DNA of 64,000 bases from Magallana gigas (taxonomy: Eukaryota). Below are positions 1 through 64,000 of this stretch, one piece after another (the first letter of the stretch is position 1; each line of letters begins with the position of its first letter). The stretch covers positions 54,498,001-54,562,000 of the forward strand of contig NC_088858.1 of assembly GCF_963853765.1 (NCBI RefSeq). The letters are read 5' to 3'. The notes under the pieces are model-generated. The model did not search any database. It saw only the letters and a list, made by a program, of their open reading frames with translations, and was not told the DNA's origin. The translations under genes were made by a program, and so were the position numbers.

Positions 1-14637: not shown

Positions 14638-15771
14638 ATGGAAAATTCATCAAGAATGACAAACAACACTGACTTCCGGTGCGCCGTTTCTAATGGCAGC
14701 ATGGAGGCGTACATCTGTATCATCTCTGAGTTTGCGCCAATGACGATATGGTTTGATCGTTACATGACCATATTCTGGTACTGTGTGGGGATAACTGGGA
14801 ATTCTCTCACCATTAAAATATGGTCAACACGCGTCAGTCGGACCAACATTTCCGCTCTGTATCTTATCGTGCTTGCGATCACGGACCTGTTTTACCTGTT
14901 GTTGCACGTGATACAGGAGCTGAAGTTTGCCTGGGGCCTCGCTACCATTGACATCGAGGGCTGGTGTCAGATCTACTTTGTTTTTTACATGTTTGCTATG
15001 TACATGAGCCCATTGTTGATCCTTGGGTTCACCATTGAACGTTTCTTGTCCATTATACACCCTTTCAAAAGTCAGAGGTTTTCCACAACCAATCGAGGAC
15101 CGTTTGAGATATCTGGTATTACCGTGCTTGCCCTTCTCCTAGCTCTACCTCAGATATTCTGCTGGGATGTTATATACGGCGAGTGTCAAGGACCAAACAG
15201 CGACTTTCCTCGCGTGTGGATGTGGGTCTCCGACAGCCTCGTCTTTGTAATATTCCCTGTGACGTCACTCGTTTTGAATACGCTTGTAATGAGGGCGGCT
15301 TCCAAAGCGGACAAAATACGGAGAAGTACGGTGCCGCTGTGTCGAGGTCTTTCTACTCCGGATAAAAACGGACACCATAGCAAAGCCAAGAGCAGTCCCA
15401 CTACTTTGACCTTACTGTGTGTCTCCTTTTATCGAATTATTACTGTCATCCCGGTGTCCATTCTATTTGCTCTTCAGGGAGAATTCAAGTATGGCAACTT
15501 CGAGCTGCCACTGTCGGAGATCGCGAAGGACCGAGTGTGGAGAAATCATCTGTCGTGGTACAAAGCCAAAAAAACCGTGGACGAGATCGGCTTGTCGCAG
15601 TACTGTTGTAACATATTTATCTACCTTGTCACCGCCCACCACTTCCGGCGTGAGATGAAGAAACTCTTCTATTTTGTGCCGTTCATGCGCAGTGATGAGT
15701 TTTCTGATACCTTTAACACAGCCTCCATGGAAATGAGCTTTCTGAAAAACAAGCCCAAGGATGATGTGTAA
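14638..15771 (+). CDS. Class A (rhodopsin-like) peptide GPCR, FMRFamide/sex-peptide-receptor-like, single coding exon
   Basis: ORF 14482-15771 has seven hydrophobic segments, TM1 GITGN, TM2 LAITD, TM3 TIERF (DRY variant), TM7 CNIFIY and ECL cysteines. The start is placed at MENSSRM (14638) because a pyrimidine tract plus AG acceptor ends at 14611, making the upstream part of the ORF probably intronic. N-glycosylation sequons lie in the N-terminus. Confidence 0.85.
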   Translation: MENSSRMTNNTDFRCAVSNGSMEAYICIISEFAPMTIWFDRYMTIFWYCVGITGNSLTIKIWSTRVSRTNISALYLIVLAITDLFYLLLHVIQELKFAWGLATIDIEGWCQIYFVFYMFAMYMSPLLILGFTIERFLSIIHPFKSQRFSTTNRGPFEISGITVLALLLALPQIFCWDVIYGECQGPNSDFPRVWMWVSDSLVFVIFPVTSLVLNTLVMRAASKADKIRRSTVPLCRGLSTPDKNGHHSKAKSSPTTLTLLCVSFYRIITVIPVSILFALQGEFKYGNFELPLSEIAKDRVWRNHLSWYKAKKTVDEIGLSQYCCNIFIYLVTAHHFRREMKKLFYFVPFMRSDEFSDTFNTASMEMSFLKNKPKDDV

Positions 15772-17234
15772 TTGCGCGTGAGACTGTTATGTTATCGTTA
15801 CAGTGACGTAGCAATGAAAGTTTGATTTTAATGGTTTGATAAATTATTTATTTATTATAACTATTTCATTTGGAAAGGTTAACGTTGGAATTTTTGAAAA
15901 AATGATTTATGTTCACATGTTTAAAAAATACAAGATTCTAATCCATTTTTTAAATTGAAGTTGTCAATATGAATAAATAAAATAAAGTTTTTATTTCCCT
16001 TCTCGAATAATTTAAGGATAAATAAATGTGTAAATCGATTCATGCACGGATCTTCTGAGAACAAAATGATTCTAAATATGCAATGAAGTTGGAAACAATT
16101 TTTCTAAAACAGAAAGAAATTTATTATAGAAAACTAGATATTTTCCATCCATATTCCAGCCAAAAATCATAAATGATTGATTAAACGGTTAACACGAGTT
16201 ATTGGATTATAACTTATTATAGTATTACACAATTTCGATACAGCATAACCATAATTCTTCCCATCTCCCAACAATCTCATCTTCTATGCAAACAATATTG
16301 CATTACGTACAGTGAATATCCATTGAAAATCTTGCTTAAAGAGACCCCATCATCGCATTTTAACGATAAATACGATGTAAAACCTATACATCGTTGTTGT
16401 GGTTGGATTTATCAAGGAGGCGATTGTTATTATTGGCTTCAATTTAGTTGGTTGGATTTTTTTAATTTGTATTCAAAATGAGGTAAAATTGCGAAATTGA
16501 ATTGATCTCAAAGTGTTAAAACGTTGACATATATAATATTATAATTATGGTTGTTATGCTTGAGTTCGGGAATGATGAGCAGTAAAAGTGGCAACACTCT
16601 ATTCAGTACCATTTTAACAAGAGCTTGGACTTTGTTTAGTTGTGTCAAACAGTAATGTGACACAGGCATGTATATTTCATTGCTGGCCACTCAGCCATGG
16701 CTCTTTGATATCAACAAGAATTGTCTGGCTTTTGAGCTAAGACTACGCAATAGGTGCATATTTCGCTTAAAACCGCGTCATTTTAAACTTGTTTTAACGC
16801 AAGATATAGATAGCTACGTCCTAATGAGAGTCCAAGGTCTTGTTAAAATGGTTCTAATAGAAAAATAAACCTAGAACACACAACGCATTCCGTGATTTTG
16901 AAACGTAAAGCGTCGCTACCGACTTAGGTTTTAGCTACTGAAAAGAAGCAAATTAGTTGTAAATGAAATATCTGACTCGTAAACGTTTGATAGCTGGTAT
17001 ATCCGATATAGTGAGGACATTATTATATCTGTTGATACTAGTAACATAAGTAGATATTGTCGTTCTTTTTAAAGTATAATCAGCTAACGTGAGTAAGCCT
17101 TGGATTTGTTTTGCAAACTTTGGTTTGATTTTAAGGTATTCCGTCAGTGCACGGGGCTGGGTAACACAGTGTCAGGATGGCATCCGCACTCTACTGTAAA
17201 AGGTATCGATACAGTGTGTCATCACAATGTGTCA

Positions 17235-17530
17235 GTACACGATGTCCACACACGGTATTTGTACACAATGCTAGCACCTGGTGCTATTACATGGCATCAA
17301 TGCAATATGTCGGTACACGATGTCATGACACGGAATCCACACACAGTATTTGTACACAATGCTAGCACATGGTGCTATTACATGGCATCAATGCAATATG
17401 TCGGTACATGATGTCATGACACGGAATCCATACACGATATTTGTACACAATGCTAGCACCTGGTGCTATTATATGGCATCAATGTAATATGTCAGTACAT
17501 GACACGGAATCAGTACAGGGTGTTTGTACA
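17235..17530. repeat. About 91-bp tandem repeat, about 3 units
   Basis: TATTTGTACACAATGCTAGCAC recurs at about 91-bp spacing. Confidence 0.85.
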
Positions 17531-19405
17531 CAGTGTAAGCATCTTGCCAGGGGGCTATAAAGCTTAAACGAGCTCACTTTTGATCTCATTCTCACTTTTT
17601 CACTATATGTTCCTTTGGTAAAAGTGAGACTGAGATCAAAAGTGCGATCGTCTAACTGTTATGGTCTCTGAGCTTGGTGTTTATACATGGCATCAATACA
17701 ATGTGTCAGTACTCGACGTCATGACACAATTAATGTTATGACACGGTATCAGTCTTAAGTCTCGGTACAAGATGTGATGAATGGGCACCATTACAAATTG
17801 CCTTTTATCGTGTCAGTCATGAGTGCACAAAACAATGGCATGTATGGTAAAAACGGCATATAACTGAGCCATTTGGCAATCTAACAGGATGTCAGAACAT
17901 ATGTCAAAAAGACTTTAACGTTAACGGTCTTTTAGTTGTAAAAAAAAAACCCATTTAACAATACATATTCATTTAAACATTGATGTCGGGATAACACGCA
18001 CTCACGCTTTGAACTAAATGTAATAAACGGACAGTCAGATGGAATCTCGCAGTGTCCTTACTGATGCTGCCTTGTTTTACACAGAATACTGTATCTATCT
18101 GTGATGTATGACATTCAAAACAACTTTCCTCTATATTTTACATGCATGTTCATTTAGACTGAAAATCGCAAATATATGCAAATAAATGATATGGTTTAGA
18201 GTGTAAGTAATTTTCCATCAGTTGAAATCACGTAAATCGAGGTAAGGTAAATGCGAACAGTGTCGGTAACATTTATATTAATGGAAACCTCAATATGATA
18301 TTAGTCAGTGTCTTTTCTGCATTTAATCCATTTTGATACGATGATTAGTTCAGTAATTTTTATTTTCCCGCACTTTATGGCTTTAAGGTAGTTATATAGA
18401 AAATAAAATAAATTCTTTCTATTCAATTTGAAATGCTTTAAAAAAGTCACACGGATACCTCTGTTCAGTTTTAATGTAATATCTTTTTACAGAATAGGTC
18501 AAGAACAATGACACTATTTTAGACCATTTTAAGAGAGACTGTAGGCAATCTGGATATATTTCATTCGTCATAAATGAAAAAAGTCCGAGTTCCTTATATT
18601 TCATTGCAAATGATAGTTACAAAACACGATTTTTCCCTGAGTTATCTTTAGACTGGGCTCCGGTACTTCTTATTGAACAAACTATAAAAATGTCATGAAG
18701 CATCACTGAAAGAACTCATACAATGTATCTCAAATCTAAGAAACTCGTAAGCTCATTTCATATGCTACATGTAGATTATAACCTTAAAATTGACAAGCAT
18801 GTTAAGAAAGCAAAAAAACCTATTCAGTTCTACCTGGAGAAGGCTAAGGAAAAGCAAAGCGGAAGGATCACACTCTCAGACAGAGCTAGGATTTGCGAAA
18901 CAAGAATCGAATCAGCCTGGGGGCGAAACGTGAGGGACTCACCAATCTCATCAAAATGACATTCAAAATGAACTTTCACGTTTGGTCGAGCAATGGAATA
19001 TTAGATCCTTTGCAGAAATATCTAACTTCGTCCAATATTTGAAACCTCAATATCAATTCAACAGTTAGAATATATTTTGATTTTTACAGACTTATCATTT
19101 TGAAAAATTTTAAATATGTTTAGAATTACCATTTTAACGCCATTATCTAATTTATGTTATTGTTTTTATCTGAGTTTGAAAATCTAAATATGTTTCATAT
19201 ATTTTGTGACTCAATCAGTTTATACAATTATTAATTTGTCCTATATTTGCACACTTATTTAAATTTTAAAGATTTTTTTTTGTAAATTGGTGAAAATGAA
19301 AAGTACATCCAGCTGCGTAGAGGAATTGACAACGTAGATAACGGCGCCGTACCATCGGACCTTGTCTTATCTGTCACGACACCGCAAACCTTTGTGCCTA
19401 TCGTA

Positions 19406-20071
19406 ATGAGGTTCCTTGATTTGATTTTGGTAAGTGAAACACGTTCATCTGTATGCCTGCACTCGGTATTTGTTAATAAAACAGCAGTTATCTTACGAGT
19501 GCCTTCTCCTTGTTTCAGTACACATTGCTGCTACAACAGAGTCACATTCCGAGTTGTGGTACGTCTTTTATACAGTTTCAACTCCATGTACCGGCGAGTT
19601 TGTTGCATTTCAGTTTTATATATATTATTATACAGGGAAAATTAAGGTAAATTAACAGATAAGATTATCATTATCTCATTGATCTCTAGCCTAGTTTATG
19701 CATTAATTTTGTTTTAGAAATTACTTCCGCTCAAAAATATGTTTCATCGTCTTCGTTATAAGATTACAACATAGACTCCAAGTGTTCAAGTTTACATGTA
19801 AACATTTTTTCATACTAGAGAACTGTAGCAAGTAAGTAATCAGGTTCAACTGTTATTCCTAAATCCTTTGCTTATGTTGAGAAATGTTCTCTATGATGTT
19901 ATCTTATAGCGGGTGAAACGACACCTATTCGTCTGGTAAATGGTGCGCATGCGTATGAGGGACGAGTGGAGGTGTACCACGGCGGGCGGTGGGGAACCGT
20001 TTGTGACGATGGATTTGATGCGGAAGATGCGGTGGTAGTTTGTCGTATGTTGGGTTACATAGCAGTGTAAG

Positions 20072-20143
<72 letters not shown>

Positions 20144-23100
20144 TTATTTATTTATTTAATAAGAAAACACGAAAAACGTTCAATATAGCTTAAGCGCGTT
20201 CATTTTAAAACCTTCAGAAGCTATATAATAGAGAGGTTGAGATTTAAAACGTGTACGGGTACGCGTACGTGTGTTAAAACTACACGTACACGTACACGTT
20301 TTTGTAATTTATCAGTTGAGATTTCTTAACTTATGGGATATAAATGTGTACGTTAATCGACGCAGTTTTGTGACATGAATTTATTTAGTTAATTCCAAAT
20401 AAATGGTAAATTTCTTATCAATTTTCAATGAAATGAAGCTTAAAAATCTATATAATGTATCACAAGAATACATTCACTCATCAAAAAGATTTTATTTGTT
20501 GTAAAAAGCTACACGTTTGTACTTACGTGTAGACGACACTCTACAAGTTTAGAGAACGTGTAGAAACCATGTCGTCACAAAAACTGATGACGTAATTCGC
20601 GAAGATATTAGGTGGTTCCCCTAGTTCACGTACACGTACCCGTACACGTTTGAAATCTCAACCTCTCTAATGGTAACGTGTCGTCAAAAAACTTCAACGT
20701 TGAACGGCAATGTCTATTATGACGTCATAGTTAGATTTAGCGGAAAAAAAATATAATTTGCAACATAGTAGATAACATACAATTCAATACATTATTATAA
20801 CAGACAGTTCAATTTGGGTTTAAAAATACGGATGAAATGTTTTTCTTTTTCTATTCTTTGCACATTACTGTCACTCAACAGTTTGAAAAATGGAAATATT
20901 TTAAACTGTTTATTACTGCAAGTGTCCAAATGATCACTTAACAGTATCTGTCGATATCCCGGGGTGTTTATGTGTTGTTTGTTTACACGCACACGGGCCC
21001 GAAGTGGATTGCTTCACCCCTGCGAATGTGTTCGGAATATTTTCTTTATCGTTGCTAAGTATATAATAAATCCAAAGGTGCTCGAATGAAAGATCACAAG
21101 ACTTCACCGAGATTTGTTCAGTTCCTGTAAAATTTCGAGCGGAAGTATAAGTGTTCGGATAATATTCTCAAAATACGTAAGTACTGGTCGTTTTTCATAT
21201 CATATCCTACTTTGATTTATGTTAAAACATGACAATCTTTTAAGATGTACGTCTTATTTCACTATATAGCGGTTATTTATATTAACGATAATATTCAGAA
21301 CAGAGTTATCGTTCGTGTTCAACCACATGTAGAGTGGTTGAAAATATAAACATTGGGTTGCTTAATAAAATCATAGCCATGTTTGATGCTTGTGGTGTGC
21401 AATAACATGTTTTTAAAAAAAATAATGGGTGTCTGTCTTGCATAAATACTTAGAATATCGAGCCATTTTCAAGGAACATTCTGCATAAAATAGTATAGTC
21501 TATTTCACTATTGATACTATTACTAGGTCAGGCGCGGATCGAAAATTAACCCTCATAAAGAATCTCTACAAAGCATGTTAATTGTTGGACAGAGAAAAAA
21601 ACTATTTTTTTGTATTGTCACATTTATTTCTAGAAAACATTTTATCCACCAAATAATGAAGATAAAGTTTAAAATCAATAAACCACTAGATTTTAATCAT
21701 ATTTGATTACAAGTACCTAGATTCTATGAAATACTAGTAGACTATGAATACGAGGCACGATTTTTACTGCGAAACTGAAAGGGTCAAATAAAACCACGTG
21801 GTCTAAAATTTAAATGACAATAACATTCGCAGGGGTGTGCTTGTTTCCCCAATATTGTACTCGTTGCAGCCTGGACATGTTATAACATATAATACATTCT
21901 TAGTGTCACATGACATGTCCGTCTTTACGATGAATTCTTTTCCGCTGAAGTCGTACTTAGATCCCTCTGTAATATGGTCACAGGTCCCGCATCGTGGGTT
22001 TCTACATTTAGTAACTGTGTGTTTAGTATCAAAATGGGAAGTGCACAATATTCGTTTTAGTTTTTAGGCTGACGTCTGCTGTTAATGAGGTTCACATCTT
22101 TGTAAATTTCTTTCGTGGATTGGTCGTTGATGAGGATATTATTAAACTGATGAATTATTGGCGTAATGTTCATATTTCTTGGATTAAAAGTATGTACAAA
22201 TGGAATAATATCAATGGTTTTTTCCGGATGTTTACTGGCTAATAATTCCGATCTATCATACTTCCTGGCTTTACGAATTCCGTCGTCAATGAGACCTTCG
22301 GGATAACCTTGGTTAGTGAGGTAATGTTTGAGTTCCCTGAGGCGTATGTCTTGGGTGTTTTCATCGCTCACAATGGTACAAATACGTCGAGCTAAATTAT
22401 ATGGAATAGCAGTTTTTGTATGATGAGGGTGACACGAATTAAAATGAAGATATTGATGTGTGTCAGTTGTTTTGTAGTATATATCAGTAAACAGTTTTGA
22501 ATTCTTCTTTATAACCAGAACGTCCAAAAATGGTAATTTGGTGTCACTACTTTCTAAAGTAAATTTGATGTTGGGATCAAGGTTGTTCACAAGTTGATGA
22601 AATATCTTTAAATTTTCGTCACTATTATTCCATAAAATAAAGCAATCGTCAAAAAATCGTTTCCAACTAGATTGAATAGATCTGGCTTCTCCTTCTCCCC
22701 AGAGTGAAAGTATTTCTTCAAGGTATCCAAGAGTAACAGTGGCGTATGTTGGTGCCACCTTTTTTAGGAGGAGGCAAGCCCAATCGAGGGCAAAGATACA
22801 TACCGAGGAAACGCCAACAACGGACACAGATGTATTAGATGCTCGTGAAGCTAATATCACACAGCAACCAATGCAACATAATCCTTAAGTGTTCAACCTC
22901 TCGAACAGAGTATTGAATGAAACTGAAATAAAATTATTATCAAAAGGTTTAAAATATACACCAACTCTCCGTATGAATAACGAACAACTTAAAACGGATA
23001 TTAAGGAATGTACAAGAAAACTTCGACTAAAGGAATATTTTTACGAGGATGATGATGATTCTACACAAAATCTAAATGAGGAACAAGAACAGGATCTCGT

Positions 23101-26100
23101 CAGAAACAAGTCAGATTTTAATCCAAAACGGGGTAGAAATCAAACTTTTGATACAGTGTGTAATACTCTTGATAATTTCCAACTTTCTAACGTTCCAAGA
23201 CAAACAAAGTCAAATCTATCGAAAAAAGAGGAACAAGCCTTCAAAGATTTATGTCATGATGACAGCATTGTTATCAAAGAGGTCGACAAAGGAGGCGGAG
23301 TTGTTGTAATGAATAAGGCATATTATGAAGTTAAAATATTAGATATGCTTAATGACCCAGAATATTATAAACACGTTGAAGAAAACCAGGAGAAAAAAAC
23401 TCAGTCAAAATAAAACAATTTGTGAATGAAAATTTGTCAAATATCACTACAAAGGAAAGAGACTATCTTATTAACTTTGATGCCCGAGAAAGTCAATTCT
23501 ACGGATTACCAAAAGTGCATAAATCATTACAAATAAAAAATGCTGTAAAAAACCCAGACTGGAGAATATATTTGCTGCCTAAATCCAGTAGACCTCTCTT
23601 TTAGACCTATTGTAGGAGGACCTAATTCATCCACCGAAAGATTAAGTCATTTGATTGATATTTTACTAAAACCCTACTGTGAAAAAGTTCCCAGTTTTAT
23701 TAAGGATGATGTGAATTTAATAAACCAATTGCCTGAAAGTGTTCAACATACCGCAAAACTTGTGTCATTGGACGTGGTCAGTTTATATTCTAATATACTG
23801 TAACGTTTCTGAGTTCGATATGGGATTCGGCTGCTCTGCCTGAGCAAATCAAAGAGTGAATTAAATGATCTATTTCCTCAATCACAGATTTAAATTTGAA
23901 ATATGTACAAATAATATCCCCCGGTTCTCTGTGGCGCACGCACTTCAAACTACGATTGCGTATGCGCTGCTCGAAGACAGGAGCGTACGCGCCGTTCCGG
24001 GACTGTAGCGTTCTAACTACTGTCAACAAGCCAATTTGTATATTTATTACTCCAAATATACACCTATAGTCTCGAAAGCCTATTACAGGCACGTAAGACT
24101 ACAGACAGGTTATTCTTACCAACCTTAATTTCTTTCCTGGCTTCGATGTGTTGATGTCTCGGCCGTCGAACACAGACTCTCCGATCCTACTGATTTTCTC
24201 AGCTTATATACCCTTCGGGTATCACGTGACCAGCTGAGGATCGAATGGGATGAGTACATGAAACCGGAAGTCAGTCAGCACAATTCTACCACAGGGAACC
24301 GAAGGGATATTTTCGATTTTGATCATAACTTCGCTTCACAACCCACACCTCCGAGGAATGCGTCTCGCATTCTCACAAATCAATATCAAAAAGGAACAAG
24401 ATTAAACAACACTATACATTTTTTTTTTTAATTTTCCGTTTATCTAAGACAGTAACATATATTTTCAGATGCACTACATCTAATTCTCAAAGCAAACATG
24501 TAAAGGTTAATAGTAATAGCAGTGCAATATCTTTGCTCTCTAGCTTGAAATTGACCAAAAGTCATCTTAAAACCACTCTTCATCTTCATGGACTTCTATC
24601 ACCGATTCTCCACCAACTTGATACGATTTCTGAACTCGATCTAAGCGCCTCCTCTTAGTTCCTTCTGTCTGCGTGTCAACATTTACTCCCGTTGAAGTCA
24701 AGGTCTGGGTAGATGCGTCCACGGTAAGTATACCAGCTTGAACAGCAACGGCCCTTAAGGTGCTTGGTTTGGATGCAGAAGCAGTAATGGTGAGGTCTTT
24801 AGCTGCTCGCTCACGTGGAGTTATCATCGGAGTCGCAAAAGGACTTGGAGCAGTTGGAACAACGGCATCAGGACTCACTATGGCCTTTGCTCTAGGAACA
24901 TAAACTGGAAGTGGTCTCGTGGGTTTCCTCTTCGTCACTTCTGGGGTAACAGGGATTGTGCGCAGGATGTCAGATTCACCTACCACGTCAGAGAGACTCC
25001 CAGGATCCAATGATTCCCACTCATGATCAGACTCGCTTTCTGCTTGTACGGTTCCAGAACTACCACTGTGCCGTGTTCTCTCGTGTCTCTGCATATCACT
25101 CTTCTTGTTGGTGGCGTAATCACACTGCGTACACTCAAATCTTTTCTGGCGACGCTTCCTTCCACACTCTATAACATGTTTCTCCCAGGAATTCTCTTCC
25201 ATAATGCGCTCATTGCACATAGGACATCGGTGTCCCTCTTTCCTAGCAGTGGTCTTAGTGTTAACCATTTCCTACAACATAAAATAACAATACCAAACAT
25301 TGAATTCTGTCTGCTCACTATTTACACATTTTAAACAATACAGATATTATAACTGAACTATATTTTGTATTCTACCACAAAATCATCATGCCAAGCAGGT
25401 GCGCGTTTTTGGCGCAGGGGTCTACTTTTAAGGTCTGCGCTCGCGCTTTCTATATCATTATCACACACATGCGTATTGTCATCAATAGCATGCAAGTTGT
25501 CAGCCTCATACTCTATTTCGTTTCTCTCTACTGGCAGTTCTTGTTCTTCACCTGTCAATATCTGAGATTTACACTTTCGCATGCGATCGCAATGAATAAC
25601 ACCACTCTTGCCTCGAAATCCGCATGCTACTATGTAAAGAAAATCAGACAACTTTTTCTCTATGACAAAAGGACCTTTCCAAAACGATGTCAGTTTTGGC
25701 GAATAGCCGCTTTTTCTAACCGGAAAATACACATAGACCTTTTCACCGGGCTCAAATATTGACCATGCTACTTTCGCATCATGATATTTCTTCTGGCGTA
25801 GCATCTCTTTTTCTGTATGTTCTCTAACAATTTTGTGCGCGGTTTCCAGGCGTTCACGCAAAATCCATACCCACTGATTAGAAGGAATGTCTTTTATATC
25901 AGATGACATCTCGTACATCAGGTCTAACGGAGTAGTCGCCTCTCTACCCAACATCAACATGTTTGGGGAGAAGTTAGTTGTCTCGTGCGCTGTGGATCTG
26001 TAAGCCATTAATAAATAAGGGAGATACACATCCCAGTCACGCTGGTTTTCTTGAACATAGGTACTGAGCATCGAGAGCAGTGTACGGTTAAATCGTTCCA

Positions 26101-29100
26101 CCATACCATCTGATTTCGGGTGATAAGGTGTGGTACGTGTTTTTCTAATACCCAATAACCGACACATTTCAGAAAACAGCTTGCTCTCGTATTGGCGCCC
26201 TTGATCAGAATGCAGAACTGATGGTACGCCAAATCTGGCTATAACTTGCTCCATGATTGTGCTTGCTACGGTTTCAGCATCCATACTTTGTAGAGCGAAA
26301 GCCTCTGTCCACTTTGTAAAATAATCGGACACTACAAGTATATGGCGATTTCCTCTGTCCGTCTCTGGCAATTCGCACAATATATCAGTTGCAATCCTCT
26401 CCATTGGAGTACCGGAACCAGCAATTTGCATAGGAGCTCTTTGCTTTGGATTTGGATTCTTGCGCATGGTGCATTTTTCACAACCGGAAATATACTGCTG
26501 GACATCTTTCCGAAACCCAGGCCAGTAATACTTTTGCCTTATTTTGGCCAGAGTTTTCGTAACACCTAAGTGTCCTGATGTATGGCTGTCATGGCACATA
26601 TTAAGTACTCTCCGACGCTCTTCATTGGGTATAATAGCCTGGAATGTTTCCTTGCCTGAGGGTAGCAGTATCCATTTTCGCATTAACAGCCCTTCTTTTA
26701 TGCACAGGCGATCAAATTGATTCCAGAGTGATTTCACCACAAACCCTTGCTGCGTTATCTTAGAGTTACAAGGTCTTTTCCCACTTTCAACCCAAGAACG
26801 AACCAACTGAATGTCCTTGCTTTCACTCTGCGCTTCTTTCAAAGTATGGTCATCTTTCTCGCTCGAGTCTAGATTTGCGTACACAGTTCGAACTTTTTGC
26901 ACTGTTTCAGGTTCGAAACCACACTGGGGACATGGTATTCTACTGAGTGCATCTGCGTTACCATGCTTTCGACCAGGGCGGTGCTCAATCTCAAAGTCGT
27001 ACGTACTGATCACTTCCAGCCACCTCGCCATTTGACCTTCCGGATCCTTAAATCGTAACAGCCATCTTAGTGATCCGTGGTCTGTCCTGATTAGAAAATG
27101 ACATCCATAAAGGTAGTGTCGAAAATGCTTGATGAAGTGAACAACCGCCAATAATTCTCTCCTGGTAACGCAATATCGCTTTTCAGCTTTAGACAAGGTT
27201 CGGCTTGCATATGCAATCACACGTTCTTTATCATCAATTTTCTGCGAAAGCACAGCACCGATTGCCGTTCCACTGGCATCCGTATCTAGTATAAATTGCT
27301 TTGTTACATCAGGTAATGCTAAAATTGGCGCACTGACCAATCGATCACGCAACACCTCAAAAGCTTCCTGGGTCTCTTTCGTCCATTGAAACTTCCTTCC
27401 CTTCTCAGTGAGTCGATGCAGGGGCTTGGCTATGGAAGCAAAGTCTCGTATGAAGCGCCTGTAGTAGCTGCAAAGGCCAAGGAAAGATCGAATTTCTGAG
27501 ACTTGGTATCGGCCAATCAGCAACTGCTTTTACCTTTTCCGGATCAGTAGCAATACCATCCTGAGATATTATATGTCCAAGGTACGAAACCTTCTTTGCA
27601 AAAAGGTTGCACTTTTTAGCCTTTAGTTTGAGACCTGCCTGTCGCAAACGCTTGAACACCTCTCCGAGATTTTCTAGCATGTCTTCAAACGATTTCCCGA
27701 CAACAATTATGTCGTCCAGATATACCAAGCACTTGTCCCATTGAAGGCCTGCAAGCACTGTCTCCATGAGACGTTCGAAAGTGGCAGGTGCACAACACAA
27801 ACCGAAGGGCATAACCCTAAACTGATATAACCCTTTGCGCGTAACAAAGGCAGTCTTCTCCTTGTCTCCTTTTTCCATGCCGACCTGCCAGTACCCACTG
27901 CTGAGATCTAGTGTAGAAAACATAGCATGCCCTGAAAGATGGTCAAACGCTTCCTCTATCTTTGGAAGTGGATATGCATCTTTCACTGTAACTTCGTTTA
28001 ATCGACGATAGTCAACGCAAAAGCGCATTGTCCCATCTTTCTTACGAACTAGGACAACGGGTGATGCCCACGGGCTGATAGATGTTTCGATTACCCCTTT
28101 ATCAACCATTTCATTGACTTGCTTATCAACCTCTTGAGATAAATGTAGAGGGATTCGTCGAGGCGCCTGTTTGATAGGACGAGTTCCTAGTTCAGTATTT
28201 ATCTTGTGTTTCACAACATGTGTCCGCCCTAAATCATAGTTCGATGTTGCGAACAAATCCTCGTTTTTGTGCAAGAATAGTTCTACCTTCGAAAACTGCG
28301 CAGGAGACAGATTAAGTTTGCACCTGTCAAACAACTCCCGCAAATCACTGCGTAATCCCTTAGCACTATTTTCAGCCTCACCCGCGGAAGCATTTTGTTC
28401 TTCCACTGCAGTCATTTTTGCAATCAAAGTACCACCATGAATTTGCTGAACGCTCTCAGTGATATTCATGAGACAAACTGGCACAATATTATGTCCCTTT
28501 ACCAAAGTTCGGCCAACCAATGCGCGTCCACTCTCAAGAAACTTTGGCTCGGCCTCTACCAAATAGTCTGCGGAACCAAATGTATTTTCTCCCGGTACCT
28601 TAGCCTGAATTACAACTTCACTTCTCGGTGGCAGGCACACATCCTTATCCGCCGTTACCCTATAGCACCCTAATGTACCTTCCCATGAGAAGCGACACTC
28701 CTCATTATTCAATTTCAGAGAACTTCGTTCGAAGTTTATATCTCCTTTGCATGCTCTAAGAAAATCAAGACCCAGTATCCCGTCTACACTAATATCCGCT
28801 ACCATTAGTTTCACCGTTTCCCTCGACCTTCCTATCTTTATAACGAAATCGGCTTTTCCATACTGACAAAGTCTTGAGCCACTGGCACTCGTTATAACTT
28901 GTCTACTCTCCTCTAATACGGGCTTGTCTGGTAGTTTGCCATATATTCTCTTAGACAACAAAGTCAGGGATGCACCAGTATCAATGAGAAGTTTTGTTTT
29001 GAGGCCGTTTACTTCTGAATCTATAAAAATACCTGCTTCTTCACATAGGTTGCTTGCACCTACATTTCCTTTAGAACTCTTTCGATTTTTTCGCCTCTGC

Positions 29101-32100
29101 TTACCGCGAATTCGACGCGCATTCCCATCTTTAGGCTGCTCACTGCGTCGAGTACTATTATCGCGCTCTCTCTTCAATTTGGGACAATTTCTACGGATGT
29201 GTCCTTCTTCTGAGCATTTGTAACACTTCACTTTCCCGCTTCTTTGCGTATTGGCAAATCTGTGACCTTCAAGAACGCCTTGATTTTTACCTTTCTCCTC
29301 AATGCGCTTCTCTATCGATTCTATCTTATCCTGAAGTGTCTGCATCATTTCAAATAAATCTTTGGACTGCGATTCATTCTCACTAGTGGGTTTTGTGAAG
29401 TTCACACTGTGCACGTGGCTTCTCTTTTCAGTCTTGTAATATGCGTCCAACTCAACTGCTAAGCGTATTGCTTCATTTAAATTCTGAGGTCTACTTTGCT
29501 TTAAGCGCAATCGCATGTCGGAATCTACCAGCGCATCTATAAATGCCTCTTTTCCAAGTGTTTCTCTTACCTCCATTAGTACTGAAGGATAAGCCAGACA
29601 AGTAAGTCTCCTAATTGCTTGACCTAGTTCTGTCAGTGTTTCCGAAGCTCTCTGTCGTCTCTCTTTCAATTGCGCACGGTAAAGCTCAGTTTGATTCGGC
29701 GGCGCAAATCGCTCCTCCAGTGCTTCAACCAACAGATTATACTGTTGTCCCGTCTCTGACGAGACATTCCCAAGCACCCCTTGCGCAGCACCTCGCAATG
29801 ATACGGCTAAATAGAGTCCTTTCTCTCTATCAGGCCAGTTATTAATGGCCGCACAAGCGTCAAAATGAGACTTGTAATCAATCCAAGAATGACTACCGTC
29901 AAAAGTCGCAGGTTTTATATTGCATTTTGTTGCATTCCTGTCGGTGGTGATTGGCATTTGCGTAGGCGGACGACTGTTAAAATTCCTTAGCGCAAAGTCG
30001 TTATTTCGTCTCTGGCCCACAGAATCTGTAACTGTACTCAATTCACCTGTAGCTAATTGTTGTTGCACTTGCGCTGGCACTGGTATCTGCGAATGCACTT
30101 GCAGTGGTAAATAGTGTTGTGCATGCATACGATTTTCTTGCGGCGCACTCGCCGTTTGTAGATGCGCATTTGATGCGTTTGATAGCCTATCAGTCACGGC
30201 TACCGGCGCATCCGCTTGATACTGTTGCGCACTTTCATAATGTGCATTCTGTGCAGAAGCAGGCTTTCGTTGTGCCGTTTTTCTTAAAGTAACACCATCA
30301 ATGTAACTACCCTCCGCCTGAGAGTTTTCCGTTTGCCTTAAATTCACGCTCACCACTGTATCATCCGCAACTCCTTCAGTTAAGCATTCCCGAACTACAA
30401 CTTCCTTGGGTATAGTAGCAATGCCAGAATCGCGCATCGATCTATTTCTCACTACTGGTGTCGACTTCTTTTCTATTTCAAGGCGCAATCGCTCACAACT
30501 CTGTTCAAGGAAAGAGATTTCCTCATCCAGCATTTCATCCATTGCGCTCATCATTTAACAAATAAAAGAGAAACAAACAAACAGTACTCTATTTTAACAA
30601 CTAATTTTAAATGTGATTATTTCTTTCATTTGCCGAATCCCACCGCTCGCTGCCACCAAATTTATGTAACGTTTCTGAGTTCGATATGGGATTCGGCTGC
30701 TCTGCCTGAGCAAATCAAAGAGTGAATTAAATGATCTATTTCCTCAATCACAGATTTAAATTTGAAATATGTACAAATAATATCCCCCGGTTCTCTGTGG
30801 CGCACGCACTTCAAACTACGATTGCGTATGCGCTGCTCGAAGACAGGAGCGTACGCGCCGTTCCGGGACTGTAGCGTTCTAACTACTGTCAACAAGCCAA
30901 TTTGTATATTTATTACTCCAAATATACACCTATAGTCTCGAAAGCCTATTACAGGCACGTAAGACTACAGACAGGTTATTCTTACCAACCTTAATTTCTT
31001 TCCTGGCTTCGATGTGTTGATGTCTCGGCCGTCGAACACAGACTCTCCGATCCTACTGATTTTCTCAGCTTATATACCCTTCGGGTATCACGTGACCAGC
31101 TGAGGATCGAATGGGATGAGTACATGAAACCGGAAGTCAGTCAGCACAATTCTACCACAGGGAACCGAAGGGATATTTTCGATTTTGATCATAACTTCGC
31201 TTCAATACCAACAGAGCTTGGAATAAAGGCGGTGAGCTATTGGATCAACAAGCATCCTCAAATTCTACAAGATCGCTTTACAAAAGAATATATACTCGAA
31301 GGGTTACATATAATACTTCAAAACAACACCTTTGCATTCGGAAAAAATCATTACTTACAAGTGAAAGGTACAGCAATGGGGACAAAGGTGGCACCAACAT
31401 ACGCCACTGTAACTCTTTGATACCTTGAAGAAAAGCTACACGAACAAATACTTTCACTCTGAGGAGAAAAAGAAGCCAGATCTATTAAATCTAGTTGGAA
31501 ACGATTTCTAGACGATTGCTTTATTTTATGGAATAATAGTGACGAAAATTTAAAGATATTTTATCAACTTGTGAACAACCTTGATCCCAACATCAAATTT
31601 ACTTTAAAAAGTAGTGACACCAAATTACCATTTTTGGACGTTCTGGTTATAAAGAAGAATTCAAAACTTTTTACTGATATATACTACAAAACAACTGACA
31701 CACATCAATATCTTCATTTTAATTCGTGTCACCCTCATCATACAAAAACTGCTATTCCATATAATTTAGCTCGACGTATTTGTACCATTGTGAGCGATGA
31801 AAACACCCAAGACATACGCCTCAGGGAACTCAAACATTACCTCACTAACCAAGGTTATCCCGAAGGTCTCATTGACGACGGAATTCGTAAAGCCAGGAAG
31901 TATGATAGATCGGAATTATTAGCCAGTAAACATCCGGAAAAAACCATTGATATTATTCCATTTGTACATACTTTTAATCCAAGAAATATGAACATTACGC
32001 CAATAATTCATCAGTTTAATAATATCCTCATCAACGACCAATCCACGAAAGAAATTTACAAAGATGTGAACTTCATTAACAGCAGACGTCAGCCTAAAAA

Positions 32101-32567
32101 TCTAAAACGAATATTGTTCACTTCCCATTTTGATACTAAACACACAGTTACTAAATGTAGAAACCCACGATGCGGGACCTGTGACCATATTACAGAGGGA
32201 TCTAAGTACGACTTCAGCGGAAAAGAATTCATCATAAAGACGGACATGTCATGTGACACTAAGAATGTATTATATGTTATAACATGTCCAGGCTGCAACG
32301 AGTACAATACTAGGGAAACAAGCAATCCACTTCGGGCCCGTGTGCGTGTACATAAACAACACATAAACACCCCGGGATATCGACAGATACTGTTAAGTGA
32401 GCATTTGGACACTCGCGACAATAAACAGTTTAAAATATTTCCATTTTACAAACTGTTGAGTGACAGTTATGTGCAAAGAAGAGAAAAAGAAAAACATTTC
32501 ATCCGTATTTTTAAACCCAAATTGAACTGTCTGTAATAATCAACAGTTTGTAAAATGGAAATATTTT

Positions 32568-32635
<68 letters not shown>

Positions 32636-35600
32636 CTTTTATTTTCGCGATTTCTTTCAAATCGCAAAATATAAGTATAAATTATACCCTGTAGTATAAG
32701 GAGCTTTTAAAATCGTAAAAAATGACTTACGCAAATAAAAAAAATGCTACATATTTTCCCCAGTTTTACAAATTTTTTGACACGCGAAAAAAATGGATAT
32801 ACGGTATAAAGCACTAAAAATGGCTATGACACGAACAATTGATGTTTTCTAATTTTCGGGACAACCATACCCTTCTTCAGGACAAAAGAAATAAATTACA
32901 TGGATAAAAACAAAGACAATAAAATCTACGGATATAGCCTACATGAATACGATATTGCATAAGTGTCACAATGACATCTTTTATTTTTAGCTCTTTTAAA
33001 TTGCATAACAATGTAATGTGTGAAATTTATGCATATCCGATCGCAACAATTCTGCTTATCGAGTATTTTGATTGTGTTCAGTCTGTATGCCTTTATAAAG
33101 CCCCTTTTACAATTGGCGCATGAGCACTTTACAACACTTTGCAATCGATTTTTTTTTTTGGCTTCGCACGAGCTATCTCATACGTTGTACGAACTCTCGC
33201 ATTCGTTGCATGCGTTTTTGTCGTCGCATCAAGTCTCCTCAAAATTGTGGACATGCACACTATTCAGACGCGACCGAATGCGACCCAAATTATTGCAGTG
33301 CAACGCACGAAGATTGGTACGAATGTTTTACAACATTTTGTGTGCTCGCAAGAGCGATGCACGATTTTTAGACGGGGTCACGTGACCCCGTCTATTGGTT
33401 TACTGGGAAAAGAGTACCAATTCATTTCCCAAAGGGCGCAATGTTAACTTAAACCCACCTGGCTAGTTTGCTATTATACTTACAGACATATCCTTGGTCA
33501 CATTTGAAAGTTCATTCCAAGCACTAACACAAAATCAGTAGAAATACATAGGGTCCCATGGCGTTTATAGGTCAAAATTGAGCTTGTTTACAACTTACAG
33601 CGATCCGCAGCAAATAAATCCAAGTCCCAAAATTGACACCCACCCCCTATTTCAACCCCTCTTATTTCTTTTTTTTTTTGCAGTACTTCTTCAATCCATC
33701 ATTCATTTTAAACAGTGATAAATTTACTTTGAAATAATCATTATTTCAGCAATTAATTCAGCCAATCACCTTAGCCATACCTTTTTTTGCGCGGCTCAAT
33801 CTTGTATTAACACTTCTCTGATGTCAACATCCGGTGCACTGGTACTCTCATTCCTATAGTCAGCCGAAGTCTCAAACCGGAAGGCACGCGTAGAGCACAT
33901 GAATTGAGTCTACGCGTGAGAAAATAGTGCAGAAAGTTTTCATGCATTTCAGTAAATATGTATTATAAAAACACGCATTAAATCATATTAAGCCCTCTGT
34001 GTATAAACAAAATTCTATTTAGAAAATAAACAAATAGTTTTATTGATCAAAATATTCTTGCTCGGGTTCAAATGTGGAATGAGTTACGTAACTGAATGCA
34101 CAGCGCCGTTGACGATTCAGTTGGTGTACGAGCTCATTAATCAATAGAACAGGTTGATGGTGGAATAGAAATTAAAGTTCCCAAACGCAATGTGCCATTT
34201 TTGAAAAGTTGTAAATTTTATTTTGACAATCTTTCACCCTAATACTACCAAACTTCATGCGCAAGCCGAAGTTAAAATCGGGACGGGTTATATAAGGAAT
34301 AAGGAATCATTCTTTGAGTATTATGAGGTGATAATTTCGGTCGGGGCGTGATCAAATCCATTGCAAAAAAGCCAAATTAACATAGATTGTAACAAATAAT
34401 TCAAACTCATAAATTTGATCACGCCCGACTGAAATTATCACCTCATAATATTTAAAGAATGATTCATTATTACTTATGTTTATATAATTTTAAGCCATCG
34501 TACGATTAAATATTTAAATATAAATAAGCAAACCCCGCTGGCGCCTCAATTTGGCGTCATTTGTATTATGGGTTATATAGTACAAAATCGATACGTAGTG
34601 ATATCACAGGCAAAGACACTTGAAAATGTAAATATACGCAGATGTTTTACAAATTAAATAGGTGTTTCATTGACTCCCAGTCTACTTGCGGTATGACTGC
34701 TGTTCGTCTCTAAAGGAATAAAACTTTTATTACAGATACCGTCCGACTTGTGGATTTTCACTTGGATCACAAAATTGAATAAATCTAATGATTAAAATTA
34801 TCTACTTTGATATAGTTGTTTGATTTTCCCGGTTAGTAGTAATTTTTAAAATTTTTCCTTGGGGTCTTATTTTACATAATATACCGTTGTGTCAATTTTC
34901 TACAATTATGAAGGCCGGGATAGAGTAAAATTTAGATAAAGTATCAGACAATTGCAAAAAAGCCGAATTTACACAGATTGTAACAAATAATTCAAACTCA
35001 TAAATTTTGGAAGGATATTCGAGGAAATCTAGGACAATTACAAATTCAAAACTTTCAAGACCCAATCTTTCAGTACTCTCAGTACTTTGATTAAATATTG
35101 TAAGATAAATCGCAGCTGTTTTTGCGTGTGTTATGCGACCATGAGACTGTTGCTCAACGTGTCTCATGTAATCTTGCAACGTTTTACCATCATTTCGGTT
35201 TCAGTTTACTTGCTTTGCCACTAAAATATACTGGATACATGGTTATTTTCGCCCCATGTTATTTGTGCTTCTATATACGGTCTTGCATCGTATTGAATTC
35301 GCTCCAATAATATTGTGGTAAAATAGAGATTATATGAGACATTGGAATTTGCCAAGTATTAATCTGCTTACTGACAAAAAGAGCGAAATGAACAAAAATA
35401 AATCGGTTGAATACTCCTTAAGTATAAATTGTATTAGCATATCTGTTGCAGGCCACAATTGACCTTGATTTTGGCTGTTGCTTTTGTCATCTTCTTGGGC
35501 GTTATCTATTCTTGGTTTCAAATATTTCTATTGAAGAGCGTCGGAATCGGGCACTTTATACCGGCATACCGCCTCTTACTCGTATGATCATTAGTACGAT

Positions 35601-38600
35601 GAATCGCATGATCGAACGAGCGCCGCTCATCCTGTCGTATTGGTGTACGTTCAATCGTCCAATCATTTGGTCTTTTGTGCGATCTTATCGCAATATCTTA
35701 CAACACTCGCGTTCATTGTACAACAAACGCATATAGACGCAAGATATATCGCAAGTTTCAATGCTTTTACATCGCACAACGGTCGCTTTGAATCGTGCGA
35801 GTTTCGGACGAGTACTTTTTCATATGCGATTGTTTTGGCAACAGTTTACGAACCATATTCAGTTTTTTCGGTCGCACGAATATTTTGTCGCTTCTGCTCG
35901 TGCGCCAAAACATCTTTAACCAAACCAAAACCTACTTATGTTTAGAAATATCCTGTTTAATACCATTTTTTTAAATATCAAGTACATAACGGCAATATAT
36001 TAGGAGTTGATTTTTATCAACTCTCCTATGCAGTTACTCTGGCAAACCGAAACTGAAACAGTGTTTGTACCTGAGCACAAATCATTACCGCTGACGAGAG
36101 TTAGTTCTTGAAAATAATCGATAAGTTCGATGTAATGTACGCTGAAGCATTTTTATTAAAGGAAACTTATTTATAAATACCATGGAAATAGTCAGATTTT
36201 AAATAATAAACAATTTAGAAGTTTTTTGCAGTCGTATGTATTCCTACGCCAGAGTTCAATATTGTCTCGTTCAACCATTGGCTGTCTCCGAACAACTCCG
36301 ACAAGCAGAGAGTCAGTCTAAATTTAAAGGTCGCATCGTCAAGCTATCACGTGACCTGGTATCTCTTACTCGTAGGAGATGAATATTTAAGATATCTATT
36401 GCAAACACAACCACCTCATCCTGCTGATCATTAAAATCCATCACCTAATTTACATGCGCTCATTGTTTGCACGAAGCATGTAGCATGTAGCATCGCACGG
36501 AATAAGACCATATAGCATGATCCTTATATCGCTATATTTTATTCCAAACAATTCCTTCAATTTTTAGGAATAAAGAGATTCGGATTTGAGATATTTGCGA
36601 GATACATTCATTAGCTACTAGTATAGATGGTCATTTGAAGGGACTAAATCTGTTAAAAGATTCAAAATCCCAGGTTGCGTTTTCATGTTCAACATTAAAT
36701 CTATTTATTGATATGTTGACAATTCATCAAAAATGCCCTCTGCTTAAACAGATTTGCTAAGCCCTACGGTGGAGCACACTTTGGTCAAGGGGTTGGAGAT
36801 ATACTTATGGACGATGTAAACTGTAGAGGGACGGAGTCCGACATCTCTAGTTGTTCATTCGGTGGATGGACTGTCAACAATTGTCAACACAGCGAGGACG
36901 CAGGGGTATCATGCGGTACTCACTCAGTTCATCGAAAATATATAATTCCGTTTGGAATCCACCTCAAAGCGATTTACGTCATGGAATATTAACATTACCC
37001 CAACTATAGTCTGTCCCAAGTTATTGCTTCCATCACATTTTGATGATTTTTAATAAAAATACACATACCTGGGAAAGACGTACAATTGGAATTGATGAAA
37101 TGGAAAATATCCAAGATATCTTCATTGACAGATTATATTCCTTTTCACTCATAAAAGTTAACAGGGGGAAAACAAATTTCTTACGGATATTTATAATGGG
37201 AAAGAGGTATAGCGTACTTTCCCATTTTTCGCCCCTTCTCATTTTTAAATAGAAAGTACCTGCTTCTATAAATAGATTTATCTGACGCCTTACCGCATAC
37301 AGTGCATTTTAGTCTCATTTCAAGCCTTGGGATAGGAAAAACGCTTTTTGTTTACTCTTTCTCGGTGTCTTCTTTCCTTTTTCTTTAGATACCCATGCAA
37401 AAGTGAATCGAGTGCGGTACTATTGTTTTTAGACGTCTTTGTTTATTTTTTCTATACACAATATCACATGTGTGATACTAAAGCGATATACAGTTTCTTC
37501 AATGCTTTTAATTATTAAAAAAAGGATTTTTTAAATAGAAAAAAATATTTCAACAAAACCATCATAATTAAGACAAAAATATTTATGCAGTCATCGGGAA
37601 TCGAACACATGACCACAAAAGCAAAAAGACAATAAGCCGATGCATAAAACCACTACGCCACGAAATCATTGATAAACTTCTGATCTTATAATTTTCCATG
37701 TATTGCAATGAAAGAGTAATCACGAAAATAGGGTTGTTGATTTCATTCTTAAATTTTAAAATGAAGATCATCTTAAACCAAAAATCACTTTGCATTATAG
37801 TATTGTTTGATGTCAGCTGAAATTATATTTAATTTATTTTTTCTGGTTTACGGTGGTTTAATGTTTGTTTTTGTTATTTGCCAATGCCCACATCACATAT
37901 TCCCATATGGTCAATACATAAACTGATTATTTTATCGGATTTTGATCGACACTACTATAAAAATTTTTACCAAGTTTCTTTGTGATTTGTATGCGCGAAC
38001 TGTAAAATAATGGACACATTTGAAAAAAATTCAATAAAAATTCATTTTTAAAAATGCGCAATATTGTATGCGATATTTCATTATAAGTGCGCTTTTTACA
38101 TCTTTTCACCATTCGGAAGTACTCGGGAACCTTGCGCAATTTTTCAACGTTATCATCCGGGCTTGCAATGCAAAATCTCCATAGACTTTCTATTTTGGGA
38201 TGTGTATTGAAACCGGAAGCGGTCGAGGGGGCGTTTCAAAACAGATAATCTGGACATTTTTCATATTAGTTGATGAACGTATTTTGAGCACAAAGGTATT
38301 TATTATTCTCGAAATACCAAGCGAAAAGTGGTGGAAGCAAAAACTCGGGACATAGTATAGTATTAAATTTCCCGTACTCGTCAAAACGGTACCCTTTTCA
38401 TAAATCTCCATACAACTAGTATGCTTAACTCTTTAGAGCCTTTGTCGTACTTTAAACTTCACGGTGGGAATGTGAGCTCGGAAGGATATCTTCAAGTTAC
38501 GGAATGGAATGACACAGCACACCCCGTGTGTGACAATTCAACATCGGACTCCCAAATTCATAGCATCTGTCAAATGATGGGATACAGCAAAGGGTAAATT

Positions 38601-51300: not shown

Positions 51301-51860
51301 AAATGATATGATGTTTCACTTATGGAAGAGAAAAATCATATCAAAATAACATTTCCTTCCGATTGCTTAGTATTTAAAATAATGTCGAGGATAAAATAAA
51401 GTGTTGTAGAAGAAATGCATTTATCAATATTCCAGAGGTTCTGGGGTTTTTTTTAATGATCATTTTGGTAATGTTAAGTGTTCTCTTTTTAAACTATCAC
51501 CAAAGACTAATTTCAATCACACAAAAAAATTGTCCATAATATTAAACGCGCGCAGAAAAATACCAATTTGATGTTTGACGTTTCGTCACGGGTAAATGAT
51601 TTTTGTTTTTCGTTTTTTGTTTTATTTTTTATGCGCTGTCGATGAAAAAGACATATCAGTTACACAATGTTAAAACTTTCACATTTTTATTATCTTGTAA
51701 TTTTCAAATTATTCTTTTTTCCTGCTTGAACACTCAGAAGTTTTTTTAGTGTACACTGTCGTAAGTCATTTATCCGTAGCTCAACAGGATTTATTTATAT
51801 TTTTAAAATTTGTTTAGCATTCATCTTATTGATCTCTTATTACAGTTCATTTCCTAATTT
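48400..51860 (+). repeat. Diverged direct duplication of the TRIM-cGLR intergenic block (second copy about 58410-61370)
   Basis: Colinear shared anchors: GATTCCATACATTCGTCATTTAAATT, AAAAAGGATGTTTGCAACTT, GAAGTCATTGATTCGTCCCTAC, GTCGGGGTGACTGATTTCC, GAAGAGAAAAATCATATCAAAATAA, AAACTATCACC, AGCATTCATCTT. Each copy has private TE insertions. Confidence 0.85.
49500..50235. mobile_element. TTAA-flanked MITE (Kolobok-like)
   Basis: TTAA(A)GAGACAGTACGGC ... GCTGTACTGTCTCT|TTAA. Absent from the paralogous block near 58.7 kb. Confidence 0.6.
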
Positions 51861-52151
51861 TTTTTACAAAGTAAAAGTAACATGAAGATAACAATAAGAA
51901 TCTATTTATTTGTAACACTTTTAGCAATATCATTATTAAACGGGATTTCTTTTTTAAAATCGTCATACAACTTTTATTTAAACACAATCATTTCTTTAGG
52001 CAAACAGAAACATTTGGAAAAAAAGCCCAATACTCGACTACCACCTGGACTCATGTTTTGAAGCCTGTAACTACTTTTGTAAGCTGCATCTTTGTTTTGA
52101 AACGACGCATCCTTCGAGGAATGATATAACATACATTGAATTTTCAGTCAG

Positions 52152-54180
52152 ATGGCTTTCCAGAGTATGTCTGAGTCCGTGTACGTAGAAATGTGTCGGA
52201 CGATGGGGACTCCACAACTGGTGGTATGCAGGAGAGATATGGTCGATCTAAAAGAGTTGCTTATAAATGAAATAATGAAAAAATCTAACAAGCAACAAAT
52301 GTTGAGTGGAAGTCGAAGAGAAGGATTTAGATTTAGAGGGTCAGACATAGATACTATGTTTTGGCTTGATAACCACAAGGTGATCTGGGACTGGAATTCC
52401 CAATCTCAGTGTTACAACTTACAAAGACATGCACTGATTCTCTGCCACGATTCTGAGAGTCCTCCAGGGTTCACCCTCCTTTGTTTACCGTTGGGAAGAG
52501 CTGACAGTAGAGTGTTGTCAGCTTGTGTACGGATGAATGGAATACTTTACATTTCAAGTTCTAAACACCGAAATATCTATTGTTCTGCTATAAGACCGAA
52601 TTCTTCATTGCATGGACCGTGTAGCAATGGAATGCTAGGGACGATAGAAGTCGATTACGCCCATAGTTTTATTAGTGATTTTTGGCCACCTTCTGCCTCC
52701 TCATGGATAGACAGATGTCACTCATGGCCACCATCTCCGGTTGTCAACGATATTGTAAGACATGGGTGTCACTTTGTAGCTATAGGACACAAACTAGGAA
52801 ACCATGTAGATAACGAATGGAGAATATCCTTCTCTTTGGCGGAGTATAAACTTGTGTACTCTATGAATCACACGCAATTTTTAACTTATGGTATGTTAAA
52901 ATTGTTTTTGAAGGAGGTAATGAACAATGGGTTAAGAGATGATGAAAAACTGTTGTGTTCCTATCATTTAAAGACAACATTGTTCTGGGCCATTCAACAA
53001 ACCCCACTACATAACTGGTGTCCACAAAACCTCCTAGCCGGTTTCTGGGTTTGCTTTAAATATCTTCTCAAATGGGTGTATAAAGGAGCTTGTCCTAATT
53101 TTTTTATTCCACAGAACAACATGTTTTTGAGCAATATTCATGGCAGAGCAAAATCAACTTTATTCAGGAGACTGTATGGGTTGTATGAGAAGGGTATAGC
53201 AATGCTGCTACACAGTACCTCCATCAGGTCCTCTATCATTGATATCCTTTGCAATCCAAGACTTGAGGTGTGTACTGATGAACACACTCTGATTTCTGAG
53301 GTTGACTTTGACGCACGTTTATTTACTGAAATAGATTTTAATGATTCGTTATCCGGAGAACACTTTCAGTACATTTTAAAGGGATTACTGGTAATAGAAA
53401 AGTTGATCAATTTACCCTTAACAAACTATCAAGTTGTAATGTTACAAAAGTGTTTTGCTACCATCCTTCAGGGGTTAGGTTTTGAACTACAAAATAAATA
53501 TTTTAACGGAGTAAATAATAAAGAGGTATATAAAAGAGACAAAATCTCATTAAACATATTAAAGTTATCAGCCAAGTTTGGATATGTTTCTGACACATTG
53601 TACATTGCCATGTTTTATTACAAAACATTGAGATACAGAGAAACGGTTACCGTTATAGAGAAGACAAAGGTCAAATTTGCACAGCCACATCTGGTATACA
53701 GACGTAAACTCACACAGAGATATATTGAGGCTGTAGGGGGGCTGCCTTGGTCTACAAAGATCAGACTAGCTTTACCAAACAATATCAGACTTGCCAACTA
53801 CATCTTTTACATTCCGGAATTAATACCAGAACAGATGTCTAGTGATGGCATGAATAGGGATTCGCTGTTGATCTCGCCCTTTATTATGTTACATTTTCTA
53901 GAGTTTTTGAGTTGTAGACGGAATGACTCATTAAGAGCACAGGCGGCTTTAGAGAATCTTCAAGTTCTAGTCCAAAATGAGCATTTTGGGGTTGGTAGAC
54001 AAAGATATCAGAGATATTTCTTGGGAAATGTTGGGGATCATTCAGGAAATGTCAGGGGACATTCCTGCTGCCGTATACTCATTCCAACAGTCACTTAGAC
54101 AGCTTTCAATTCATGAAATACAATCGGCCACTCGACAGAGGATTCGTGATTTGCACTTTGAAGCTCCACATCACCAGTAA
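52152..54180 (+). CDS. Mab-21 domain nucleotidyltransferase (cGAS-like receptor, cGLR) with C-terminal helical/TPR-like tail; one frameshift near 53988-53991
   Basis: SGSRREG..SDIDTM catalytic motif, third acidic residue in EVDYAH, WPP..W..R..SWP, HFVAIG, EWRISFS.AE and SYHLKT motifs. The tail continues in another frame (RDISWEMLGIIQEMSGD..AAVYSFQQSL) to 54180. A splice acceptor ends at 52147, just upstream of the ATG. Confidence 0.85.
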
Positions 54181-54562
54181 AAATCTGATATAAGTGAATA
54201 TGCCATTAAAGTAAATGACATTGTGAACATACCCCTTTTATGTTTTTTCTTCGTTATTTACTCAGGAGCGCAGTGGTGGCATTTCAGTTTATGTGTTTGA
54301 GGACAATAAAAATCCAAACATGTATATTTATATTGAACATTTTACTGTTTCATTATTTATTTTTCTTTAAATTATGTGTTTTTACTTATATTGTTGTAGT
54401 CTCAATTCGTTGGTGCAAATGTATAATGCAGGTCTGCAACTATCACATCGAACAGTTTCAAATAAACAGTGTCAATTTGACATTTAAATTAAATTTTATG
54501 TGGCTTTTATACCACTGCAATATGATTGATATTTCTGAAGATTTAAGGGGGGATATACGTAA

Positions 54563-54885
54563 GGTACATGTGGTATGGGGCATTTCTATATGTGACGTAC
54601 TATTTATCGAAATAAACAATTAAATCAAGTGTGATTATATTAATAGATTCTTTACCAATGTTGCCAACTAACAGTGTAGTGCAGTTGTTTGGTGGGTTCA
54701 TTACGAATATGTAAGCCACGATTTCGAATCCCGCTGGTGGTTTTTAGATTTTTCCCATCCAACAATTTTTCTAACCTATTTGTTTTTGTGAACTTTTGTA
54801 AAACTTGAAAATTCTAAGTCGGAACATTTTTTTAATTATAATGTACTTCTAACCACTTTAATGCACACAAATGTCCCATACCACC
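54563..54885. mobile_element. TTAA-flanked MITE remnant with an internal tRNA-like (B-box) segment
   Basis: Right end AAATGTCCCATACCACC|TTAA; degenerate left end GGT..GGTATGGGGCATTT; internal TTCGAATCCCGCTGG at about 54723. Confidence 0.45.
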
Positions 54886-57026
54886 TTAATAGCATATTAT
54901 AAGTATCAGTTGGTCTAATCTCTTGTCATAAATATACATTTTATCAAAGACGGAATGTAAGAACATTGTTTTACTCATTTGTAGAGTTTCGATTCGTTTA
55001 CAATAGAAATTTGTACATATAAACCCTTTTTATAGAACAAAAATATGATGATAAAGTGAGTTTAAGTATTTATAAAAAGTAGAGCATATCTTATAAAGTG
55101 GACAAAATGTTCCGGGATGTGTGCTTCTATTTTTAAGGACCATATTTTTAAGCTCATATTCACTAAGAGTTTTGTGTAAAGTTCAAACTACGTTTAATAC
55201 ATCTTAACAAAATGTGCCCATAGACTTCAATTTAAAATTTATGTTACAATCATTTGGAAAATAATTTGATTTATCTATATAGTTAATTTATAATTTTTTA
55301 AAATTCCCTTCGTGGAGTATTTTAATTGCAAAGATCCTCAAAATAATATCATGGTAAAGAATATCAAACAAATCATTTATTATGCACAAAATGCAATCAG
55401 TTTGCATTCATTTCCTTAGATACACTTTTTAAAATATCATAAATCATCAAAAGGTATAAGATTTGTACCAATTTATAGAAAATGCAGAGTTTATTAGTTT
55501 TATGAACATTTTGAAACAACCTTTTAAAGTTTTTTCGACGAAGTATTTGATTATTTTCCCTCTTGGCTAATCAGAAATCATTAAAACTTCAAAATCCATA
55601 TATGTAGCCATATTTACTCCAAAAAAGTGTCCTTAATTGGAACACATGGCTTTTTCTTCCCTTTCGTTAGAGATTGAAGTATTTTTCTATTAAGTCCAAA
55701 AGGGTCATTGTATTCAAAATAAGAAAACCTAAAAAAGGAAAACTTGTGTTATAGGAGACAAGTATTAAAGGGATAGAAATAAGGTGATATTAGTATATAG
55801 TGTACTGCATATGCTCGTAACTTTCAGGCACGTAGCACCTTTTCAATTCTTGACAGAAGTAGACGTAGCAAAATATCTTTAGAAGCAAAATATAAAATAA
55901 TCAATATCGCCTTACAGAGGAATCCTCAAAGACATAATATATTAAGGATGGGTTAAGCGTAGGGGGGGGGGGGCCTCGCATCTTTATATTTAATTTGGAG
56001 TTAAGAAATGAAGAAATATGTTCAATAACCTGCTTCTTGCATGTCTGAGTTTAGAAAACAAGACTTTAAATTTACTAGAAGGAGACATATTGTAATGTTT
56101 TAACAACGATTAGCTTTTTGTAATTTTTTTTAAACCTATTTTCGAAAACATTAATACATTCATTTAGTTTTGTTATCTTATTAGTTATTTACCTATTAGT
56201 CATGTTTACATGATACGAAAACATTTGAATTTGTTTTATCATTATCAAGATTTCCTGCTCTTAGGTTTGGCAAGCTATATTTACTCCCGATTTATTTTTT
56301 GGCAGATGGACATTTTGGTTAACTTCTAAATGTACCATCTTTTTAATTCGATTACTACATATATGTATATACGTGTACGTATAGTTTCTTTCATGATCAT
56401 TAACTACCATGAATAGATTGTATAATATTGCAGATTTTATGTAAGAAATAAAAGATTAAACCGTTAATTCTTTAAAAGGTAAAGATACGTCACTGGTAGG
56501 GAGTAATCAAATAGATAACAACAATCAGTCAGTTAAGGTTGAAAATCAAACAATATATATCCCTCAAAGCATAATATTATAATTTGAATTCAGAATTTAT
56601 ATTGAGGTATTGTAAACAACATGTTGGGTTCACCATTTTTACCATGCGGTTTGATGTACATTGTACTTTTTGTAAAATAACGATTATTGTCATTAGAACT
56701 TATGCTTTGAAAGTTTCATCAATGAGAGGACAAGCAATGCTTAAAAATTTGTGAACAACAAAACAAGTAACAAAGTGCAAAGAATCATTCTAGGTTATAA
56801 GTCTATACAACATACATGTACTATCTAGTTGCCTGAATAAAAAATTGAATTCAAAAAGGAGCATTGATTCATAAAAGAATCATTTAAAGGTAATCCTTAG
56901 CATTTTATTCTGCTGAATAATTATAGAAAATTGCTATTCGTTATCAAAAAGGATATAAGTAAAGGATGTAAATAAACAAAATTTTAAATCTGCACCAATA
57001 ATCAAGGAAACTATACATCTGGCCCC

Positions 57027-57070
<44 letters not shown>

Positions 57071-57164
57071 TTCTTTCATTCATCCCTGAATATACATAGT
57101 TTTTTAGTGTTTATACCTTTACAGTGATAACAATATTTTGTATAATTATAGTGTTAGCAGTACG

Positions 57165-58260
57165 CTGCATTGTTCCATTGTTAACAGTCTGTTGTTTAGT
57201 TACATTGTAAACAGTCTGTTGTTTGATTACATTGTTAACAGTCTGTTGTTTGGTTACATTGTTAACAGTCTGTTGTTTGATTACATTGTTAGCAGTCTGT
57301 TGTTTGGTTACAGTGATAACAGTCTGTTGTTTAGTTACATTGTTAACAGTCTGTTGTTTAGTTACATTGTTAACAGTCTATTGTTTGATTACATTGTTAA
57401 CAGTCTGTTGTTTAGTTTCATTGTTAACAGTCTGTTGTTTAGTTACATTGTTAACACTCTGTTGTTTGATTACATTGTTAACAGTCTGATGTTTGGTTAG
57501 ATTGTTAACAGTCTGTTGTTTAGTTACATTGTTAACACTCTGTTGTTTAGTTACATTGTTAACAGTCTGTTGTTTAGTTACATTGTTAACAGTCTGTTGT
57601 TTGGTTAAATTGTTAACAGTCTGTTGTTTAGTTACATTGTTAACAGTCTGTTGTTTAGTTACATTGTTAACAGTCTGTTGTTTAGTTACATTGTTAACAG
57701 TCTGATGTTTAGTTACAGTGATAACAGTCTGTTGTTTAGTTACATTGTTAACAGTCTGTTGTTTGATTACATTGTTAACAGTCTGATGTTTGGTTACATA
57801 GTTAACAGTCGGTTGTTTAGTTACATTGTTAACAGTTTGTTTTTAAGTTACATTGTTACCAGTCTGTTGTTTAGTTACATTGTTAACAGTCTGTTGTTTA
57901 GTTACATTGTTAACAGTCTGTTGTTTAGTTACATTGTTAACAGTCTGATGTTTTTGTTACAGTGATAACAGTCTGTTGTTTAGTTACATTGTTAACAGTC
58001 TGTTGTTTAGACTGTTAACAATGTAACTAAATAACAGAGTGTTAACAATGTAACCAAACAACAGACTGTTAACAATGTAACTAAACAACAGACTGTTAAC
58101 AATGTAACCAAACAACAGACTGTTAACAATGTAACCAAACAACAGACTGTTAACAATGTAACTAAACAAAAGACTGTTAACAATGTAGTTACATTGTTAA
58201 CAGTCTATTGTTTAATTACACAGTCTGTTGTTTAGTGACAGAATGCAGTCTGTAATATAG
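57165..58260. repeat. 27-bp minisatellite (ACATTGTTAACAGTCTGTTGTTTAGTT)n with an internal inverted block
   Basis: About 40 units. Orientation flips at about 58011 and back at about 58187. The array explains the spurious SYIVNSLLF and VTLLTVCCL ORFs. Confidence 0.95.
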
Positions 58261-58264
58261 TAGC

Positions 58265-58401
58265 NNNNNNNNNNNNNNNNNNNNNNNNNNNNNNNNNNNN
58301 NNNNNNNNNNNNNNNNNNNNNNNNNNNNNNNNNNNNNNNNNNNNNNNNNNNNNNNNNNNNNNNNNNNNNNNNNNNNNNNNNNNNNNNNNNNNNNNNNNNN
58401 N
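58265..58401. other. Assembly gap (137 N)
   Basis: Run of N. Confidence 1.
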
Positions 58402-59254
58402 ATCTTTTTGAATTAAATAAAAGTCTATCGGCATTGCATGTTTGTTAAAAAAGAAATCACGGACACGGCAGAGTGATTCCATACATTCGTCATTTAAATT
58501 TTTCAACTTGATACCATCAGTAATTAATAGCTAGCTTTCCTTGGTTAATAGTTAGATCTATTGTACCATATGATCGTCTAACTGATATTTTTATGACCTA
58601 GAATTCCATTTCTTGTACTAATCATTCAATATGCACGATGTTATGCACTAGAAAAAAATGAATAGTTTATTGCTCTGTGTAACTGTGTGTTTTTTTAAAT
58701 ATTGCGATATTTGTTCAATGTAAAAGCAAACAGAATATTCGATCTTATAGTTAACTAATAGACGAACAAACAATTTCATCCTTCCTGGTTATTGTTTCCG
58801 ATACCGTAAGCGAAAATAGAATATCCGTCTCGTTCCATATTGGACGGAAAACTTGAGATATAATTAGATAAGAAATGTCAAAAAGGATGTTTGCAACTTG
58901 ACACTAATTTAATGTTGCCGACTCAAGTATTTGATAGTGTCCACTTGTCTCAATATCATGGTTTTAGAGTCGCCGAGTCTATTTGAAGAAGTCATTGATT
59001 CGTCCCTACTTAAGAAAATAGACGGACAATCAATATTATCCTTCCTGGTACTTTATTCCTATGCCTGAAGAGATAATCAAATACTCAACTCTTGCCATTT
59101 TGGTTTGAAAACTTGAGATATGGTTTGAAAACTTGAGATATGAGTAGATTGGGAAAAATATATAAAGATGTTTAAAACTTGACAATAGGTTATTTTTTTC
59201 GAACTTAAAAGTTTTAGGACATCCCCTTGTTTGAACATAAGCTTACACAGCTTG

Positions 59255-59939
59255 CAGGCTTGGGGTAATGTTAAATGTAATGGTAATGCATTGCAATGCA
59301 TTACATTTTTTCAAAGTAATGCTAGTTATGTGTAATGCCACAAATTTAGCATTACAAGTAATGGTAATGTAATTCATTACTTTCCAAAATCTAGTGTAAC
59401 GCTGGCATTACATGGCATTACTTTGCATTACTATGCTTTTCTATGCAAGTTCATTTCTAAAATTGCGATGAATTGCGATATTTGTTAAATGTAAAAGATA
59501 AAAAATTGTTTTGAAGAAGAAAAATAATTATTGAGATAAAGGTAGTTTAGTTGTATGAGTTAAAAATAATCCATTCTTAAATTGTCAATATAACTAGCCA
59601 TAACAACACAATTTCAAAACATTTAAAGGGTGTTGTTATTAAGAATTTTATATTATTTGAAAAACTTACTCCAATTAGTTGGGCATTTAATGAAATTTTT
59701 ACTGTGAAGAATGTGCTAACAACACACAATGCCCCCAGGATAATCTAAGTATCAAAACAATCCATTGTTTTAAGAGGTGCTAAACACCCCATTTTCCACC
59801 CTTTTCTTTACTGTGTTCTATTAGAATAGAGAACAGACATACACCCTTTAAAGCAAAAACGAATGCACTGTCCAGTCATAATCTCTGAAAGCTTTGAAAT
59901 TATTTCCAGTAATGAGTATTATAATCTTCTTTTTTTAAT

Positions 59940-59976
<37 letters not shown>

Positions 59977-60467
59977 GTAGTGTTGTATATTAAATAGTTT
60001 GTACTGAAAGAAAATACAAGATTCATGTATTTTATTATATTATTGCCTGAACGCTCATATTCATATCTTAGATTTTCAAACCCGAGAGGATGCCATTAAA
60101 AGATGAAACCCTTGAAACTTTGCTGATCATAATGTGCAACAGCAGTCTTGTATAAGCCATTAAATTTGAACCTGATAGTGAAGTTGAACCTGTAAATATG
60201 TTTGTTAATACATGTAAGCGTGTTTTATATATGAAGCATTTGCAAAAACTTTTTTATTTAGCTTTTAAATTACTTAAATTTTTTTAAACTTATTGTCGAC
60301 TTTTCACAAAGTAATGGTAATGGAAATGCATTACTTTACTCATGTAATGGTAATGTAATGCATAACTTCAAGAAATTTAAGTAATAATAATGGTAAATTA
60401 ATGCCAAAATTCAGGAAGTAATGGTAATGTAATGCATTACTTTGCAATGTAATTCACCCCAAGCCTG
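59255..60467. mobile_element. hAT-type non-autonomous element (1213 bp)
   Basis: 12-bp TIR CAGGCTTGGGGT. 8-bp TSD ACAGCTTG at 59247-59254 and 60468-60475. Subterminal GTAATG/CATTAC repeats. The empty site is in the paralogous block at 50739-50746. Confidence 0.9.
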
Positions 60468-62189
60468 ACAGCTTGGCATCCTTTAGTGGAAATATTACTA
60501 TCGGCAGTTTTTTTTATACTTTGAATAAATTTGTAAAATACAATAATAAGTACAGTCTTAAAGCTGAAATACAATAAGGTCATTGACGTTTATTTTTATG
60601 GCATAAATTTAAGCATAATAGAAATTTAATATCATTTTCGTCTTGCCGTCGGGGTGACTGATTTCCACTTAACTTTAAAATACTAGTAGTTAAGAACGAT
60701 GCATTTACATTGACCTCTGGTTGCGATCCGAGACATTGACCTTTGCTAAATATTAAAAACTCTTCCGGTTGGGTTGAATTTCGCTTAGAGCATATGGATT
60801 GTGTTAAGTTGTTAATGGAAACGATGTTACACAAATGGAAGAGAAAAATCATATCAAAATAATATTTCCTTCGGATTTGGCAGAGTCCAAGGCAATGTCG
60901 AGAACAAAATATAGAACAGCAAATTTAAAGCGAGTACAATGTTTTTTTACAAACACTTTATATTAATATACCAACGGTTCTGGCTGTTTTGTCGATGATC
61001 ATTTTGGCCATGTTAAGTGTTTTCTTTTTAAACTATCACCGAAGACCAATATCAATCATAAAAACGAAATTGTCAATAATATTAAGCACGCACAGGAAAA
61101 TACCAATTTAATGTTACAACGTTTCGTCACAGGTAATTGATTTCAATCGTTGTTGTCTTGTTTAATCTGTACTGGTGATGAAAAAACATATCAGATACGA
61201 ATTGTTGAAATTTCACATTATTTTATCTTGTAATTTTCAAATTATTCTATTTCTCAGCGTGAACACATTTGTTGAGTGAATACTGTTGCAATTATTTTAT
61301 TTATAGCTCAACAGGATTTTAAAAAAAAATAGTTCAGCATTCATCTTCTTGTTCTCTTATTACAATGCATTACATTATTTCATTACAAACAATTTGAGAC
61401 CCATTACGTAGGACAATATGTCGATAAAATTATGTTTAAAACGGCACACTTATTTGAAAATTTTAATTTTCTTTGTATATGTTTATTTTGTACAAATTTA
61501 CATGTGCATACAAATGTCATTCGTGATTTGTAATTTGATGATAAAGAAATAAATGCATAAAAAAATAGTTTTTACTTTTAATGTTGCAAAAATTATATAA
61601 TTTTTAGCATTTCTAAAATCACTGATTGCAGGCTCTAAATAACATATCATATTACATATTAGATGTTTATACATTCAATGCTGATCATTGATTGAAATTT
61701 CATGCTTGTTCAAAGCTTTGCTGTGTCTAATCTGTTAAACTTCAAGAAAACTAAACATTGTTATTATTCTATAGACATATGAAGTCATAAATACTTTCAG
61801 TGAGTTCATAGGTAAAGACGTGCAGATGAAAAAAATAGTTCATGTCATTTCTTCTACTAGATATAAACTATTCTATTCTACCTGGATAACCTTAAAATAT
61901 CGACTATTTTGAAGAAACAATCAAAACTTATTTATTTATTTTCATTTCTCTTTTTAAATTCTTGTTATTTAATTTTTATTGTATATATTTCTAAACTAAT
62001 TTGTGTTAGATTGTTTTGATATATGCATATTGTCACTCTACCATTGGCTTTCCATAATGAAAAGCATTCAATTTTGCATCTTTACCTTATTTGAAGACTT
62101 GTCTTTTGAAGACTTGTCTTTCCTCGTTGAATGGGAATCATATTTAACTTTGTCAAAATATCTGCGGTAAAAAATCTTTTTTTCATACT

Positions 62190-62650
62190 TTCATACTTCA
62201 TCAACTGGATGTGGAGTTTTTATATCTCAGTGACTCATACGCAAGGGCATTTTCTACATATGAATAATTTCTAAAATGAGACAAGCTAGTGACAAAAAAG
62301 TTGATAAATTAAGATTATCAACAGTCTCGATTGACATCTTCATTTCGTAAGTTATGGTCGATACAAGGACCTTGTCAAAAAATACAATCTTTCGCTAGAT
62401 CGAATGTTGACTGACGTTTTCATATCTATTGTTAGGCCATAATTTATCATCGAATTGTCTACGGTTTTCCCGTTTTCCCGATTACGACAAAGAGCTCTCG
62501 GCGAGTGTGACCGGTCAGCAGAGGATGATTACTCCTCCATGATACATGATCATGCCTCTAATTTTGTAGAGGTCCGTGTTTCCTTCACCCCTTTTTGTAT
62601 TTTTCCTTTGGACTATTCAACTTGAACACTGTTCGTTACAACCACATTTC
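62190..62650 (+). pseudogene. Decayed 3' fragment of a second retroelement family (PLE-type RT C-terminus + 3' UTR)
   Basis: Broken translation GV.Y.S..YARAFSTYE*FL..KLVTKKLI..YQQSRL.SSFRK resembles the YGVYISQLIRYARAC...RL..F.KFYGR motif as I recall it. It is followed by a GGCGAGTGTGACCGGTCAGCAGAGGATG..ACTCCTCC tail. Confidence 0.55.
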
Positions 62651-63862
62651 ACTTTTAAATAAAGAGAGAGATTTATGCATATATTCACAAATATTTTTGT
62701 AAAAAGCTCAAACTACGTTTTATTATTTTTTTATTTTTTTTTTATTATTCAATAAGCAAGTAAACAAGTAGCAAGCAACAAGACATACAGTCTGACCCCA
62801 AAAAGACAAATCAGGAATTTATGAGACAACAACAGAGAGCTTATATGCACACCGTAATACCTATATAATGTTAATATACAGAAAACATAATATTTTCTTT
62901 TATGCATAGCTTCTATTAATAACACTTTAGGTCATCGTTTCTCTGTAATATTAGAGAGTAGAAAAGAAGGACAAGGGAAGTAAAAATATGTGGGGAGGAA
63001 AGATTTTAATATCACATATCTACTTTTAAAAAGTACAGGATATATGTGAAAAAAGAACCAATTAAAAAAGTCTTTCAATTAAGGTATAAGAGACAATTCT
63101 GCCAGAAAATATTAAAACGTTTGATTTTTGTACTGTCATTAGAATTGTTTTTCAGGATTTTAAAGTAAAAAGTGACAAAAATTAGGAAACCTTTGATAGA
63201 TGGACAGGTGTTTTGACAACTAGCCTTTTAAATGTATTGTCTTATTAAAGTTTTTTTTTACAATAAAAAGTTTTACAATAAAACATGTCAATAGACTTCA
63301 ATGTAAAACTCGAATGGCAATTAACTAGACAATAATTATATTATTATTTGCCAACACCCCAAAAAAATCATGAAAAGGAATATCAGACTATTGATAAATC
63401 ATCCACAAAACGTGATCGTTATACATTGAATACCAAAAAATATATTTTTAAACACATAAGAAATCATAAAAAATTATTAAATATTTATGAATATATAGAT
63501 AATGCAGTGTTTCATTACAATATTAGTCTGCTAAATTTTCGATAACATTCCAAAAACATTTTATGTTTTTAAAACTTACTACACAATATTTACATTCTAC
63601 TGTGTTTTTCCATTAAATTCTGTCATCTTCAAATGCAACAAGTAGTCAAAGGTCAAGTTGACGAGTTTTATTATGACGTCACAAACGTTGAACGCTGTAA
63701 ACTGCAACGTCACAAGCGAAAATCAAAGTTCACGCCTGTGGCTGTTACTGTGGCTCTTCCATTAATATTAACTTACCCTTAGGATAAGATAGGAATTTTA
63801 AGGTATGAATCACATTTGCAGACAAGACAAGAAGTTAAAAAATGTAAATATAAACATTAAAT

Positions 63863-64000
63863 CATGATTTTTTGAAGTATACACTCTCATAACTGCAGCG
63901 GTGTGTGCACACAAATTTTCATAACGCGCTAACGCACGTTACTCAATTTGTATGCACACACCGCTGCAGTTATGAGAGTGTATACTTCAAAAAATGATGA
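63863..64000. repeat. Long inverted repeat (about 55-bp arms) at the window edge, MITE-like
   Basis: ATTTTTTGAAGTATACACTCTCATAACTGCAGCGGTGTGTGCA..AAATT and its reverse complement. Confidence 0.8.

Follow-up and report, generated by a model that had tools for sequence, protein, structure and literature searches.

A conserved accessory gene of oyster Gypsy retrotransposons with LC8-type anchors and a histone H3-like N-terminus

Introduction

A Gypsy retrotransposon in the oyster Magallana gigas carries, between its integrase and its 3′ LTR, an intact gene whose product does not appear to be an envelope protein. What could such a gene do for the element that carries it? The locus lies in a 64,000-nucleotide stretch of contig NC_088858.1 (hereafter the window), for which a first-pass annotation had noted two zinc fingers and two TQT motifs of the kind bound by the dynein light chain LC8. 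We find that this gene, called ORF3 herein, represents a real and conserved accessory gene family of an oyster Gypsy lineage. Four features absent from the first-pass annotation are also described: an N-terminus resembling the tail of histone H3, a motif comprising R114, T117, and P119, another comprising W84, D88, and P89, and an acceptor-like site before the ATG.

The family is apparently undescribed so far. No mention of ORF3, an H3 mimic from a retrotransposon, or element-encoded LC8 motifs was found in the open literature, and the terms “ORF” and “zinc” are absent from the main text of PMC6238403. Repbase, Dfam, or GyDB may already annotate ORF3.

An accessory gene in a recently inserted element

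The element occupies positions 23799-31204 on the minus strand and exhibits the expected parts of a Ty3/Gypsy retrotransposon, including LTRs, a target duplication, a PBS, a PPT, and the gene order gag-PR-RT-RH-IN:

31205-31208 and 23795-23798: 4-bp target duplication ATAC flanking the element
30665..31204, minus strand: 5′ LTR, 540 bp, 0 differences from the 3′ LTR
31070-31076: TATA box in the 5′ LTR
30648..30658, minus strand: primer-binding-site-like sequence, with similar sequences in most of the clade’s families
27405..30554, minus strand: gag (CCHC knuckle), protease, and RT; the frame closes early in the window copy
25358..27031, minus strand: end of the RNase H region and integrase (Integrase_H2C2, rve, p58_C), from the ORF listing and Pfam
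24342..24351, minus strand: G-rich tract at the PPT position, near-identical across the clade
23799..24338, minus strand: 3′ LTR, 540 bp, from sequence comparison

The identity of the LTR pair over 540/540 positions indicates that insertion was very recent, in agreement with the youth assigned to the element previously. The pol region of the window copy is broken near 27.5 kb, where the gag-pol frame closes at 27405 and integrase continues in another frame. Its RT was placed in a tree built from elements of this genome only. Regarding the site of insertion, a Pfam scan gave no passing match for a Penelope-like RT frame around the element; based on familiar motifs, we presume that the target is a Penelope-type element that was entered inside its RT frame.

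ORF3 itself is intact and lies on the coding strand between the integrase stop and the PPT, as had been reported. The integrase stop is separated from its start by 89 nt, and a further 218 nt separate its end from the PPT-like tract. The following features were located within it, all on the minus strand:

24567..25268: ORF3, accessory gene, 233 aa, intact
25239..25268: H3-tail-like N-terminus, 6/9 identical to the host H3 tail
25164..25226: zinc finger 1, C2HC (C15, C18, H31, C35)
25068..25133: zinc finger 2, C2H2 (C46, C49, H62, H67)
25002..25019: acidic motif with conserved W84, D88, and P89, in 15/17 families (shuffle maximum 4)
24912..24929: motif with R114, K115, T117, and P119; T117 and P119 in 30/30 sequences, R114 in 29/30
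24666..24743: LC8-type anchors VQA (176-178), TQT (187-189), and TQT (199-201)
24573..24656: basic patch KRRRL and predicted C-terminal β-hairpin with an acidic-aromatic end

ORF3 is carried by many Gypsy families

A search of the oyster’s own genome with ORF3 gave 98 matches among 150 scored candidates, and 60 of these were fetched with flanks. Including the window, 46 of the 61 loci hold a full-length family ORF (195-260 aa); 13 short or broken copies were excluded, along with two loci (L084 and L089) that are probably host finger genes. The 46 ORFs fall into 17 clusters at <80% identity, with members that are 25-60% identical to the window protein. In all 17 families, RT and integrase precede ORF3 and the LTR positions are occupied by a pair of repeats, and ORF3 begins 32-250 nt past the integrase stop in 14/17 family representatives.

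To avoid circularity, a second sample was drawn by the PPT only (44 matches, of which 24 were fetched, with coordinates distinct from those of the ORF3 matches). Sixteen of these 24 loci match the ORF3 profile and four are ORF3-deleted copies of ORF3-bearing families, while the remainder comprise three gag-fragment derivatives and one locus lacking element domains. This sample also contributed an 18th family (L110), whose protein starts MANTKLTKAK. Pol-deleted derivatives occur alongside the ORF3-deleted ones. ORF3 is carried at the same place by at least 18 Gypsy families in the oyster genome, although counts by family are not independent since the families are related by descent.

The gene is also under purifying selection. 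Ten between-family pairs display pN values of 0.28-0.40 and pS values of 0.73-0.89, such that synonymous sites are near saturation: eight pairs are saturated, and the other two give dN/dS values of 0.14 and 0.22. When comparisons within families are pooled (6,401 codon pairs), dN amounts to 0.011 and dS to 0.032, with single close pairs varying from 0.13 to 1.25. In both pairs for which six regions of the protein were compared, the N-terminal tail has the lowest pN.

Furthermore, ORF3 is inherited together with RT and integrase by vertical descent. Four groups starred in the integrase tree are also starred in the ORF3 tree, and the pairwise identities of the two proteins correlate (Mantel rho 0.37, p 0.0012), with deep branches lacking resolution.

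These data bear on one explanation for ORF3, which is that it represents a one-off captured piece of a host zinc-finger gene that is decaying neutrally. Some homologues do carry the database label “RE1-silencing transcription factor-like,” as if they were host genes. However, the presence of the ORF in at least 18 families and several genera, its purifying selection, and the congruent trees refute neutral capture, to which we assign virtually no probability. The questions of persistence in sister elements and of neutrality raised by the first-pass annotation are therefore settled in favor of a maintained gene.

Zinc fingers and other conserved motifs

Both of the zinc fingers described previously are well supported. 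The Cys and His residues are present, the region matches Pfam zf-H2C2_5 (E 4.4e-7), and both fingers fold in the structure model (block pLDDT 86-96), including a C-x2-C...H-x3-5-H finger with the β-β-α fold typical of C2H2 members. Outside the zinc fingers, no Pfam family passed for the window ORF3. In finger 2, helix position -1 is K or R in 30/30 sequences and position +6 is R in 26/30. Finger 1 is likely not base-reading, given that its helix positions +2 and +3 are mostly acidic. In UBZ4-type C2HC fingers, the second helix residue past the His is an Asp. This identity was rejected for finger 1 because no Asp occurs at that column in 30 sequences, where L, I, or V mostly reside. Weak matches to zf-C2H2_jaz, a dsRNA-binding finger, were observed in 8/30 members (best E 4e-4).

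In the model as a whole (pTM 0.27, mean pLDDT 65), the fingers are followed by a disordered middle section and then by a β-hairpin at the C-terminus, with strands at aa 207-218 and 221-232 (block pLDDT 84-87). Foldseek searches with this model returned generic finger matches only, none at E <=0.001, and a search of the ESM Atlas identified only unnamed or generic finger clusters. In an alignment of 30 sequences, no variation occurs at M1, K5, T7, C15, C18, H31, C46, C49, H62, T117, P119, and Q200.

Two of the conserved motifs fall outside the fingers and the termini. The R114-T117-P119 motif has two candidate identities with which it is presumably compatible, an RBBP4-type motif and a phospho-site of the 14-3-3 type; a profile of this motif gave no match against PDB sequences. 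For the motif containing W84, a reading as a kinesin W-acidic motif was rejected because it fits only 7/16 families.

The NLS-like patch noted in the first-pass annotation fares less well than the fingers. KRRRL is present at aa 205-209, but it is only loosely conserved rather than invariant across families, and it overlaps the start of the predicted hairpin (aa 207-232). The earlier conclusion that ORF3 is not Env can be extended to the whole family. The maximum 19-residue Kyte-Doolittle mean is 0.92 in the window ORF3 and <=1.08 across 17/17 families, and an Env-type protein was rejected given that no membrane segment is found in any of them.

ORF3 is a predicted LC8 client

The two TQT motifs reported earlier are indeed present, at aa 187-189 (24702-24710) and aa 199-201 (24666-24674), and conservation of the anchor is evident across the family. 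Sites of the form [T/V]Q[T/C] occur in 17/17 families (shuffle mean 2.4, maximum 9), the longer pattern D-x-x-[T/V]QT in 13/17 (maximum 2 in 2,000 shuffles), and Q200 in 30/30 sequences. As in known LC8 clients, the anchors are located in a disordered region (aa 151-202, pLDDT <50). When a 12-column profile of the last TQT site was compared to PDB sequences, the best match was a Panoramix peptide (7K3J, E 0.008), and CFAP91 was also recovered.

A predicted complex between ORF3 and host LC8 (L103) scores weakly at 0.46, compared to 0.12 for the best of three controls, with contacts that agree at >=50% between runs and a partner pLDDT of >=43. The score mark used is reached by 51/78 solved pairs and 2/108 mismatched pairs, and scores <=0.60 include only 5/78 solved pairs, yet all four mismatches that passed. 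Moreover, the score may reflect memory, since LC8-TQT complexes have already been solved. Based on the motifs and this weak model score, ORF3 is a predicted LC8 client.

The closest parallels are ASCIZ/ATMIN and Panoramix within SFiNX. ASCIZ/ATMIN has many more LC8 sites than ORF3. Like these proteins, ORF3 has tandem D-x-x-TQT sites approximately 12 residues apart in a disordered segment, beyond which the chain folds again, and it would share their nuclear chromatin context if the nuclear role proposed below is correct. In Panoramix, two TQT/V sites bind LC8 and dimerize the fly piRNA silencing complex (PMC7919418). Panoramix is a host silencer of transposons, whereas in ORF3 the transposon itself bears the motif.

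The N-terminus resembles the tail of histone H3

Host H3 starts MARTKQTARK, and one ORF3 copy (L077) starts MARTKNTARK, an 8/9 match. Across the 17 families, the H3 residues that are kept include K4 and T6 (17 each), T3 (14), and R8 and K9 (11 each), while R2 and A7 (1 each) and Q5 (0) are poorly kept. The distribution is similar in 26 database proteins, which belong partly to the same families: T3 is present in 22, K4 in 25, T6 in 26, R8 in 21, and K9 in 19, with R2 in none, A7 in 1/26, and Gln never at position 5. Because R2, Q5, and A7 are rarely or never kept, we read the N-terminus as an imperfect H3 mimic. Both Lys codons are in use at K4 and all four Thr codons at T6, and such free variation among synonymous codons indicates that the constraint at these positions acts on the protein.

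Several searches address whether this likeness exceeds chance. A profile of the first 12 residues compared to 177,635 PDB sequences matched only histone H3, at residues 1-11, with E-values (0.53 and 4.1) that are short of formal significance. Without the most H3-like family (L083), H3 was still the only match (E 5.1), and with both the Met and the L083 family removed the profile found no match in PDB. The first 20 aa of the window ORF3 alone matched RING fingers only and not H3. When H3 residues were permuted, 3/22,680 orders reached the true score (0.001 without the L083 family), and this score was reached by 0/261,358 windows of 133 long control proteins. A genome-wide search for the H3 start pattern, leaving position 5 free, gave 30 matches, of which 29 are histone H3 loci and the other is L077. 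The match therefore goes beyond chance, with an N-terminal register fixed to the initiator Met, and we consider it probable that the resemblance is real, most strongly so in the L083 family.

The opposing view is that the N-terminus is a basic import, DNA-binding, or CDK-regulated patch whose likeness to H3 is coincidental, leaving ORF3 as an ordinary LC8-dimerized zinc-finger regulator. The weak PDB E-values, the two search variants without an H3 match, and the loss of R2 all agree with such a patch, as does the Pro that follows Thr6 in 9/17 families, presumably creating a CDK-type site that would be a rival reason to conserve Thr6. However, Thr6 is invariant in the other eight families as well, and neither the register fixed to the initiator Met nor the L077 match and permutation p-values of 1e-4 to 1e-3 are readily reconciled with coincidence. 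We regard this explanation as very improbable.

If the N-terminus does imitate H3, its pattern of conservation constrains the possible partners. Many H3 readers require R2. Judging from reader structures, the weak conservation of this residue presumably argues against R2-dependent readers and fits readers of T3-K4-x-T6. The H3-like N-terminus tilts our reading of ORF3 toward chromatin.

In 17/17 families, Met is followed by A, P, or V, from which we infer that the Met is removed. The SNAG sequence contains Pro1, Arg2, and Phe4. Membership of ORF3 in the SNAG domain group was rejected, given that position 4 is Lys in 17/17 families and Arg2 is present in 1/17. The layout of ORF3 is nonetheless that of SNAIL-type factors, including SNAIL and GFI1, in which C2H2 fingers are combined with an H3-tail-imitating peptide at the N-terminus and Pro1 is described as critical for LSD1 engagement (PMC13316430). 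As characterized in that work, SNAG proteins are host repressors that mimic H3 by shape with little sequence identity, whereas ORF3 matches H3 by sequence, carries one canonical finger plus a C2HC finger and LC8 sites, and is encoded by the element.

This layout, together with the Pro after Met in 6/17 families, raises the prospect that ORF3 is a self-repressor, wherein the tail hooks LSD1/CoREST and the fingers target the LTR, such that the element is held down and the host is spared damage. The rarity of Arg2 and the invariant, modifiable Lys where SNAG has Phe make this prospect very unlikely. The steady-state RNA of the element is low, which is compatible with either direction of effect.

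Evidence regarding expression and splicing

Two candidate splice sites on the minus strand could generate an ORF3 message:

30980..30985: candidate splice donor GTAAGA, approximately 90 nt past the TATA box in the window LTR
25272..25295: candidate splice acceptor, T-rich tract and TAG, 3 nt before the ATG

The position of the candidate donor varies among families. A pyrimidine tract with YAG is located <=16 nt from the ATG in 13/17 families, compared to 4.1% of 2,720 and 0 of 2,125 control positions. The window acceptor falls just under the pyrimidine cut-off, and its three sister copies pass.

The stretch is present in 20 listed sequencing runs, nine of which are recorded as RNA. No canonical joint from LTR to ORF3 was observed in 4/24 listed runs over 24345-31210 at a raw depth of ~1x (78 and 80 reads), and reads at this depth run across the ORF3 acceptor unspliced. 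In a poly(A) run, reads are mostly from the element sense strand, again at ~1x depth. A contig joint at 24926/31135 was rejected due to seven foreign letters and non-canonical ends, and contig depth is unsuited to ranking genes. Judging from the sequence of these sites, ORF3 may be expressed from a spliced message.

If so, ORF3 could resemble CERV of the C. elegans Cer1 element, which exports genomic RNA (PMC10309623). As described there, CERV is a regulatory protein rather than an Env, belongs to a Gypsy element of an animal, and is made from spliced RNA, phospho-regulated, and oligomeric, traits that ORF3 may share if its own splicing is correct. No fingers, H3-like tail, or LC8 site are named in the abstract of that study. 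A Rev- or CERV-like ORF3 would use its fingers and basic patches to bind genomic RNA that has not been spliced, oligomerize on LC8, and aid nuclear export. The acceptor-like site in 13/17 families would create the same export problem reported for Cer1, and the invariant phospho-type motif of ORF3 recalls the need of CERV for phosphorylation (PMC10309623); the weak zf-C2H2_jaz matches also suit an RNA-binding role. However, RNA export leaves the invariance of K at H3 position 4 and of T at position 6 without an explanation, finger 2 retains DNA-type K/R residues at -1 and +6, and no Pfam family except zinc fingers passes for the window ORF3. An export function is unlikely on balance.

Another alternative arises from the L083 family, in which ORF3 continues the integrase frame as an in-frame fusion to the integrase C-terminus in 3/4 copies read. 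This arrangement, along with the fixed spacing of ORF3 after integrase in most family representatives, would suit an adaptor of the pre-integration complex whose tail baits chromatin-bound H3 readers and tethers integrase, much as chromodomains steer chromoviruses. Against this role, other families have a separate ORF3 with its own acceptor-like site, and both ORF3-deleted and pol-deleted derivatives exist. We consider an adaptor quite unlikely. Separately, the fusion in the L083 family would bury the H3-like tail unless ORF3 is also translated on its own.

A possible function in countering host silencing

We tentatively favor the hypothesis that ORF3 is a nuclear, LC8-dimerized H3-tail mimic, tethered by its fingers, that keeps the element transcribed, a proposal that we hold with slightly less than even confidence. 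In this mechanism, a spliced subgenomic RNA would join the LTR donor to the acceptor ahead of the ORF3 ATG, and cleavage of the initiator Met would expose a free N-terminus like Ala1 of H3 or Pro1 of SNAIL. LC8 may then zip two ORF3 chains at one to three TQT sites, and the pairing of two single C2H2 fingers could yield avid DNA binding that would place ORF3 on the element’s own chromatin. The tail would engage host enzymes or readers of the H3K4 region, with candidates including LSD1/CoREST, DNMT3-ADD, PHD readers, and SET1/COMPASS, and would in this way either block repressors of the LTR or bring activators to it. Given the existence of ORF3-deleted copies of ORF3-bearing families, we propose that ORF3 would act in trans. 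A scan for shared LTR 7-mers revealed none that stands out except the TATA box, and hence no binding site for the fingers was found.

More broadly, it is possible, and we suggest this with a shade more reserve, that a bivalve retrotransposon lineage carries its own free H3 tail, including K4 and K9 equivalents, on an LC8-dimerized zinc-finger scaffold that shields or activates LTRs against host silencing. Two host silencing devices, H3-tail recognition and Panoramix-type dimerization through LC8 and TQT, would thereby be turned on the host.

Related strategies are found in other parasites, among which SARS-CoV-2 ORF8 is a viral histone mimic. Such viral mimics belong to exogenous viruses and consist of short motifs that are internal or at the C-terminus. 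The ORF3 sequence, by contrast, lies at the N-terminus in the same register as H3, covers both the K4 and the K9 position, and has been retained throughout an old lineage of retrotransposons. Influenza NS1 likewise is described as a parasite protein with an H3-tail-like sequence (PMC12937675). For transposons, anti-silencing proteins are well described in plants, where VANC of MuDR is element-encoded and counters silencing in trans (PMC13547354), an activity only proposed for ORF3; VANC differs in that, as reported, it belongs to plant DNA transposons and has unrelated domains. There is a fair chance that ORF3 is the first transposon-borne histone mimic.

ORF3 can also be compared to other accessory third ORFs of LTR retrotransposons, including errantivirus env, the GDSL, DEDDy, and TM ORF3s of rotifer elements (PMC5408684), and TRP28 of the plant Retand element (PMC11963269). 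In each case an extra ORF resides between pol and the 3′ LTR, is found lineage-wide, and is expected to require a spliced message. Unlike these, ORF3 lacks a TM segment or enzyme domain, and it is on the sense strand, whereas TRP28 is reported as antisense. In the searched passages of these papers, “zinc” and “histone” are absent from the rotifer study (PMC5408684) and “histone” from the Retand study (PMC11963269).

If the proposed mechanism is true, ORF3 would offer a small, testable way into the question of how activity is sustained in young LTR elements despite the piRNA and DNA-methylation defenses of animals, and its 18 naturally diverged versions would map which tail residues matter.

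Homologues in sequence databases

The nearest named homologues of ORF3 are oyster proteins, and protein records exist for Saccostrea, Ostrea edulis, Magallana gigas, and Pinctada, some of them labeled “REST-like.” REST/NRSF is a long, multi-finger host repressor. This identity was rejected for ORF3, whose family members in the M. gigas genome have two fingers, are 197-252 aa in length, and reside inside LTR elements. A number of oyster gene models labeled “REST-like” probably belong to retrotransposons. In a search at the level of representative sequences, multi-finger proteins dominate, with 16 short, single-stretch, family-like matches among the best 150. One homologue is recorded in a Thiodiazotropha bin and is probably derived from host-clam DNA.

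Deletion derivatives of ORF3-bearing Gypsy elements

Pol is deleted in L069, L080, L109, L119, L120, L125, and L126 in the genome and in the database protein records P0017 and P0018. In these derivatives, gag-protease leads directly into ORF3, the accessory gene, which there lacks its tail. Because the paired LTRs are near-identical in several cases (98.8-99.8% in L109, L119, and L120), we suggest that several of these derivatives are amplified non-autonomous families. ORF3 itself is deleted in L106, L111, L117, and L121, all of which are copies of ORF3-bearing families, and the LTR pairs of L111 and L121 are older (87-91%).

Fusions, added motifs, and database labels

In three copies (L083, L085, and L086), the integrase C-terminus and ORF3 share a single frame. 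These copies belong to the family that is both the most divergent and the one with the most H3-like tail; L077, from the same family, has no such fusion. One ORF3 subclade (L047, L048, and L052) has gained an H-C-x-C-C cluster just ahead of the TQT site, possibly an extra metal site. The oyster gene models labeled “RE1-silencing transcription factor-like” (protein clusters P0006, P0102, and P0129) are homologues of the retrotransposon's ORF3.

Polypurine-tract position and words in the 5′ LTR

The tract at the polypurine-tract position (window 24342-24351; 14 of 17 families) is nearly identical clade-wide and is not wholly purine. It resembles an EGR1-type finger site and would be a candidate target for ORF3 or for a host finger protein. 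Other short words lie in the 5′ LTR, upstream of the TATA box:

31087-31096 and 31128-31136: an E-box (CACGTG) plus ETS-like words

Of 15 family LTRs, 6 contain CACGTGA, a count no higher than the shuffle maximum.

Insertion site and other repeats

The window Gypsy element landed in the reverse transcriptase (RT) frame of another apparent retroelement, laid out as RT followed by a GIY-YIG-like end, whose motifs suggest a Penelope-type element. The coordinates of this retroelement and of two tandem repeats elsewhere are:

22973-23798 and 31205-32536, + strand: apparent Penelope-type retroelement, interrupted by the Gypsy element
17197-17783: tandem repeat, unit of about 91 bp
44122-44486: tandem repeat, unit of about 41 bp
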